The position numbers and the translations under genes are program-made. A stretch of DNA of 64,000 nt from Candidatus Bathyarchaeota archaeon (GTDB lineage Archaea > Thermoproteota > Bathyarchaeia > Bathyarchaeales > Bathyarchaeaceae), in NCBI GenBank assembly GCA_037386545.1, contig JARRLY010000006.1:24773-88772 (forward strand). Direction: 5' to 3'. Below, in pieces: positions 1 through 64,000 of the stretch (its first letter is position 1; the number at the start of each line of letters is the position of its first letter). The notes below the pieces were generated by a model that did no database searches, was not told the origin of the DNA, and worked only from the letters and a program-made list of their open reading frames with translations.

Positions 1-84
1 ATGAAAGTCATCGACAAGCCAAAGGGTAAAAAACTGAAAGAAGAAGCCCCAGCAGAAACTGAAACTGCTGAAGCAGCTACATAA
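1..84 (+). CDS. 3' end of an unidentified gene (partial, runs off the window edge)
   Basis: The frame is open from base 1 to TAA at 82-84 (...KKLKEEAPAETETAEAAT*). No family recognised. Confidence 0.3.
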   Translation: MKVIDKPKGKKLKEEAPAETETAEAAT

Positions 85-246
85 TAAGTTTAGAATTAGT
101 TTTTATGGGCAACTTTTGCCCAGTATTTTTTGAAGTAATTAGTGGTTATTGCGTTTTTGAGTTTAATGTTTGTTTTTTGGTTTAAAGGAATAGCTTTTTT
201 AATAGTTTAGTTGTTGTTCTAGTCGTTAAAATGGAGTGTTTAGTCT

Positions 247-531
247 TTGTTGACCGAAATTCTAAGTGACCAACAGTTGATTGATTTGTATAATGAAGGC
301 GGCTATTTGATCTCTGTGGATTACCCAAAACAAGAAATCAAATTTCATACAATTGATTGTATGTTAGCTGACCCAATTAGTACGGTTGGAGTTAAACCCT
401 CAAAGGCAAAAGAAAGCCAATGCGGCGAAGTTTGGTATTCAAAAGAGCGTGACGAAGTTCTTGACAAGGCAGACAAAATTGTCAAAGAGAAAGGCTACAC
501 ATTAGAAATTTGTGCCATCTGCGACCGGTAA
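247..531 (+). CDS. Hypothetical small protein (94 aa, TTG start)
   Basis: ORF track only. It has scattered Cys residues (C..C at the C-terminus, 'CAICDR'). No family recognised. Confidence 0.35.
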   Translation: MLTEILSDQQLIDLYNEGGYLISVDYPKQEIKFHTIDCMLADPISTVGVKPSKAKESQCGEVWYSKERDEVLDKADKIVKEKGYTLEICAICDR

Positions 532-546
532 TAACCATTTTTTGCT

Positions 547-957
547 TCAAGTTTTTCTTGAAGTTTCCTGTTTTCTTTTTTTGTACTCTTTATACATGTT
601 TTCTACGTGTTTTCGGGTCACGTATCCTTTGTGGGGTCTAAACCCGCCTTTGAATCCGTGGGGAATGTGCATTAGCTCATGAAGTACTGTGCGTTCTTTG
701 TCTTCTTGGCTTAATTTGTCGTAGCGTTCACTTAAAACTTCAATAACATACGCCGGAGGCATTCCAAGAGCTTGTTGCCAAATTTTTCCGAACCCATGAA
801 TCCGAGCGATAATGCGTCGAGATTTTGAGCCCTCACTGCGAAAACAGTGAATATTTTTTGGAACTACATGAATTAACTCTAGTTGTTGGATGATTTCGTC
901 TGCTAGTTTTTGGACATCTGGTGCTTTTGAGTACTTCAATGGCACTTGTTGTTTCAC
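547..957 (-). CDS. Putative zinc metallopeptidase (HExxH, SprT/COG4900-like)
   Basis: 'VLHELMHIPHGF' HExxH motif in a 136-aa basic protein. The family assignment is from memory only. Confidence 0.5.
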   Translation of the reverse strand: MKQQVPLKYSKAPDVQKLADEIIQQLELIHVVPKNIHCFRSEGSKSRRIIARIHGFGKIWQQALGMPPAYVIEVLSERYDKLSQEDKERTVLHELMHIPHGFKGGFRPHKGYVTRKHVENMYKEYKKRKQETSRKT

Positions 958-1055
958 CTGAACTAGTTGAGCAAGTAGGCTGATGTTTCATATAAACTGT
1001 TTACAAAACTAGTTTTGTTCTATAATGAATTTTCAAAAGCATTAAATTTACAAAA

Positions 1056-1466
1056 TGGTGTACGAGGTAAGGAAGGAAATGGTATCAAGGTCTTGAAGGA
1101 ATGAGGTACTCCCCTACCTAATACTTTATTTTAGCTTTGAAACCTTTTGTTATTTTACATTTGTTAAAGCAGAATCATTAGTGGTGCTCAACTGTTTTGG
1201 GATAATAATTCAATCCTGAAGGTGAAAAAGAAGGCAGGGAAGAAAATGAAAAACGGTAAAAGCGGATTGATTGGATTGAAGGCGCTTCCCTACCCACTAC
1301 AAAAACAATCTTTGATTAAACTGGATATTTTATGGTTATTAATTCAAAATCAATACTTGCAATAAACAAACGAGATCAAAGTAAAAACGTGGACATGAAG
1401 CAAGGACACTTAGTGACATTGAATAAGAGGGAGTCCAAAACGAAATGAGGGCCTACCCTACCTCAG
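1056..1466 (+). repeat. Three spaced, GC-richer, purine-rich units, each ending in CCCTACC (possible tandem sRNA genes)
   Basis: CCCTACC occurs at 1112-1118, 1288-1294 and 1456-1462, a spacing of 176 and 168 nt. Each copy is preceded by TTGAA(G/T) and (A)TGAGG-like purine tracts and separated by AT-rich DNA. Units A and B can fold (AGGTA/TACCT; GGCAGGGAAG/CTTCCCTACC with one mismatch). Confidence 0.4.
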
Positions 1467-1555
1467 TCCACACTTGCATATTGAACTGATTAGTTATTTT
1501 AGCATTGTTAATCAACCCTCAATAATCAAACTAACGAAAACGTTCAACTCGAAAG

Positions 1556-1567
1556 TTTTAATATATA
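1556..1567 (+). promoter_or_regulatory. Candidate TATA box (with upstream purine-rich BRE-like 'cgaaag') for the aIF2-gamma gene
   Basis: 'TTTTAATATATA' is centred about 34 nt upstream of the ATG at 1595, which fits a short-leader archaeal promoter. Confidence 0.35.
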
Positions 1568-1594
1568 GTCTATTTTCTATGTTGCTAAGGATTC

Positions 1595-2875
1595 ATGATT
1601 ACTATGGCATCAACTGTTACACCTAAACGCAAAAAAGCTATGGCGTTACCTAAACAACCAGAAGTTAATATTGGTACTATTGGTCACGTCGACCATGGAA
1701 AAACTACTCTGGTTGAAGCAATAACAGGAGTTTGGGCAGCAAAACACAGCGAAGAACTCCGACGAGGCATCACCATCAAACTAGGTTATGCAGACGCTCC
1801 AATCTTCAAATGCCCAAAATGTGACGAACCAAAATGCTACACTTCAAACACTACTTGTTCTAGTTGTGGCGGCGAAGCAGAATTTGTACGAGCCATCAGT
1901 TTTGTTGACGCCCCCGGACATGAAGCTTTGATGGCAACTATGCTTTCAGGGGCAACTGTCATGGACGGCGCATTATTGATTATCGCTGCTAACGAAAAAT
2001 GTCCCCAACCTCAAACTCGGGAGCACCTAGCCGCTATCGAACTGGCTGGTGTAACTAACATCATTATTGTGCAAAACAAAATCGACATCGTGGACCAAAA
2101 ACGAGCCATGGAAAGCTACAAAGAAATCCAAGACTTCGTTAAAGGCACCGTAGCAGAAGGAAAACCAATCATTCCAGTTTCTGCGCAGCACATGGCAAAT
2201 GTTGATGCACTTTTGCAAGCTATAGAAAAATTCATACCCACACCAAAACGTGACCCAACTAAACCCCCCAGAATGTTTGTTGTTCGATCTTTTGACGTTA
2301 ACAAACCCGGAGATTCAATAGATGAAATCGACGGTGGAGTAATTGGTGGAAGCATTTTCCAAGGGAATTTTAAAGTAGGCGACGAAGTAGAAATCCGTCC
2401 AGGAATAAAAGTCAACAAACAAGGAAGAACATATTACGAACCCATTTTCACTCAGATAACAAGCTTAAATGCCGGCGGGAAACAAGTCCAAGAAGCAAAA
2501 AGCGGAGGACTTGTGGGAATTGGAACATATCTAGACCCATCGATGACCAAAGCGGACGGCCTAACCGGAAACATGGTGGGAAAGCCTAATTTGCTCCCCC
2601 CTACACGGTCTGAAATTGTTGTGGGAACTCACCTGTTGAAGCGGGCCATTGGAACTAAAGAGCTGGTGGAAGTTTCTAACATAATCAAGGATGAAAAACT
2701 GTTATTGGATGTTGGAACCACTATCACTATTGGAGTAGTGATGTCTTCAAAGAAAGACAGCGCTAAGCTTAAGCTCGCTCGACCAATCTGCGCTGAAGAG
2801 GGCGCAAGAGCAGCCATAAGCAGAAAAATCGGCGGTCGTTGGCGTCTTATTGGATATGGAATAATTCAAAGTTAG
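1595..2875 (+). CDS. eif2g: Translation initiation factor 2 subunit gamma (aIF2-gamma)
   Basis: GTPase motifs 'GHVDHGKTT', 'DAPGH' and 'QNKID'. Zinc knuckle 'CPKCDEPKC...CSSCGG'. C-terminal 'GRWRLIGYG'. The length is that of a full aIF2-gamma. Confidence 0.95.
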   Translation: MITMASTVTPKRKKAMALPKQPEVNIGTIGHVDHGKTTLVEAITGVWAAKHSEELRRGITIKLGYADAPIFKCPKCDEPKCYTSNTTCSSCGGEAEFVRAISFVDAPGHEALMATMLSGATVMDGALLIIAANEKCPQPQTREHLAAIELAGVTNIIIVQNKIDIVDQKRAMESYKEIQDFVKGTVAEGKPIIPVSAQHMANVDALLQAIEKFIPTPKRDPTKPPRMFVVRSFDVNKPGDSIDEIDGGVIGGSIFQGNFKVGDEVEIRPGIKVNKQGRTYYEPIFTQITSLNAGGKQVQEAKSGGLVGIGTYLDPSMTKADGLTGNMVGKPNLLPPTRSEIVVGTHLLKRAIGTKELVEVSNIIKDEKLLLDVGTTITIGVVMSSKKDSAKLKLARPICAEEGARAAISRKIGGRWRLIGYGIIQS

Positions 2876-2894
2876 CACTTGCTAGGTCAAGTGC

Positions 2895-2946
2895 ATCAAC
2901 CCAACTTTTGTTTATGGGTTGATCTAAACTAAAGTTTCTTTTTTTA
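2895..2946 (+). terminator. Hairpin plus oligo-T tract downstream of aIF2-gamma
   Basis: Perfect 9-bp inverted repeat ATCAACCCA (2895-2903) / TGGGTTGAT (2915-2923), followed by 'TTTCTTTTTTT'. Confidence 0.45.
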
Positions 2947-3226
2947 TGTAATGAAAGCAATTGTTCAAGACCCCAAATTGAACAAGTAAACTCGTTAAGT
3001 TCTGAATTCAAATAACTTTTAAAGCAATCTAACAGGCGGTCACAGTATTGAGGTCATGTTGAGTAGTCTGATTGTAGAGTTCATTCTAAAATGGGTTCTA
3101 ATACATCATCAATAAAACCATCAGCAAAGTAAAATTCCCACTAAAAACTTTTTCATGAATGTAATTATTTGATATTCAAGTTTTTTTCGTATAAAAAAAT
3201 TAATACAGATACCGAAGGAGATTGTA

Positions 3227-4531
3227 ATGTCAGAGCCGGGTGAAGAAACATATTCAACAATGTTCGCTTCCTTGAAACATCCAGCCCGCAGAAAAATTCT
3301 TCGAATGCTTGCAGAAAAACCAAAGAATTTCTCGAGAATCCTAGAAGAATTAGGAATTTCAAGCTCACATCTTACGTATCATCTTGAAAACCTTGGAGAA
3401 CTATTAACTAAACAAGACGACGGACGATACCGCCTTTCCAGCTTCGGGAAAGCAGCCGTATTAACAATGAAAGGGGTTGAAGAGGCCCCTGAAGTTCAAC
3501 CAAAAAGTGTGTTTATGTTACCGAAACAATGGCAAGTAGTTTTTGGTGCTTTAATGATTGTGATTGTTATTTTAGCAAGTTTTTCGTATGTGCAGGTTAC
3601 AGCACTAAATGATTTATCAACTCAACAAGAACAACTACAAAACGACTTTGACCAGCTATCCAATGACCATGAACGTCTACTGTCATGGGGAATATCCACT
3701 GATAGTGTTGTTAACTTTTTACAGGATGTAATCCAGTTAGACATGACCAAATACAGCGCTGAACTAGAACGCCACACGGTTGGTTATCGCGACGATTTAG
3801 GAGGAACAATTGAAGAATATTTAACGTATCGCCTTACATCTTTCGAAACTGAATTGTCTATAGATTTTAGGTTTAGAAACCAAGTGTTATCTCGTTACTA
3901 TCTTACAGTAATTGAGGGACCCCCCATCTATTCTGCCCCTCAATCTAAAAATTTGGTTGATTTTTCCAAAAACATTCTACAAAGATATCAAAATTATGCA
4001 GGTGGTTCATATTTAGATGAAATGAGAAATATGTTAACTCCAATTAACGAAGTAGAAAACATAGTAACAATTGAAGATGACATAAAACTCCTTATTACTA
4101 CAGAAGGAAACGACGTAGAAATGAGGTGGGCAAAAACAACCAAAGGCATAGATTTTCAAGCCAAAGGAGTTGTTCTTACTTTTGATGACGGAATACTTGA
4201 GTCAGTCACTGATGGCTGGTTGTTGTTTAATGTAGGTAACACCGACGTTAATTTTTCAGAGCAAGAAGCAATTCAAATCGCCCTTGAACATGCAAAAGAA
4301 TACTCGTGGACTGTAGACAACATAGAAATAACTGATTTTGTTATTATTGAAGAACCAGAATCCGTTAATTTATGGCCCCACATCAGGGATGAGCCATTAG
4401 ACTTGATTCCTTACTGGTATGTTGTTTTCAGACTGGACAAAGTGTACCCCGGAAACGTTAACAGCATCGGAATAGGCATATGGGCAGACACAGGAAAAAT
4501 CAGCGGATACAAAACGTCAAACATAGGATAA
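3227..4531 (+). CDS. Membrane-anchored ArsR-type wHTH protein with an extracytoplasmic PepSY-like C-terminal region
   Basis: N-terminal wHTH 'LKHPARRKILRML..NFSRILEELGISSSHLTYHLENL'. Single hydrophobic helix 'WQVVFGALMIVIVILASFSYV'. The C-terminus 'EQEAIQIALEHAKE...IGIWADTGKISGY' resembles PepSY. Confidence 0.6.
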   Translation: MSEPGEETYSTMFASLKHPARRKILRMLAEKPKNFSRILEELGISSSHLTYHLENLGELLTKQDDGRYRLSSFGKAAVLTMKGVEEAPEVQPKSVFMLPKQWQVVFGALMIVIVILASFSYVQVTALNDLSTQQEQLQNDFDQLSNDHERLLSWGISTDSVVNFLQDVIQLDMTKYSAELERHTVGYRDDLGGTIEEYLTYRLTSFETELSIDFRFRNQVLSRYYLTVIEGPPIYSAPQSKNLVDFSKNILQRYQNYAGGSYLDEMRNMLTPINEVENIVTIEDDIKLLITTEGNDVEMRWAKTTKGIDFQAKGVVLTFDDGILESVTDGWLLFNVGNTDVNFSEQEAIQIALEHAKEYSWTVDNIEITDFVIIEEPESVNLWPHIRDEPLDLIPYWYVVFRLDKVYPGNVNSIGIGIWADTGKISGYKTSNIG

Positions 4532-4561
4532 CCTGTTGTATTATTTGGAGAATCAGTAAAT

Positions 4562-4975
4562 TTGGCAGACTTCAAACATGAAACCTTAAAGGTAATTTTA
4601 GATGCCAACTTCTTTTTCATTCCTGCCCAGTTTCGCTTAGACATATTTGAAGAACTGGCAAAGCTGGTAAACAAACGCTTTGAACCCATTTTATTATCGT
4701 CAACAAAAAAGGAGCTTGAAGGACTAGCTCAATCAAATCCAAAAATTCAAAAACAAGCGGGGTTGGCTCTGAAGTTCGCAGAAAAATGCAGTTTTGTCAA
4801 TGTTGATAAAAAACCAAATGAAACTTATGACGACGTTGTAGTAAGAGTTGCTACAGAATGGAAGTGCCCTGTTGCTACAAATGATAAAGAAATGAAAAAG
4901 AGGCTTAGAGAAAAAGGCGTTACAACCATTTTTTTGAGGCAAAAAAGGCGTTTAGCCATGGAAGGAACAGTATAG
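4562..4975 (+). CDS. PIN-domain protein, Fcf1/Utp24-like (COG1412-type)
   Basis: 'VILDANFFF' and 'VATNDKEMKKRLREKG' PIN acidic pattern. It sits directly upstream of rpoE', as in the conserved archaeal cluster. TTG start. Confidence 0.7.
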   Translation: MADFKHETLKVILDANFFFIPAQFRLDIFEELAKLVNKRFEPILLSSTKKELEGLAQSNPKIQKQAGLALKFAEKCSFVNVDKKPNETYDDVVVRVATEWKCPVATNDKEMKKRLREKGVTTIFLRQKRRLAMEGTV

Positions 4976-5069
4976 GCTTATAAATGGGGTTGTCTTTTAT
5001 TTGGAAACGAAAGCTCATTTATGAGGCTTTCATGTAAATATCATCAAATTCAAGATTAGGTGAAATTGA

Positions 5070-5666
5070 GTGTTCAAGCTAGTAACTGTAGAAGACGCAA
5101 TTCGTATACCACCAGACAAGTTTGGAGAAGACATAAACAACGTCGGATATGACCAACTTAAAATGAAATATGATGGCATGGTAGACGAAGAATTGGGTTA
5201 CGTCATAGGAGTCACAAAAATCAACGTGAACCCATGTGGAAAAATCATCCCTGGAGATGGAGCAACATTCCATAAAGTTCAATTTTCTTTGCTTACCTTC
5301 TTCCCAAAAATACAAGAAGTAATTGAAGGAGAAGTAGTAGAAATCGCAGAATTCGGAGCCTTCGTTCGTATCGGACCGGTTGATGCCCTTTTGCACGTTT
5401 CACAATTAATGGATGATTACATTTCTTATGATGAACGACAAGGAGTTCTCATGGGGAAAGAAACAAAAAGAAAACTCCAAACAGGAGACAAGGTAAGAGT
5501 TAGAATAACAGCAGTATCCTTAGGACGTAGCGGCGGTTCAGGAAAAATCGGAGTAACAGCTAGGCAACCTTTCTTGGGTAAACTTGAATGGATTCAACAA
5601 GACGTAGGAAAAATAGAAGGAGCTACAGAAGAAGCACCAAATGACGCTGAAGCACCAGGAGAGTAA
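5070..5666 (+). CDS. rpoE: DNA-directed RNA polymerase subunit E' (Rpo7)
   Basis: N-terminal Rpo7 domain plus S1 domain 'GEVVEIAEFGAFVRIGPVDALLHVSQ'. Followed by spt4. Confidence 0.9.
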   Translation: MFKLVTVEDAIRIPPDKFGEDINNVGYDQLKMKYDGMVDEELGYVIGVTKINVNPCGKIIPGDGATFHKVQFSLLTFFPKIQEVIEGEVVEIAEFGAFVRIGPVDALLHVSQLMDDYISYDERQGVLMGKETKRKLQTGDKVRVRITAVSLGRSGGSGKIGVTARQPFLGKLEWIQQDVGKIEGATEEAPNDAEAPGE

Positions 5667-5671
5667 AATAA

Positions 5672-5857
5672 ATGACAGATAAAGCTTGCAGAATATGCCA
5701 TTTTATATCCAGTGGGTCGATTTGTCCGAACTGCAATGAATCAGATTTGAGTGATGACTTCTCCGGCGTAGTAGTTATAATTGATCCTGAAGGCTCAGCT
5801 ATTGCGAAGGCAATGAAGGTCAAAAAGAAAGGTCATTATGCTCTTCGAGTAAGGTAG
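5672..5857 (+). CDS. spt4: Transcription elongation factor Spt4 (RpoE'')
   Basis: 61-aa zinc ribbon 'CRIC...CPNC' immediately after rpoE'. Confidence 0.85.
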   Translation: MTDKACRICHFISSGSICPNCNESDLSDDFSGVVVIIDPEGSAIAKAMKVKKKGHYALRVR

Positions 5858-5887
5858 GTCACCATTATACGCATCATAACTGATGAA

Positions 5888-6388
5888 TTGCGTAAAGAAC
5901 TAAAGAACCCTCAGGGGATTTTAATTCAAGGCCCCTTTAGGGAAACCATGAAAAGACTCAAAAGTTACATAGCAAAAGAAAACCCTTCAACAATAATTTC
6001 TGTGGGAGACATAGTTTCTCAAAACCTTGTTGAGTCAGGAATTTCTGTAGATATTTTGATTGTTGACAACAAAACAATGCGTAAAACAATTCAACCAATC
6101 ACTGTTGAAGCACAACAAACGTTGTATGCAAAAAATCCTGCTGGAACAATAACAGATGAAGCATGGGATGCAATAAAACAAGCTTTACTTGGTAATGTGC
6201 GAACCAAGATAGTAATCGACGGCGAAGAAGATTTGCTTACTTTGGTTACTGTTTTGTCTGCCCCGGAAGATGCTTTTGTAGTTTATGGGCAACCCAAAGT
6301 TGGGGTTGTTTTGGTTAAAGTTACCGATGAAAGCCGCAAAAACATGCGGCGTATTGTTGATTTGATGGCTGATTCTTCGAAAAGCTAA
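5888..6388 (+). CDS. DUF359 / GTP-dependent dephospho-CoA kinase-like protein
   Basis: The size, the 'ISVGD...DILIVDNKTMR' pattern and the conserved position between spt4 and rps24e all fit. Confidence 0.65.
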   Translation: MRKELKNPQGILIQGPFRETMKRLKSYIAKENPSTIISVGDIVSQNLVESGISVDILIVDNKTMRKTIQPITVEAQQTLYAKNPAGTITDEAWDAIKQALLGNVRTKIVIDGEEDLLTLVTVLSAPEDAFVVYGQPKVGVVLVKVTDESRKNMRRIVDLMADSSKS

Positions 6389-6434
6389 AGTAAGGGGGAT
6401 GTGTCAATTCATCAGCAACTACGGAAGTGTAGCA

Positions 6435-6764
6435 ATGAAGGTTAGTATTACCTCTAAACAGCAAAATAATCTGATGAAAAGGAAAGAAGTGTCATTTTGT
6501 GTTGACCACTCTGATATTGGGGGCACACCAGCACGTGCTGAAGTTATTAATCAACTTGCATCAGTGTTGAAGATTAAACGTGAATTAGTTTACGTCACAA
6601 GCATGCAAACCAAAACAGGAACAATGACAACTGTTGGAAAAGCAAATGTTTACGACTCAGTTGAACAGGCGAAAAGTCTGGAACCAAAACACATAATCGC
6701 CCGAAACGCAGTTCCAGAAAAAGCTGATGAAACAGCCCCTGAAGAACCAAAGGAGGAAGAATAA
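6435..6764 (+). CDS. rps24e: 30S ribosomal protein S24e
   Basis: 'NNLMKRKEV.F.V.H....TP.R.EV...LA' S24e pattern. Start moved to the internal ATG (MKVSITSK...), giving the usual ~109 aa. Confidence 0.9.
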   Translation: MKVSITSKQQNNLMKRKEVSFCVDHSDIGGTPARAEVINQLASVLKIKRELVYVTSMQTKTGTMTTVGKANVYDSVEQAKSLEPKHIIARNAVPEKADETAPEEPKEEE

Positions 6765-6766
6765 AC

Positions 6767-6961
6767 ATGCCAAAAAAAGACGTTAAACAAAAAACTAAAC
6801 AAACTGAAAAGAAAAGCCACGAATTCTACGAAATAGAAGGCCAAGAAGTTAAACGCCTGCGCCCCAGTTGTGAAAGATGCGGTCCAGGATACTTTATGGC
6901 TGACCATGGAAACCGTTACACATGTGGTCATTGTGGTTTGACAAGATATAAACAACAATAA
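6767..6961 (+). CDS. rps27ae: 30S ribosomal protein S27ae
   Basis: Zinc ribbon 'CERCGPGYFMADHGNRYTCGHCG'. Adjacent to S24e. Confidence 0.9.
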   Translation: MPKKDVKQKTKQTEKKSHEFYEIEGQEVKRLRPSCERCGPGYFMADHGNRYTCGHCGLTRYKQQ

Positions 6962-6993
6962 CCACCCAATTTTGGGACAAGATGGGTCAAAAA

Positions 6994-7416
6994 ATGATTA
7001 AAGTGCGAGTTTTCTTGAAAAACATTTCTGCAGAAAACTACTGGGAAATCGGAAGACCCATCCCACCAGTAAAAATCGCCACCAACCTCAATGTTGTTGG
7101 GGTCAAGAAAAAAACCGAAGAGTTACTTGAAGTTCCCTTTGTTTTCACAATAAACTACAATCCAGCCGTAGCTCACATTAACTTCAAAGGAACAAGCCAC
7201 GTATCAGGCAAACCCGACGAACTAGAACAAATCATAAAAAACCACAAAGACAAAAAACCTCCCTCACCAGTTGTTCTTCAGTCAATATCTAACATTGTCT
7301 TTTTAGAGTCAGTAATATTGTGCCGAACACTAAACATTCCACCACCAATCCCGCTTCCAAAAATTGGTGTTTCAGGTCAAAAAAAGAAGCGCCCGGAACC
7401 AACTTACAGGGCATAA
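6994..7416 (+). CDS. Hypothetical protein
   Basis: The ORF has coding-like composition and is co-oriented with the ribosomal cluster. No family recognised. Confidence 0.4.
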   Translation: MIKVRVFLKNISAENYWEIGRPIPPVKIATNLNVVGVKKKTEELLEVPFVFTINYNPAVAHINFKGTSHVSGKPDELEQIIKNHKDKKPPSPVVLQSISNIVFLESVILCRTLNIPPPIPLPKIGVSGQKKKRPEPTYRA

Positions 7417-7529
7417 ATTAGTTCCTTTCTTACTTTTCTAAAAAACTAAACATTGACTCTAGTATGGGCCACGTTTTATTGATAAACAAAAAGAAAAAAT
7501 GAAAAGATAGTTGGGTATGAGCCAAACTC

Positions 7530-7937
7530 TTACTTGAGTGGCACATACATTGAAGACCTAGACGCACCGATACCTGGTTGACCATGTCTTACAGGTTTGT
7601 TGGTTATGGCAAATTCGCCTAGGTAGCAGCCCATCATTTCGGGTATGATGTCAACGGGTACAAATTCTTTTCCGTTGTGAATTAACAATGTAGCACCCAC
7701 CATCTCAGGGAGTACCACCATGTCACGAGCGTGAGTTTTAACAGACGCTTTTGCGTCACCTTTTTGGTTTCGTTTGGCAACTCGGATGTTTTCTAGAAGC
7801 GTCCTTTGTGTTTGATTAAGCCCACGTTGCAGACTTCTGCGTTGCCGGGAAGGAAGCAACTTTATGAACTCATCCATGGACATGCGTTGCAGTTCCTCAA
7901 TTGAATGACCGCGATACATGAATATTTTCTTCGGCAT
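7530..7937 (-). CDS. rps19p: 30S ribosomal protein uS19 (S19P/S15e)
   Basis: '[40 protein letters not shown]' S19 signature. Confidence 0.9.
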
Positions 7938-8065
7938 ATTTTACGCACTCACCCCCTTTTTGCGTAACTGGATTTATTAAACATTTCTAAGAAGCAAGGC
8001 CAAACTGAGTAATCTTAAGCATATTACTATCCCAATAAAAATTCTATATTAAAAAGAACCATTTT

Positions 8066-8866
8066 TCATAAAACAAAAGCCCTAAAAAAAGTCTGCTTGC
8101 TTTTCTTTTTCGGCGAATCAGGAATAACCCATGAACCATCACAAACTGCAGAATTCAAATTGAAACTCTCTCGACAACAGCCAAACTTCATACCATTTTC
8201 TTCTATCACTCTTTTTGCTTGGTTCATCAAATCATATCGAAAAGCTTGAGGCAAATAAGTTGAACCCGAAATTCGATCCCCATCACTGAAATAATAAGGT
8301 TTTAATTTTTTTGCAATATCAGGAAAAACTGCACTAAACCGTTTCCAATTATCAGGTTTAATTTTATAACTTGAACAAGTAACATGTGAAACACCTAATT
8401 CTGCAACTTTTTTTACAAGCAAGCTCAAATCGTCATTGAGAAATGGAATAATAGGATCAATCCGAACTGTAGTTGGAATGCGGAAGTCAACAAGTTTTTT
8501 AATTGCAGCTAATCGCTTTGAAGAAACAGAAGCTCCAGGCTCAAGTTTTTTGCAAAGAGAATCATCTAAAGTCAAAACAGTAACAGAGACAACACAAGAA
8601 ATAGCTTGTAGAATGTCAATGTCTCGTGTTACAAGTTCAGATTTTGTGATTATCTGAAGTTTACAATTACTGTTCGCCAATATTTGGAGACAATCACGGG
8701 TAAGTTGTAGGTTCTTTTTGGGTCGACATTCATGAAAACGGGGAATGTACGAAGACGCATAACAATAAAGGCAGCCATGGTCACATCCCGTATAAGGGTT
8801 AAAAGTTAATTTAGATGAACATGTGCACATTGGAGACTTCCAAGGGTCAAATTCAGTTAGCAACAT
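8066..8866 (-). CDS. Radical SAM protein (SplB/COG1533-like)
   Basis: 'CDHGCLYCYA' CxxxCxxC cluster motif after 'FDPWKSPMCTC'. Confidence 0.75.
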   Translation of the reverse strand: MLLTEFDPWKSPMCTCSSKLTFNPYTGCDHGCLYCYASSYIPRFHECRPKKNLQLTRDCLQILANSNCKLQIITKSELVTRDIDILQAISCVVSVTVLTLDDSLCKKLEPGASVSSKRLAAIKKLVDFRIPTTVRIDPIIPFLNDDLSLLVKKVAELGVSHVTCSSYKIKPDNWKRFSAVFPDIAKKLKPYYFSDGDRISGSTYLPQAFRYDLMNQAKRVIEENGMKFGCCRESFNLNSAVCDGSWVIPDSPKKKSKQTFFRAFVL

Positions 8867-8939
8867 GGTTTCTGACCAAACAAAAATACTTGAAATAGAA
8901 GCTTATTTTAAATTTGCCTACAGAGTTAAAAAATGAAAG

Positions 8940-10034
8940 TTAGGCTACTCCAATGGTGTTGCCTACGCCAACGATCATTATTTTGTCACCTGGTTTTGTT
9001 CTTTCACTGACAAGTCGTTTGATTCGTTTTAGAACCTCGTCAACTGACCCGCGGACAGCATCAGTCATGGGAGCCAGGGCCTCCTTCAACGACTGACGAA
9101 CAACAATAGCGAATACTGGAATCTTGTGTTTAGTTGCAATTTCTTCAATTTTGAATTGTTCTACGCCAACGCCCCCAATTGCGGCTCCGATACCTTCTAC
9201 AACTGTACCGGATGTTTCACCCTCCAGTTTAAGTCCTGCGTCAACCATAACAATCATTGAAAACTCTTCTTTTTGTTGTTTCACAAGCTTATTAACGGCA
9301 TCTCCAGCTTTTCCAACAGTTCCCCCAGGGCCTTGAGCACGAGTGACAATTGCATTTCTGTCATCAAGGGTTACTTCTGCTGCGATTGTTTCTTCTGCGA
9401 TAGAATAAAAGGGAGCATCAGCAATTAATGTAGAAGCAACCAAAGGGCCGATTCCATCACCAATGGGTTTTTCGTTTTTGAAAGCGTCAATGAATGAGAA
9501 GTAGGCTTCTGCCTCTTCCATAATCATGGGCAATTCCATTTGAATTTGGGTCATGGTATAAATGCTTCCCCCCTTTTTTCCAGATAGATAGTGGTGACGG
9601 ACGGTTCGATACAAAGAATTCAAACCATGGGCAGTTTCTACCAGATTTCCCAGGTTCTGTAACTGTTTCTCGTCAGCAGAAGGAGCCAACAACTTGATTT
9701 CGTCTTTGAACCTGTTGTCGGCAGAATTAACTAAATGTTCAAGCCTTTGGACTACACCTTTAGGATCCATGTTGTTTGGAGAAATAGAAAAGAAATAAAG
9801 CAAGGATTCTAGCCTAGATTTTGGGTCAATTTCAGGTTTTCCAAGTTTATTAATTGCGGAAATGGCTTCTTCTTTGGCTTTGTCCCGCATTTTTTCCAGT
9901 TTATTTAGTGATTTAGAAACTTTACCAAGGGCTATGTTGACTTGTAGTTTTTGGGAAAAAAATGAAAAACCAAAAATGAACACTAGATAAATAATGTTGA
10001 AAACGTAACTCAAAATGCTAGTATCGAAATCCAA
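8940..10034 (-). CDS. DUF1512-like archaeal membrane-anchored protein
   Basis: N-terminal TM segment, ~364 aa. The overall resemblance to the archaeal DUF1512 family is memory-based. Confidence 0.5.
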   Translation of the reverse strand: MDFDTSILSYVFNIIYLVFIFGFSFFSQKLQVNIALGKVSKSLNKLEKMRDKAKEEAISAINKLGKPEIDPKSRLESLLYFFSISPNNMDPKGVVQRLEHLVNSADNRFKDEIKLLAPSADEKQLQNLGNLVETAHGLNSLYRTVRHHYLSGKKGGSIYTMTQIQMELPMIMEEAEAYFSFIDAFKNEKPIGDGIGPLVASTLIADAPFYSIAEETIAAEVTLDDRNAIVTRAQGPGGTVGKAGDAVNKLVKQQKEEFSMIVMVDAGLKLEGETSGTVVEGIGAAIGGVGVEQFKIEEIATKHKIPVFAIVVRQSLKEALAPMTDAVRGSVDEVLKRIKRLVSERTKPGDKIMIVGVGNTIGVA

Positions 10035-10039
10035 AGTAG

Positions 10040-10666
10040 TTAGGTCTCCTGGTCTATTTGTGTCTCTTCAGTTGAAGTGTATCCATTATGATTAATGTTC
10101 TGTTTTTCTTTATCTGCAACAGCCAACCTTTTATCCAAATTCTTAATCTCTTCTTGCAACATCTTAATCATGTTCTGAATGCGCTTACGTTTAATTTCAA
10201 GAGCTTCAGTTCTACTTTTTGACTCTTTCTGAAGAAACGGAGAAAAAACATTCGGAAATTGCGGAATAGGTAAACCAGTGGTTTCCAAATTTAGCACACT
10301 TCGTGCATATTCTTCAAAAAGGCTATTCATACTCTCAGCTATTTTGGTGTGCTTCAAAAGAGCACGGTCAAGAATGCGTTTACCCGCCTCTGTTATGTGG
10401 TAAATTTTTCGTTTGCGTTTCTGGGGGCCCCATTTTCCTTCGATGTAACCTGCTTGTTCTAAGCTTTGAAGTATTGGATAAACACCTCCAGCTGTAGGCT
10501 TCCAAAAGCCTTCAGTACGGTCTTCGACTTCTTTCATCATCTCGTATCCATGACATGGTTTTTTACTTAAAAGTAAAAGAAAAGCGATTCGCATATAACC
10601 TTTTTGAGATTCTTTAAGCCATTTTGCAGCTGTTTTTTCGTCGTGTCCGGGATGCATAATAGTCAA
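10040..10666 (-). CDS. PadR family transcriptional regulator with coiled-coil C-terminus
   Basis: 'PCHGYEMMKEV....GGVYPILQSLEQAGYIEGKW' PadR wHTH. Confidence 0.8.
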   Translation of the reverse strand: MTIMHPGHDEKTAAKWLKESQKGYMRIAFLLLLSKKPCHGYEMMKEVEDRTEGFWKPTAGGVYPILQSLEQAGYIEGKWGPQKRKRKIYHITEAGKRILDRALLKHTKIAESMNSLFEEYARSVLNLETTGLPIPQFPNVFSPFLQKESKSRTEALEIKRKRIQNMIKMLQEEIKNLDKRLAVADKEKQNINHNGYTSTEETQIDQET

Positions 10667-10740
10667 GTATCTTATGTAAAAGTAATATTTATATTTTGGT
10701 CTAATATATTTGACTTAAATATATCATAGGTGATTACACA

Positions 10741-11757
10741 GTGGAAAACAAAGTCATGATAGAGGTGACCAACCTTACTAAAAAGTTTGGCGATTTCACT
10801 GCTGTCGACAACATATCTTTTGATGTTAAAAAAAGTGAAATATTTGGTTTGCTTGGGCCCAACGGTGCAGGCAAAACCACAACAATTAGGATGCTTTCAA
10901 CATTAACTAGACCAACAGAAGGCACCGCAAAAATCGGCAGATACGATGTTGCAAAACAAGACAACAAAGTCAGGCAACTAATTGGTTTAGTTTCAGAAAA
11001 AATGATAATGTACGACCGCTTGACTGCCAAAGAGAACCTGAAGTTTTTTGGAAAACTCTACAGCTTACCAAAAGACACCATGAACCAAAGAATTGACGAG
11101 CTGCTGGAACTTGTCCAACTTACCAAATTTAAAGACACTAAAGTTGGAACTTTTTCCACAGGAATGAGGCAACGAATGAACGTAGTCCGTGCGTTACTTA
11201 ACCGACCACAAGTTTTGTTTCTTGATGAACCTACATTAGGATTAGATCCGCAATCTACCGTGGAAATTCGAGAGTTCGTTAAAAAAATCAACAAAGAAAA
11301 CGAAACAACAATAATTCTTACCACTCACATGATGAACGAAGCCGACATTCTTTGTGACCGCATTGGCATAATTGATCACGGAAAAATTACTGCTCTTGAC
11401 ACTTCGAAAAACTTGAAAAAAATTGTTTCAGGAGATGATACTACTGTGCTGAAACTTGATGTAGCAAACGTGACACCAAAACTGCTCAAAAAAATTAAAG
11501 AGATTGATTGTGTGAAGTCGGTTGCTCAAGAGGGTGAAACCCATCTTAAAGTTCATGCAACTGGAGATACGCCTTTTGATGATATTCTTAAGGTTCTTCA
11601 GGCAAATAACACAAAAATCAACTCAATTGAACATGTTCAACCAACCCTTGAAGACGTTTTCCTTCAGATAACAGGCCGTGATATGCGGGACAAAGCAGAC
11701 AACAAAATGCGTACGCCGCGTCATGGACCAAATACAATGAAAAAGAGGATAAGGTGA
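10741..11757 (+). CDS. ABC transporter ATP-binding protein (ABC-2/DrrA-like)
   Basis: Walker A 'GPNGAGKTT', signature 'FSTGMRQR', Walker B 'VLFLDEPT'. Confidence 0.9.
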   Translation: MENKVMIEVTNLTKKFGDFTAVDNISFDVKKSEIFGLLGPNGAGKTTTIRMLSTLTRPTEGTAKIGRYDVAKQDNKVRQLIGLVSEKMIMYDRLTAKENLKFFGKLYSLPKDTMNQRIDELLELVQLTKFKDTKVGTFSTGMRQRMNVVRALLNRPQVLFLDEPTLGLDPQSTVEIREFVKKINKENETTIILTTHMMNEADILCDRIGIIDHGKITALDTSKNLKKIVSGDDTTVLKLDVANVTPKLLKKIKEIDCVKSVAQEGETHLKVHATGDTPFDDILKVLQANNTKINSIEHVQPTLEDVFLQITGRDMRDKADNKMRTPRHGPNTMKKRIR

Positions 11758-11758
11758 T

Positions 11759-12946
11759 TTGAGAATGGGAACTAAAAAGATGTTTTCAAACAGTCTTCAG
11801 ATAGCTTGGAAAGATTTAATGGAACTTTTCAGGAACAGAATGGGACTTGTTCTGCTGATACTTATGCCAGTTTTCATGATGACTATGGTTGGTTACATTT
11901 ATCCTTCAGAAACTACTCTAAATGAAGTACCAATTGCAGTTGTAAATGAAGATGCTGGATTTGGTGGAGTTAATTTAGGTTCAACTTTTCTTTCAACTTT
12001 GAACATGATAAACGACAACGCTAGCATGGTAACAATAATCAACGCCGAAAGTCTTGAAGATATAAGGCAAATGATAGAAACAGGAGACGCTGAAGGCGGA
12101 ATAGTAATTTCCAGTGATTTCAGTTCCAACATAGTGAACGGACAACAAGGAACAGTAACAATAGTAACCGACCCATCAAATCCGCAGTTATCGACAATGA
12201 TACAAGCGGTTCTTAGCCAAGTTTTTGAAGGAATGGGTACAGTAATGGCACAACAAAACATTGCAGAACAGTTAGGAATCACTCCTGACATGGCTTTGGC
12301 GGCAGTAAAACCGTATGACATTCAGATTGAAAAGTCAGATGAGAGTTACTTTACGTTTGTAGCTCCAGGGATAATGGCATTGACAGTCATGATGAGTGTG
12401 ATGACAGGACTTCCTGCAGCAATATCTCACGAGCGAGAAATAGGAACCTTAGACGGGATGATGGTGGCCCCAATAAACAGGCTTTCAGTAATTTTGGGAA
12501 AAACCCTAGCACAGATGGCCCGCGGAATACTTCAAGGAGTGCTCATACTCGGCTTGGCAATGGTTTTGTTTGGCGTTACGGTTCATGGAAACATTCTGCT
12601 AGTGTTTGCTTTACTGCTACTCGGCGTGTTCAGCTTCGTTGGATTAGGTGTAGTACTAACTTCTTTTGCCAAAGACCAAGAAACCGCGGTAATGATGATG
12701 ACCACCATAATGTTTCCAATGATGTTCCTTAGCGGAGTGTTCTTCCCCATCGAACAAATGCCTTGGTTTATGCAAACAATCTCACAGTTTCTGCCCCTGA
12801 CATACGTCGCAGACGCCCTACGAAAAGTCATGGTCCTAGGAGCAGACATACCCGCCCTAACCAGTGAACTCTCAATCTTGATAGTGTTCGGAGTCGCCAT
12901 GATAGCAATCGCAGTTCCAGTATTCAAACGAGCAATGACCCGCTAA
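11759..12946 (+). CDS. ABC-2 type transporter permease
   Basis: N-terminal TM helix, a large loop and a C-terminal bundle of about five TM helices. Directly follows the ATPase gene. Confidence 0.85.
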   Translation: MRMGTKKMFSNSLQIAWKDLMELFRNRMGLVLLILMPVFMMTMVGYIYPSETTLNEVPIAVVNEDAGFGGVNLGSTFLSTLNMINDNASMVTIINAESLEDIRQMIETGDAEGGIVISSDFSSNIVNGQQGTVTIVTDPSNPQLSTMIQAVLSQVFEGMGTVMAQQNIAEQLGITPDMALAAVKPYDIQIEKSDESYFTFVAPGIMALTVMMSVMTGLPAAISHEREIGTLDGMMVAPINRLSVILGKTLAQMARGILQGVLILGLAMVLFGVTVHGNILLVFALLLLGVFSFVGLGVVLTSFAKDQETAVMMMTTIMFPMMFLSGVFFPIEQMPWFMQTISQFLPLTYVADALRKVMVLGADIPALTSELSILIVFGVAMIAIAVPVFKRAMTR

Positions 12947-13138
12947 AAAACGGGTTACACCCCCACTTTTACATTTTTTATCTTTTTTTCCAAGTTAACT
13001 GCAGAATACTCTGCAGTCAATGTTGGGCTAAAAAATATCTGTGAAAAACAATAAATCTATTTCTTAAAAAAATAAAAATAAAAAGAGAAAATTGGTTGAG
13101 CGCTTAGCGTTTTTTGCTAAGTTGCTCGTTTGTTGGAT

Positions 13139-15349
13139 TTATGCTCTGTCGATGAATTTGTTGGCGCTTGGTACGTCTTCAGGAAGACCGCGTCGTTTGC
13201 GTATGCCTGCGATAACTTCGGCGGATATGCTTGCAGGAACTTTTTCCCAGTGGTCGAACTGTGTTTGCCAGAAGGCATGACCAGAAGTTGCACCACGCAT
13301 ATCTGCAGAAAGACCAAAAGTTTCAGAGACCGGCAAAAATCCAGTTACATTGGTTATTGGTCCTTTTTGTTCGGATGAAACTATTCGTCCTCGTTTGCGG
13401 GTTATCAATCCAGTTACATCACCAACGAATTGGTGAGGAACTGAAACACCAATCTTATAGATTGGTTCAGAAAGAACCGGGTCAGCAGTAAGGAATGATC
13501 CCCAAAGGGCTCGTTTCATTGCGGGCATGATTTGTGCAGGTCCACGGTGAACTGGGTCTTCGTGCAATTTACAATCCAATAAGCTTACTTTGCAGCCACG
13601 TATGGGCTCATCACATAAAGGCCCGTTTCGGGCGGCCCATCGGAAGCCTGAGTTGACTGTTTCCTTGACTTCTCGCAGATACTGAACACCTTTAGTCAAG
13701 TCCAACAAGATGTTGCGATGTTCTTCTAAAGCCCAAACGTTTCGGGATTCTTGGGCAGACCATCCTGCTTCTTCACGCAAAGTTTCACCGATTCGTTTGT
13801 TTCCCATAGCTTCAAATAAGGAACCCTTCTCCATCAAGTCAACAACATTTTGTTCCAAGGGTTCAACCTTAAGCCAGAATCTGCTGTGCTTGTTGGGGCT
13901 TTTTGCCATGGCAACCACACCTTCTTTGGCAGCAGTTTCCCTGTAAACAACCAATGGCTGAGAAGTAATGAGTTCTAGTCCATTGCCAGTTTGACGGAGG
14001 GTCTTTACAGCAATTTCGAGGTGAAGTTCACCCATTCCGCTAAGAAGGTATTCACCAGTTTCTTTGTTAATTTTAGTTACGAGGTTGGGGTCGTCAACAG
14101 TTAACCTGTCCATCAATTCGATAAGACGAGGCAAGTCACGTGGATGTTTAGGTTCAATTGCAATGGTGATAACTGGTTCAGAAACATATTGGATGTTTTC
14201 GAAAGGAACCATTTCATCTTCATAACCTACACTGACAAGAGTTTCTCCTGCACGTGCAAGATCCATTCCCAAAACGGCTGCAATGTTTCCAGATCCCATT
14301 TTGCCCACTACTTCTCGGAAGGCACCCATATACATGGATACTTGCTGGACACGGTAGTCTTTTTTTGCACCAACTAGGTAAACTCTGTCACCTTCGTTGA
14401 GGCGCCCTGAAAAGATACGCCCAGTTGCGACCAATCCTGCGTGGGGGTCCATAGCTGCTGAAGTTAAACACATTACTACAGGGCCATTTTCGTCACAATT
14501 AATCATGGCTTTTCCAATTTTCGAGTCTGCTTCACCTTTCCAAACTTTGGGAACACGATATTTCTGTGCTACTATCGGGTTTGGCAAGTTTTTAACAGCC
14601 ATATCCAGTATGGCGTTGTGCAATGGAGCTATTTCTGCTAGTTTTTCTTCAGTTCCATTTTGGTATGCGTCAACAACATCACTGAATTTTATTCCTGCTT
14701 TTTCTGCCTGGTCCATGGTGAATCCCCATTTGTGCAAAGCAGAGCCAAAAGCTACTGTTCCTTTTGTAGCATCAACTTTCCAGACGTTTTTGACTTCTTT
14801 TTCTCCGTAGATGGAAATAAGGTTGTTAAAGTCCCGAATAATTCGCAAAAGCTTTGTTTGCATCTGTTCTGCGTTAAGTTTGAGTTCTTTAATCAACCGG
14901 TCAACTTTGTTGATGAACAAAACAGGCTTAACACGTTCATTCAATGCTTGACGGGTAACGGTTTCTGTTTGAACCATTACTTCTTCGACCGCGTCTACTA
15001 CTACGACGGCTCCGTCGATTGCTCGCAGGGCACGGGTTACTTTTCCTGTGAAGTCTACGTGTCCTGGTGTGTCGATTAGGTTGATTACGTGGGATTTTTT
15101 ATCTACTTCATGGAGAAGAGAAATGTTTGCAGATTTGATTGTTATTCCACGTTTTTGTTCTTCTTCTAAGTAGTCTAGGGCTCTTGCTGCTCCGGCAATT
15201 TTGGGAGATAGAAGCCCTGCTTCAGCTAACAAGGAATCGGACATTGTGGTTTTGCCGTGGTCGATGTGGGCAATTATTCCGATGTTCCTGATGTCTTCTT
15301 TTTTGTTCATGAGCTTTACGAGGTCGCTCGTTTGCCTAAATTTTGGCAC
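13139..15349 (-). CDS. fusA: Elongation factor 2 (aEF-2)
   Basis: 'AHIDHGKTT', 'DTPGHVDF', 'NKVDR', and the diphthamide loop 'HEDPVHRGPAQ'. 736 aa. Confidence 0.97.
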   Translation of the reverse strand: MPKFRQTSDLVKLMNKKEDIRNIGIIAHIDHGKTTMSDSLLAEAGLLSPKIAGAARALDYLEEEQKRGITIKSANISLLHEVDKKSHVINLIDTPGHVDFTGKVTRALRAIDGAVVVVDAVEEVMVQTETVTRQALNERVKPVLFINKVDRLIKELKLNAEQMQTKLLRIIRDFNNLISIYGEKEVKNVWKVDATKGTVAFGSALHKWGFTMDQAEKAGIKFSDVVDAYQNGTEEKLAEIAPLHNAILDMAVKNLPNPIVAQKYRVPKVWKGEADSKIGKAMINCDENGPVVMCLTSAAMDPHAGLVATGRIFSGRLNEGDRVYLVGAKKDYRVQQVSMYMGAFREVVGKMGSGNIAAVLGMDLARAGETLVSVGYEDEMVPFENIQYVSEPVITIAIEPKHPRDLPRLIELMDRLTVDDPNLVTKINKETGEYLLSGMGELHLEIAVKTLRQTGNGLELITSQPLVVYRETAAKEGVVAMAKSPNKHSRFWLKVEPLEQNVVDLMEKGSLFEAMGNKRIGETLREEAGWSAQESRNVWALEEHRNILLDLTKGVQYLREVKETVNSGFRWAARNGPLCDEPIRGCKVSLLDCKLHEDPVHRGPAQIMPAMKRALWGSFLTADPVLSEPIYKIGVSVPHQFVGDVTGLITRKRGRIVSSEQKGPITNVTGFLPVSETFGLSADMRGATSGHAFWQTQFDHWEKVPASISAEVIAGIRKRRGLPEDVPSANKFIDRA

Positions 15350-15699
15350 CTTATAGTTTCTCCTGATTGTTAATGGACAGAATGCTAGATTAAAAGCATA
15401 CCTATAAGCATTATTGTAAAGTAAAGATAATACATTACAACTATAATGAAGATTTTCCGTTTTTCAGAAAATAAAAACCAATGGTAAAGTCTCAATTTTT
15501 TGGGCGTGTTACAAGTTACATCCAAAAACCGATATCAATTTTCCTTTAATACACAAAATAAAGCATAATCCATACAAACTAGTTGACTAGAAAACATTTT
15601 AACTTAAAGAAAAACGTGATAACCGAGAACAATCTAACCATTTTGAGTCCATAAACACAATTCATAAAGGGTTTATTTTGCAGATTAATTTGTTGTAAT

Positions 15700-16077
15700 A
15701 TGGAGCCCACGTATTTCCTATTCTTGATTCTGCCTCTCGGCATTTTGGTGTTTGTTCTAGTCGGAGTTACGATTTATTACGCGAGAAAACAAGAAGACAG
15801 CTACGAACAACAAATCAAGAAGCTTAGAAAGTTACTGATTTCAGGAAAAATTGACACAAAAACGTTCACGAAATTAAAAAACAAAACAGATTACGTGAAG
15901 CACTTCAACGGTGAATCCAAACGGCTTGTTGAGCTTTTGTCTTCGGGAAAAATCGATGAAGATACTTATAATCGATTAAATCAAGTACTAGAAAATTCTT
16001 TCAATGAAAAAATTAACAAACTCGAAGAAGATACCAAAGAACCAGAAAAAAATCCTTTCAATGCTGCTAAGTTTTGA
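15700..16077 (+). CDS. Small membrane protein with two SHOCT-like repeats
   Basis: N-terminal TM helix. The 'SGKID..T(F/Y)..L' motif occurs twice. Confidence 0.45.
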   Translation: MEPTYFLFLILPLGILVFVLVGVTIYYARKQEDSYEQQIKKLRKLLISGKIDTKTFTKLKNKTDYVKHFNGESKRLVELLSSGKIDEDTYNRLNQVLENSFNEKINKLEEDTKEPEKNPFNAAKF

Positions 16078-16172
16078 TTTTATCCAAAAACAAAATAACA
16101 AAGTCTTACTGTTCTTTTTCAAGAGATGAAAACAAAGTGAGGATAGAAAGTCAAAGCACTGCCAGCCATAAA

Positions 16173-16682
16173 ATGGTCGAGCTAAAGGCAAAAGTAAACG
16201 AGCTTGATGCATTTAGAAAAAAATTGAATAATTTTGAAAGCAAGTTGGTTGGGACTTTTCATCAAACGGACACTTATTTTGAAGTCCCAGAAGGGCGACT
16301 TAAGCTCCGACAATTTAAAGGAAGCTCTGATGCAGAACTAATTTTTTATGACCGAGAAAACATTGCAGGCCCCAAACAAGATGATGCTTTTTTGTTACGC
16401 ATTCAAGACGCAGAAGACTTCAAAACTGTTCTCAAGAGGATTCTGAAACAAAGAATAATAATAAAAAAAGAACGAGAAATTTACATGCATCAAGGAACAC
16501 AGATTCATCTGGACACGGTTCAAGGTCTTGGTAAATTTATCGAGTTTGAAAGACAAACAAGCGACGAACCTGAAACAGTAAAAAAAGACCAGCAAGTCCT
16601 AGAAGAATTAAGAAAACAACTACAAATTAGCCCAAAAAGTTTAGAAACTCTGTCGTACAGCGACCTAGCACAAAAAGAGTGA
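16173..16682 (+). CDS. CYTH-domain protein (class IV adenylate cyclase / triphosphatase family)
   Basis: Starts 'MVELKAKV' (ExK of the CYTH motif). 'QTDTYF..PEGRLKLR' and 'LGKFIEFE' match the CyaB-like pattern. Start moved to the internal ATG. Confidence 0.7.
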   Translation: MVELKAKVNELDAFRKKLNNFESKLVGTFHQTDTYFEVPEGRLKLRQFKGSSDAELIFYDRENIAGPKQDDAFLLRIQDAEDFKTVLKRILKQRIIIKKEREIYMHQGTQIHLDTVQGLGKFIEFERQTSDEPETVKKDQQVLEELRKQLQISPKSLETLSYSDLAQKE

Positions 16683-16747
16683 TTCTAAGGATTAGAACAT
16701 TTTTTTCATTCTCAAGAAAATGACTGTTTCAACATAAGAACAGCAAT

Positions 16748-17530
16748 TCAGTCTGTTCTGTTTCTTCTTATTTGGATTCCTTTGTCGAGGGCTATAATGT
16801 CAACTAAGTGCTCTATTCCTGAGGTTTGAACCTTTTTTTCTAGGACTTCTTCTATTTGAAAAACGCCTGCGGGGTTGTTCATGCTTACAAAGATTTGAAC
16901 GGGTTTTCGAGGGCCTTTTTCTATTTCCACTTTGGTTATGGACAAAGCAGAAACAGAGTGAATGTCTACCCGCCCAGTTCGGTAAGGGATTCGGGTTCGG
17001 CCTTTGGCCATGTCGGTTCCGTCTGCGACTTTTGCGGCTCCAGCCTCGATGCTTAGGCATTCTACGTCTTCTTCATGGGCAAATATGGCGTGAAGTATCT
17101 CCGATTTAAGGCGCACAATCTTTGCTAAATCTTCAGGATAAACTGTCTTAAGTAGACGATCCAAAATCGGGTTAGCCAAAATGCAACTATGAAAAGGGTG
17201 GTCCACCCGGTGAATGCTGTTCCCCAAGTCATGAAGATAAGACCCGCACAAAACAACAACCTTTGCATCTTCCAGACAACAAACACGGTTCTGCACAGTA
17301 GTTGGGGTTACTTCTTGAGAGAGCAAATCAAAGATTTCAAGGGCACTTCCAGCCGCAATTTTAGCATGCACAGGACCGTGGTCGTTGTATCTGAGTCGTT
17401 CTACTGCCATGGTGTTTGACATATGTAACGTGTTTTGGATTTCAGGATCGTTTTCCATTAGTTGGAACAATTGTTTGACTTTTGGCTCATTCAGATGAGA
17501 ATTTATCAGGTCTGCAGAAACAACAACCAT
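16748..17530 (-). CDS. HD-domain metal-dependent phosphohydrolase
   Basis: 'HGPVHA' and 'YLHDLGN' HD motifs. Confidence 0.7.
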   Translation of the reverse strand: MVVVSADLINSHLNEPKVKQLFQLMENDPEIQNTLHMSNTMAVERLRYNDHGPVHAKIAAGSALEIFDLLSQEVTPTTVQNRVCCLEDAKVVVLCGSYLHDLGNSIHRVDHPFHSCILANPILDRLLKTVYPEDLAKIVRLKSEILHAIFAHEEDVECLSIEAGAAKVADGTDMAKGRTRIPYRTGRVDIHSVSALSITKVEIEKGPRKPVQIFVSMNNPAGVFQIEEVLEKKVQTSGIEHLVDIIALDKGIQIRRNRTD

Positions 17531-17592
17531 TTTTTGTTCCCCAAATCAAATTTGTTAATAGTAAATAAGAGTTTTAAACAAAAAAACTCTCG

Positions 17593-18228
17593 TTAAATTG
17601 ACGAAAAAATGTTACGTTTTTCGATGTAGGATATGGGATCAACTTCACGGATGTTTACAGCATCCACGTCGATTATGTAGATAATGTGAATTCGAGAGTT
17701 TTTTATTTCATCAAAAGTTACTGGAGGATTCTTATAGTAAAGGTCGCACAAGATTTTCAGGTATTTTAGGTCAGCTTTTGTTCTACTTCGGGGAGGTTTA
17801 ACTAAAGCTTCGGGAATCTGCAACAAATAATATGGTGGAACACCCAAGGCAAATTTTTCTGAATGATTACCGTAACGGATTATTTTGCTTGCAATACGGG
17901 ATTGACGATACTTTGTAGGATCAAGAGCATGACTTGGAGGAATAAATCCGGTTTCGATTTCAACGATGTGGGAGCCAAAACCTTTCACACCATAAAGGTC
18001 ACAAACTAATCCGTCTATTGGGCGCTCTATGTCTACGCGGTAGCCTTTTAAAATCAAATGTTTGGCGCAAACCATCTCCATAACTGAGTGATTAATCTTG
18101 ACCACGTTCTCTTCATGCATCTGAATAAGTTTGTTTTTCAGCTCCTCAAGCTGTTTTTGTGCGTCTTCTGGAGTATTATTGTACAGTTTTGCAGATAGAA
18201 TATCTAAATCCCTTTTGAATTTGTCCAT
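17593..18228 (-). CDS. Hypothetical protein with a possible restriction-endonuclease-like (PD-(D/E)xK-like) core
   Basis: 'MEMVCAKHLILKGYRV...CDLYGVKGFGSHIVEIETG' resembles the E...D...ExK layout of Hjc-type nucleases, but with T in place of K. This is weak. Confidence 0.35.
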   Translation of the reverse strand: MDKFKRDLDILSAKLYNNTPEDAQKQLEELKNKLIQMHEENVVKINHSVMEMVCAKHLILKGYRVDIERPIDGLVCDLYGVKGFGSHIVEIETGFIPPSHALDPTKYRQSRIASKIIRYGNHSEKFALGVPPYYLLQIPEALVKPPRSRTKADLKYLKILCDLYYKNPPVTFDEIKNSRIHIIYIIDVDAVNIREVDPISYIEKRNIFSSI

Positions 18229-18332
18229 GTTCTTAACCTTTTAGAAACTTCCAAAAAAGTTTCTGTCAATATAGCTGGTGCAATTCTATGTCAAAAGCTT
18301 TTGCACAAAAATCTAAAACCAAACATTTACGG

Positions 18333-18356
18333 GAAAGAAAAAGGGACAAAGCCCTT
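18333..18356 (-). terminator. Hairpin plus T-tract after the UPF0147 gene
   Basis: On the minus strand, AAGGG-CTTTGT-CCCTT is followed by TTTTTCTTT. Confidence 0.4.
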
Positions 18357-18415
18357 GCAAATTACGTAAGTTAAAGGGGGGATAAAAAAATTCCCAAGTT
18401 GATTATTTCGTAGTT

Positions 18416-18694
18416 TTAGTCTTTGATTCCTTCAAGCAGGCTCATTACGTTCCAGAGCTTCACTCTGCTATAAGGTGGCATGTTTGGGTCTTGTAATATT
18501 TCATCAAGCACAGATATTGCATTTGCCGCTCTGACTGCTGGTGTGTCATCTGCGACTTGAAGGGAGGTAATGGACTGTTTTGCGGCTCGACGTATGTTCC
18601 TGGGGGTTGTGGTGTCTTCGGAGACCATGCCTAGAACGTTTATTGCCTGTGAAATTCTTTCCTCGTATTCTTCTAGTTTCTTTTTGCGAACCAT
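18416..18694 (-). CDS. UPF0147-family small protein
   Basis: 92 aa. The 'TPRNIRRAA' helix-repeat pattern is recalled for archaeal UPF0147. Confidence 0.6.
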   Translation of the reverse strand: MVRKKKLEEYEERISQAINVLGMVSEDTTTPRNIRRAAKQSITSLQVADDTPAVRAANAISVLDEILQDPNMPPYSRVKLWNVMSLLEGIKD

Positions 18695-18841
18695 GTAAAA
18701 GCCTCCTATACTATCTGCCTAAACTTAAAGCACTGTATTTAATCTTATCTTAAATATTAAAAACAAAAAGTTTGAAAGACTCTAAAATCTAAGATAGATA
18801 GTTAATTAACTGTTACAAGAGTATATTTTATTCTAAACTTA

Positions 18842-19210
18842 ATGGAAGTGACCAATCTGACAGAAAATTCAGAAACCATCAAGGTAATGGCAGATTTACT
18901 TAGACAAGGGGCTACACTCACCCAGCATTCTTGTCCAGCCTGTTCTTCTCCGCTGTTTAAACTACAAAATAACGACATTTGGTGTGCCAAATGCCAAAAA
19001 AGAGTGATTATCGTCAAAGAAGGTGACCCCGAACCAGAAAGCTCTAAGGCTCCAGTGTTTTCGGGACTGGAAAAAACCATTATGACTAAAATTCAAAACT
19101 TAGAAAAACAGCTCGCAGAAGAAAACGAGCCGGAAAAAATCACAAAAATTGGAGAAACATTGTCTTCGCTTCTTGAGAATCTTGAAAAAATTCGAAACAT
19201 AAAAAAATAG
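18842..19210 (+). CDS. UPF0148 / autoantigen-p27-like zinc-ribbon protein
   Basis: 'LRQGATLTQHSCPACSSPLF....WCAKCQ' followed by a coiled-coil tail. Confidence 0.6.
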   Translation: MEVTNLTENSETIKVMADLLRQGATLTQHSCPACSSPLFKLQNNDIWCAKCQKRVIIVKEGDPEPESSKAPVFSGLEKTIMTKIQNLEKQLAEENEPEKITKIGETLSSLLENLEKIRNIKK

Positions 19211-19228
19211 AAATATAACAGGGCGTTT

Positions 19229-19744
19229 GTGGTGCTTGGACGTTTCGATAGTTTCCCAAAAAACATTCACAAGGCAACAGTCTTCAATTACCAGGAACCA
19301 AAAACCAAACTTCAGCAAACAGTTCTTTGTGCCCTGCAGCGATTGAACAAGCAAACATTTACTCTAAACAGCATAATTCCTTTTTTTGAACAAGACTACA
19401 AAGTTAGTTTTGAGTTTGGAATAGCAGATGGATCAGATTTCATCTTTTTAGACGAAAAAGAACTTGAAAAAGATCTGAAAGCTCTTGACGAAAACGAGTT
19501 TGAAGTTTTAGATTTCTTTGTGGTTGTACGTTATCATAGAAGCAGTGATAAAGAAAAACAGATTCCTTTACGTTTTGATTACCATGTGTTGCGGTTCGCC
19601 TTTCACGAAAAAATTGTAGAGTTACTAATACGCCATGAGCGAGGAACACAACGAATCGCCACAGAAGATTTAGTTGAATTTTTAACCAAACAAGTAAACA
19701 TAGAACTCAAAAAAAGACAACTACTATTTTTAATTGCAGATTAA
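19229..19744 (+). CDS. Hypothetical protein
   Basis: ORF with coding-like composition. No family recognised. Confidence 0.4.
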   Translation: MVLGRFDSFPKNIHKATVFNYQEPKTKLQQTVLCALQRLNKQTFTLNSIIPFFEQDYKVSFEFGIADGSDFIFLDEKELEKDLKALDENEFEVLDFFVVVRYHRSSDKEKQIPLRFDYHVLRFAFHEKIVELLIRHERGTQRIATEDLVEFLTKQVNIELKKRQLLFLIAD

Positions 19745-19764
19745 TTTGTGCAAAAGCTTTGTTT

Positions 19765-20598
19765 TTAGGCAGATATATTTTTTTCATAATTTTTCAGTGC
19801 TTGAATTTCTTTTTGTCTAAAAGCATTTAGTCGTAAAATTAATTCGTCAAAATCAACAATTCTGCCGTCAAATTCTGGACCATCTACACATGCAAACTTA
19901 GTATTGTCACCCACAGTTATTCGGCAAGCTCCGCACATTCCGCAACCATCCACCATTATGCAGTTTAAGCTCACAACGGATTTTATTTCATAATTTTTTG
20001 CCAAGTCAACAACGGCTTTCATCATCAAAGGGGGACCAATGGCGTAAACTAAATCAAAATCATAGTGGTTTTCAATCAAATACTTCAACACATCGCTGAC
20101 TACGCCTTTGTGTCCTTTTGTGCCATCATCAGTAGAAATGTAAAGTTCATCGCTGTATTGTTTTATTTTGTTTTCAAAAATTAGCTGTTGTTGGGTTTGG
20201 GCACCAATAATCGAAATTATTCGATTACCTGCTTTCTTGAGAGCTTTAATAATATTGTAAGATGTTGCTACGCCAACTCCTCCACATACAACAGCCACAG
20301 TACCATAGTTTTTGATAACACTAGGAATACCCAAAGGACCCGAAACATCAAGGATTTTATCTCCAACTTTAAGTGCTCCAAGCAGTTTTGTTGTCAATCC
20401 AATTTCATCAAACACAAGGGTTATTGTTCCTTTATCGCGGTTCCAATCTGCAATAGTTAAAGGAATGCGTTCACCTTTTTTGCGTACTCGAAGGATCACA
20501 AACTGTCCGGGTTTTGATTTTCTTGCAATTAAGGGTACTTTGATTTCTAGCTGTTTGATTTTTATAGCAAGTTGGTTTTTCTTGATTATTTCGTACAT
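19765..20598 (-). CDS. FAD/NAD-binding 2Fe-2S oxidoreductase subunit (NfnA/SudB/PyrK-like)
   Basis: FNR-like 'KPGQFV.LR' and 'RIPLTIAD'. C-terminal 'CGMCGACR....CVDGPEF' 2Fe-2S motif. Confidence 0.8.
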   Translation of the reverse strand: MYEIIKKNQLAIKIKQLEIKVPLIARKSKPGQFVILRVRKKGERIPLTIADWNRDKGTITLVFDEIGLTTKLLGALKVGDKILDVSGPLGIPSVIKNYGTVAVVCGGVGVATSYNIIKALKKAGNRIISIIGAQTQQQLIFENKIKQYSDELYISTDDGTKGHKGVVSDVLKYLIENHYDFDLVYAIGPPLMMKAVVDLAKNYEIKSVVSLNCIMVDGCGMCGACRITVGDNTKFACVDGPEFDGRIVDFDELILRLNAFRQKEIQALKNYEKNISA

Positions 20599-20821
20599 GG
20601 TAGTTACACTTGAAAGTCAAAAACAACTAAGCATTAACAAATTAAATAGCCATTGTTTTGCGGTTTATAAAAACTGTAAACTATATAAAGCAATAAGTTA
20701 CTAGAAGGTAATAATGATTGCCCATAGTTTGTTTTCTTCAGATTTCCAGCCCAACAGGTTAACTACAAACAAAGAAACTAGACCACAAAAGGAACTACCC
20801 AACAATGAAGCATATTGTTCT

Positions 20822-21292
20822 ATGATTGATTCTGCAGATGGTTTCAAGGAAGTTTGGGAAATAGTCAAACAAACAGTTAAAACATTTTTAGGCAAAGAAC
20901 GACAAAGAATGTTGCTGTTTTTAGATGATTTGCCTCTTCATTTAGGTGCTTACCATCAATTGGGCACAAACAACATCGTTTTGAACAGAAGCTTACTCAA
21001 CATCGTAGAAACAGTAACAAAATCAAAAAAACTTGTCAACGCCTTTGTATACAGCATACTCACGCACGAATACCTGCACGCTCTTGGGCACGTTTCTGAG
21101 GTTGAAGTTCGATCCCTAGTTTACGACATTTCAAAGCACTGTTTTGGAAAAAAACACATAGTTACGTCCCTGGCAGAAAAGACGCCATGGTCTTTACTCA
21201 AGGGAATTCCGCTAAACGAAATAAAATTGTCCAAAAACCCTATGGAACTGATTAAAGATTTAGAAAAACCAAACCATTCTTACATCGTTTAA
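20822..21292 (+). CDS. Putative small metalloprotease-like protein
   Basis: 'THEYLHALGH' HExxH-type motif. Start moved to the internal ATG (MIDSADG...). Confidence 0.4.
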   Translation: MIDSADGFKEVWEIVKQTVKTFLGKERQRMLLFLDDLPLHLGAYHQLGTNNIVLNRSLLNIVETVTKSKKLVNAFVYSILTHEYLHALGHVSEVEVRSLVYDISKHCFGKKHIVTSLAEKTPWSLLKGIPLNEIKLSKNPMELIKDLEKPNHSYIV

Positions 21293-21891
21293 GAGTTTTT
21301 TCGCAGAAACTGGAGAACTAATCGTAAAATGTCATGTTCTACTTTGGATTTGCTTGCGTTCCCGTTAACTGCCACAAGTTTTCCATCATTTACGTACTTT
21401 TTGTAAACCTTCTGAACTTGTTTTTGAATATCTAGATGTTCCATAACAGATTTTTTTCTGCGTATCCGCTTCAAAACAATTTCGGGGGGCACATCAATAT
21501 ATACCGTTAAATCAGGCAAAAATGCCGAGCTATTAATTTGTTCAATCCAATCCAACTCAAGCCCAGCGGAACCCTGATACGCAAGAGATGAATAAACACA
21601 ACGGTCAGAAACAACAATTTTTCCTTTGTCTAGGGCCGGTTTGACGTCTTTTTCTAGATGCTCAATACGGTCAGCAGCAAAAAGGACAGCTTCTACAACT
21701 TTAGGAACACGTTTTTTTCCTTCGAGAATTGTTCGGCGTATGAAAGTTCCTAGTTCTCCGCGACTAGGCTCAGTAGTGTACACAGCGTCAAACCCGTGTT
21801 TTCGCAAATTTCTTACTAGCTTGTAAGTGTGTGTTGTTTTTCCGCTTCCGTCCAAGCCTTCAATGCAGATGAATGCTGATTTTGAGGTCAT
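21289..21891 (-). CDS. tmk: Thymidylate kinase
   Basis: P-loop 'IEGLDGSGKTT', 'SDRCVYSSLAYQ', and a lid region. Confidence 0.9.
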   Translation of the reverse strand: MTSKSAFICIEGLDGSGKTTHTYKLVRNLRKHGFDAVYTTEPSRGELGTFIRRTILEGKKRVPKVVEAVLFAADRIEHLEKDVKPALDKGKIVVSDRCVYSSLAYQGSAGLELDWIEQINSSAFLPDLTVYIDVPPEIVLKRIRRKKSVMEHLDIQKQVQKVYKKYVNDGKLVAVNGNASKSKVEHDILRLVLQFLRKNS

Positions 21892-22351
21892 TTTGTTTCA
21901 GCCTTAGTTTGTAATGATCAAGCAATAATATAATCTTGTTATAAAAAACAGTAAAAAGCATATGCAACCAAAAACAGGAAGAGAAAAAGTCTGCTGAGGC
22001 ATACATAGATTGAAGGCGAAAAAAAGAAAAAAATACAAAACCCCGCTATCTGCTAGTTTTGGGTAATTTTCATTTCTGTGCATGAGCCTTTTCATCTTTG
22101 TTTCTTTTTGAGGATGTGTAATGGTTCATGTTTACATAATAGTGGGTTATCAATTTCAATGTAAATTGTTTAGTAATTTTTACTTGCTTTTTATTCACTC
22201 CATAAGCTTTCTGATATATGAGTTGAAAAAATGAGTGTAAAACTATTTTTCAAAATTAGTTACAATTTGTTCCAAAATTCTTAGAATAGTAAACTGTATC
22301 TGAACAAAAAATTTGTAATTTAACGATTACCTTAAATAATGATGCGTCAAA

Positions 22352-23590
22352 TTGACAAAGTTAAGGAGAATATCTTTGGTGTTACGACATTGGGGTGAAA
22401 TAAAAGACCCCGTTCACGGGTACAGACAACTTGCAGGCTCAGAATTCGTATATTCAGGAGCAAACCACACACGCTTTGAGCACTGTTTAGGAGTTATGCA
22501 TCTTGCAGGTAAAGTTGCAGAAAACCAAAATTTAGCCCCCCTTATGTCCGAAGAAGAAATCCAAACTGTTAGAATGGCATGTCTTTTACATGATGTTGGT
22601 CATGGTCCATTTTCTCATGTGTTTGAGCATCTTCTTGTAAAGTTCTTAGGAAAAACTCATGAAGACATGACCAGATGGATAATCGAAGAATCAGAAGTCA
22701 AAGATATAATAAACGACACAGGATATAATTCCGACGACGTAGCGAAACTTGCAGTAGGAGAGCTACGCAAACCCAAAAAAGCCTTTTTAGATCAGATTAT
22801 TCAAAGTGCAGTAGACATTGATAAGCTTGATTTTGTTGTAAGGGACACCTTCCACACAGGAGCAGAATACGGTTATGTGGACATTTTCAGGCTAATTCAC
22901 ATGCTTGACGTTCTAGGCGAAAACCTCGCAGTTGATGTTGGCGCCCTTTCTGCCTTGGAATCTTTTGTATTAGCAAGATTAGAATCCTTCCGAAGCATAT
23001 ACTTCCACAGAGTTGGACGAGCTGCCCAAATAATGCTGGCCTCAGCCATGGAAGCAGCAAAGGATGAATTGAATTTGATTGTTTTTGATTCTCCACAAGA
23101 TTACCTTAAGTTAAACGATTACACTGTTTGGACAAAGCTGCTAGAGTGCGAAAAATCACGAAAAATAATGAAAAACCTAGAGCGGAGAAACCTTCTCAAA
23201 TGCGCCTATGACAGGTCCTTCCATGTTAAAGAAAAAATGGTAACCAGCGTTTTTGGGGTTGACGAAGTTCGAGAACAAGTAAGAAATAAGATTGCTGAAC
23301 AAGCAGGTATAAACCCGGAAGAAATCTACATTGACGTGCCCACTGTGCCTTCGGTGCCGTATCACCACTCTGATTTGCTTGAGCCCATGGAGATTCCAGT
23401 TTTCCAAAAAACCCGAAACGGAGAAAAAATCCCCCTGCGATTAAGTGACATCTCTCCAGTGTTTTATGTTTTGAAAGGATTCATAAACATTCTTCGAGTC
23501 TATACAGACAAAAAACACATTGACCAAGTAACTTTAGCTGCTTCAAAAGTTATCGGAGGAACACCATCCTCTGCAAAAATTTCGTTTTAA
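22352..23590 (+). CDS. HD-domain dNTP triphosphohydrolase-like protein (SAMHD1/COG1078 family), N-terminus atypical
   Basis: 'DPVHGY', 'GANHTRFEH.LGV' and 'LLHDVGHGPFSH'. TTG start. About 20 aa appear to be missing between DPVHGY and QLAG. Confidence 0.8.
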   Translation: MTKLRRISLVLRHWGEIKDPVHGYRQLAGSEFVYSGANHTRFEHCLGVMHLAGKVAENQNLAPLMSEEEIQTVRMACLLHDVGHGPFSHVFEHLLVKFLGKTHEDMTRWIIEESEVKDIINDTGYNSDDVAKLAVGELRKPKKAFLDQIIQSAVDIDKLDFVVRDTFHTGAEYGYVDIFRLIHMLDVLGENLAVDVGALSALESFVLARLESFRSIYFHRVGRAAQIMLASAMEAAKDELNLIVFDSPQDYLKLNDYTVWTKLLECEKSRKIMKNLERRNLLKCAYDRSFHVKEKMVTSVFGVDEVREQVRNKIAEQAGINPEEIYIDVPTVPSVPYHHSDLLEPMEIPVFQKTRNGEKIPLRLSDISPVFYVLKGFINILRVYTDKKHIDQVTLAASKVIGGTPSSAKISF

Positions 23591-23643
23591 CGTAGAAAAC
23601 TTAAAACGTGAGAACGTCATTCATGGTTGATGTTTCGGTTTTA

Positions 23644-23721
23644 GCTCCGATAGTATAGCCAGGTTAAGTATTTCGGCCTTTCGAGTCGAAGACCCGGGTT
23701 CGAATCCCGGTCGGAGCACCA
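23644..23721 (+). tRNA. tRNA-Glu (anticodon UUC), CCA encoded
   Basis: Acceptor GCTCCGA/TCGGAGC. Anticodon arm TCGGC-CTTTCGA-GTCGA. T arm CCGGG-TTCGAAT-CCCGG. Discriminator A followed by CCA. Confidence 0.9.
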
Positions 23722-23802
23722 ATAAAATATGTTTAGAACACTTGCGTGAACGTTTTCTTCTCGATGTGTGCAGTACAAAAAAATCCAGAAAAAAGGTTGT
23801 TT

Positions 23803-26541
23803 TCAAAATAATACTGCTATTAGTATACAATTACCTACGTGAACACCTAGATTTTTTACTAATGACTTTTTGAAGTTAAAAAAAGTTGAAGAAATGGGTT
23901 TGCTGAGGCTCAGGCACAGTTTTTGGAAAGGAAAGGAAAAATGAAAAAACCATGCTACTATCACTTGTGATTTTTCATTTTGTGCTTGAGCCTTTTCAGC
24001 CCCATTTCTTGGTTGGTTTCTCCCAAAAAAAGGAGGGAGAAAAGATGTTGGAGTATCAGGAGTATCTGGAGTATCAGGAGTGTCTGGAGTGTCAGGTTCA
24101 GGTTCAATTGGAGTTGCTGGAGTAGGTGCAGGATCAACAGCCACATGTGTTACAGCGGTTGAGCCATAGTATGCTTCAGACCCTTCAAAGGTTGCGAAGA
24201 TTTGGTATGTGCCTTCCAGTTCTGGTTTAAAGCTCAACGACCAGGTTCCATACATGTCGCTAGTTGTTCGGTCAATGTCCATATAGTTGCCGTTAGGATC
24301 AACTGCATATAGGACGATTTCAACACCGTTTACGTTTGGTTGTTCGAATTGTTTGTAAACATAGAGCATCCATTCGCTCATGTCTTCGTCAGCAACTGCA
24401 GGTACGCCATTGGGGAATCTTGTAGTCTTGGAGATGTCTTGTGTTCCTGGAGAAACATCCATCACAGTTCCAGTGACCAATACGCTGCTTCCTAGAGAAA
24501 CAACATTGTCCTGGATTTCAGCTGTTAGTTGGCTTGGACCTTTCCCTACTGCGTAGATGTTGTTGTCGTATGTGTCCATGGTTACCATTATGCTGTCGCC
24601 CATGATTCCACGTCCTCCCCATCGGGTTGAACGGAATAGACCTGGAGCTTTCCAGATTTCTTCTCCGGTTTGTGCATCAAGGCATATGAATGGTGCACCT
24701 CGTGGAATAGGTTCGATAGCAGAGTGTTCCATGTGACCTGAGTATAGTTTACCGTCAACTATCCAGAGGGTGAATTGCCACCAGTTGTTAGCGAACAAAT
24801 ATTCCTGATAGGGGTCGGTTGATTCATAGGTCCAAAGAACATCGCCGTTGTCAAGGTCATAACAGTAGACTATACCGCCTGCACCTGTAGAGTAAAGTTT
24901 TCCATCGTAAATCAGAGGGGGTCGTTCACCAAATTCTGTCCAGCCATAATAGTTCATGTAGTATTCTGATTCTGCTGGTCCCCACATGTATTCACCGTTG
25001 TCAGTGCTGAAAGCATAATATGCTAATTTGTCTTTAACCCAGAAAACTGCAGCGCCGTCTTCTAAACTGATTGCGTTGAACTCGATTTCAACCTGACCGT
25101 CTTCCCATTCAGCTGGGGCAGCCCAAGTTTCACTGAATAAAATGTCGCCTTCATCACCGTCTTCTAAGCTGATAGCCCAAGTGTTGATTTCTGTTCTGCT
25201 GTATTGTAGGCCGAAGATTTTGTCACCGAATGCAGTAGCACGAACTGCGCCACTACCACCTGGAGTTTGTTCAGTATCAACAGTGAATTCAGCTATGTAT
25301 GCACGTTGTGCATCTTCAGTTAATGTACCGTTTACATTCTCTGCTGCGTCCCAAACTCCACGTCTAGATCCATAGAATGAGCCTGCGGGAGCCCAGCTAC
25401 CTGGTGCGGGGCTGTTTGAGGCGAAGTCTGTGATTAGATCGGTTAAGCTCCATATGTATCCTTCACCTGTGTTATAGTTGACATTGACTAGATATAACCA
25501 GCCTTTTTCATCCATAACTCTGGTTCCACTGGGAACGTTCTCAACTGTATATTCTTGATTTCCTGTTAATGGATCAAAAGCAATCCAAGAACCGCCAGCA
25601 GACACATAGAAGTATGGGTAAATGGCGTGATGGTTGTATCCTGCCCACTGCATGTTCTGTGCAAAGGAAATAGTCCGAGCCCTACCGTCAACAATAATTT
25701 CTTTTTCCCACATCACTTCACCGGTGTGTATGTCCACAGCAGTGTATAGTAGGGGATTGTCGTTTGTTCGGTGTAGATAAATTAGTATTCCGTCGATAAT
25801 GATTCGGTTTGTCCATTTTCCTTCATAAGCATCTCCGTGACTGAAACCCCATCCAGGATATGCTTGATCAGCAATACCGCCCATTGTTAGCGCTTTTCTC
25901 CATAGAATGTGGGCAGTTTCGGGTGCATCTGCGTTGCCAGAAAGAACTGTGGGAGCAGTGAAACCTGCTTCTAGCCAACTTCCAGTAACAACACTCCATT
26001 CTCTAAGCTGAGAATCTATTGGACGAGTCCAATATTCTTGTGGAGTAGTGTGACCTGGATAATAGGGAGTAGGTTCTTCCTGGACAATAAGTTCAACTGT
26101 TTCACTGTGGCTTGCTAGCATCACTGTTCCGATTGGGATACGTGGTGCTGTTTTTTCTGCTGTTAGCACTTGTTCAGGGAAGTAAGTTGTAAGATAGTAC
26201 GTGCCTACTTGAGTTGGCAGGTATGTTCTTCCGGTTCCTCCAGTCGAGTCAGTTTTGATGTCTTCGATAGTATCAATAGTACCGTCAGGTTTCTCGATTT
26301 CTATATAGATACCTTCCCAGCCCATCAATGCTGATGACAGCTGCTGGAAGATACCAGTGTGCAATAGAATGTACTGGTTTACTCCTACGGGGTTAGGTAC
26401 TACTCCAAGAAACGGGTAAGTTACTTGAGTTCCAGGCTCTTGTGCTGTGGCAGATGGTATAGCCACAATCAAGGCTGAAATTGTAAGTAGTAGCACTAAA
26501 CTCATAGTGGAAATTTTAGTTTTTGATTCTAGTTTCATCAT
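23803..26541 (-). CDS. Secreted PQQ-like beta-propeller repeat protein with C-terminal Ig-like domain and a (PDT)n linker; 3' end uncertain
   Basis: Signal peptide 'LVLLLTISALIVAIPSATAQE'. Repeated 'D..TGE..W' / 'D.DNGDVLW' propeller motifs. 'PEPDTPDTPDTPDTPDTP' linker. The last ~90 codons are not protein-like. Confidence 0.75.
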   Translation of the reverse strand: MMKLESKTKISTMSLVLLLTISALIVAIPSATAQEPGTQVTYPFLGVVPNPVGVNQYILLHTGIFQQLSSALMGWEGIYIEIEKPDGTIDTIEDIKTDSTGGTGRTYLPTQVGTYYLTTYFPEQVLTAEKTAPRIPIGTVMLASHSETVELIVQEEPTPYYPGHTTPQEYWTRPIDSQLREWSVVTGSWLEAGFTAPTVLSGNADAPETAHILWRKALTMGGIADQAYPGWGFSHGDAYEGKWTNRIIIDGILIYLHRTNDNPLLYTAVDIHTGEVMWEKEIIVDGRARTISFAQNMQWAGYNHHAIYPYFYVSAGGSWIAFDPLTGNQEYTVENVPSGTRVMDEKGWLYLVNVNYNTGEGYIWSLTDLITDFASNSPAPGSWAPAGSFYGSRRGVWDAAENVNGTLTEDAQRAYIAEFTVDTEQTPGGSGAVRATAFGDKIFGLQYSRTEINTWAISLEDGDEGDILFSETWAAPAEWEDGQVEIEFNAISLEDGAAVFWVKDKLAYYAFSTDNGEYMWGPAESEYYMNYYGWTEFGERPPLIYDGKLYSTGAGGIVYCYDLDNGDVLWTYESTDPYQEYLFANNWWQFTLWIVDGKLYSGHMEHSAIEPIPRGAPFICLDAQTGEEIWKAPGLFRSTRWGGRGIMGDSIMVTMDTYDNNIYAVGKGPSQLTAEIQDNVVSLGSSVLVTGTVMDVSPGTQDISKTTRFPNGVPAVADEDMSEWMLYVYKQFEQPNVNGVEIVLYAVDPNGNYMDIDRTTSDMYGTWSLSFKPELEGTYQIFATFEGSEAYYGSTAVTHVAVDPAPTPATPIEPEPDTPDTPDTPDTPDTPTSFLPPFFGRNQPRNGAEKAQAQNEKSQVIVAWFFHFSFPFQKLCLSLSKPISSTFFNFKKSLVKNLGVHVGNCILIAVLF
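24050..24094 (-). repeat. Five tandem 9-bp repeats encoding (P-D-T)n
   Basis: GGAGTATCA/GGAGTATCT/GGAGTATCA/GGAGTGTCT/GGAGTGTCA on the plus strand. Confidence 0.9.
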
Positions 26542-27072
26542 TTTTTCCTTCCATAATATAAGCTACTTTTCAAGATTGAGCAATTAGGTTTTTAAGTTTT
26601 TTGTAAGAACGCGAACAAAACGTTGTATAAAATTCCAGAAAAGGGTAATATCAGGTTAGCTTGAATGAAGTTTTACGCAGGTATCAGTTTGATTTCTGGA
26701 AGGTGCATTGAATGCCTAATGAGGTACATCTTTTCCTACGCGGTTAGCATGATGTGGCGGTTAAAATGTGGTTAGTGACAAAAAAGCCAAAATTCAGCAT
26801 TAAGACAATCGATTTTGCTAAGGCATTTCCCAAAAAGAAGCACGATAGTGTCTTTAGATTTCTAGGAAAAAACAAATCCTTCAAAAAGTTTTGATGCTAC
26901 TAATATGATGCACATAACGGTAAACATTTTGAAGAGAATTTGTATTGTTTCAATTTTTGTTGTGTAATCCTAAAGGTTTTCCAGAACCTTTTTTTATATC
27001 CTTTTTGTTAGTTTGGAATCCTTAAACAGAATAGAAAGCCTTAATTTTAATGGCGTATCCCAAAAGCAGTAT

Positions 27073-27165
27073 GGGTCCGTAGCTTAGCAAGGAAGAGCAA
27101 CTTGCGCCTAAAGCACCGGGCTTTTAACCCGGGGGTCAGGGGTTCAATTCCCCTCGGACCCGCCA
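27073..27165 (+). tRNA. tRNA-Lys (anticodon UUU) carrying a ~16-nt insertion (putative non-canonical intron) near the D-arm/anticodon-stem junction; CCA encoded
   Basis: Acceptor GGGTCCG/CGGACCC. D arm GCTT-AGCAAGGAA-GAGC. Anticodon arm CCGGG-CTTTTAA-CCCGG. T arm AGGGG-TTCAATT-CCCCT. G then CCA. It is 93 nt where ~77 is expected, and the extra 'ACTTGCGCCTAAAGCA' lies at about 27099-27115. Confidence 0.8.
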
Positions 27166-27171
27166 TAATTC

Positions 27172-28167
27172 TTACAAATTCAGCAAATCAAATTCTTTGC
27201 CGACTTTTTCCTTTAAAGCATTCTGATATGCAATATTTGCTGTTGCGGCATCTTGTATGGCAAGCCCAGTGGATGTAAAAACTGTGATTTCTTCAGTTGA
27301 GGTTCTTCCTTGTTTTAGTCCTGCTACTATTTCGCAGATGTCACCCCAAATGTCCTCTTTTGTGATTAATCCTTTGGAAAGGGAGACATTGATTTCTCCG
27401 CCGTGGCTGCCTTGTTCCCAATCGTCTACCACGATTTTGGATTTTAACAAAATGTTGGGGTCTAACTCTTGCTTTCCTGGAGCATCTGCTCCAATGCAGT
27501 TTATGTGGGTTCCTTGATCTATCCATTCTGCTAAAACTAGGGGCTTACGGGAAGGTGTTGTGGTTACAATGATGTCTTTGTTTTGGGCTGCATTTTTGAT
27601 TTTATTGACAGATACGACATCCAATTTTGGATACTTTTGTTGCATTTCTTTAACATACTTTTCTACCGCTTTCGCGTTTATGTCCCACACTCTAACTTGC
27701 TTAATTGTATCAAATACTGTTTGAAGCCCAATCAATTGGGTTTTGGCTTGGGTTCCAGCACCGATCAACCCTATGGTTTTTGGGTTTGGGTTCGCAAGAT
27801 ACTTTGCTGCAACAGCTCCAGCAGCTCCCGTTCGCAGGGCAGTAATCCAGGTTCCGGCCATTATAGCTGAAGGTGCACCGGTTTTCGGGTCAATTAAAAT
27901 TATTGTTGCCATAACCGTAGGCAGTCCATGTTTTCGGTTTTCGCGGTGGGAATTTACAACTTTTACAGTTGCTACCTCTGTTTCTTCAAGGTAAGCAGGC
28001 ATGGTCCGCAAATCCCCCTTATATTTTTTCATAATAACATACTGTTTGGGGGGCATCTGGACATTGCCGTGTCCTTTCATTTTGAAAGCTGATTTTACAG
28101 CTTTGATTGTTTGTTTGAATGTAACTAGTTTTTTGATTTCTGCTTCAGACAAAAATAGAGTTTTCAC
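27172..28167 (-). CDS. Ornithine cyclodeaminase / mu-crystallin family protein (archaeal alanine dehydrogenase-like)
   Basis: Family-typical N-terminus and the Rossmann motif 'IGLIGAGTQA'. Confidence 0.8.
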   Translation of the reverse strand: MKTLFLSEAEIKKLVTFKQTIKAVKSAFKMKGHGNVQMPPKQYVIMKKYKGDLRTMPAYLEETEVATVKVVNSHRENRKHGLPTVMATIILIDPKTGAPSAIMAGTWITALRTGAAGAVAAKYLANPNPKTIGLIGAGTQAKTQLIGLQTVFDTIKQVRVWDINAKAVEKYVKEMQQKYPKLDVVSVNKIKNAAQNKDIIVTTTPSRKPLVLAEWIDQGTHINCIGADAPGKQELDPNILLKSKIVVDDWEQGSHGGEINVSLSKGLITKEDIWGDICEIVAGLKQGRTSTEEITVFTSTGLAIQDAATANIAYQNALKEKVGKEFDLLNL

Positions 28168-28303
28168 CGATTGATGTCCTCTAATAACGCGATTTTATCG
28201 TACAACCTTTAAGAGTTTTGCCGTACTTTTTGTTAACTTGGATATTCATTGCTTAAGACTTGAATACTAAAGCAAATTAACAAATTCAGGAGATTAAGGT
28301 TTC

Positions 28304-29674
28304 ATGACAACCGAAAGCTGGCTACAATGCATCAATCCTAGTTGTGGAAAAAAATACAGTGTAAATGAACCCCGAACAAACTGCGACTGTGGAGAATTAC
28401 TAGACGTTAAATACAAAGGAGAATTCCCCACAAGTTTGAAAGAAACTTTTAGTGAACGCCTGAATCATCACCAAAACATCTTCAACGAAAGCGGAGTTTG
28501 GCGATTCCGTGAACTTCTTAATTTTGCGGGAGTAGACACAGAAAACTATGGCGATTACAGCAAAAAATTAGTCTCCCTTGACGGCGCAGAAGGCAGAACT
28601 AAACCTTTCCATTTGACCCGGGTTGCAGATTATGTTGGACTAAAATCTGCGAATTTTTGGTTGCAGTTTGAAGGTGACAACCCCACAGGTTCTTTCAAAG
28701 ATAATGGCATGGCTTCAGCGTTCACACATGCGCGAATAGTCGGTGCCAAAAAGGTTGTTTGTGCTTCTACAGGCAACACTTCTAGTTCTGCGGCGGCTTT
28801 TGCAGCTAACGAATTAGACATGCAAGCAGTCATCTTAGTTGGAGAAGGAAAAATTGCAAAAGGCAAACTGGCTCAGTCCCTTGCTTATGGTGCAAAAGTT
28901 TTGCAGGTTAAAGGCGATTTTGATGTGGCCATGGCTATGGTACAGGCCCTTTCAAAACAAAGCGACATCTATGTTGTTAACTCTTTGAACTGTTTCCGTC
29001 TTGAAGGCCAAAAAACAATGATGTTCCGGATTCTAGATTATCTACGCTGGGAAGTTCCTGACTGGATTGTGTTTCCAGGAGGCAACTTGGGGAACACTTC
29101 AGCTTTTGGCAAGGCGTTTATGGAGCTTTACGAGTACGGCTGGATAAAAAAGAAACCCCGAATGGCAGTTATTGTCGCTAAAGGCGCGCCAACGTTGTCT
29201 GACATGTACAACGAACACGGTCTGCGGTGGAATAATGGAAAACTTGACAACAGTATCATCAACGACTATTATGCTGAAGTGGAACGCAAAGGCATCAAAG
29301 CAAAAACCCGTGCCAGTGCAATTGAAATTTTAAAGCCAGTTAACCTCAAGAAAGCGATTCGGACTTTGGAGTTCACTGATGGAGTTGTAACCACAGTTAC
29401 TGATGAAAAAATATTGGATGCTATGGCTATGGTAAGCAAGAACGGGTTTGGTTGTGAGCCAGCTTCTGCTGCTACAGTTGCAGGAACCAAAAAACTGGTC
29501 GCCGAAGGAGTAATCAAAGAAGATGCATCTGTAGTTGGAATTGCCACGGGCCATATTCTGAAGGATACTTCTGCGATTGTAGATTATCATTTTAATCCCA
29601 AAAACAAGTTTGCTAACACGCCAATTGTTGTGGAACCAGACGTAAAACAGATCCTAAAACTTGCAAATTCTTAG
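28304..29674 (+). CDS. thrC: Threonine synthase with N-terminal zinc ribbon
   Basis: PLP-lysine motif 'NPTGSFKDNG', 'STGNTS', and N-terminal 'C..C...C.C'. Confidence 0.9.
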   Translation: MTTESWLQCINPSCGKKYSVNEPRTNCDCGELLDVKYKGEFPTSLKETFSERLNHHQNIFNESGVWRFRELLNFAGVDTENYGDYSKKLVSLDGAEGRTKPFHLTRVADYVGLKSANFWLQFEGDNPTGSFKDNGMASAFTHARIVGAKKVVCASTGNTSSSAAAFAANELDMQAVILVGEGKIAKGKLAQSLAYGAKVLQVKGDFDVAMAMVQALSKQSDIYVVNSLNCFRLEGQKTMMFRILDYLRWEVPDWIVFPGGNLGNTSAFGKAFMELYEYGWIKKKPRMAVIVAKGAPTLSDMYNEHGLRWNNGKLDNSIINDYYAEVERKGIKAKTRASAIEILKPVNLKKAIRTLEFTDGVVTTVTDEKILDAMAMVSKNGFGCEPASAATVAGTKKLVAEGVIKEDASVVGIATGHILKDTSAIVDYHFNPKNKFANTPIVVEPDVKQILKLANS

Positions 29675-29675
29675 A

Positions 29676-29927
29676 TTATGCTGCGCCCAGAAAACTTAGG
29701 GCTTGGGTCGCGATTACAAACAAGAATATGGAGCTTGTTACTTTGGAGCCGACTTTCCAGACTACCGAGAGCAGAATCAGTATTGTTGCCATCTGTATGA
29801 GTTGCTGGGATGCGGATACGCCCATGTATTCTAAAATGAAGCCGATAACAAAGGTTAACCCATCTCCGATGGTTTTTAATCCAATCATTATTTGGCCTAA
29901 GGCTTCGATTAAGCCTGGAGTTAACAC
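29676..29927 (-). CDS. Possible small two-TM membrane protein
   Basis: This is the most protein-like of three overlapping frames and has two hydrophobic helices. No homology recognised. Confidence 0.3.
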   Translation of the reverse strand: MLTPGLIEALGQIMIGLKTIGDGLTFVIGFILEYMGVSASQQLIQMATILILLSVVWKVGSKVTSSIFLFVIATQALSFLGAA

Positions 29928-30411
29928 TTTTTTTCACACCTAAGCTCCACTAATGCTCAAAATACAGTAACGTTTACTTAATTTATCAACCTTGTGCGGC
30001 ATGGGTTTGGATATTAAATCCAGTTAACCAATTATCAATAGAAGTATTGTTCTGTTTTATTGACACTTACTACAGATTTAACCAGATTTTAAATGTAAAT
30101 GAATATTTATTACAAAAAATAAATATTATTAAAACTTCAATAAACAAAATATTAACTGTTTTTGTGTTTGGAACTTGATTTATCTACGTTTCCATCATAA
30201 TTACTAGTTAAAGCACAATGTTTAACAAATCAAGTAAATCCAGCCTGGAAATGATTCTAATAATTTTTGGAGCACTACTTTATTGACCAGTGCTTGTGGT
30301 GCACTTTCAATGCAGTCCATAATACACTTAAAATAACTAATTTCAGCAGTTAAGACCTTTTAAGAAATGAAAAATTTAAGTACAAGACCGTTGATTGTTA
30401 CGGAATTGAAT

Positions 30412-30486
30412 GCCTTGGTAGTATAGCTAGGCCTAGTATAGGCGGCTGTCGCCCGCCCGACCCGGGTTCAAATCCCGGCCAAGAAT
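30412..30486 (+). tRNA. tRNA-Asp (anticodon GUC)-like gene with mismatched terminal acceptor pairs; no encoded CCA
   Basis: D arm GTAT-AGCTAGGCCTA-GTAT. Anticodon arm GGCGG-CTGTCGC-CCGCC. T arm CCGGG-TTCAAAT-CCCGG. The acceptor GCCTTGG versus CCAAGAA pairs only 5 of 7 positions (G1/A72 and C2/A71 are mismatched). Confidence 0.6.
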
Positions 30487-30535
30487 TGATTTGTTTAATG
30501 CTTTGTGAAGTCTAAACAACTAGGGTGAGTTTTGC

Positions 30536-31714
30536 ATGACAACTTTTGATACAAACAAATCTTCCCGTCGAAACATCTTTGCTTTGGGGTTTGTTAGCTT
30601 TTTTACTGACCTTTCCAGTGAAATGGTTCTAAGCTTACTACCAACCTTTCTTTTAGGTCTGCCTGGCTCAAGCACAGCAATACTGGGTTTAATTGAGGGC
30701 CTTGCTGAAGCCTTAAGTTATGCTATGCGGGCAGTCTCAGGAATTTTTTCAGACAAGTTCCAAAAACGCAAAACCTTTGTTTTATTGGGATATTCCATAT
30801 CCAACATCGTGAAGCCCTTTTTTGCGGTGGCTCAGGTACCCTTTGATGTTTTTGTAATCCGCGTAACTGACCGCATTGGAAAAGGTGTTCGAACTTCTCC
30901 CCGGGATGCCCTCATCTGTGAATCAGTTTCAGAAAAAAACCGAGGCGCAGCCTTTGGTTTACACCGAACCCTTGACCAAACAGGAGCCATTCTAGGTCCT
31001 GTAATTGCTTCTGGGGGCATGGTTTTGCTTAGTTTCACAGTACGGGACATTTTCTGGTTGTCTCTTATTCCTGGAGCCATTGCACTTGTGCTGATTTTGT
31101 TTTTTGTCAAAGAACGAGCAAGCAAATGCAGTGGTGACTTTAAATTACTGGACGGTGTGCGTTCAACCTTGGCGGGCAGGTTTTCTTGGTTACTTGTTGT
31201 GGTAGGCATCTTCTCTTTGGGGGCCTTCAATTTTTCCTTTGTTTTACTTAACGCCACAGAAGCAGGCATTGCAGACTCATACGTTCCCCTAGTTTATGCT
31301 GTGGTTAACGTAGCCCATGTTGCAGTTGCCATTCCGGCAGGAGTAGTTTCAGATCGCGTTGGAAAAGAGAAAGTCATGGTCTTGGGTTATAGTGTGTTTT
31401 TGTGCACGTCTTTGTTGCTTATGGTTCCTGTGACTGGAGTTTTTGCTGTGTTAATTGCAGTGATGTTTGGGGCATACATTGGAATTGTACAAACCGTTCA
31501 GAGGGCACTTATTCCTAATTACGTTTCAGAAAACTTGCGAGGAACAGCTTACGGTCTTTACTATCTGGTGGTGGGTTCTGCATTCTTTGTTTCTAATGCT
31601 GTTGTTGGACTTTTGTGGAATTCCTTTGGCTCTTCAACAGCATCCATCTACAGTGTCGCCTTATCTGCAATAGCCATCCTTGCAATGATTGCCTTCATCA
31701 GAAAAAAACCATAA
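30536..31714 (+). CDS. MFS transporter
   Basis: About 12 hydrophobic segments and the loop 2-3 motif 'SDKFQKRK'. Confidence 0.85.
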   Translation: MTTFDTNKSSRRNIFALGFVSFFTDLSSEMVLSLLPTFLLGLPGSSTAILGLIEGLAEALSYAMRAVSGIFSDKFQKRKTFVLLGYSISNIVKPFFAVAQVPFDVFVIRVTDRIGKGVRTSPRDALICESVSEKNRGAAFGLHRTLDQTGAILGPVIASGGMVLLSFTVRDIFWLSLIPGAIALVLILFFVKERASKCSGDFKLLDGVRSTLAGRFSWLLVVVGIFSLGAFNFSFVLLNATEAGIADSYVPLVYAVVNVAHVAVAIPAGVVSDRVGKEKVMVLGYSVFLCTSLLLMVPVTGVFAVLIAVMFGAYIGIVQTVQRALIPNYVSENLRGTAYGLYYLVVGSAFFVSNAVVGLLWNSFGSSTASIYSVALSAIAILAMIAFIRKKP

Positions 31715-31729
31715 ACAATCCAATGATGT

Positions 31730-32131
31730 TCACTGGAAAGTTTTTGTTACCCATTCTTTGATTTCATCCCTGGCTTGTCTTACTTGTTGCATAATTTGCT
31801 CTTCTGTGCCCGTAAACTTTGAAGGGTCAGTAAAACTTTTGTGCATAACTTTTTTTCCTGGAAAGAAGGGACATGCTTCTTTAGCACCATCACAAACCGT
31901 AATTACCATATCAAATTTTTTTCCCTTAAACTCGTTGATGCTTTTTGACCTTAGTTTTGAGGTGTCGATTCCAATTTCATTTAGAGCTTTGGCAACATAG
32001 GGGTTTACCTTGGTTGTTGTGGTTCCAGCACTGTATGCTTTGTATGTGTTTGAAAGGTACGCGTTAGTTAGAGCTTCTGCAATTTGGGAGCGGGCAGAAT
32101 TGTGGGTGCAAATAAACAAAATTTCTTTCAT
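31730..32131 (-). CDS. arsC: Arsenate reductase (LMW-PTP/thioredoxin-coupled type)
   Basis: 'ILFICTHNSARSQIAEA' CX5R(S) P-loop plus downstream Cys residues ('TVCDGAKEACP'). Confidence 0.85.
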   Translation of the reverse strand: MKEILFICTHNSARSQIAEALTNAYLSNTYKAYSAGTTTTKVNPYVAKALNEIGIDTSKLRSKSINEFKGKKFDMVITVCDGAKEACPFFPGKKVMHKSFTDPSKFTGTEEQIMQQVRQARDEIKEWVTKTFQ

Positions 32132-32139
32132 AAAATCAA

Positions 32140-32532
32140 CTATAATAATTCAAGGTCCATGAGTTTCTCGATTTCGTCTTTATCTGCAATAGAGCAGTAG
32201 GCCCATTTTCCTTTCTTTTTTCGTCTAACTATTCCCACGTTTTCTAAAATCTCAATATGATGAGAAAGGTTTGGCTGAGTCATGCCAAGGCAAACCATGA
32301 GTTCACAGATGCACATTTCTTTGTTCATAAGCAGTTTCACTATTCTGAGGCGTTTTTCATCCGCTAAGGCTTTGAAAAATTTGCTATGCTTCTTTGCAGT
32401 TTTAATGTCAGCAACGGTTTCCGCTAGTTCGAGCAATTCTTTGCAGTATTCTTCGGGGGCTTCTGCTTTGCAGAATTCAGTTTCTGTAAGCCGTTTCAGT
32501 CTTTCTTTGATGTCTTCCATGATTTTTCCCAT
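32140..32532 (-). CDS. arsR: ArsR/SmtB family metalloregulator
   Basis: 'CICELMVCLGMTQPNLSHHIEILENVGIV' wHTH with a Cys-rich sensing site. Confidence 0.85.
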   Translation of the reverse strand: MGKIMEDIKERLKRLTETEFCKAEAPEEYCKELLELAETVADIKTAKKHSKFFKALADEKRLRIVKLLMNKEMCICELMVCLGMTQPNLSHHIEILENVGIVRRKKKGKWAYCSIADKDEIEKLMDLELL

Positions 32533-32543
32533 TGTTTTAATGT

Positions 32544-32567
32544 GTAAACGTTTCTAAATATGTTTAC
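32544..32567. promoter_or_regulatory. Inverted repeat GTAAAC-N12-GTTTAC in the arsR/acr3 divergent promoter (candidate ArsR operator)
   Basis: GTAAAC at 32544-32549 and GTTTAC at 32562-32567, located 12-35 nt upstream of the arsR start. Confidence 0.35.
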
Positions 32568-32770
32568 CCAAACAAAACAAATAAATATATCTAAATATAT
32601 TGATATATAGTAGTTGTAGTAACTAGGATGTGACTAAACCAATTGACAAATAACTTGAAATGTCCAAAAGGAATCCCTGATACCTATTGTCATCAGTCGC
32701 CATATTGTGCGACTTATGTTGCTCGAAAAAAACAGCAAACCAAATAATCCCATTTTTTTGAGGAATCATC

Positions 32771-33796
32771 ATGGAAGAAAACCCCCAAGTTCACCTTAGT
32801 GTCTTTGAAAAATACCTCGCTTTGTGGGTTATGTTATGCATGGTCACTGGGCTTTTTCTTTCCCAGATTGTTCCAGAACTAAGCATTGCAATAAACAATC
32901 TCCAGTTTGCAGGAATTTCTATCCCTATTGGAATTTGTTTGTTTTTAATGATGTATCCTGCTTTGTTAAATCTGCAGCTAAGTGAACTCAAAAAAATCAC
33001 CAAAAACCCCAAACCAATACTTGTAACTATTGTCTCCAACTGGTTTTTTGCTCCGCTGATAACTGCTTTTCTTGCGTATTACTTCTTGGCGGGTAACGAT
33101 CAACTAATTGTTTCTTTGATTCTTCTTGGTTCTAGTCCCTGCACTGCAATGGTTCTAGTCTGGGGTGCTTTAGCGAAAGGAAATCAAGAACAAAACGTCG
33201 TAAACACAACCCTGAACACCATAACGATCATGTTTTTGTATGCTCCTGTGGTTTCCCTGTTAACTGGAATTCAAAACATCCAAATTGACAGAACATCCCT
33301 GTTGTTGTCTGTCTTTATTTTCATTGGAATTCCCTTAGTTTTGGGTTACATTTCAAAGAAAACCCTGACCCGCAAAAAAGGGGAACAATGGTTCCAGCAC
33401 ACTTACCGACCCGCAGTTGGAAAAATATCAATCTTAGCGCTATTGGCAACCCTAATCGTATTGTTTTCCCTTAATGGCAATGTTCTAATCGAGCATCCCG
33501 AAGAAATGCTTCTGGTTTCTGTTCCTTTGCTTCTTGGTTTCTTCATCATTGTGGGCATTAATTTGGTAGTTACAAAGTTTGCCGGCTTCAAGTACCGAGA
33601 AGGCATAATTGCAGTTATAATTGGCTCGTCCAGTCATTTCGAAATCGCCATTGCAACGGCAATCAGCCTTTACGGTTTAGGCTCCCAAGCTGCCCTTGGA
33701 ACCACTATGGGTCTGTTTTGGGAGGTTCCAGTTATGCTCAGTCTAGTTTATTTGGGCAAAAAACTTGGCCAGAAAGGATTCTGGAAAAGTAATTAA
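32771..33796 (+). CDS. acr3: Arsenite efflux permease, ACR3 family
   Basis: About 10 TM helices and an 'LLGSSPCTAMVLVW' region. Divergent from arsR. Confidence 0.9.
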   Translation: MEENPQVHLSVFEKYLALWVMLCMVTGLFLSQIVPELSIAINNLQFAGISIPIGICLFLMMYPALLNLQLSELKKITKNPKPILVTIVSNWFFAPLITAFLAYYFLAGNDQLIVSLILLGSSPCTAMVLVWGALAKGNQEQNVVNTTLNTITIMFLYAPVVSLLTGIQNIQIDRTSLLLSVFIFIGIPLVLGYISKKTLTRKKGEQWFQHTYRPAVGKISILALLATLIVLFSLNGNVLIEHPEEMLLVSVPLLLGFFIIVGINLVVTKFAGFKYREGIIAVIIGSSSHFEIAIATAISLYGLGSQAALGTTMGLFWEVPVMLSLVYLGKKLGQKGFWKSN

Positions 33797-33817
33797 CAAT
33801 CCAAAACATAATATTAG

Positions 33818-34618
33818 GTGACAAAAATGGAAAACAAAAAAATTAAAGAACACATCAAAAAGCGGTATGGTGCCATTGCATCATCAGAATGCTCTAGTTG
33901 TTCCTCAACTTCGTGCAGCTCTTCTTCTTGCTGTACCTTACCCGGTTCCGACGACCCTCCCCAATACATCGCATGGAAAGTCGGCTACACTCCTGATGAT
34001 ATTAACAGCGTCCCAGAAGCTGCAGTTTCAGGTCTGGGCTGTGGAAACCCCGTTGCCTTGGCAAGCCTCAAAGAGGGGGAAACTGTTTTGGACCTTGGTT
34101 CAGGAGGCGGAATGGACGCCTTTTTAGCCTCCAAAAAAGTTGGACCCAAAGGAAAAGTCATTGGCGTTGATATGACCCAACAAATGATCGACAGAGCCAA
34201 AACTACTGCATCTGAGAATGGATACAAGAACGTGGAGTTCCGGCTAGGAGAGATTGAATCTTTGCCCGTTGATGACGAATCTGTGGATGTAATCATCAGT
34301 AACTGTGTAGTTAATTTGGCTCCTGACAAACTAAAGGTTTTCAAAGAAGCCTACAGAGTTCTTAAACCAACTGGAAGATTGATGGTCTCCGACCTTGTCA
34401 CGTTAGGGGATATGCCTGAAAGTGTCAAGAAGAGTTTTGATGCTTGGGCTTGTTGTATCGGCGGAGCTTTAGAAAAAGACGATTACCTTAACAAAATTGC
34501 AGAAGCAGGATTCAGTAACGTTAAAGTTGTTTCCGAAAAACCTTACTTGATTGATGTTAATGCTGCCGTAAGAGGAAAAATTATCAGCATACAAGTAGAA
34601 GCTAAGAAAAGTTCCTAA
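33818..34618 (+). CDS. arsM: Arsenite S-adenosylmethionine methyltransferase
   Basis: SAM motif 'VLDLGSGGGMD'. Cys-rich N-terminus ('SSSCC') and 'WACCIGGA'. Confidence 0.8.
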   Translation: MTKMENKKIKEHIKKRYGAIASSECSSCSSTSCSSSSCCTLPGSDDPPQYIAWKVGYTPDDINSVPEAAVSGLGCGNPVALASLKEGETVLDLGSGGGMDAFLASKKVGPKGKVIGVDMTQQMIDRAKTTASENGYKNVEFRLGEIESLPVDDESVDVIISNCVVNLAPDKLKVFKEAYRVLKPTGRLMVSDLVTLGDMPESVKKSFDAWACCIGGALEKDDYLNKIAEAGFSNVKVVSEKPYLIDVNAAVRGKIISIQVEAKKSS

Positions 34619-34686
34619 TCTGATGTGTGTTAATTCCTATCGGACCTGAGAAACTGAGGCATAATTTAGGGTATGTTCTGATTATG

Positions 34687-34848
34687 TTATCCTAGGGTGC
34701 CCTTGATTGCATCAGCTTTCAATCTGAGGTTATCTAGCGTGTCGTCGTAATGAAGGCACGAATCCTCATCTTTTTCAGTGTCTTTTAATGACCAGTGACC
34801 CTTATTCCAATTAAGGCAATTTTCTTTATCACATAATTGATAATCCAT
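34687..34848 (-). CDS. Possible 53-aa Cys-containing small protein (below the ORF-track cutoff)
   Basis: ATG at 34848 is preceded by 'GGGAAAGGGTA'. Translation MDYQLCDKENCLNWNKGHWSLKDTEKDEDSCLHYDD...*. It lies between arsM and the second arsR. Confidence 0.25.
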   Translation of the reverse strand: MDYQLCDKENCLNWNKGHWSLKDTEKDEDSCLHYDDTLDNLRLKADAIKGTLG

Positions 34849-34873
34849 TACCCTTTCCCTTCCAAATTTTTTG

Positions 34874-35197
34874 TTATATGATGTGTTCTAAAATTTTTTC
34901 TGTAAGGGAATTCATAATTTCTGGAGTTAAGCCATCAATAACTTTGAATATTTCAGGGTCCGCTACGGAGTAGAGTCGCCAGTTTCCATCTTTTCTACAT
35001 GTGACCATCCCACAGTTTTTCAGAATCTTCAGGTGCCTAGAAACAACTGGCTGAATCAACTCAACATGAGGAACAATTTTGCATACGCATTTTTCGCCGT
35101 CTCGGAGGAATTCTAGGATTTCTATTCTGACGGGGTCGGATAGTGCTTTGAAGATTTTGGCTTTGAACTTGTTTTGGTCTTTGATTTGCAAGAACAT
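34874..35197 (-). CDS. ArsR family transcriptional regulator (second copy)
   Basis: 'LSDPVRIEILEFLRDGEKCVCKI......VSRHLKILKNCGMV'. ATG at 35197 preferred over the TTG at 35203. Confidence 0.8.
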   Translation of the reverse strand: MFLQIKDQNKFKAKIFKALSDPVRIEILEFLRDGEKCVCKIVPHVELIQPVVSRHLKILKNCGMVTCRKDGNWRLYSVADPEIFKVIDGLTPEIMNSLTEKILEHII

Positions 35198-35218
35198 GAG
35201 CAAACAATGAGAAAAGTG

Positions 35219-35232
35219 AATATTTAAATATT
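35219..35232. promoter_or_regulatory. Perfect 14-bp palindrome AATATTTAAATATT between the second arsR and the ferredoxin gene
   Basis: The sequence is its own reverse complement. It lies 22 nt upstream of the arsR2 ATG. It could be an operator, a TATA element, or both. Confidence 0.3.
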
Positions 35233-35293
35233 GTTATATACTGCCGTATTTTCTCAGCCAATTGTTGAAACATAACTTTGAAGGTAATTAGCA

Positions 35294-35569
35294 ATGTCTG
35301 AAAAAACATTTGAAGGGATTCCACGAAATAAAATTTCTTGGGACCCAATAATCGATTATGAAAAATGTATTGCCTGTGGAAAATGTGTTGAATTCTGTCA
35401 TGTTGGGGCATTCAAGTTTGAGGAAAAAGATGGAGAAAAAAGACCTGTAGTGAACCCAAATAAATGCATTGTATTCTGTAGAGGTTGCGAAGATTTCTGT
35501 CCTGTCGGTGCAATCACGCATCCATCTGAAGAAGAAACTCAAAAAATCATAGAGAAACTAAAAAAATAG
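35294..35569 (+). CDS. 4Fe-4S dicluster ferredoxin-like protein
   Basis: 'CIACGKCVEFC' and 'CIVFCRGCEDFCP'. Confidence 0.7.
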   Translation: MSEKTFEGIPRNKISWDPIIDYEKCIACGKCVEFCHVGAFKFEEKDGEKRPVVNPNKCIVFCRGCEDFCPVGAITHPSEEETQKIIEKLKK

Positions 35570-35578
35570 TTCCCTTTT

Positions 35579-36163
35579 TTATGCTCCAACTCCGTACCAT
35601 GAGAATACTTTGGCAAATATCGGTATTATTGCGCCGCAGGCTGTCCGAGCTAGGACTGTCAATAAGAATCCGTCAACTCCTGTGACGACGTTGATGGGTG
35701 AGAGATGAAAAATTCCGAAAAGCATGATTCCTCCGATGGTGGTTGAAACTATTCCTACGATTAGCATTCTGCGGAAGTTGTCTGATTTTTTGTTCATAGC
35801 TCCTGCCATGTAACCAATCAATATTGGGCTAAGGACATATCCTAGCAAAATTGAGTTTCCTCCAAAGGCGCCTCCTCCAAATGAGAAGCTGTCTGCCCAA
35901 TAAAGGGCGTAAAGGCTGCCCATGATAAATCCTGAAGCTCCTCCTGCCCACTGGTTCCAGGCTAGTCCCAGGAGTAAGGGGATTACAGTTAAGACCAGAA
36001 GTTCTTCCAGTTCCATAGTAATTCCAGTTATTGCGCCAAATCCTCCCCCACCAATTAAGTTCTGCAGTTGAGAAACTAATACAATTAACAAAATAACAAC
36101 GACAGGAACGATTACGCTGTAAATAATGTCGTTTTTGGTCCATTGCTTCCATCCAAGACTCAA
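35579..36163 (-). CDS. Integral membrane protein (Gly-rich, 5-6 TM)
   Basis: Hydrophobic profile only. Confidence 0.5.
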   Translation of the reverse strand: MSLGWKQWTKNDIIYSVIVPVVVILLIVLVSQLQNLIGGGGFGAITGITMELEELLVLTVIPLLLGLAWNQWAGGASGFIMGSLYALYWADSFSFGGGAFGGNSILLGYVLSPILIGYMAGAMNKKSDNFRRMLIVGIVSTTIGGIMLFGIFHLSPINVVTGVDGFLLTVLARTACGAIIPIFAKVFSWYGVGA

Positions 36164-36216
36164 AGTTTTTCACCTGAATGGTGCAACTGTCTATTTATAT
36201 TAGAATTTAAATTTTG

Positions 36217-37305
36217 TTATATACCAACCAGAATCTTGTAGTTCTTTTCAATTTCATTGAGCAAAATATCCTTTGTTATCTTTCCTTCAGACTGCAACAT
36301 TGCAGCAATAGAAATTCCACCGCATCCGACACCTTCTTTGACTACGCCTTTTTCATAAGCGTGCAGTCCCTCAAACTTTGAGTTGCCAAAATGTAGATCT
36401 GCAGCTAAAACTGGAACATCAGCGATTCTGGAAACTAAACAGTTAATGTCTGACGATTTGTCGTTTACTATCCATTTGGTAGTCCCAATGGCAACATTAT
36501 CTAAGACTTCGGGGTTTGAGGCATTTACAACTGCTAAAACAGCTGCCATCTGGGTTCCCCCTGCCATAATAACAGGCACATTTTTTGCTGCTCCAATAAT
36601 TAATCCTGCTGCTGCGGGTTGCATAGGGTCGCCAACTGCGGAAACTGCAGCCATGGGGTCGTTACTGTATTGACCTTCGGATATGCTTGCTGCTCGCAAA
36701 CCTGCTTGGGCAGTTTTAATTTTCAAATCATGAGGATTCATTGGCATGCTACTACTGACTTTGCCTTTTGCATCAACCCCCAGAGCCAACAACACACTAA
36801 GGGCTGTGGTGGTTCCTCCGGGAATACTTTCCCCTACAACGAGATAATCTATGGTTTTTGACAGGGTTTCTCCTGCAATTTTTGCTCGCTCCATTACTCC
36901 TTGGGGGTTTTCTACAGCGTTGGCAGTTCGAATATCCTTTCCGGGACAACCGCCCACATCAATAAAGGGAACATGGGGCTTGATTTTCAAGCCCGCATTA
37001 ACTACAAGGGTGGGTATGTCTGCAAGTCTTAAAGCTGACATGGTGATCAACGCTGGCGTTGGAATCCCATCCGGAGTTACGGGAACCCCGGGAATGCACT
37101 TGCATTTGCCAAAATACAACAATTCCATGTCTGCAGGGGGCGTGTAATCAGTAATTTCTGGGTTTGCTCCAGCGGCAGAGATCCCTTGAATTTTTGCGGT
37201 TTCAGTTACTCCAACAACGCAACTAAAAAACGGTTTTTTGCCCTTTAGTTGTTTAATCATTTCTGTGCCTTTGGTTTGGTTGTTTGACAAAATAATATCA
37301 TACAT
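36217..37305 (-). CDS. CobT-like phosphoribosyltransferase homologue (UPF0284 family)
   Basis: 'GISAAGANPE.TDYTPPAD.E' and 'GESIPGGTTTA' resemble the archaeal CobT-like family. Start moved to the internal ATG (MYDIIL...), because the longer ORF overlaps the divergent gene. Confidence 0.65.
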   Translation of the reverse strand: MYDIILSNNQTKGTEMIKQLKGKKPFFSCVVGVTETAKIQGISAAGANPEITDYTPPADMELLYFGKCKCIPGVPVTPDGIPTPALITMSALRLADIPTLVVNAGLKIKPHVPFIDVGGCPGKDIRTANAVENPQGVMERAKIAGETLSKTIDYLVVGESIPGGTTTALSVLLALGVDAKGKVSSSMPMNPHDLKIKTAQAGLRAASISEGQYSNDPMAAVSAVGDPMQPAAAGLIIGAAKNVPVIMAGGTQMAAVLAVVNASNPEVLDNVAIGTTKWIVNDKSSDINCLVSRIADVPVLAADLHFGNSKFEGLHAYEKGVVKEGVGCGGISIAAMLQSEGKITKDILLNEIEKNYKILVGI

Positions 37306-37424
37306 GTTTTTTACTCCCCGTTTCCTGTAATTGTTTGTGGTTGTGGTTGGAGTATCCGACCGATACTTTAAATCTATTACTGAAAATAGTTCAAGACAAC
37401 AAACAAGCACACGGTGACTCAAAA

Positions 37425-37925
37425 ATGGAAACAAAATTTGACAATTTGCCCTTACTAAAGTACCTCGAAGACCACGGAGTAACCCTCAAAGACTTACTTG
37501 ACACTGCCTTGGAAATGCACATTCCCCATCCCGGAATAGAAACCCGCGACCAAGCTGCCGAGTTATTCAAGGCAGGATTTTACGAAGCCCTAACCGACGT
37601 TAATGTTGCAGTTTTGGAAGTTGCCTGTTTCCGAGCTGAAGAGGATGGACAAAACGGTTTGATTCCATTGCTTCCAGCAGAGCAGTTCAAAGGTCGCCCC
37701 GGACTTATTGTTGATGAATACCTAGGAATGACCATTGCAAATTACATTGCTGGTGGTCGAGCAATCTTTGAGTTCATCCGTTACGATCAAGCTAAACCCG
37801 GAATATTAAGAAAACTTGGACCCATAGCAAACGATGCCATTGGTGGCTTGATTTCGGGTGTGTCGAGTCGGGTTTATTCTGGAGCTTTAGAAAAACAGAA
37901 AATGTTAGAGTCAGAAAAAAAGTAA
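37425..37925 (+). CDS. PgpA/CobZ-like phosphatase-domain protein
   Basis: 'FEFIRYDQAKPGILRKL....NDAIGGLISGV' resembles the PgpA C-terminal motif. It is divergent from the CobT-like gene. Confidence 0.45.
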   Translation: METKFDNLPLLKYLEDHGVTLKDLLDTALEMHIPHPGIETRDQAAELFKAGFYEALTDVNVAVLEVACFRAEEDGQNGLIPLLPAEQFKGRPGLIVDEYLGMTIANYIAGGRAIFEFIRYDQAKPGILRKLGPIANDAIGGLISGVSSRVYSGALEKQKMLESEKK

Positions 37926-38344
37926 CCCCAACTTGGGATTTAGAAAAAAGGGGACATCGAAAGTTTTAGTCTTCGATGTTAATTATGATGTTTGTGATTG
38001 CGATTTGTCCCGCTTGGTTTGTTAGCTTGTACGCTGCGGTTATGTAGATTGTAACTTCTTGTTTGTTTATTGGTTGTGCTTGCAGAGCATGAATTGTTAT
38101 GGTTTCGCCAGCACTCATGTAGCCGCTTGTCATCAGTTCTTCGCGAGTTAATACCTCATTGTTTACTGTCTAATCTGCTGGCAAGTGCACTCGGATTTTG
38201 TCGTTTCTGGTGTTAAGAATTAGTTTGTTGTCTGAAATGGCAACAACTATGCCTTCCAAGAAAGAATACACAATACCAAGTCGAAAACAAAGATTCAAAA
38301 AAAGAAAAACGACGTTAACAACGCAAGCTGTACGTTGTTTAGTC

Positions 38345-38830
38345 TTATTCTTCTGCTGCTTTTTCGAGGTATTTGAGGGATAAGGGTTTTAGAGTGCGTT
38401 CTTTGTCGGTTGCCATCAGAAAGCTTTGTACGTCTTGAAGGTTGTCTGCTAGTTGTGTTTTTAGCTGGTCAACGAATTTGGAGTATCCAGAATAGTTACG
38501 ATGGAAGGACAAAACTGAAAAATCCATTCCAAAACCTTCGCCACTTGCGGCAAAAACAACGTTTGCGTTTTCCATAGCCCATTTCTTTGCTTTTTCAGTT
38601 ACTTCAACTGAACCTTTGGCTTTGACTAAGGTCATTGCCATGATTTCAAATCCCAATTCAGTCCAATCGGGTATGATTGTGTAATCGACTATGGCTTTTT
38701 TCTCCAGCCTTTGTCTCATTCGTGTGATGGTTGGTTGTGAGACTCCGATGATTTTTGCGATTTCCCTGTCACTTCGTTTCGCGTTTTTCATAAGCTCAAA
38801 CAAGAGTCTGAGCATTCTTTTCTTCATCAT
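38345..38830 (-). CDS. Lrp/AsnC-type HTH transcriptional regulator
   Basis: 'LLFELMKNAKRSDREIAKIIGVSQPTITRMRQRLEKKAIV'. Start moved to ATGATG at 38830. Confidence 0.75.
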   Translation of the reverse strand: MMKKRMLRLLFELMKNAKRSDREIAKIIGVSQPTITRMRQRLEKKAIVDYTIIPDWTELGFEIMAMTLVKAKGSVEVTEKAKKWAMENANVVFAASGEGFGMDFSVLSFHRNYSGYSKFVDQLKTQLADNLQDVQSFLMATDKERTLKPLSLKYLEKAAEE

Positions 38831-39024
38831 AGCTACAGATTCATAAAACAGCCAAATATAAACATTATGCATAAATGTTAAGCACATATATGACTTAAAT
38901 ACACAAAAAAATCCACAACTTATTATATACCAATAAACATTAAAAAATCTAATTTTAAGTTTGTATGCCAATACTTTTTTGTTTACAAAACGTTAGCTCT
39001 TCAGAGTCTTAAAAAACAAAAAGC

Positions 39025-39804
39025 TTACATAGTAAATTTTTCCCCACCCACCAAAATTCGCTCCAAAGCAGAATTAAGCTCAATTATTCCTTGATTGGTT
39101 CGGGCAGAAACAGGCACCAACTGAAAATCCAAACCTAACTGTTGAATAACGTGGACCATGTCTCTACTCAACAGCATCCGAGTTCCGTCCAGTTGTTCTT
39201 CAATAACCGCTTCTAAAATTTCAGGATCAATTGACCACTCAACAATTCGTTCAGCGTCTTCTGGAGGCAACAAATCAAATTTAGAAAGCACATGCAACTG
39301 TGGGAAAAAGAACCGATTATAAACCGCAGAAGCCAAAAACATGTTTGAAACATAATTTAGAGGATTAAACGAAAACACAGAATCAAAAAGGTACACGATT
39401 GCTTTTTGGTCTTGGGTTAACTCGTTTGCAATGTATGGTCCGCTTGCTCGAAAAGCAAACAACTCCATTTGTCCAGGAGTGTCCACAAGAACAACGTCGG
39501 ATTGGAGGGTTTCGATTTCTCTTCCGATATTTGTGGCTTCTTCAGCTATTAGGTCTGATGCCAAAACCAATGCACCGTTAGGTCCAAGCTGGTAATCTTC
39601 CATGATTTGGTTAATGTCAATTTTGTTTCTGATGTCAATGTCGGGTTTGTAGGGCATGTTTGAAACCCCAGGGTCCAAGTTTACTGTAATTGATTTTTGT
39701 TTTTGGAATTTGAGTAACTCATTCAAAGACGCAGTAAGAAGCGACTTTCCCGACCCCGCAGTTCCAATCAGAAAAATTACAACCACATAAACACCATCCA
39801 ACAT
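39025..39804 (-). CDS. GPN-loop GTPase
   Basis: 'GTAGSGKS', 'NLDPG', 'GPNGA' and 'DTPGQMELF'. Confidence 0.85.
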   Translation of the reverse strand: MLDGVYVVVIFLIGTAGSGKSLLTASLNELLKFQKQKSITVNLDPGVSNMPYKPDIDIRNKIDINQIMEDYQLGPNGALVLASDLIAEEATNIGREIETLQSDVVLVDTPGQMELFAFRASGPYIANELTQDQKAIVYLFDSVFSFNPLNYVSNMFLASAVYNRFFFPQLHVLSKFDLLPPEDAERIVEWSIDPEILEAVIEEQLDGTRMLLSRDMVHVIQQLGLDFQLVPVSARTNQGIIELNSALERILVGGEKFTM

Positions 39805-39864
39805 GAAACATATGTGAAGCCATATTTTCGTCAGAGCATATATTAGTTGTCCGTTTCAAGGCTA

Positions 39865-40627
39865 CTAGTCTTCAAGTTTTGTAAGCTTTATTGTTCCGCC
39901 TTTTTCTTTAATCATTTCAGTAAGTTGAGAAAGGGCCTTGTTAACACGGTTTTTTGCAGCTTCAGAATCCTTGGCAGTAGTAGAAACATGAAACTCAATA
40001 ACCGGAGTGGTTTCTGCCCCTCTTGGATGAGATTTTATGTAAACGTAAGGATTGTCTTTCATTAAAACATCCACAGATGGTGCCATTTCTGACTCCATAA
40101 CATTTACATATGCCTTTCATTTCAGAAGGCACTCCCGGAAGAGCAAATATGGTAACCTCTTTGTGCTTTATCATTACCCCAGGGGCGGTTCCAACCGGAT
40201 TAGCAACTGGTTCAGAGCACTCAGGAATTTTAGCCATCTTCACTCGATGAGACGTCAACTTGATTTCTTCCACTTTGGTTTTTTGGGCGTAGATACGATA
40301 TTTTTCTGTAACCATCTTCAAGGCTTGATCGTCAACTATGGTTTGGCAACCTAAAGCTTGGGCGAGCCCTTCTAAGGTCATGTCGTCAAAAGTTGGACCC
40401 AGGCCACCTGTGGTTAAAACAAAAATGGGTTTGCGTTGGATTGCTTCTTTTATTGCCATTGATATGTCAGGGAGGTTGTCCCCTACAACAGTAACACGTT
40501 TAACGGTTAAGCCTAAAGCGGTGACACGCTTCGTCAACCATTGGGCATTGGTGTTTAGGGTTTTACCTATGAGTAGTTCGTTTCCAATGCAGATTATTTC
40601 TACAAACGGATTCGTTATGTCCCCAAC
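39865..40627 (-). pseudogene. CinA-like / MoCF-binding domain gene lacking a canonical start and split by a frameshift
   Basis: The conserved N-terminus 'VEIICIGNELLIGKTLNTNAQW' is in frame with an upstream TAG, and no ATG/GTG/TTG precedes it. The frame switches near 40110-40117 ('PGVPSEMK' in one frame, 'MESEMAPS...VYIKSHP' in another). Confidence 0.7.
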
Positions 40628-40750
40628 CTAAGAAACTGGTTAATTAAACTACTAAAAACAAAGAAATAACTGCTTTGATTAGAGATCAAAAAAGAAAAAG
40701 AAAAGCATGTAGACTAACTAATCTTTCAAAACATTAAGTTTTTTCAAAAT

Positions 40751-40957
40751 TTATTTTTTCTTGCTGAGGTACCACTTTAGGTAATCCTTTCTCTGTTGTT
40801 TGTGTTGCTCCTCGGCAGTTTCGTAACTGGGTCGGTTTTTTTCGCGCAACTCGTAAAGCTCTTGAGGAGTAAGAGAAAGGCCACAACTCTTGCAAACATA
40901 ACGTTTTGTACGGGAAACGTAATGCAATTCGCCACCACATTCAGGGCAATATCTCAT
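40751..40957 (-). CDS. Small zinc-ribbon protein
   Basis: 'CPECGG....CKSCG' followed by a basic tail. Confidence 0.55.
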   Translation of the reverse strand: MRYCPECGGELHYVSRTKRYVCKSCGLSLTPQELYELREKNRPSYETAEEQHKQQRKDYLKWYLSKKK

Positions 40958-41098
40958 AGTTTTCGCCTTTTCAGTTCATGTTCATACGTTACTATATAAA
41001 GGTAGATGCTGGAAAAAGGATTTCTGTTTGAATTCTTTCATAAAAGGGAAAAAATATACAAGAAAAAAGGAGTATAATATTTGTGAGGTAAACAAAGT

Positions 41099-41353
41099 AT
41101 GGCAGTAGCAGGAGGAACAACTGCAGCGGTTATTGCAGCCCAACACACTAGCTCATATCGGGTTAAATTCAAAAGAAAACAGTTTCTAGAACTAGTAGAA
41201 ACCGCAAAACCAAAAATAATCTACCAAACTGGAAGAATGCATTTTTTCGCTTTTGATGGATTTGTAATGTACACATTCGAATGCAAAGATTCAGACTTTA
41301 AACAAAAGGTTTTACACGCAATCGAGTTCTCCAACCAAGCATGGAACGAGTGA
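41099..41353 (+). CDS. Hypothetical small protein
   Basis: ORF track only. Confidence 0.3.
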   Translation: MAVAGGTTAAVIAAQHTSSYRVKFKRKQFLELVETAKPKIIYQTGRMHFFAFDGFVMYTFECKDSDFKQKVLHAIEFSNQAWNE

Positions 41354-41446
41354 TCAACCGCTTAAATAACTGAGGAAAAACAACTGTCGTTTCAAAGTTT
41401 TCACATTTATCCTAAAGCACCATTCGATTTCGATTTAAATTGCAGG

Positions 41447-42292
41447 GTGTTTGGATATCCAAAACCAATGCCTGAAGTCTACAATAACGGCATCTGGAGA
41501 CGCGCAGCTAAATTAGATTCTGGTAAACTTGTTCCAATTGACTTGCAGTCTTTGGGCTCAATCCAAAAACCAAAAATTAAGCTCCAATATTTTGGCGAAA
41601 CTTTAGATGATAATGAAACAAAGGATTTAACAGCAAAACTTGAGAAAATTTTTTCCTTCGGTCAAGATTTAACTGAACTTTACAAGTTTATGGAAGAAAA
41701 CAAGAAAATTGCAGACCTAAAAAATCGGTTTGTAGGCTTGAAAGCAGTAGGATTTGGGGTCACTATTTTTGAGTGCTTTATTAAATCTATTATTCAGCAG
41801 CAAATTTCCATTAAGGTTGCATATTCTATCACGAACAAGATGGTAACAAGATTCGCAGAAAAAATGCAAGTAGATAAAACGATTTATTATGATTTTCCAA
41901 CTCCAGAAAAGTTTACTGAAATTACTCAAGAAGAAGTCAGAAACTGTGGAGTAAGCTGGCGTAAAGCCAAAACCATCAAAGAGATAGCTCAACAAGTAGT
42001 GAATAAACAATTTGATGTTGAAGGCTTGGTTTCGGTTTCAAATGAACAAGCAACTAAAACATTAAAACAGTTCCATGGTGTGGGAACATGGACTGCTGAA
42101 ATGGTTTTGTTTGCAGGTTTGAAACGAAGTACTGCGATTCCAGCAGGTGACCTTGGAGTTCGAAGGACAGTTTCCAAGTTTTATTCTGAGGGAAAACTGC
42201 TTTCAGAGGCTCAAGTTCGAAAAATTGCTGAAAACTGGGGAGAATTCACTAACGATATTGTGTATTACATTTCCTGTATCGAAAGAACGTGA
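41447..42292 (+). CDS. HhH-GPD DNA glycosylase (AlkA-like 3-methyladenine glycosylase II)
   Basis: 'LKQFHGVGTWTAEMVLFAGL.R....PAGDLGVRR' HhH-GPD motif with the catalytic Asp. Confidence 0.8.
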   Translation: MFGYPKPMPEVYNNGIWRRAAKLDSGKLVPIDLQSLGSIQKPKIKLQYFGETLDDNETKDLTAKLEKIFSFGQDLTELYKFMEENKKIADLKNRFVGLKAVGFGVTIFECFIKSIIQQQISIKVAYSITNKMVTRFAEKMQVDKTIYYDFPTPEKFTEITQEEVRNCGVSWRKAKTIKEIAQQVVNKQFDVEGLVSVSNEQATKTLKQFHGVGTWTAEMVLFAGLKRSTAIPAGDLGVRRTVSKFYSEGKLLSEAQVRKIAENWGEFTNDIVYYISCIERT

Positions 42293-42355
42293 ATAACAAG
42301 TGCTCAGATAGATTCATATGCCATTTCGTTAAAAGTAAAATGCGTTTATCGAGGC

Positions 42356-43636
42356 ATGATAATGAAAAAGTCTCAGATTTCAGGTTTTTACAAGTTAACG
42401 CCCCAAGAGCGCATGAAACACGTTAAAGAGTTCGCAGGGTTAACCGACGAAGAAGTGGAAATACTACAGTCCACTGGCGCCTTGAAAATGGAGCTAGCCG
42501 ATGTAATGATAGAAAACGTCATAGGAGCGTTTTCGTTGCCCCTTGGAATTGCTATGAACTTTGTAGTTAACAACAAAGAATACATGATACCCATGGTAAC
42601 CGAAGAGCCCTCAGTTGTTGCCGCAGCATCTTACGGTGCCAAAATGGCCAGAAAGAAAGGGGGCTTTTTCACAAGCAGCACGGACCCTATGATGATTGGG
42701 CAAATCCAAGCAGTAAATATCCATGAGCCTTTTGGAGCAAAAATGAAGATACTATCCGCTAAAGATGAAATTCTCAAAAATGCAAACGACCAAGACTCGA
42801 TTTTGCTTTCTGTCGGTGGTGGAGCTAAAGATCTACAAGTTAAAGTAATCGACACAAAAACTGGCCCCATGGTAATTACAGAACTTTATGTTGACTGCCG
42901 AGACGCAATGGGCGCCAACGCAGTAAACACCATGACAGAAGCCATCGCCCCCATGATAGAAAAAATAACGGGCGGACGAGTTTACCTGCGAATTCTTTCT
43001 AATCTTGCTGTTAAGCGGTTGGCTAGGGCATGGGCAATCATTGCAAAAGAAGCTGTGGGCGGAGAAGACGTAGTTGATGGAATAGTTCAAGCTTACAATT
43101 TTGGTGTGGTAGATCCCTTCAGGGCATCCACCAACAACAAAGGAGTAATGAACGGTATAGTTGCTGTGGTTTCAGCAACCGGAAACGACCACCGAGCAAT
43201 TGAATCTGGTGCTCACGCGTTTGCTGTTAGAAATGGACAGTACACTAGCTTAACTCATTGGGAAAAAAATAGCGACGGTGACCTAGTAGGTTCAATTGAA
43301 CTGCCCATGGCCATCGGAATCATTGGTGGAGCAACAAAGGTTCATCCAACTGCTAAAGTTGCTTTGAAAATTTTAGGAGTAAAATCAGCCAACGAGTTAG
43401 GAGAAGTGTGTGCAGCAGTTGGTTTAGCCCAAAATCTCGCGGCATTACGTGCTTTGGTTAATGAGGGAATACAAAGAGGACATATGAACTTGCATGCGCG
43501 GAACTTGGCGATTACTGCTGGAGCTTCAGGAAAACTAGTTGAAATGGTTGTGGAGCGCATGGTTAAAGAAAAACAAGTTCGGATGAGCCGAGCTAAAGAC
43601 ATTCTAGAAGAATACAAACAGAAGGGAAAACTGTGA
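42356..43636 (+). CDS. hmgA: Hydroxymethylglutaryl-CoA reductase, class II type
   Basis: 'ENVIG', 'TEEPSVVAAAS' and 'DAMGANAVN'. The ~426-aa soluble architecture without membrane domains matches class II enzymes. Confidence 0.88.
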   Translation: MIMKKSQISGFYKLTPQERMKHVKEFAGLTDEEVEILQSTGALKMELADVMIENVIGAFSLPLGIAMNFVVNNKEYMIPMVTEEPSVVAAASYGAKMARKKGGFFTSSTDPMMIGQIQAVNIHEPFGAKMKILSAKDEILKNANDQDSILLSVGGGAKDLQVKVIDTKTGPMVITELYVDCRDAMGANAVNTMTEAIAPMIEKITGGRVYLRILSNLAVKRLARAWAIIAKEAVGGEDVVDGIVQAYNFGVVDPFRASTNNKGVMNGIVAVVSATGNDHRAIESGAHAFAVRNGQYTSLTHWEKNSDGDLVGSIELPMAIGIIGGATKVHPTAKVALKILGVKSANELGEVCAAVGLAQNLAALRALVNEGIQRGHMNLHARNLAITAGASGKLVEMVVERMVKEKQVRMSRAKDILEEYKQKGKL

Positions 43637-44507
43637 TAGTTGTTCCAGGTCCAAGCGCCCAAAAACTAGGCAAAAAAGTTGCTGAAGGCCTTAATGCAGA
43701 AACAGTTCAACTTAATGTCAAAGCTTTTCCGGACGGCGAATACTCGTTACGTTTTGATGGTGATTTAACAGACAAGGAAATTATTGTAGTTCAAACCACG
43801 GGAAAGCCGCAAGACACTAACCTTATGCAACTTTTGTTGACTTTGGATGCTGTGAAAGATTTAGGTGCAAAAAAATAACTGCAGTTGTTCCGTATTTGGC
43901 CTTTGCCCGACAAGACAAACGTTTCTTGGCAGGAGAAGGAGTTAGTAGCAAAACCATAATCAAACTAATTCAAGCCTGCAACATCGACAAATTTGTTACT
44001 GTTAACATTCATGCTAAGGCTGTTTTAGACTGGTTTTCAGTTCCTACAATGAATCTTTCAGCCATAACTTTGCTAGCACAAGACTTCAAGAACAAAGGAT
44101 TCGATGGTGCATTTGCCTTGTCTCCGGATAAAGGAGCCATCAAATTAGCTGAAGAAGCAGACAAAGTTCTTGGCGGGGGTTGTGGTTGGTTGCGTAAAGA
44201 GCGTGACCGTTATACGGGTGAGATTCAAGTTGAAGAAAAACGCCTCAACGTAGAAAACAAAGACGTAATCGTTTTTGACGACATAATCAGCACCGGCGGA
44301 ACAATCGCCCGAGCAATAAAGATGCTCAAAAGCCAAGGCGCACGAAGAGTCTTTGCAGCTTGCGTTCACCCATTGCTCATTGGGGAAGCAAAAACCAAGA
44401 TTATGAACGCTGGAGCCGAAGAAATTGTGGGCACCGACAGCATACCCAGCACAGTTAGACAAGTATCCCTTGCACCCTTGATTGTGGAGGCATTGTCAAC
44501 CAGATAG
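43633..44507 (+). pseudogene. prs: Ribose-phosphate pyrophosphokinase interrupted by a 1-nt frameshift in an A7 run
   Basis: The N-terminal fragment ends 'DLGAKK*' and the continuation 'ITAVVPYLAFARQDKR' is in the next frame. PRPP loop 'VIVFDDIISTGGT'. Eight A's instead of the observed seven (43869-43875) would restore the frame. Confidence 0.85.
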
Positions 44508-44518
44508 GTGCCAAGTAC

Positions 44519-45409
44519 TTGGAGAAACTTTCCATCAAAACAAGGTCAGCCATGACCCGCATTTGTTGCAAAGAAATCTTTCATTGTAACGCAACCGTAG
44601 AAGAAATTGTAGACAACATACGTTCCTTTGTGAGCAAATTCATTAATAGCGAAAGTTTCGCGGCTAGAGTTCGAAGAATAAAAGGCACAGCCCGAGAAAT
44701 TGACCGAGTTTGGCTCGAAGGAGAAATTGGGGCAACAATCCTTGAGACTGTTTCATCGTCTAAAGTTGATTTGTCGAATCCACAAAAAACCTTCTTTGGG
44801 GTTTTGACAAATAACAGGTTTGTTTTTGGTTTGAAAATTGCGGAAATCAACCCTAAACAGTTCTTGGAAAGAAGACCCCGAAAAAGGCCCTTCTTTCATC
44901 CGACTGCAATGCAAGCTAAACTTGGACGAACAATGGTTAATTTGGCTCAGCCAAAAACTGGAGATTTAATTTTGGACCCCTTTTGTGGAACAGGAGGAAT
45001 GCTCATAGAAGCAGGTCTAATGGGTTTTCGGATTATTGGATTTGACGCAAAACCTCACATGCTCCGGGGAGGAGTAAAAAACATCAAACATTTTGGAGTA
45101 GAAGCTGAAGGCTTTGCCATAGCTGATGCTCGTTGCCCACCAGTAACTAAGGTTGATTGCATAGTTACAGACCCTCCCTACGGCAGGTCAGCAAGCACAT
45201 TAGGCGCAAAAACCCGATACATTGTAGAAGACTTTCTAGCCGGAATTGGAGATTCGTTAAGCAAGGGCGCCAAGATTTGCATGGCAGCTCCAAAAAAGAT
45301 TCACATAAGCGAAACTGCAGAAGCGGCAGGCTTTAAGCATCTGGAATCTCATTTTGTTTATGTTCACAGAAGCTTGACCCGAGAAATCGTAGTTTTTGAA
45401 AAACTGTAA
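44519..45409 (+). CDS. THUMP-domain tRNA (guanine-N2)-methyltransferase (Trm11/TrmG10-like)
   Basis: 'ILDPFCGTGGMLIEA' motif I and 'VTDPPYG' motif IV. Confidence 0.75.
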   Translation: MEKLSIKTRSAMTRICCKEIFHCNATVEEIVDNIRSFVSKFINSESFAARVRRIKGTAREIDRVWLEGEIGATILETVSSSKVDLSNPQKTFFGVLTNNRFVFGLKIAEINPKQFLERRPRKRPFFHPTAMQAKLGRTMVNLAQPKTGDLILDPFCGTGGMLIEAGLMGFRIIGFDAKPHMLRGGVKNIKHFGVEAEGFAIADARCPPVTKVDCIVTDPPYGRSASTLGAKTRYIVEDFLAGIGDSLSKGAKICMAAPKKIHISETAEAAGFKHLESHFVYVHRSLTREIVVFEKL

Positions 45410-45482
45410 CAAAACTTGAAGGCGTAATCAAATAAGCCTAAACCAACATTACTGCGTGTAAAGATAACTGGGGCAAACAAAG

Positions 45483-46394
45483 GTGCAGATAACGTTTCTT
45501 GGAACAGGGGCAGCAATTCCAACAGTTGAGAGGGGTTCTGCTGCGATTGCTATTCGAAGAAAAAACGAACTGATACTCTTTGATTGCGGTGAAGCAACTC
45601 AACGGCAAATGGTGCAAGCGGGGGTGGGTTTTCATCGTAAAACAAAAATTTTTGTTACTCACATGCACGGGGATCATATTTTGGGTTTACCTGGGCTTTT
45701 GCAGACAATGTCCCTTCTAGCCCGAAAAAAGGAGTTGCAAATTTTTGGTCCAAATGGCATCAAAGATTTTGTAGAGGCAATAAACCAAACTGTTCCGTAT
45801 ACGCTCACATTTCCTTTAGAAATTTTTGAAGTTAAAGCAGGGTTAGTTTGTGACGAAAAAGAATACCAAGTAACAGCTGTTGATTCTGGTCACATGGACC
45901 CTGCGTTATGTTACGCTTTAACAGAAAAGCCCCGACCGGGCAGATTTAACACAAAAAAAGCCAAAGAGTTAGGTGTTCCTAAAGGTCCGTTATGGTCTGA
46001 GCTACAATCGGGAAAACAGGTTACTCTTCCTGATGGAAAAGTAGTAAAACCTGAAACTGTTGTTGGGGCTTCTCGTCCGGGAAGAAAAATTGTTTACACC
46101 GGAGATGCAGGACCTTCAGAGCCGCTAGTTGAGTTAGCAAAAAACGCTGATTTGTTGATTCATGAATCCACTTTTGAAGATGCCTTGCAAGAAAGGGCAT
46201 TAAAAGACAGGCATTCAACCCCGACAATGGCTGCGCAAACAGCTAAGCAAGCAAAAGTCAAACAACTGGTCTTAACCCACATCAGTGCCAGATACAAAGA
46301 CGCCAATCAGCTATTAGAACAAGCAAAACAAACCTTTTCTAACACGATTTTGGCTCAAGATTTTTTGCAGCTAGAGTTGCCTCTTAAGGACTAG
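45483..46394 (+). CDS. rnz: Ribonuclease Z
   Basis: 'ITFLGTGAA.P', 'LFDCGE' and 'THMHGDH'. Confidence 0.9.
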   Translation: MQITFLGTGAAIPTVERGSAAIAIRRKNELILFDCGEATQRQMVQAGVGFHRKTKIFVTHMHGDHILGLPGLLQTMSLLARKKELQIFGPNGIKDFVEAINQTVPYTLTFPLEIFEVKAGLVCDEKEYQVTAVDSGHMDPALCYALTEKPRPGRFNTKKAKELGVPKGPLWSELQSGKQVTLPDGKVVKPETVVGASRPGRKIVYTGDAGPSEPLVELAKNADLLIHESTFEDALQERALKDRHSTPTMAAQTAKQAKVKQLVLTHISARYKDANQLLEQAKQTFSNTILAQDFLQLELPLKD

Positions 46395-47173
46395 GCAAAA
46401 AGTTTGTTGAGATATTGTATGCTTTCTTGGGGATGGTCGATTGATTCAATCATCAACAGTTTATCATATTGAGCTATTTTGACGGCTTTGGCAAAATTTT
46501 GCCAATCTAACGTGCCATAACCGATTCCTAGGTGCTGATCGCTAGTTCCTTGGTTGTCGCTTACGTGCATGTGAATAATTTTTTCCTCGAACTGCTGTAT
46601 GAAATCAGTAATTTGGTTATTCAAATTAGCATGAGCCACATCTAAAACCATGCCAATGTCGTCATCCAACTCACAATAGAATCTGTCAAATTCGTCCACA
46701 CTTTTCATTAACGCTGGAAATGGTTCAGGCATATTTTCGATTGCTATTGTTACGCCTTCTTGTCTAGCAAGTTTTAACAAACTGTGAACAGAATCCAAGT
46801 TTAGTTGCCAATCTGTTCTAGGATAAAAACGGTCAAGACCGCTCCTAAACCCGGCATGGAACAGCCACAATCGGCACTCTAACTGGCCAGCAAGAACAAG
46901 AGATTGGCGTAAACGTTTCAAAACTGCTTTGCGTAAAAATGGGCTAATAGTTGCGATGTTTACTCCTGCCCATGGAGCATGAACAACAAAATCTAGGTCA
47001 TGGTTGTTGGCGATTTCTTTGAGTTTTTTTATTCTGGTTTTTGTCAGGGCATGGAGGCCTTCGTCGGTTAATTCTATATGTTTTACGTCAAGGTCAGGCA
47101 AATAAAGTAAAACATGTTTGAAGGGTTTATCCAAACAGTGAAGCATCGACAAACCAATTTCAGGTTTAACCAT
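46391..47173 (-). CDS. Sugar phosphate isomerase/epimerase (xylose isomerase-like TIM barrel)
   Basis: 'HAPW', 'FHAG' and 'HMHVSDN' family pattern. Start moved to the internal ATG. Confidence 0.7.
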   Translation of the reverse strand: MVKPEIGLSMLHCLDKPFKHVLLYLPDLDVKHIELTDEGLHALTKTRIKKLKEIANNHDLDFVVHAPWAGVNIATISPFLRKAVLKRLRQSLVLAGQLECRLWLFHAGFRSGLDRFYPRTDWQLNLDSVHSLLKLARQEGVTIAIENMPEPFPALMKSVDEFDRFYCELDDDIGMVLDVAHANLNNQITDFIQQFEEKIIHMHVSDNQGTSDQHLGIGYGTLDWQNFAKAVKIAQYDKLLMIESIDHPQESIQYLNKLFA

Positions 47174-47189
47174 AACGGGAACCTTTCTG

Positions 47190-47618
47190 TTATTTTCTTC
47201 GTGAAGGTTTACTGTGTCTAGGGGGTCTAGGAGCAAGCCAGTCTATGAGTTTTTTGGGGTCTTCGCAATCAATTTTAACAGTAATCGGGCCTAAGGGAGA
47301 TTCACCGCTTTGTTGACAAAACGAAACGTGTCCAGCATAGGATACTTGCTTGTTAAGATAAAACGTGATTGAAGAGTTAGTAATGGAACTGCGAAGAACT
47401 TTTCGTGCAGCTGCTAGAATCTGTTCCCGTTTCAACAAATTTGACAGCTTAGTTAAGCCTTCGAGTCCAGTAATCCTTGCAGTGAGTAGTTGTCCCCATG
47501 TTTTGTCTTTTACTTGTAAATCTATGGGACCAAACATGTTTTGAACTGCAGTTTTTACTTTTTCTAGCGTTTCTGTATGATTAATTTCAGCTTCAACCCG
47601 AATCTGCACATCAGTCAT
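47190..47618 (-). CDS. UPF0201-family (COG1931) putative RNA-binding protein
   Basis: Size, 'VEAEINHTE' and pairing with a UPF0200-like gene. The assignment is memory-based. Confidence 0.55.
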   Translation of the reverse strand: MTDVQIRVEAEINHTETLEKVKTAVQNMFGPIDLQVKDKTWGQLLTARITGLEGLTKLSNLLKREQILAAARKVLRSSITNSSITFYLNKQVSYAGHVSFCQQSGESPLGPITVKIDCEDPKKLIDWLAPRPPRHSKPSRRK

Positions 47619-48045
47619 CTTTAAGCACCTTGGCAACTAACTGAATAATCTTGTTTTTCAACTGCTTTATACTTCCCTCATTTATTATCATGTAATCAGC
47701 AACAGAAATCACAGACCCCATACCAATCCCAAGTTCTCGAAGGTCACGCTGTATGAAAGTTTCCCAGTTTAGGGGGTCATCGCTTCGTTTTCTGTTAACT
47801 AACCTTTTATACCGCGTTTTGGGCGAAGAATGAATTGCAACTAAAACAAAATCAGGAAAATGTTTTTTGAATTCTTCAACTTCAACTAGACTGCGGATTC
47901 CGTCGATAACCACCATTTTTCCTGTTTTTTGTTTCAAGGTTGGAACACACTGCTTCGCTATGGCTGCTGGACCATCTAATTCTCTTAGATTAAGCATCAC
48001 TTTGCCCAGATTTTCAGGTGTGGCTTTGAGGTTTCGTCTTTTCAT
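47611..48045 (-). CDS. UPF0200 / dephospho-CoA-kinase-like protein, apparently 5'-truncated (no P-loop)
   Basis: 'ENLGKVMLNLRE', 'VVIDGIRS..EV..F' and 'AIHSSPKTRY.RL' match the family. The N-terminal ~35 aa with the GxxGxGKS P-loop is absent, and no P-loop is encoded in any upstream frame. Confidence 0.6.
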   Translation of the reverse strand: MKRRNLKATPENLGKVMLNLRELDGPAAIAKQCVPTLKQKTGKMVVIDGIRSLVEVEEFKKHFPDFVLVAIHSSPKTRYKRLVNRKRSDDPLNWETFIQRDLRELGIGMGSVISVADYMIINEGSIKQLKNKIIQLVAKVLKDD

Positions 48046-48178
48046 ATATGAAAAAGAAATAATTATTAGAAATAATAGATTAGTTCGGAATCAGACTTAA
48101 ATACCAACTATTGAATAAGATTTATTTGTAATATATACCAGAGATATTGTTGGTATTGTTCACGTTTTTTTAAAAAAA

Positions 48179-48300
48179 CCAAAAAGGGGAAAAGCTCAAC
48201 AGAACCTAGAGTCGCAAGGCGCAAATGCGCAAAAATCTAAGGAAAAGGCGTAAACTCGGTTCAGGCGTCAAAAGCGCCTATAGAGTGATTCCCTTTTTGG
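48179..48300. ncRNA. GC-rich ~122-nt element closed by a 12-bp inverted repeat (candidate structured sRNA or MITE-like relic)
   Basis: CCAAAAAGGG(G)AA (48179-48191) pairs with TTCCCTTTTTGG (48289-48300). Internal hairpins GCGC-AAAT-GCGC and AGGCG-TCAAAAG-CGCCT. An AGGCG(C/T) motif occurs three times. Stops in all frames. Confidence 0.3.
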
Positions 48301-48369
48301 GAACCTCAATTACTTGACTGGTTTGTTGAAACAGCACTGTCCAACAGATGAAATTATTAAAACAGCAGT

Positions 48370-48975
48370 ATGAACAATATTATGGACAGTTACGAGAGAT
48401 TTGTTATGTCAGGAACCATCCGAACATTCTTAGCGTTTGACATCGAAGACCAAAAAACACTTCAAAGAATCTCACATGCTCAAAAACGAATATCGAACAG
48501 TGGTGCAAACTTGAAAATAGTTAAACCTCAAAACATTCATGTTACAATCAGATTCTTAGGGGACATACAGCCCTCCATGGTTGATGCTATTCATGAAGAA
48601 ATGAAGCAAATCTCGTTTTCTTCGTTTACCATAGAACTAGAAGGTCTAGGGGCATTTCCCAAACCCAGTTATCCACGAGTTGTCTGGGCAGGAATCAAAA
48701 AAGGCGCAGAAGAACTCAAAGACGTTTTTCAACAACTAGAACCATGTCTCAGAGGACTAGGATTCAAAGCTGACACCAAAGGCTTCAATCCCCATTTGAC
48801 CATAGCTCGGGTGCGGGGTGGAAGAAACAAATTCAGATTAGCAGAAGTAATTCAAGAAATGCTAAATTATGAGTTCGGAACAATCAAAGCAGAATGCCTA
48901 AGGTTAAAAAAGAGCAATTTGACACCTCGAGGTCCAATTTATACGAATATAAGAGAAGTTTGTGCAAAAACGTAA
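48370..48975 (+). CDS. thpR: RNA 2',3'-cyclic phosphodiesterase (ThpR/LigT, 2H family)
   Basis: Two HxT motifs, 'HVTIRFLG' and 'HLTIARV'. Confidence 0.85.
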   Translation: MNNIMDSYERFVMSGTIRTFLAFDIEDQKTLQRISHAQKRISNSGANLKIVKPQNIHVTIRFLGDIQPSMVDAIHEEMKQISFSSFTIELEGLGAFPKPSYPRVVWAGIKKGAEELKDVFQQLEPCLRGLGFKADTKGFNPHLTIARVRGGRNKFRLAEVIQEMLNYEFGTIKAECLRLKKSNLTPRGPIYTNIREVCAKT

Positions 48976-48991
48976 TTGTTTGGTGGTTGTT

Positions 48992-50292
48992 GTGTCTTAT
49001 TCTTTTGAAGAAATCCGATGTCAGGTTCTAAAACGAGTTACCCCCAGCGAAAGCGATTTAAAGATAGCCCAGAGATTGATGTGTTTATGCAGGTTTCTGA
49101 GTCTGTTCCCCGAGAAGAGTTTGGCACAGTTTTATTGGAGGTTGCAAAAGAAGCCACCAAAGATTATGACCAGATAGAAAGATACGCCGAGCACCCTTAC
49201 ATCGAAGCGGTTACGGATGATGGAGTTTACTTGAATGTGGTTCCTTGTTACAAAATAAAACAAGGTAATCTGAAAAGTGCAACAGACAGAACACCGTTCC
49301 ATACAGATTATGTTAAAGCGCATCTTACGGAAAAAATGTCAGAAGAAGTCAGGTTACTTAAACGGTTCATGAAAGGAATCAACACGTATGGTGCAGAAAT
49401 CAAAATTGGAGGCTTTAGCGGATACCTTTGTGAACTTTTGGTTTTAAATTTTGGTTCTTTTCTTGAGGTTTTACGCTCTGTTGCAGACTGGAAACAAAAA
49501 ATAGTCATAGACACCGAAAAACAATACAAACAAACAGAAACTCTCAAGAAAAAATTTGTTGAACCTATAATCGTAGTTGACCCCGTAGACAAACAAAGAA
49601 ACGTGGCAGCCGCTGTAAGACCACAAAAACTAAACGAATTCATTGCAGCATCACGAGAATTCCTAAAAACTCCTGAAATAAAGTTTTTTTATCCACCCAA
49701 AACCAAAGCCCTAACTCAAACTGAACTCCTTGAAACCATACCTGAACGTGGTTCTTGTTTAGTTTTCATAAAGTTTAAAGGAAAAACTACTACTGTTCCT
49801 GACGTTTTATGGGGACAACTTTACAAAAGCCAAAAAGCCATACAAAAAATTATCAAACAAAATGACTTTACAGTTTTGCGGAATGCAGTTTGGAGTAACG
49901 AAAAAAGTTTGAACCTTTTCGTGTTTGAATTAGAAAATCGTTTGATTCCAAACATGAAACTTCAGTTAGGTCCACCTCTTACCAGAAAAGTAGAATGTGA
50001 AAAGTTTTTGCGAAAACATCTAGGTTCAAGTTTGACTGTTTGTGGACCTCGAATAGAAAAAAGCCGCTGGGTGGTAGATGTGAAACGGGATTACATTGAC
50101 GCTGTTGTATTGTTGAAGGCAAAACTGGGTGATGGCGGCAAACGTGAAGGCGTTGCAGATATTGTTGCTAAAGCAACTGGTTCCCTAGAAATATTGATTA
50201 ACAATGAAATTGTGTCATTTTATTGTGCAGATTCTGGTTTTGCAGGCTTTTTGTCCCAGTTTCTTGATGGAAAACCGTTGTGGTTAAGTTAA
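48992..50292 (+). pseudogene. cca: Class I (archaeal) CCA-adding enzyme with an out-of-frame internal deletion near the N-terminus
   Basis: The N-terminal helix 'SYSFEEIRCQVLKRVTPSESDLKIAQ' is in one frame. The body 'EIDVFMQV...AEHPYIE...RTPFHT...GFSGYLCELL...VVDPVD..RNVAA' is in another. The ~30-35 aa that should carry the GS..A..T.L motif are missing at about 49070. Confidence 0.75.
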
Positions 50293-50359
50293 CAAACAAA
50301 AAGAAAATCGTAAACCAGTTTTAAGCATATATAGAACTTGTGAAAAAGATTTAGTTGCT

Positions 50360-50779
50360 ATGATGCTTGAAATAGAACCAATATTAAAGATAGTTTTGGC
50401 ATTTATTTTAGGGGCTTTTGTAGGTTTTGAAAGGGAACTAAGCCGAAAACCTGCAGGACTAAGAACCAACAGCCTTGTCGGGTTAGGAGCAGCCCTGTTT
50501 ACCATTTTATCCAATGAAGCTTTTCCAGGAGGCGACCCATCAAGAATAGCAGCAGCGGTTGTTGTTGGGGTTGGTTTTTTGGGTGCAGGAACAATAGTAA
50601 AAACCCAAGAAAAAGTAAGGGGACTCACAACTGCAGCAACCCTTTGGACCGTTGCATCCATAGGAATTACAGTTGGATCAGGATACTACGCACTAGCTAT
50701 TGTTGCAACTGCCCTTGCATTTGCTGCCCTCAAACTTGACGTAATCGAAAATGCAATCCAAAAACGCAGAGCAAACTAG
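50360..50779 (+). CDS. MgtC/SapB family membrane protein
   Basis: 'GAFVGFERELSRKPAGLRTN.LVGLGAALF'. Confidence 0.8.
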   Translation: MMLEIEPILKIVLAFILGAFVGFERELSRKPAGLRTNSLVGLGAALFTILSNEAFPGGDPSRIAAAVVVGVGFLGAGTIVKTQEKVRGLTTAATLWTVASIGITVGSGYYALAIVATALAFAALKLDVIENAIQKRRAN

Positions 50780-51561
50780 TATGCGTAAAGGTTTCCGTAA
50801 GGACGAGACGAAACTGGAATCAATTTGTTGAATTTGCCATCCATAATTTTTGCGGCATCCATATCGTAATAGCTGCAGAATTCTTCAACTAAGGGTTTTA
50901 AGATATTGTAATCGTCGGTATCAAGTTCTCGGACTGCTACTTCTTCACCCATGTGGCGAACTTCACCCCGGATGTAGATTACTCCGCCGTGCATTCCGGT
51001 TCCGACAAATCGGGCGTCATGAACTTTTTGTTTCATGCCGATGCCTAATACTGCCAAAACTCCGCCTGCCATGTATTCACCCAGAAAGTCTTGGGCAGTT
51101 CCACCGATTACGATGGAGGGGCGTTTTTCCATGTACTCTTTCATGTGAATTCCAACGCGGTAACCTGCACCATCGCGGATGAAAATTTTGCCACCCCGCA
51201 TAGAATTCCCTGCCAAGTCACCCGCTCGTCCATGAACAACAATTTTTCCGTTGTCCATAGTGTTTCCGCAGGCGTCTTGTACATTACCATGAACTGTAAT
51301 GTCTACGCCTTTCATGAAAGAACCCAAGTCGTTTCCTGGGGTTCCATACAGGTCAAGTTTGATATTTCCTTTAAGGTCCGTTCCCAAGTAGCGTTGTCCG
51401 CAGACGTTGTGGACTTGTATGTTTTCTATGCCGTTTTTGTCCAGTTGCCGAAGTAATGTGTTCAGGTCACGGTAATACATTCCAGTGGCATCAATTTTTG
51501 CAACTTTGTTTTTGATGGTTAAACTGCCTGCTGATTCTTTGATTAATTCTTCTAGTGCCAT
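50776..51561 (-). CDS. Glutamate synthase GXGXG-domain subunit (GltB domain 3)
   Basis: Repeated beta-helix motifs 'GTPGNDLGSFMKG', 'GRAGDLAGNSMRGG' and 'GGTAQDFLGEYMAGG'. Confidence 0.85.
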   Translation of the reverse strand: MALEELIKESAGSLTIKNKVAKIDATGMYYRDLNTLLRQLDKNGIENIQVHNVCGQRYLGTDLKGNIKLDLYGTPGNDLGSFMKGVDITVHGNVQDACGNTMDNGKIVVHGRAGDLAGNSMRGGKIFIRDGAGYRVGIHMKEYMEKRPSIVIGGTAQDFLGEYMAGGVLAVLGIGMKQKVHDARFVGTGMHGGVIYIRGEVRHMGEEVAVRELDTDDYNILKPLVEEFCSYYDMDAAKIMDGKFNKLIPVSSRPYGNLYAY

Positions 51562-51565
51562 TGTT

Positions 51566-53077
51566 TTATTCTCCTGCTGCTCTTACTCCGAGAACTTTAA
51601 GTTCTGTATCGGTTAGCCCGACTCCTCGAAGAACCAAGCGGTTTCCACGCACGCTTTCTATGGCGTTTATGCCCATTCCGCCCATCATTTCCATGATTTC
51701 TAGACTCCATCCACGCAAAAGCCCCTTGAGGCGTTGAGCACCAATGTCGGGATTGATTCGTTTGGTCAGCCACAAATCAGTAGTTGCGATTCCCCACGGA
51801 CATTTACCAGTATAGCATTTTTGGCAAACAGTGCAACCTAACGCAACTAGTGCTGCGGTTCCAATGTAACAAGCATCTGCACCTAAGGCTATGGCTTTGA
51901 GTACGTCACCACTGCTTTTGATTCCACCGGCAGCAATAACAGAAGCTTTGTTTCGGATACCTTCCTCACGTAACCGTTGATCAACAGCCGCTAAAGCCAA
52001 CTCAATAGGAATTCCAACGTTGTCTCGGGTTATTCGTGGAGCGGCTCCAGTCCCTCCACGGATACCATCCAAAACTACTGCGTCTGCACCAGCTCGAACA
52101 ATACCACTTGCGATGGCTGCGGCGTTGTGGACTGCTGCAATCTTTACGAAAACTGGTTTTGTATAATCGACGGCTTCTTTTAGGGCAAAGATTAGTTGAC
52201 GTAGGTCTTCGATGGAATAAATGTCATGCTGAGGCGCAGGAGAAAGTGCATCTGTTCCCATTGGTATCATACGGGTTTTGGAGATTTCGGCGCTCACTTT
52301 TTCTCCTGGAAGGTGACCACCAATTCCGGGTTTTGCTCCTTGTCCGATTTTGATTTCTACTGCTGCGCCTGCGTTCAAGTATTCAGAGTGAACTCCGAAA
52401 CGTCCAGAAGCAACTTGCACGATAACGTGGTCGCTGTATTTGTATAGACTTTTTTCTAGTCCACCTTCTCCGGTGTTGTAGTATGTACCATATTCGCTGG
52501 CTGCACGGGCTAAAGATTTGTGAACGTTAAGACTAACGGACCCATACGACATGGCAGAGAACATGATGGGCGTCTCTAGGATAAGCTGGGGAGAGAGCTT
52601 AGTTTTCAATTCCATGTCGCCGTTGTTAAAATCTAGGTCTAGCTTTTCAGGTTTAGAACCAATGTACGTTCGAAGTTCCATAGGTTCCCTAAGAGGGTCA
52701 ATAGACGGGTTTGTGACTTGGCTTGCATTTATCAAAAGCCGGTCCCAGTAGGTAAGCTCGGGTTTGTCACAACCCATTCCAGTAAGGACTACTCCTCCTG
52801 TTTCGGCTTGTTTTTTGATGCCAATTAGAGCCTCTTGACTCCAGTTAGCATTATTTCTGTAAACGTTGGGATTTTTCTTGATAGTAATAGCGTTAGTTGG
52901 ACAAAATGTTGCACAACGCTGGCAGTTTACACAATTTTCACTTTTGCTAGTCATGCAGTCGTCTTCTTCGTCGTAGCAGTGGGTTTCGTAGCTGCATTGG
53001 TTGACACAAACTTTACAGCGGATGCAACGATTGGGGTCGCGTTCGATTATGTATTCTGGAATTACGTAACTTTTCAT
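51566..53077 (-). CDS. Glutamate synthase FMN-binding subunit with N-terminal 2x[4Fe-4S] ferredoxin domain (GltB domain 2)
   Basis: 'CIRCKVCVNQC' and 'CVNCQRCATFCP', then 'GEGG', 'KIGQGAKPGIGGHLPG', 'DGIRGGTGAAP' and 'GGIKSSGDV'. Start moved to MKSYVIPE..., which has a GGAG-like RBS. Confidence 0.9.
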   Translation of the reverse strand: MKSYVIPEYIIERDPNRCIRCKVCVNQCSYETHCYDEEDDCMTSKSENCVNCQRCATFCPTNAITIKKNPNVYRNNANWSQEALIGIKKQAETGGVVLTGMGCDKPELTYWDRLLINASQVTNPSIDPLREPMELRTYIGSKPEKLDLDFNNGDMELKTKLSPQLILETPIMFSAMSYGSVSLNVHKSLARAASEYGTYYNTGEGGLEKSLYKYSDHVIVQVASGRFGVHSEYLNAGAAVEIKIGQGAKPGIGGHLPGEKVSAEISKTRMIPMGTDALSPAPQHDIYSIEDLRQLIFALKEAVDYTKPVFVKIAAVHNAAAIASGIVRAGADAVVLDGIRGGTGAAPRITRDNVGIPIELALAAVDQRLREEGIRNKASVIAAGGIKSSGDVLKAIALGADACYIGTAALVALGCTVCQKCYTGKCPWGIATTDLWLTKRINPDIGAQRLKGLLRGWSLEIMEMMGGMGINAIESVRGNRLVLRGVGLTDTELKVLGVRAAGE

Positions 53078-53088
53078 GGTCTTTTCTC

Positions 53089-54222
53089 CTAGGCAATGGC
53101 CTCCACAGTTTTTTTGGTTTGTAGTCTGCCGATTACGGGTTCTCCACCTCGGGGGCTCCAAACGGTGTCTAATTCGGGTGAAATTAGCCGAATGGCTGCT
53201 TCTTCTGAGGACAAAAACAAAACATCACCTTTTGTTGCAGCAGTAAGGGGACGAAGCTTGATTCTGTCAGTTAGTCCAATCATTTCGCCCTCATGAGCAA
53301 CAATAATTGTAAAGGGTCCGTTCATCAACAAACCGCCATATGTTTGGCGTAGAGCGCTCATGGCTTGTTGGGTTTGGGGTTTCATTGTTTTTATTTCAGA
53401 CCACAAAGGGGGTGCAAGTATTTTGGTAACTGCTTTTATTGGCAGTTTTTGGCGCCGCATTAGAAGGTCAAAGGCATATGCTAGGACTTCGGTGTCTGTT
53501 TGCATGGTGCATTTGTATCCGAACATTTCCAAGTAACGTTTGTTGATTCCATACGAAGAAATTTCGCCGTTATGGACAACAGTCCAGTCTAGCATACTAA
53601 ATGGATGGGCTCCTCCCCACCAGCCTTGGGTGTTTGTTGGGAAACGTCCGTGAACTGTCCACAGGTATCCTTTGTAATCTTCTAAACAGAAGTATTCCCC
53701 CACGTCTTCAGGGAAACCTACTCCTTTGAAAACTCCCATATTTTTTCCGCTAGAAAACACGAAAGCCTTACCGGTTTCGCTGTTTATGCGAGTGACAATT
53801 TTCATGACGTAATCGTCTGGACTCATGCCTTGAAGTTTAGCAGCCTTAGGCTGAACAAAGTACCTCCACATTAGGGGGGGATCGGTGACTTTGGCTTCTT
53901 GGGTAGGCATTTCTTCGTCATTGATTATATCAAAGACTTCGTTTAACAGGCGATCAGTTTCTAGTTTGGCGTCAGTGCTAAGGTACATTATCTGGAAAGC
54001 GTAATCGTCTTTGTAGTCGGGATAGATTCCATATGCTGAAAAGCCGCCGCCTAAACCGTTTCCACGATCATGCATGTTGGCAATTGCTCGCATGGGGTCT
54101 TTAGCGGAGAATCTTTGGCCTTTGAGGTTCATCATCCCGAATATGGAACAGGCATCAAAGACTTTCTCGTCGCCGTGAGGGTTGTTAACTTTACTGAGGT
54201 TTTTCATGTTAATGCACCACAA
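53089..54222 (-). CDS. Glutamate synthase glutamine amidotransferase subunit (class II/Ntn, GltB domain 1)
   Basis: 'DACSIFG' nucleophile region, 'HDRGNGLGGGF' and 'HGRFPTNT'. An alternative start at 54207 is possible. Confidence 0.85.
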   Translation of the reverse strand: MWCINMKNLSKVNNPHGDEKVFDACSIFGMMNLKGQRFSAKDPMRAIANMHDRGNGLGGGFSAYGIYPDYKDDYAFQIMYLSTDAKLETDRLLNEVFDIINDEEMPTQEAKVTDPPLMWRYFVQPKAAKLQGMSPDDYVMKIVTRINSETGKAFVFSSGKNMGVFKGVGFPEDVGEYFCLEDYKGYLWTVHGRFPTNTQGWWGGAHPFSMLDWTVVHNGEISSYGINKRYLEMFGYKCTMQTDTEVLAYAFDLLMRRQKLPIKAVTKILAPPLWSEIKTMKPQTQQAMSALRQTYGGLLMNGPFTIIVAHEGEMIGLTDRIKLRPLTAATKGDVLFLSSEEAAIRLISPELDTVWSPRGGEPVIGRLQTKKTVEAIA

Positions 54223-55483
54223 ACATTTCTTTTCTTAAAGATTCAGGCAAACTAATTATACCAAACTCTTTGGAAAGAAGTTTTTCCTTAACTTCAGCTA
54301 CGTTTACATGGTTTTTAATTAATCGGAACAGTATACCTGCTTTTTCGACTTCACCTAAGAAGATGAAGCCCACAATAACATCATCTTTAAGGACAATTTT
54401 CTTGTAAGCTGGTTTTTCAGGTTGAACATCAACCAGTATTTCATAGTCATTACTGTCCTCGGGGTTAATTTTGCCCACAGAAATGATTGGTAATCGGAAG
54501 TAGTTCATGGAACTCATTACGGTGCCGCCTTCATATTCAGTTTTTTGTCCCGCCATGTTGTACCCTGCTACCCGTCCACCAACATGAGCTAAAGGCCACA
54601 AAGGCAAACGGCGGTTTTCTTTGACCAGAAAGTCGTGAGCCTCTGTTGCGTCACCGCATGCGTAAACATCTGGGATTTTGGTTTGCATGAAACGGTCTAC
54701 AATTATTCCTTTTTTAACTTCTACCTTTGAATTTTCTACTAATTCTACTCGTGGGTTAACTCCAACGGCCAAAACAACCAAATCACAAGAAATTACTGTG
54801 TCATCTTGAAGAAGAACGCCGTCCACTTCGTTGGGGTTTCCTTGTTTTCCCAGTATTTGTTTGACTGTTTGACCCAAAACCAACTTTGTTCCCGTAGCTT
54901 TGATTACTTTTTCTGCAAGATGAGATGCTTTTTCATCCAAAACAACATGAATCAATCTTTTGTTAACTTCGACCAATGTTACTTTTATTCCACGTTTCAC
55001 CAGTGCGTCTGCTACACTCACTCCGATAAGGCCGCCACCAAGAACCACAGCAGATTTTGCGTGTAGCAGTTTAGAATTTATGCCTTCTGCACTAGCAAGT
55101 TCGGTGAAAGTAAAAACTCCATCTTTTGTTACTCCATCCATTTTGGGAACAACGGGTCTGCCTCCGGTGGCAAGTAGCAGTTTTTCGTAATCTAGTTTTT
55201 GTCCATCGTCAAGTTCCACAATTTTTTTGTCAAAATCTACTTTCACTGCTGTTTTTCCGGTATAGGCGTGAACGTTATGTTTTTTCCAGAACTGCTCACT
55301 ACGGTATTTCATAGTAGCAAGAGTGGCTTCTTGACTGACGTACTCAGAAATCATGGGACGGGAGTACTGAGGAAAAGCTTCTTCAGAAACTACTGCTAAT
55401 GTTCCTGTTGAGTCTACTTCGCGGATTGCTTCAACTGCTCCAACACCGCCTGCGGAACCTCCAATAATCAGGTATTTTACCAT
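54209..55483 (-). CDS. FAD-dependent pyridine nucleotide-disulfide oxidoreductase family protein (putative electron-input subunit)
   Basis: 'IIGGSAGGVGA' and 'VLGGGLIGVSVA' dinucleotide folds, plus 'ACGD'. Confidence 0.8.
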   Translation of the reverse strand: MVKYLIIGGSAGGVGAVEAIREVDSTGTLAVVSEEAFPQYSRPMISEYVSQEATLATMKYRSEQFWKKHNVHAYTGKTAVKVDFDKKIVELDDGQKLDYEKLLLATGGRPVVPKMDGVTKDGVFTFTELASAEGINSKLLHAKSAVVLGGGLIGVSVADALVKRGIKVTLVEVNKRLIHVVLDEKASHLAEKVIKATGTKLVLGQTVKQILGKQGNPNEVDGVLLQDDTVISCDLVVLAVGVNPRVELVENSKVEVKKGIIVDRFMQTKIPDVYACGDATEAHDFLVKENRRLPLWPLAHVGGRVAGYNMAGQKTEYEGGTVMSSMNYFRLPIISVGKINPEDSNDYEILVDVQPEKPAYKKIVLKDDVIVGFIFLGEVEKAGILFRLIKNHVNVAEVKEKLLSKEFGIISLPESLRKEMFVVH

Positions 55484-55926
55484 TATTCGTCCACCTCTTC
55501 ACAAACTAGAGCATCGTTAGGACAGTTAGCTACACATGCAGGAACATCCAAATGTGGACAAAGGTCACATTTTGCAACTATTTTTCCTGAAGAATCAGGT
55601 TTCACTGCACCATAGGGGCAAACCATAACACAAGTCCAACAACCCATGCACTTTTCGGGGTCATGAGTAACCAGACCAGTTTCTTTGTCTAGGGTCATGG
55701 CTCCAGCAAGACAAGCGTATACACATGGTTTATCCTTGCAGTGTTGGCACCTAATTGATATGGAAACGGGTTTGTTAGTTTCTACACGAATTCTGCTAAC
55801 TGGTTTTGGGTCTTCTTTCAGGTAAGCTTTAATGACGTCCTTGCTTTTTGAGTGTTCTAACGTACAGTAAACTTGACAGAGTCCGCAACCTATGCATGCG
55901 TCTTCGTTTATTGATATTTTTCTCAT
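55483..55926 (-). CDS. 4Fe-4S ferredoxin-domain protein
   Basis: 'CIGCGLCQVYC' and 'CMGCWTCVMVCP', plus additional Cys clusters. Its stop overlaps the next gene's start by 1 nt. Confidence 0.8.
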   Translation of the reverse strand: MRKISINEDACIGCGLCQVYCTLEHSKSKDVIKAYLKEDPKPVSRIRVETNKPVSISIRCQHCKDKPCVYACLAGAMTLDKETGLVTHDPEKCMGCWTCVMVCPYGAVKPDSSGKIVAKCDLCPHLDVPACVANCPNDALVCEEVDE

Positions 55927-56037
55927 GTTGTTTTACCTCTCTCCCAATTCAATCATAGGCATACGGCAACCTATTGCCGATATGGCAGAAAATTGTACAC
56001 AAGTTTATAAATATTACTGAATGAACATTCAGATTAT

Positions 56038-56253
56038 ATGACATGCTACTTTAGACACTTGAATGTTTTTTTCGAGAAGGCAGGAATAACAGTCACAAAA
56101 GAAAACAAAAAAGACATTGACAAAGCCGTTCACAGCATCGTTGGAGTAGAATACAAGAATTGTTCTGTAACATGGAAAGAGGTAAAGAAAAAAATTGCAG
56201 AAAACGAAGAAAACTTCGTGAAAAAACTCAAAAATGAACTAGTAAAAAGCTAG
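56038..56253 (+). CDS. Hypothetical small protein
   Basis: ORF track only. Lys/Glu-rich. Confidence 0.35.
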   Translation: MTCYFRHLNVFFEKAGITVTKENKKDIDKAVHSIVGVEYKNCSVTWKEVKKKIAENEENFVKKLKNELVKS

Positions 56254-56285
56254 CAAACAAAGCGGTAACACACAACTACTGGACT

Positions 56286-56486
56286 TCATTGACGAAAATA
56301 CAATGAAATACGAGCACCACAACTTTTGCAACGCAGGCCACTGTCGCCTAAGTTTCCTAGCCGGTAAGGCGTGTGTTTTGCACAACGAGAACATTTTGCA
56401 AATCTAAGTTGCATTCTGTCTTTTGTTGTTATGGCAGTGTGCAATGCATCAAAGATGTTTATTCGTTTAATCGCTGCCTCGGTCAT
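56286..56486 (-). CDS. Small zinc-ribbon protein co-transcribed with PadR
   Basis: 'CSRC....CKSCG'. It overlaps the upstream PadR gene by 4 nt. Confidence 0.45.
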   Translation of the reverse strand: MTEAAIKRINIFDALHTAITTKDRMQLRFAKCSRCAKHTPYRLGNLGDSGLRCKSCGARISLYFRQ

Positions 56487-56890
56487 AAGGAAGTCAACTC
56501 ATCAACTTTTAGTTGTTCATCAATTGTTGGACAGTTTAGGTGCAGGCGGTTCATTCCAAATTCGTTGAGTCTGTTGCATATTTGGTAAAGGGATTTTTCC
56601 ACACCGTTCAGCAAACTGTTTCCTTCAGGGGTTAAGGAGTATACTTTTCGAGGTCGATCGTGGGTTAGGTCCCATTGGCTTTTGATGGTACCTTTCTTTT
56701 CAAGGTCTCCCAGCAGAGGATATATTGTGCTGGGACCAAAATAGACTCCAAAGTTTTGGCGGATGTTTGTGATTACTCCATAGCCATGGAGAGATTTTTC
56801 TTTTAATAAACCTAGGACAACTAGGTCAAGCATTCCTCTAACGAGCTTGATTTCGGCTTTTCTTATTATTTGTTTGTTCATTTTTATCAA
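56483..56890 (-). CDS. PadR family transcriptional regulator
   Basis: 'LVVLGLLKEKSLHGYGV.......GPSTIYPLLGDLEKKGTIKSQW'. Confidence 0.8.
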   Translation of the reverse strand: MIKMNKQIIRKAEIKLVRGMLDLVVLGLLKEKSLHGYGVITNIRQNFGVYFGPSTIYPLLGDLEKKGTIKSQWDLTHDRPRKVYSLTPEGNSLLNGVEKSLYQICNRLNEFGMNRLHLNCPTIDEQLKVDELTSL

Positions 56891-57320
56891 TTTTCCTTGT
56901 GTAGTTATGTGTTACAGTTATACAATATGTCATTATTCAGACATATTCTTACTTCTATAACATATAAAACGACCATTTAAGGGTAAATGTGACGGTTAAC
57001 AATATTCAAGCATATCACGCCAGCAACAAAGACGATAAAAACAACATAAAAATTAAACAAAAATAACTAAAAAATCCATAAAAATGAATGGAAAATACAT
57101 AATGATGTTGTGAAAACCTGCAGCATCAATCAATATTGAAACTGTAGAACAGAAGTACTAAAAACTGCAAAAAATGGCACAAAAACCAAAAAAATCCCGC
57201 GACATGGCAAATAAACCTAAGTTATCAAACAAAACAAAGAAGTCAACAACCCAAAAACAAGAAAAAACCATTTTATCAAAGAAAAAAGGACAAAAACAAA
57301 AAAGAAGTAAAGAAGGGGAT

Positions 57321-58412
57321 CTAATCGTGTTTTAGTTCTTTTTCTAGTTCTGTTAATAGTTTTTTCTGTTTTTTAGAAAGTTTCTGTGGAGTGTTAATAA
57401 CAATATTTACGAATTGGTCTCCACTTCCCCAACCACGCAAATGTTTAACACCTTTACCTTTAAGACGAAAAACTGTTCCACTTTGGGTTCCTGACGGAAT
57501 CTTAAGTTTTGCTTCTCCATTTAAGGTAGGAACATTAATTTTTGTTCCCAAAGCAGCCTGAGGAAAACTGACCTGGGTTTCGTACAAAATGTCGTCACCC
57601 CTGCGTTCAAACAGCTTATGAGGTTTAACTCGCACAATAACATACAAGTCACCCCGTGGTCCACCTTTAATTCCAGGTCTTCCTTCTCCGCCTATACGTA
57701 GGCTGTATCCGTCTTCAAATCCTGCAGGAATATTTACTTTTATTTTGTGCCTTGCAGGAGTTGCACCAGAACCCCGACAACTTTGACACAAACTTTCAGA
57801 TGGAACCCCTCTTCCACCACATGACCCACATGGATGAACTTGAGTAAAGAACATACCACCTAAGTTCCGTTGAGACCGTACTTGTCCAGTTCCTTGACAT
57901 TCAGAACAACGACTGCTTTTGGCGTCTGGTTTGATTCCAGTCCCATTACATGCTTCACAGGAATCATAACCGTCAAATTCGATTTCTTTTTCCACACCAG
58001 AAGCAGCTTCTTCCAGAGTAATCACTACTGGGTGGTGAAGATCCTGACCTTTCTGTGGACCTCCTCTTCGGCTACCGCCGCCACCAAAAAACATGTCGAA
58101 AATGGAGCCAAATCCACCGAATCCGATGTCACGAAAAACTGAGCTGAAGTCGGTGTTTCGATAGATGTCTTCCCAGTTGTATTTACCATTGATTCCAGCA
58201 TGACCGTACTGGTCGTACTGGCTACGCTTTTCGTTGTCGGAAAGAACGGCATAGGCTTCAGAGATTTCCTTGAATTTTTCTTCAGCATTTGCATCTTTGT
58301 TTCTGTCAGGGTGATACTTCATAGCCAGTTTTCGGTATGCTTTCTTGATTTCAGGTTTTGGAGCATCCTTTGACACTCCAAGAACTTCGTAGTAATCACG
58401 TTTGTCAGTCAC
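57321..58412 (-). CDS. dnaJ: Chaperone DnaJ
   Basis: J domain 'YHPDRN', a G/F region, and four CxxCxGxG zinc-finger repeats. Confidence 0.95.
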
Positions 58413-58445
58413 TTGATATCAGCCTAAGCCGTAACAACAGGGCGC

Positions 58446-60335
58446 TTATTCTTTATTGTCTTTTACTTCTTCATATTCGGCGTCTACAACGTTCTCTTTA
58501 GGGCCTTCAGCATTCTGCTGGGTTTGTTGACCTTGCTGTCCTTGAGCCTGTTGAGCGGCTTGCTGGGCAGCCGCGGCTTGCTGATATGCTACGGTGGCAA
58601 CTTCTTGCAATATTTTAGTTAAGGCTTCAGATTTTTCTTTGATTTTTTCAATGTCTTTGCTACTGTGGACTTCTCGCAGTTCAGCTGCTGCTTTATCTAT
58701 TTTTTCAATTTTGTCTTTTGGTATTTTATCGCCTAGATCAGATTTGGTTTTTTCTACGGTATAAAGCAGTGAGTCAGCTTCGTTGAGAACTTCGATTTCT
58801 TTTTTGCGTTTTTCGTCTTCTTCGGCGAATTGTTCGGCTTCTTTCATCATACGTTCTTTCTCGGTGTCTGAAAGTTTGGTTGAAGCAGTTATGGTGATTT
58901 TTTGTTCTTTATTAGTTGCTAAATCTTTTGCAGAAACGTTTAGGATTCCATCAGCGTCAATGTCAAAGGTTACTTCCACTTGGGGCACACCTCGAGGTGC
59001 AGGGGGAATTCCTGTTAGGTTAAACATTCCTAACGAGACGTTGTCTTTTGCCATGGCGCGTTCTCCTTGGAGGACGTTTATGGTTACAGTTGTTTGATTG
59101 TCAGCAGCAGTGGAGAAAATTTGGCTTTTCTTAGTGGGTATAGTTGTGTTTCGTTCAATTACTTTTGTGGAAACGCCACCTAGGGTTTCAACTCCAAGGG
59201 ACAAGGGAGTAACATCCAAAAGTAGAAGGTCTTTGACTTCTCCTGCCAAAACTCCTGCTTGAATTGCTGCCCCAACTGCGACACATTCCATTGGGTCTAC
59301 TCCGCGTTCTGCGGGTTTGCCCAGAAGGTCTTCCATGAATTTTCGAACCATAGGCATCCTTGTTTGTCCGCCGATGAGGACGACTTTGTCGATGTCCTTG
59401 GGTTCTAGTTTCGCGTCTCGGAGGGTTCGCATGATCGGTTCGCGGATTTTTTCCACTATAGGTCGGGTTAGTTGTTCAAGTTTAGCCCGAGTCAACGTAA
59501 CATGCAAGTGTTTAGGACCGCTATCATCAGAAGCAATAAACGGAAGGTCAATGTCAGTGGTCAACAAAGTTGAAAGCTCAATTTTGGCTTTTTCTCCAGC
59601 TTCTTTTAGTCTGCGCATTGCCATGGCGTCTTTGTTGAGGTCAATTCCGTTTTGTTTTTTGAATTCTTCTAACAGGTAATCTACAACTGCAGAGTCCAAG
59701 TTGGTTCCACCTAATTGGGTGTCTCCACTGGTTCCTAGAACTTCGAAGACTCCTCCTCCAAAGTCCATGATGGTGGTGTCGTTAGTTCCTCCACCGAAAC
59801 TGAAAACCAAGATTTTCATTTCTTTATCAGTTTTGTCCAACCCGTACGCAAGGGAGGCTGCAGTTGGTTCGTTGATTATTCGTGAAATTTCAAAGCCTGC
59901 AATTTCTCCAGCGTCTTTGGTTGCTTGGCGCTGGTTGTCGTTAAAGTGAGCAGGAACTGTGATGATGCATTTCTTGACAGGTTCTCCAAGAAAGCTTTCT
60001 GCATCCCGCTTTATTTTCTGGAGTATAAAGGCTGAAATTTGCTGAGGACTGTATTCTTTGCCGTGGAGTTTAATTTTTTCTTTTGTGCCCATTTTTCGTT
60101 TTGCTTCAAAAACTGACCCCTCAGGGTTAGTTACAGCTTGTCGTTTTGCGGGCTCTCCAACCAGCAGTTGCCCATCTTTTGTGAAGGCAACCACCGACGG
60201 AAACATTTTGCCTGCGATGGTGGGTCCCTCTGCACTGGGGATTATTACTGGTCTTCCAGCTTCCATTACGGCAGCTGCAGAGTTGGTTGTTCCTAGGTCT
60301 ATTCCTAATATTCTTTCTCGTTTTGTTTCACTCAT
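58446..60335 (-). CDS. dnaK: Chaperone DnaK (Hsp70)
   Basis: 'GIDLGTTNS', 'DLGGGTFD'-like 'SFGGGTND', and '[10 protein letters not shown]'. Start set at [15 protein letters not shown]. Confidence 0.97.
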
Positions 60336-60915
60336 TGTGTTCACCTTTTGAATCTTCACAAGCGATTGTAACTACGCTTGGTCTGAGAACTTTGCCTTTG
60401 AAAATAAAGCCCTTGCGAGCTTCTTCAATGACTGTGCCACTTTCATGATCATTGGTGGGGATTTGCGCCAAAACTTCATGCTTATTTGGGTCAAACTGTT
60501 GCCCTAAACATTCTAAACGCTCTAATCCCTCGGTTGCCAACAAACAATCCAGTTTTTTATGAACCATCTTTATTCCATCCAACAAGGCATCCTTGTTTTC
60601 TGTTTTTTCTCCGGCAGAGATTGCGTTTTCAAAATCATCAATAACTGCAATCAGGGAAGAAACCAAGTTTTCGTTGCTACGTGTAACTGCATCTTGGACC
60701 TGTTTTTCTGTCCGCCTGCGGAAATTTTCAAAATCAGCTTGCAGATACTTTAGCTTAGTCAAGTAATCTTGAGATTTTTGTTGTTCTGCAGCTAGTTGTT
60801 TTTCTAGTTGCTTGATTTTTTGTTTTAGTTCTTTGTTATTGTTAGATTCTTCCACAGGTTTTCCACTCGATTTACTTGTTTTCTTTTTGTTTTTCATCAA
60901 CAATTTCAACTCCAA
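60328..60915 (-). CDS. grpE: Nucleotide exchange factor GrpE
   Basis: Coiled coil '[12 protein letters not shown]' and the C-terminal beta domain '[12 protein letters not shown]'. Confidence 0.9.
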
Positions 60916-61573
60916 TATTAAAACTCTGTTTCAGTTTTGACAACGCCTGACGAACAACAGCTTCCCTCAAATTCAGGGACTCAGAGATGCTCTTCACGCT
61001 GATGTCATGTTCATCTAAAGTGTAACGAATAATTCTTCGAGTGTCCGGATTCTTGAACAACTCAAGAAAATGTGAAGCTTCTTTCATAGCAAAATTTCGG
61101 ATATACAACAAGATTGCCCGCTCGTTTTGAAGGGATTCAAGTTGTTTGTCAATTTCAGAAACAAGGTTAGTAAAAGGGGTTATGGTTTCGATTTGTTTTG
61201 GACGTTCTAGGGTTTTGTCCATTTTATCCATCAAAGAAGCAGAGGTATCTGAGATTTCTTCTCGTTCTGGCTCAGAGTCAAAAAATACAACTTTAGCTTT
61301 GAAAAAATGGCGGGAAACATCCAAAGTTACAGACACGTTCTTGTTTAAAGTATAAATTTTGCGTTTAGGTCCATGGGGACTGGCTTCAACTGAAGTTACC
61401 ACCATTCCGGCTTGTTCCATTACTCGTAAATGTTTTGCAACAAGCTGTTGCCCTAAGCCCAAGTCTTTTGCTAACTGAAGAGAGTAGTTTGGCTCTTCGC
61501 TGAGACGTTTTATTATGTCTCGTCGTGTGGGGTTTTCCAGAATCATTAAAAAAAGGTCTAAATCACCTTTCAT
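60872..61573 (-). CDS. Two-HTH transcriptional regulator (ArsR-like N-terminal wHTH) at the head of the grpE-dnaK-dnaJ operon
   Basis: 'NPTRRDIIKRLSEEPNYSLQLAKDLGLGQQLVAKHLRVMEQAGMV' plus a second HTH-like segment 'ISVKSISESLNLREAVVRQALSKL'. Its 3' end overlaps grpE by 44 nt. Confidence 0.7.
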   Translation of the reverse strand: MKGDLDLFLMILENPTRRDIIKRLSEEPNYSLQLAKDLGLGQQLVAKHLRVMEQAGMVVTSVEASPHGPKRKIYTLNKNVSVTLDVSRHFFKAKVVFFDSEPEREEISDTSASLMDKMDKTLERPKQIETITPFTNLVSEIDKQLESLQNERAILLYIRNFAMKEASHFLELFKNPDTRRIIRYTLDEHDISVKSISESLNLREAVVRQALSKLKQSFNIGVEIVDEKQKENK

Positions 61574-61701
61574 GGTAATGCCTCCCTTTGTCGCTTCACA
61601 TTAGGATATTGTTTCGGGGGTTTGTTGATTGACGTCTGTTACCACACACACTATACTACTTCAGGTAGTAAAGCCAGAATAGAAAACCAGTAATATAAGC
61701 G

Positions 61702-61768
61702 TTACGTAACCAAAATACTTCGTTTTATGTTTATTTTTTTAAATTGGTATTTTGGTAATTTTACGTAA
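61702..61768. promoter_or_regulatory. Large imperfect inverted repeat containing two TTACGTAA palindromes (candidate operator)
   Basis: TTACGTAACCAAAATAC (61702-61718) and GTATTTTGGTAATTTTACGTAA (61747-61768) flank a 28-nt AT-rich spacer. A third TACGTAAC is at 61921-61928. Confidence 0.4.
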
Positions 61769-62052
61769 TTTTAAACCAATTTTAAATTATGATATTTAAT
61801 TAATTGAAAAACTAAGTTGAGATAAGTGCTTAAACGTTATTATTATAATAGAGGGCCCATGTTGAAAACGGCCTTTTTTCTAAAAATTTCTAATCCTAAG
61901 GTTTCAAAATTATATAATAATACGTAACATGTTGCCTCACGATTTAATATTCAAATAATAGAGAAATATAGTAGTATGCATTGATTTGAGGGCGCGTGTG
62001 TTATGGACTCCAAATCCTTTGATATTGAAAAAACTGTAATCCAGTTGGTCAC

Positions 62053-63162
62053 ATGGCACGAGGTAAAAACGAGTTTGAAGGCGTTACTGTTCCAGCAATA
62101 AACCTCAGAACTATGACCTACGATTTAACATGTGCAATATTTCGTGTAGCCAAAAAACACAGCGCGGGTGCATTCATTTTTGAAATTGCCAAATCAGAAA
62201 TCGGGTATACGAACCAGCCCCCAGTAGAATTTGCAGCCATGGTTTTGGCCGGTGCAATAAAAGAAAACTATTCAGGACCAGTTTTTATTCAAGGGGACCA
62301 CTTCCAACTAAAAGCAGATAAGTTTAAAGAAAACCCACAAAAAGAAATTGAAGGCGTAAAAAACCTCATCAAAGACGCCATTGAAGCAGGCTTTTATAAC
62401 ATTGACATAGACTCATCTACTCTTGTTGATTTATCCAAGCCAACCCTTGCAGAGCAGCAACGGTTGAACTATGAAGTGTGTGCAAAACTTACCAAGTTTA
62501 TTCGAAGCATTGAACCCGAAGGCGTCACCGTTTCCGTAGGTGGAGAAATCGGCGAAATCGGAACCCAAAACTCTACACCCGAAGATTTGCAAGCGTACAT
62601 GAACGGCCTAGAAAAAGAACTGGGAAAAGGCGTAACTGGTATCAGCAAAATTTCAATTCAAACAGGAACAACACACGGAGGCGTTGTTTTGCCTGACGGC
62701 TCAATAGCTAAAATCAAGCTAGACTTTGAAACACTCAAAACCCTATCCGAAACTGCTCGCATAGAATACGGCATGGCAGGAGCCGTCCAACACGGAGCTT
62801 CAACGCTACCTCCCGAAGCTTTCCATAAATTTGCTGAATGTGAAACCGCAGAAGTCCACTTAGCCACAGCATTCCAAAACATAATTTACGAATCCAAACA
62901 ATTCCCTGAAGACCTAAAACAAGAAATGTACAGCTGGCTCAAAGAAAACCTCTCAAATGAACACAAAGAAGGCCAAACCGATGAACAATTCATATACAAA
63001 ACCCGTAAAAAAGCATTTGGACAATACAAAAAAGAAATCATGACATTGCCACAGCAAACCCGAACAGCCATCGCATGTGAAGTTGAAAAACAATTCGAGT
63101 TTCTGTTCAAACAACTCAATGTCTTCAACACAAAGGCTCTAGTAGACAAATACTGTAAATAA
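62053..63162 (+). CDS. Class II (metal-dependent) fructose/ketose-bisphosphate aldolase family protein
   Basis: 'VPAINLR', 'QGDH', 'IDSS', 'GGEIGEIG', 'TTHGG' and 'VQHGAST' follow the class II aldolase pattern. Confidence 0.75.
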   Translation: MARGKNEFEGVTVPAINLRTMTYDLTCAIFRVAKKHSAGAFIFEIAKSEIGYTNQPPVEFAAMVLAGAIKENYSGPVFIQGDHFQLKADKFKENPQKEIEGVKNLIKDAIEAGFYNIDIDSSTLVDLSKPTLAEQQRLNYEVCAKLTKFIRSIEPEGVTVSVGGEIGEIGTQNSTPEDLQAYMNGLEKELGKGVTGISKISIQTGTTHGGVVLPDGSIAKIKLDFETLKTLSETARIEYGMAGAVQHGASTLPPEAFHKFAECETAEVHLATAFQNIIYESKQFPEDLKQEMYSWLKENLSNEHKEGQTDEQFIYKTRKKAFGQYKKEIMTLPQQTRTAIACEVEKQFEFLFKQLNVFNTKALVDKYCK

Positions 63163-63238
63163 AAATCTTAACAAATTCCCCTCATTTCTATGGGGGAGTA
63201 TTTTAACCTAAAATCCACGCTTTTAGGTTCAATATCCA

Positions 63239-63733
63239 TCAACAGGACTGGCTAGTGGGCGGCATTTTGTAATTTTTTGTTACATTTTCTGCGTTTCCAT
63301 TCTCTAAGGCATAGACTCGTGTCAGATTCTTTTTCCAGTCTCTTTCGTACATCATTGGATCGTCAATTTTTTTCTCAGAAGGGTCCACATGAATCCACCT
63401 GTGTTGGTTGTTATCCCAAACTTCAGTCCACACGTGATCGCTCATGTCAAGAATTAACCTAGCTCGGTAGTTGTGAGTCAAACAAAGGGTCGTGAAAAGA
63501 ATGCTGAATTCTCCACACCTTCCTTTTCCAAAGTCAATGATTTCTAAAGGATTTCTGTGCCGAACAATAGGTCCTTCTGTCCACTTCACCTTTGCATGTA
63601 GCCAATCCAACAATTCACAAATAGTGTACCGCCTCTCAAAAAACCCCATCAACTCAGCATGCAATTCTTTACGTGCCAACTTGTCACTGAGTTCGGTATA
63701 CTTTTGAAGAGCTTCTTCAGTGACACACCCCAT
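63239..63733 (-). CDS. Transglutaminase-like (PNGase-type) cysteine protease fold protein
   Basis: Cys-His-Asp layout: 'GRCGEFS', 'DHVWTEV' and 'HVDPSE'. Confidence 0.75.
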   Translation of the reverse strand: MGCVTEEALQKYTELSDKLARKELHAELMGFFERRYTICELLDWLHAKVKWTEGPIVRHRNPLEIIDFGKGRCGEFSILFTTLCLTHNYRARLILDMSDHVWTEVWDNNQHRWIHVDPSEKKIDDPMMYERDWKKNLTRVYALENGNAENVTKNYKMPPTSQSC

Positions 63734-64000
63734 TTTGTCTACCCCAAATTCTGAAAATGGTTAGTTGATGTCTTTCAAAATTCTGTTAAGGCATAATTAG
63801 AAGTTAAAATTTATCCAAACAACATCTTCGAACAATGTATCGGCTTTTTTCCTTAATTGTTTCAAATTCATGTTTACAACTTAGTATTTTCCAAGAAGAC
63901 AATCCTTCTTCTATTCTTTTTTTGATATTAGGATTTGAAACTAGATGCCCTTTCCCAAAATTTAGGTCGGGTGCAAGAACAATTGTTCCTTTTGAAATGT

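Follow-up and report, generated by a model that had tools for sequence, protein, structure and literature searches.

The spacer upstream of the aIF2-gamma gene of a Candidatus Bathyarchaeota archaeon probably harbors three tandem, paralogous genes for stem-loop small RNAs, located on the minus strand, each with its own promoter and specific to this lineage; we assign this reading a probability of roughly 0.6. Together with their homologs in related genomes, they probably constitute a new, narrowly distributed family of archaeal small RNAs. As a small RNA candidate the locus is comparatively well supported, combining G.U pairs confined to one strand, compensatory changes in the stem, a promoter-like element at constant spacing and conservation well beyond that of neutral sites. 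In anoxic sediments, Bathyarchaeia count among the most abundant archaea, and to our knowledge no small RNA has been described for them; a literature search for Bathyarchaeum small RNAs found no paper. The window referred to below is the whole analysed stretch of 64,000 nucleotides (GCA_037386545.1 JARRLY010000006.1:24773-88772).

The repeat array and its genomic setting

The spacer (958-1594) comprises 637 nt and is flanked by divergently oriented genes (Table 1); the neighbors of the array in the window are S6e, a 94-aa ORF, the peptidase gene, aIF2-gamma, and an ArsR-like gene. An earlier inspection of the DNA, here called the sequence-only reading, had described the spacer as unusually long. 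This holds against the median gap of 73 nt, but the spacer is not the longest: a crude gene call based on ORFs ranks it sixth by size among 59 gaps. It is exceeded by four gaps of 900-1050 nt (53162-54208, 34619-35578, 37435-38344, and 40538-41446), which hold no ORF of at least 120 aa in that call and in which Rfam at gathering thresholds detected nothing.

The heptamer CCCTACC occurs at 1112-1118, 1288-1294, and 1456-1462, always on the plus strand and at spacings of 176 and 168 nt. The array thus holds three of the four copies in the 64-kb window, the fourth and last lying at 25680. Shuffling of the whole window yielded a mean of 2.4 copies on both strands, compared with the three observed on one strand within 351 nt, a triplet that far exceeds chance. 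The islands containing the heptamers have GC contents of 0.45, 0.43, and 0.48, versus 0.22-0.30 in the stretches separating them; they are purine-skewed on the plus strand, and TTGAA(G/T) and (A)ATGAGG tracts are present in the array. In all these respects, i.e. position, spacing, composition, and accompanying tracts, the sequence-only reading described the units correctly. A repeat search resolved a tandem unit of ~172 nt, degenerate except for two conserved blocks; the units are paralogous, and all of them are direct repeats. Since the duplicated unit includes its flanks, tandem duplication rather than transposition is suggested. The spacer is also present, with no more than one difference, in two metagenome contigs from JGI (L062 and L066).

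Table 1. Features of the aIF2-gamma spacer, its flanking genes, and the orthologous units in B. tardum
Feature	Position	Strand	Sequence or remark
Conserved block 1	1104, 1280, 1448		AGGnnCTnCCCTACC; repeat search
Conserved block 2	1151, 1326, 1495	+	TATTTTA..TTGTTAA..AATCAnTA; 46-47 nt downstream of block 1; repeat family D1
Unit A hairpin RNA (candidate)	1060-1124	-	stem pairs at 15 of 16 positions, 3 of them G.U
Unit A 5' arm	1124-1109	-	GUAUUAGGUAGGGGAG
Unit A loop	1108-1076	-	UACCUCAUUCCUUCAAGACCUUGAUACCAUUUC; 33 nt
Unit A 3' arm	1075-1060	-	CUUCCUUACCUCGUAC
Unit A TATA-to-stem stretch	1125-1150	-	CTAAAA at 1134-1129; putative start-site region
Unit A promoter-like block	1151-1180	-	TAATGATT-N5-TTAACAA-N3-TAAAATA; repeat family D1 and nine-unit alignment
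A-type 3' flank, conserved	1018-1059	-	RNA sense GUAAAUUUAAUGCUUUUGAAAAUUCAUUAUAGAAC; in window, L001, L016
Unit B hairpin RNA (candidate)	1227-1300	-	stem pairs at 14 of 16 positions
Unit B 5' arm	1300-1285	-	GUAGUGGGUAGGGAAG
Unit B loop		-	42 nt
Unit B 3' arm	1242-1227	-	
Unit B promoter-like block	1326-1355	-	repeat family and nine-unit alignment
Unit C hairpin RNA (candidate)	1389-1471	-	most diverged copy
Unit C 5' arm	1471-1456	-	GUGGACUGAGGUAGGG
Unit C 3' arm	1405-1389	-	
Unit C promoter-like block	1495-1524	-	back to back with aIF2-gamma promoter
Putative metallopeptidase gene	547-957	-	PF18894, Pfam E 1.9e-25; co-directional with units
aIF2-gamma promoter	~1549-1566	+	GAAAGTTTTAATATATAG
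aIF2-gamma gene	1595-2875	+	divergent from units
B. tardum hairpin units (L001)	3617-3689, 3798-3869		L001 3614-3872 corresponds to CP122380 ~1,419,570-1,419,830

Known classes of elements do not account for the array. Rfam 15 at gathering thresholds found three tRNAs in the whole window, all of them elsewhere, and a permissive search of 900-1650 on both strands (E up to 10) returned only MALAT1 (25 bits, threshold 70) and mir-305 (20 bits, threshold 66), which are chance-level matches. Neither ARAGORN nor the Rfam model RF00005 detected a tRNA in 958-1594. The earlier statement that the units belong to no recognizable RNA family is therefore borne out by the Rfam scan. Elsewhere in the window, tRNA-Asp (GTC) at 30412-30486 scores 38 bits against the Rfam tRNA model, compared with 61-63 bits for the other two tRNAs.

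Archaeal C/D and H/ACA guide RNAs resemble the units in size, in forming GC-richer islands in an AT-rich genome, and in terminal pairing. They differ in that no unit has a C (RUGAUGA) or D (CUGA) box at the required positions on either strand, and in that the 16-bp stem is uninterrupted, with no pseudouridylation pocket or K-turn and with a loop lacking a conserved upper stem; an ACA after the stem is confined to A-type units, L016, and L087. A protein-coding or decayed gene was likewise rejected: frame reading confirmed the earlier statement that no ORF is common to the units, and orthologous units do not agree in their stops. Of eight units, two (unit B and L087) keep the plus-strand LPYP frame open, which is shut after four codons in the B. 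tardum ortholog, and small minus-strand ORFs starting at GGTAGG have no conserved start. A mobile element of the MITE type would be expected to have many dispersed copies with target-site duplications, and the scans of the window, related loci, metagenomes, and viruses recovered copies at one locus only. Archaeal origins carry inverted ORB elements around an AT-rich unwinding element and usually lie beside orc1/cdc6; the units are direct, not inverted, repeats, and no orc1/cdc6 is found among their neighbors. Duplication of the peptidase promoter and gene start was also considered, and nhmmer found no similarity.

Strand, stem, and promoter-like block

The strand on which the units are best read is indicated mainly by the type of mismatch in the stem. 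An A.C mismatch on one strand corresponds to a G.U wobble on the other. Across six units from three genomes and 16 stem positions (96 cells), the minus strand gives 74 Watson-Crick pairs, 17 G.U pairs, and 5 mismatches, while the plus strand gives the same 74 Watson-Crick pairs, no G.U pair, and 22 mismatches, nearly all of them A.C. The plus-strand arms read GTAYGAGGYARGGAAG (5') and CTYCCYTRCCnnAYAC (3') over the 16 positions, with many A.C mismatches. With purines throughout one arm and pyrimidines throughout the other, G.T could have arisen by transition as readily as A.C; the only type seen, in at least six separate columns, is the one that a minus-strand RNA tolerates. The evidence thus points to units that are best read on the minus strand, where CCCTACC would be the complement of GGUAGGG in the 5' arm of a 16-bp stem and not, as the sequence-only reading had proposed, the 3' tail of an RNA. 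The hairpins noted there do exist; they are part of a longer stem of 16 positions that pairs far better on the opposite strand, so that the proposal of three paralogous small RNA genes appears right in kind, though wrong in strand and anatomy. As a more general lesson, a purine-rich hairpin with A.C mismatches deserves re-reading on the opposite strand.

Folding and covariance modeling agree with this assignment. On the minus strand, the six units fold into a clean 16-bp stem with z-scores of -2.63, -3.91, -2.32, -4.53, -2.34, and -5.11 (units A, B, and C: -2.63, -2.32, and -2.34; minimum free energy of unit A -19.4 kcal/mol); the plus-strand values range from -0.02 to -3.15, the latter belonging to L016 and the remaining five units lying between -0.02 and -1.57. 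A covariance model built on the minus strand scores 53-86 bits there versus 16-28 bits on the plus strand. In the window, units A, B, and C reach 77.3, 65.5, and 53.1 bits (77, 65, and 53) versus a best plus-strand match of 17 bits (16.9 in unit A). In a seven-sequence alignment, 92% of the cells pair, versus 42-59% with the partners slid, and three pairs changed on both sides (U-A/C-G, A-U/G-C, and U-A/G-C). One G-C pair of unit B is an A-U pair in its B. tardum ortholog, and unit C retains 16 bp plus one bulge through different outer pairs (GUGGAC/GUCCAC). The diverged unit of L086 preserves 12 bp, with one G-C replaced by A-U, and has a loop unrelated to the others; in general, loop length ranges from 30 to 50 nt over a stem that is maintained. 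Shuffling provides a weak control for covariation, as 36-39 of 500 shuffles reach the observed values, and the distinct sequences number just seven or eight, all from close relatives. The argument is therefore carried mainly by the strand asymmetry and the controls.

In minus-strand orientation, the second conserved block becomes TAWTGATT-N5-TTAACAA-N3-TAAAATAWC, a promoter-like sequence of the BRE/TATA type. The first T of its TATA element precedes the first stem nucleotide by 30-35 nt in all nine units (33 nt in unit A), CTAAA is found 6-11 nt before the stem in most of them, and the distance from block to stem is comparable with the TATA-to-gene distances of the tRNA genes in the window. 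The element would thereby be placed as an archaeal promoter requires for a start a few nucleotides before the stem. Its TAWTGATT-N5-TTAACAA part is longer than a plain BRE/TATA and partly palindromic. No plus-strand element was found at a constant distance in all units; TTCTATAAnGAA occurs on that strand ~41 nt upstream of A-type hairpins only (window, L001, and L016). The TATA-like box that had been proposed ~25 nt upstream on the plus strand is not conserved among units, and the T-tracts once seen as downstream flanks belong to the conserved block, i.e. to the BRE/TATA-like promoter of the minus strand. The other option raised at that time, a repeated protein-binding module, may apply to this promoter-like block. 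The block suggests that the units may be independent transcription units, each with its own promoter.

A T4-T5 run follows the stem in the three window units and is absent in L001, L016, L087, and L086, whose transcripts may run on towards the peptidase gene. The loops of B-type units contain UUUUU on the minus strand, which could terminate the archaeal RNA polymerase, perhaps partially, before the 3' arm is made.

Distribution and conservation in Bathyarchaeum

Homologs are confined to a narrow, patchy set of Bathyarchaeum genomes with one to three copies each. Candidatus Bathyarchaeum tardum M17C-01 (L001), with an aIF2-gamma 91% identical in amino acids to that of the window, has two units, in which the motif reads CCTTACCCCAC. 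A single unit is present in L016 (aIF2-gamma 78% identical) and its 97% relative L093, as well as in L087 (89%), and a single diverged one in L086 (91%). The contig L085 (95%) begins within a unit, and L094, cut too close to the gene, begins with a D1-like end of the second block. The exact heptamer is found upstream of aIF2-gamma in none of 36 related loci, an absence that is misleading as a sign of non-conservation because the B. tardum ortholog reads CCTTACC. Among seven further aIF2-gamma relatives (L088-L094), the unit is absent in L088-L090 (84-85% identity to the window) and in L091 and L092 of the L016 lineage. Searches with nhmmer and the covariance model recovered no further copies, neither in the window nor across ~0.3 Mb of related loci; a metagenome-wide pattern scan gave two contigs, both from the organism of the window, and six unrelated matches, and a viral scan gave 18 matches, all unrelated.

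Where present, the last unit always abuts the aIF2-gamma promoter, which is also true of L086 with no peptidase gene nearby. Nine relatives within Bathyarchaeum have just 94-114 nt between the metallopeptidase and aIF2-gamma genes, with no unit and one shared promoter region. The units are therefore an insertion specific to this lineage, which grew by tandem duplication: L087, L016, and L093 have a single copy, B. tardum has two, and the window has three.

The conservation of the units exceeds that of the sites taken as neutral. Identity between window and B. tardum is 84% over 154 nt for unit A and 71% over 156 nt for unit B, and unit A is 70% identical to L016. The corresponding values at fourfold-degenerate sites of aIF2-gamma are 59% (window versus B. 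tardum) and 44% (window versus L016). By parts, the comparison of window and B. tardum gives 88% for both the unit A hairpin and the unit A TATA-to-stem stretch, 83% for the second block of unit A, and 80% for that of unit B; the A-type 3' flank shares 74% with L001. The aIF2-gamma promoter is 98% conserved. L016 and L093 agree at 62 of 62 hairpin positions, compared with an identity of 79-80% in the flanks and 91% in the second block. Both the hairpin and the second block are under purifying selection. A comparison with related genomes and a covariance model, both suggested as checks by the sequence-only reading, yielded compensatory changes, conservation well above the neutral level, and, within the window and the ~0.3 Mb of related loci, no copies beyond the aIF2-gamma locus.

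Several further features of these loci were recorded. Among the Bathyarchaeum relatives compared (L002-L016, L039, L054, and L057), anything from 94 to 3851 nt separates the PF18894 metallopeptidase gene from aIF2-gamma, and this gap looks like an insertion hot spot. In B. tardum (L001 3325-3558, plus strand), a 77-aa ORF absent from the window lies between the peptidase gene and unit A; its Pfam matches, DUF7225 and DUF7669, are sub-threshold only. The Logan contig L086 has a 1-kb aIF2-gamma spacer, with a PAS/histidine kinase gene replacing the peptidase gene upstream. At 2148-2190 this spacer contains another hairpin, perfect and unrelated to the unit, GAAATAGGGG-N23-CCCCTATTTC, with a T-rich tract behind it. 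In L007, a 414-nt spacer with no unit holds a different hairpin, CCCCCAA-N44-TTGGGGG, at ~3690-3760, perhaps a further small structured element occupying this position. The A-type flank reads TTCTATAAnGAAnTTyCAGAA... on the plus strand over ~35 nt (window 1018-1059, L001 3577-3620, L016 3668-3709), and includes a motif resembling TATA on either strand, as well as a short segment that might form a stem, yUUC-N6-GAAr. Among close relatives, the 5' regions of aIF2-gamma fall into two unrelated types, as compared for window 1543-1610 with L003, L009, L054, and others: a short one, CTCTAGGAGATTATCATGTC, with a protein of 419 aa, and a second one, GAAAGTTTTAATATA...TAAGGAATCATGATTACTATGG, with a protein of 423-432 aa. 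Units are found with the second type only.

Possible modes of action and competing explanations

According to the proposed model, the locus would produce three small RNAs of ~70-90 nt from the minus strand, divergent from aIF2-gamma and co-directional with the metallopeptidase gene. In each unit, the promoter-like block would direct a start ~26 nt downstream of the TATA element, with the stem following a few nucleotides later; in B. tardum, the RNA 5' ends are predicted 3-10 nt before GUGUGGGG. The 16-bp, G.U-rich stem would close a mostly unstructured, C/U-rich loop of 30-50 nt, presenting and stabilizing it as a single strand that acts in trans. Conservation is seen in the 5' half of the loop (CCUYCAWUCC..UCAA), which reads UACCUCAUUCCUUCAA in A-type units, CRCCUUCAAUCCARUCAA in B-type units, and UUCAUUCCUU in L016 and L087. 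By analogy with known systems, a trans-acting loop that pairs with RNA or binds protein is the most likely mode of action: the loop might pair with purine-rich mRNA segments, in the manner of archaeal intergenic small RNAs, or bind a protein recognizing U/C-rich RNA, the latter being as plausible as the former. Target tests on the window, which covered 64 kb of a ~2-Mb genome, found no enrichment of complements (12-mer and 11-mer) of the loop motifs and no preference of the loops for translation start regions over gene interiors (p 0.13-0.58, window genes). The loops also paired with the cognate aIF2-gamma start region no better than shuffled loops.

Several known RNAs share parts of this architecture. 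Bacterial small RNAs of the RsaE/RoxS type use C/U-rich loops to pair with Shine-Dalgarno regions; like them, the units carry pyrimidine-rich unpaired loops on stable stems, and the A-type loop contains ACCUC and UUCCUU, resembling the 16S rRNA 3' end. They come from another domain of life and have no homology to the units, and an anti-Shine-Dalgarno role of the A-type loop would be suggested by this resemblance only, the comparison of start-region pairing lending it no support. Y RNAs and bacterial Y-like RNAs consist of a long stem formed by the RNA ends and a large pyrimidine-rich loop and often occur as several tandem paralogs, all of which recurs here. The RNA proposed here would, however, be shorter, matches no Rfam Y RNA, and lacks the bulged-helix Ro site; no Ro/Rsr gene was seen in the neighborhood of the array. 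In Methanosarcina mazei, the loops of sRNA154 and sRNA41 mask ribosome binding sites (PMC5867862). Like the candidate RNAs proposed here, intergenic small RNAs of this type are small, lineage-restricted stem-loops with their own TATA-type promoters and functional single-stranded loops (PMC5867862). The predicted element differs from them in having no sequence or Rfam relation, in loops that showed no preference for translation start regions in the tests on the window and on aIF2-gamma, and in a tandem array fixed beside aIF2-gamma, which is particular to it.

Other explanations of the array were weighed against independent small RNA genes. It is supposed in one of them that the minus-strand hairpins are repeated modules of a long leader running into the metallopeptidase gene, serving attenuation, stability, or protein binding. 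The units are indeed co-directional with and directly upstream of the peptidase gene in the window, L001, L016, and L087, no clear T-run follows the stem in the last three, and the A-type 3' flank is conserved up to the peptidase promoter region. However, the peptidase gene has its own conserved TATA element (~990-997 in the window), kept in all relatives, even where the gap is 95-115 nt and holds no unit; L086 has a unit and no peptidase gene nearby, in L001 the 77-aa ORF on the other strand separates unit A from the peptidase gene, every unit has its own promoter-like block, and the constant neighbor is the aIF2-gamma promoter, so that a leader is considered unlikely. That constant neighbor would suit an element acting at the DNA level, i.e. 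a repeated site for a transcription factor or other DNA-binding protein controlling the aIF2-gamma promoter, with the inverted repeat as protein site or cruciform; the extended, partly palindromic TAWTGATT-N5-TTAACAA sequence and the negative RNA target tests (start regions and cognate aIF2-gamma) are in line with it. A DNA site should accept A.C and G.T mismatches equally, whereas 17 versus 0 were observed, all giving G.U on one strand, and arms of 16 bp around a variable loop of 30-50 nt, with the stem kept despite this variation, are atypical of a protein site. We therefore regard a purely DNA-level function as distinctly unlikely.

Small RNA genes on the plus strand, with an upstream TATA-like box, a CCCTACC end, and T-tract terminators, appear very unlikely. 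They could draw on T3-T4 runs after every hairpin, on TTCTATAAnGAA ~41 nt upstream of the A-type hairpins of the window, L001, and L016, and on the fold of the L016 unit (z -3.15), but these runs are the conserved TATA block of the minus strand, B- and C-type units and L087 have no promoter element at a constant distance, z-scores in the other five units stay between -0.02 and -1.57, and 22 of 96 stem cells would be mismatched with no G.U, against 17 G.U and 5 mismatches on the minus strand. Even less credit is given to a selfish or neutral repeat with no function, be it MITE-like with 16-bp terminal inverted repeats or a decaying duplication or gene. Its patchy distribution with copy numbers of 1-3, the insertion hot spot between peptidase and aIF2-gamma genes (94 to 3851 nt), and the divergence of unit C would fit such an origin. 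Against it stand the lack of dispersed copies in the 64-kb window, ~0.3 Mb of related loci, and the metagenome and viral scans, the co-duplication of the flanks, which indicates tandem duplication and not transposition, the conservation well above fourfold sites, the hairpin shared without change by L016 and L093, whose flanks differ, the compensatory nature of the stem changes, and the lack of a conserved ORF.

Within the preferred reading of minus-strand small RNA genes, a link to aIF2-gamma might be reflected in the divergent pairing with its promoter, fixed in every genome with a unit. The hairpin RNA might be functionally tied to aIF2-gamma, i.e. co-expressed with it and binding or titrating it to tune initiation, which we hold to be a long shot. 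Binding of 5'-triphosphate RNA ends has been reported for crenarchaeal aIF2-gamma, and the RNA could serve as a decoy for this activity or mimic a feature of the initiator tRNA. We know of no archaeal regulator in which a dedicated small RNA binds or titrates aIF2-gamma.

The candidate genes are directly testable, since Ca. Bathyarchaeum tardum, with two copies, is in culture. The constant association with aIF2-gamma is the sole feature that could lift the element above a routine small RNA candidate. If this link is not functional, the units would represent one more lineage-specific small RNA family evolving by tandem duplication; if it is functional, a small RNA would be joined to the core translation initiation machinery of these archaea.

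Follow-up and report, generated by a model that had tools for sequence, protein, structure and literature searches.

Does the archaeon represented by this contig lack an intact CCA-adding enzyme, or does only its deposited sequence lack one? The question arises from a window of 64,000 nucleotides, the whole stretch of DNA that was analyzed, in which the cca gene is interrupted close to its 5' end while neighboring tRNA genes encode their own CCA. The earlier note on this window had connected the two observations and proposed that tRNA genes with a templated CCA relax selection on cca. Our comparison with sister contigs suggests a different answer. In all likelihood, the 118 nt missing from cca reflect an artifact in the assembly or deposit of one contig, not a pseudogene and not a consequence of relaxed selection. 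Judging from the sister sequences, the species has an ordinary intact class I enzyme of 482 aa, encoded directly after thpR, with both the GS motif and the E-x-D carboxylates present.

The features of the locus are the following.

48370..48975, forward strand: thpR, encoding a LigT-type RNA 2',3'-cyclic phosphodiesterase, intact (two Pfam PF02834 matches, 2.9e-29)
48962..49057, forward strand: 5' fragment of cca, the native GTG start and codons 1-32 in the native frame, V/MQKRNCLVVVVSYSFEEIRCQVLKRVTPSESD
49018..49020, forward strand: ATG that opens the annotated 424-aa ORF, whose stop lies at 50290-50292
49057..49058, forward strand: deletion junction D7 in cca, where the window lacks 118 nt that all sisters have; no microhomology
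49058..50292, forward strand: 3' fragment of cca, from the last two bases of codon 72 to codon 482 and the stop

In an alignment to a 99%-identical ENA contig, 118 nt are absent from the window cca between 49057 and 49058, and apart from this gap the contig aligns with the window base for base. The breakpoint, which the earlier note had suggested locating by alignment to class I enzymes, is therefore placed exactly at 49057|49058, and the out-of-frame internal deletion that it had read from the sequence is confirmed as a clean gap. In terms of the 482-aa protein, the lost segment comprises Q33-W71 plus one base, the first of codon L72 (QKKVQTLANSLTRKVEQVAKIMGVKVDARTEGSVAKNTW), and it opens with C-A8-G. 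The GS nucleotide-binding motif falls inside it, as had been predicted, whereas the predicted size of 30-35 aa was too small: the loss amounts to 39 codons and 1 nt, which shifts the frame. As a result, no single uninterrupted frame runs from the native start. The frame of GTG 48962, which overlaps thpR by 14 nt, reads MQKRNCLVVVVSYSFEEIRCQVLKRVTPSESD, then continues as nonsense and reaches a stop at 49175-49177. The 3' fragment (..KDSPEIDVFMQVSE.. to the stop at 50290-50292) is in the +1 frame relative to the 5' fragment, the frame changing at the junction. When the intact sister protein (P0001) was used as a tblastn query, its residues 1-39 aligned at the 5' fragment in frame 2, and residues 72-482 aligned on the 3' fragment in frame 1 with 99.3% identity. 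The DNA of the 5' fragment is that of the sisters but for one base. Searches by blastn and tblastn found neither the missing 118 nt nor residues 33-71 elsewhere in the window. The remaining cca, which has no other lesions, and the upstream thpR look intact, in agreement with the earlier reading; the exact 201-aa thpR sequence is present in JGI assemblies, and the order thpR-cca-mgtC is common to all sister loci.

An exact protein look-up identified the 424-aa product as GenBank MEJ2243351.1, from an 89,397-bp Bathyarchaeota MAG contig. This ORF begins MSGSKTSYPQRKRFKDSPEIDVFMQVSE... at ATG 49018, and its start lies 18 residues ahead of the EIDVF strand. The product retains the catalytic carboxylate E/D-x-D strand, EIDVF at 49072-49086, which aligns to EIDVF of the Archaeoglobus fulgidus enzyme, and Pfam assigns it the neck (PF09249, 2.7e-45) and the C-terminal domain (PF21133, 5.4e-24). 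It is without the helices and strand 1 of the head domain, without the GS motif, and aligns to A. fulgidus Cca from residue 45 onward only. Pfam gave no match to the nucleotidyltransferase head domain PF01909 in this product, as against 26.6 bits (cut-off 21) in the intact sister allele. Compared with what a functional class I member should have, the window copy thus possesses the carboxylates, the neck and the C-terminal domain and lacks the head domain, both as the PF01909 match and as the GS motif. A complete head domain in the product from ATG 49018, which the earlier note had named as an observation that would speak against its deletion, is not retained. The intact allele resembles the known enzyme throughout: residues 15-410 of P0001 align to residues 3-375 of A. 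fulgidus Cca (PDB 1R89; E = 4.8e-66), and it shares with that enzyme the GS motif, the E-I-D carboxylate strand and the combination of PF01909, PF09249 and PF21133. Unlike A. fulgidus Cca, the window copy misses 39 head-domain codons and is frame-shifted.

The 118 nt are present in every sister contig that covers the site. All nine independent conspecific contigs, at 98-99.9% nucleotide identity, carry the segment within an uninterrupted 1449-nt cca that encodes the 482-aa class I CCA-adding enzyme. They come from three ENA assemblies (ERZ27252208/-234/-253), five JGI assemblies (3300056970, 3300076656, 3300056863, 3300076657 and Ga0272441) and the Logan assembly of SRR21285606. A genuine pseudogene should show its lesion again in other, independent data of the lineage, and this lesion was seen in 0/9 of these contigs. 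The earlier note had said that about 100 extra nucleotides in a sister at this site would overturn its interpretation; the nine contigs have 118, and these restore the frame. Protein data agree with the DNA. In the cluster at 90% identity, the 424-aa form occurs on the window's own contig only, and the other members, from JGI and ENA, have 482 aa (or 475 aa with an alternative start). Relatives at 60-86% identity are uniformly ~470-482 aa long, most of them with all three domains. The exact protein look-up found the deletion allele nowhere else. A 37-mer across the junction was absent from metagenome_contigs and from genome_contigs, which is a weak result, as a positive-control 40-mer matched one contig in the former and no contig in the latter. 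A 7197-bp ENA contig, considered as a second case of a broken cca, was rejected: its gene is split into three ORFs by single-base homopolymer frameshifts, and the 118-nt segment is still present.

The cca gap is one of a series. Sister contigs aligned along the window reveal nine window-only deletions, and the eight besides the cca gap (D7, listed above) measure 51-419 nt.

3206..3207: D1, 51 nt, intergenic, upstream of a wHTH gene
8705..8719, junction at ~8719: D2, 97 nt, in a radical SAM gene between imperfect repeats (266 aa in the window, 293-298 aa in relatives)
30483|4, after 30483: D3, 66 nt, 3' end of tRNA-Asp
40108..40109: D4, 74 nt, inside a gene with a MoCF_biosynth domain, frame-shifting
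44531..44532: D5, 141 nt, in-frame, near the 5' end of an N6_N4_Mtase/UPF0020 methyltransferase gene (296 aa in the window, 343 aa in sisters)
48042..48043: D6, 419/420 nt, N-terminus of an AAA_17/AAA_18 kinase-like (P-loop kinase) gene and the intergenic stretch upstream of thpR (144 aa in the window, 174 aa in sisters)
62051..62052: D8, 97 nt, start of a class II fructose-bisphosphate aldolase gene (369 aa in the window, 402-418 aa in relatives)
63816..63817: D9, 136 nt, 3' end of a 145-aa gene and intergenic sequence

D8 and D9 are each defined by one sister contig (L019, ENA ERZ21831104), and D3 by a single one (L014) from the suspect sister MAG described below. The contig thus contains at least nine similar private deletions, a density of ~1 per 6-7 kb over the ~55 kb of the window that could be compared. 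Seven of the nine damage genes of unrelated function, tRNA-Asp among these, and where gaps fall in the radical SAM and aldolase genes, the GenBank proteins of this contig do not reach the length of any relative. The lengths of three deletions are divisible by 3, which is the proportion expected without selection. Such a set, with many similar private lesions irrespective of gene function, is what an artifact should leave behind.

The borders of the deletions carry further information. At eight of the nine junctions, microhomology is limited to 0-1 nt, so that the microhomology expected of a biological deletion or of a k-mer collapse is missing. Neither replication slippage nor de Bruijn collapse would be expected to leave such junctions, whereas joins made without overlap would. 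In addition, an A/T run of at least seven (7-8) lies within -15..+25 nt of the left border in six of the nine deletions, compared with a background of 3.6% of positions (binomial 1.6e-7, an optimistic value since the test was defined post hoc). At the right borders the count is 0/9. This asymmetry is a large effect, and its restriction to the left border looks technical. The window contains no Ns. Deletions aside, the closest sisters (99% identical) align with the window over 7,000-11,000 nt with zero or one gap, so that the contig does not have the pervasive errors of a raw long-read assembly.

Another MAG of this accession series, from the same strain, shows the same kind of damage at other places. 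This MAG, GCA_037386585.1 (JARRLX01...), shares 99.7-99.8% identity with the window. At least one deletion is private to it, 150 nt of aEF-2 (window 14146-14295) that are present both in the window and in an ENA contig. The MAG also lacks the 178 nt at window 30096-30273, a difference that could go in either direction, as no third contig covers the site. D3 of the window is not present in it, and the contig with its cca begins only at window 49201, which lies 143 nt rightward of the D7 junction. Each of the two MAGs therefore has at least one large private indel in an essential gene. Two near-identical MAGs whose large indels do not overlap point to a faulty assembly step rather than to two viable strains. 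A literature search with the WGS prefix of the sister MAG found no paper. The private deletions of the window share several traits with known assembly errors in MAGs: they are 50-420 nt long, show little microhomology, are blind to gene function, are not reproduced elsewhere and are associated with homopolymers, and contigs of other assemblies break near the same places. They depart from the typical case of such errors in the lack of Ns and in a homopolymer bias at the left border only, which is not attributable to a named tool.

The series of deletions also reaches into the tRNA genes, the other half of the original argument.

23644..23721, forward strand: tRNA-Glu(UUC), templated CCA at 23719-23721, ending ...GGAGC-A-CCA
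27073..27165, forward strand: tRNA-Lys(UUU), templated CCA at 27163-27165, ending ...GGACCC-G-CCA
30412..30483, forward strand: tRNA-Asp(GUC), truncated at its 3' end by D3, with an Rfam match at model positions 3-68 only

The templated CCA of tRNA-Glu and tRNA-Lys is as the earlier note had described it. For tRNA-Asp, which it had listed as lacking CCA, the description holds for the window and fails for the native gene. The window copy is without CCA because D3 removes 66 nt at its 3' end; its acceptor end is mismatched, and it scores 38 bits in Rfam versus 61-63 bits for tRNA-Glu and tRNA-Lys. The sister copy ends ...CCAAGGC-G-CCA. With this truncation recognized, the contrast between the tRNAs disappears, and all three tRNA genes here template CCA natively. 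The tRNA-Lys(UUU) gene has an insertion of ~18 nt in its D-loop region, and an ARAGORN call of Leu(taa) at the same coordinates was rejected as a misfold. The earlier note had called templated CCA unusual for archaea, which is not borne out by survey data: it is found in 30.4% of archaeal tRNA genes and in 50.5% of those of Crenarchaeota, and some archaeal lineages come near 100% (PMC5143459).

Outside the gap, cca has no further stop or frameshift. Against the sister consensus, the window copy has 3 synonymous and 2 non-synonymous codon differences, which are too few for a formal test. One of the 2 non-synonymous differences is common to four sisters, and the substitution V138I (ATA at codon 138 in the window), otherwise private to the window, is shared with the sister MAG GCA_037386585.1. 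At the level of its codons, the gene outside the gap shows no sign of decay or relaxed constraint.

From the gaps, their borders and their absence from other assemblies we infer a technical cause. Stretches of 50-420 nt would have been dropped at many points of the contig and the two sides joined directly, one drop falling in cca and another taking the 3' end of tRNA-Asp including its CCA. Scaffold gaps that were closed or stripped without leaving Ns are one candidate cause. Others would be stretches of zero coverage that were left out of the consensus, or a polisher or gap closer that acted too aggressively at homopolymers. On its own, a de Bruijn assembler is unable to produce a k-mer across a junction that the reads do not contain. 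In a workflow free of scaffolding, gap closing and polishing, the junction molecules must therefore have existed, either as real deletions or as library chimeras. Real molecules would mean that the strain lost a functional enzyme and then gained the ATG through the T>A change at 49018, and that a population-wide deletion process, anchored at homopolymers and free of microhomology, operates in this archaeon; we regard this as very unlikely. A real and very recent private deletion in one strain, which would have produced a fresh cca pseudogene or a 424-aa protein from the new ATG and would be tolerated via tRNA-templated CCA, deserves somewhat more weight and is still improbable. The sequence was deposited in this form and annotated as a 424-aa protein, and the tRNA genes for Glu, Lys and, in the sister, Asp template CCA. 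In Escherichia coli, all tRNA genes encode CCA, the cca gene serves repair only and is dispensable, and cca mutants are viable. By this analogy, a cca-null strain would not be absurd, since all three tRNA genes of the locus template CCA; the likeness covers these three genes. The A at 49018 is also a point in favor. It is a window-only substitution, T in 9/9 sisters, that turns TTG into ATG in the downstream frame and is synonymous in the native frame (CGT to CGA). Window-unique substitutions make up ~0.1-0.3% in well-covered parts, and ~2% of the possible single-base changes in that stretch would make an ATG. A change creating an ATG beside the gap would be an unlikely coincidence if the gap were purely technical, although it was spotted post hoc. 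No other observation points in the direction of a truncated allele that is real and expressed. Low coverage at contig edges might be expected to concentrate base errors near the junctions, but in the well-covered part of the window, window-unique substitutions show no clear enrichment there, and 49018 is the only one within 60 nt of a junction. The main difficulty is that the cca gap would not stand alone. The eight other disruptive deletions in 64 kb would need to be real too, including the loss of the tRNA-Asp acceptor end and of the aldolase gene start, and so would the 50-codon aEF-2 loss in the sister MAG. About 1/10 of the genes would be broken in a genome that is nevertheless 99.7-99.9% identical to intact relatives. 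Moreover, the allele occurs in no other assembly searched, and its product would have to do without the GS motif and a PF01909 match.

Decay at the level of the lineage, in which CCA-templating tRNA genes let cca erode in this archaeon as a whole, is less probable again, and we consider it scarcely credible. That each of the three tRNA genes at the locus templates CCA would suit this reading. However, all other conspecific contigs, and the relatives at 60-86% identity too, have an intact cca, in which respect the species is unlike E. coli cca mutants, and the few codon differences come with no lesion outside the gap. Archaeal lineages that template CCA in most of their tRNA genes are known, moreover (PMC5143459). 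Relaxed selection on cca, the central proposal of the earlier note, is thus not supported: the gene is whole in nine sister contigs, and the gap is one of at least nine private deletions in the contig. The bare difference in length would also allow the opposite polarity, with the window ancestral and the sisters carrying an insertion (a mobile element, an intron or an intein-like element), or a ribosome that bridges the gap by frameshifting or bypassing. To these readings we give practically no credence. The residues encoded by the 118 nt can be aligned one for one with those of A. fulgidus Cca (EGSVAKNTWLKDSPEIDVF versus VGSYARNTWLKGSLEIDVF), and they restore the PF01909 match; the length of the segment is not a multiple of 3, and the window holds no other copy of it. 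Nor can a frameshift recreate 39 missing residues. An intron, an intein, a sister insertion and a programmed frameshift were rejected on these grounds, the segment encoding conserved residues of the head domain. An artifact of assembly or deposit, by comparison, accounts for the cca gap and the truncated tRNA-Asp together with the other window-only deletions.

The biological weight of the cca gap itself is small, since cca is normal in the species. Should the gaps prove real, this would be a noteworthy case of an archaeon that lives with no intact CCA-adding enzyme. The wider consequence concerns the use of such contigs. In two MAGs of one accession series, segments seem to have been dropped at intervals of a few kilobases, and gaps of this kind create false pseudogenes and a false tRNA without CCA. 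Inferences on gene loss, pseudogenization or tRNA ends drawn from them would be wrong. Truncated proteins from this contig are already in GenBank, among them a 424-aa 'CCA tRNA nucleotidyltransferase', the 266-aa radical SAM protein and the 369-aa aldolase.

Beyond the gaps in cca and tRNA-Asp, the contig carries seven further deletions seen only in the window, each of 51-419 nt, at the following junctions:
3206/7, window-only deletion
~8719, window-only deletion
40108/9, window-only deletion
44531/2, window-only deletion
48042/3, window-only deletion
62051/2, window-only deletion
63816/7, window-only deletion

Window-only deletions shorten a radical SAM protein, a MoCF_biosynth-domain protein, a methyltransferase, a P-loop kinase-like protein and fructose-bisphosphate aldolase, and the GenBank deposit holds the shortened proteins that they create. 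An A/T homopolymer of 7-8 nt lies at or just after the deletion start in six of the nine window-only deletions, against a background of 3.6%. These left borders belong to D1, D2, D4, D5, D7 (the cca gap) and D8. None of the nine right borders checked has such a homopolymer (0/9), and the bias is one-sided, falling on the left border.

Three further features of the window are referred to below:
27073-27165, tRNA-Lys(UUU)
30412-30486, tRNA-Asp(GUC), with the deletion junction at 30483/30484 (sister copy, L014 1359-1436)
48043-48370, break-prone stretch near which contigs L001, L005, L006 and L007 end

At tRNA-Asp(GUC), the 66-nt window-only deletion removes the discriminator, the templated CCA and the final two bases of the acceptor stem. 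The copy in the sister MAG (L014) is complete and ends in ...CCAAGGC-G-CCA. In cca, the window contig alone carries A at 49018, the substitution that gives the annotated 424-aa ORF its ATG; all nine sisters have T (9/9), and read in the native frame of cca the substitution is synonymous. In several independent assemblies, contigs end no more than a few hundred bases from the region upstream of thpR and the start of cca, and therefore this AT-rich stretch, with its A/T runs, seems to be generally difficult for assembly.

A 7197-bp ENA contig of the same species (proteins P0129, P0132, P0134, P0146) has cca broken into three ORFs and thpR joined to out-of-frame sequence. Both lesions arise from single-base shifts at A runs, and the 118-nt cca segment is retained. 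These lesions look like homopolymer indel errors, different in kind from the window deletions. Window-unique substitutions are densely clustered at two sites, with 9 in 44 nt at 45199-45242 and ~40 in 1 kb at 19522-20537, compared with ~0.1-0.3% elsewhere. The dense clusters look like strain mosaicism, recombination tracts or a chimeric assembly of strains.

The sister MAG GCA_037386585.1 (L010, L014) lacks 150 nt of aEF-2 (window 14146-14295) and 178 nt of intergenic sequence (window 30096-30273), both present in the window. The final 597 nt of L014 (9961-10557) gave no match to the window, whereas the JGI contig L015 stays collinear with it past the point where L014 diverges, which suggests that the sister MAG is misjoined or rearranged here.

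ARAGORN called 27073-27165 a 93-nt tRNA-Leu(taa), a misreading of tRNA-Lys(UUU). The full Rfam model aligns there, with the anticodon loop CUUUUAA. This tRNA has a templated CCA and ~18 extra nt in the D-loop region, and the insertion is probably a non-canonical intron.
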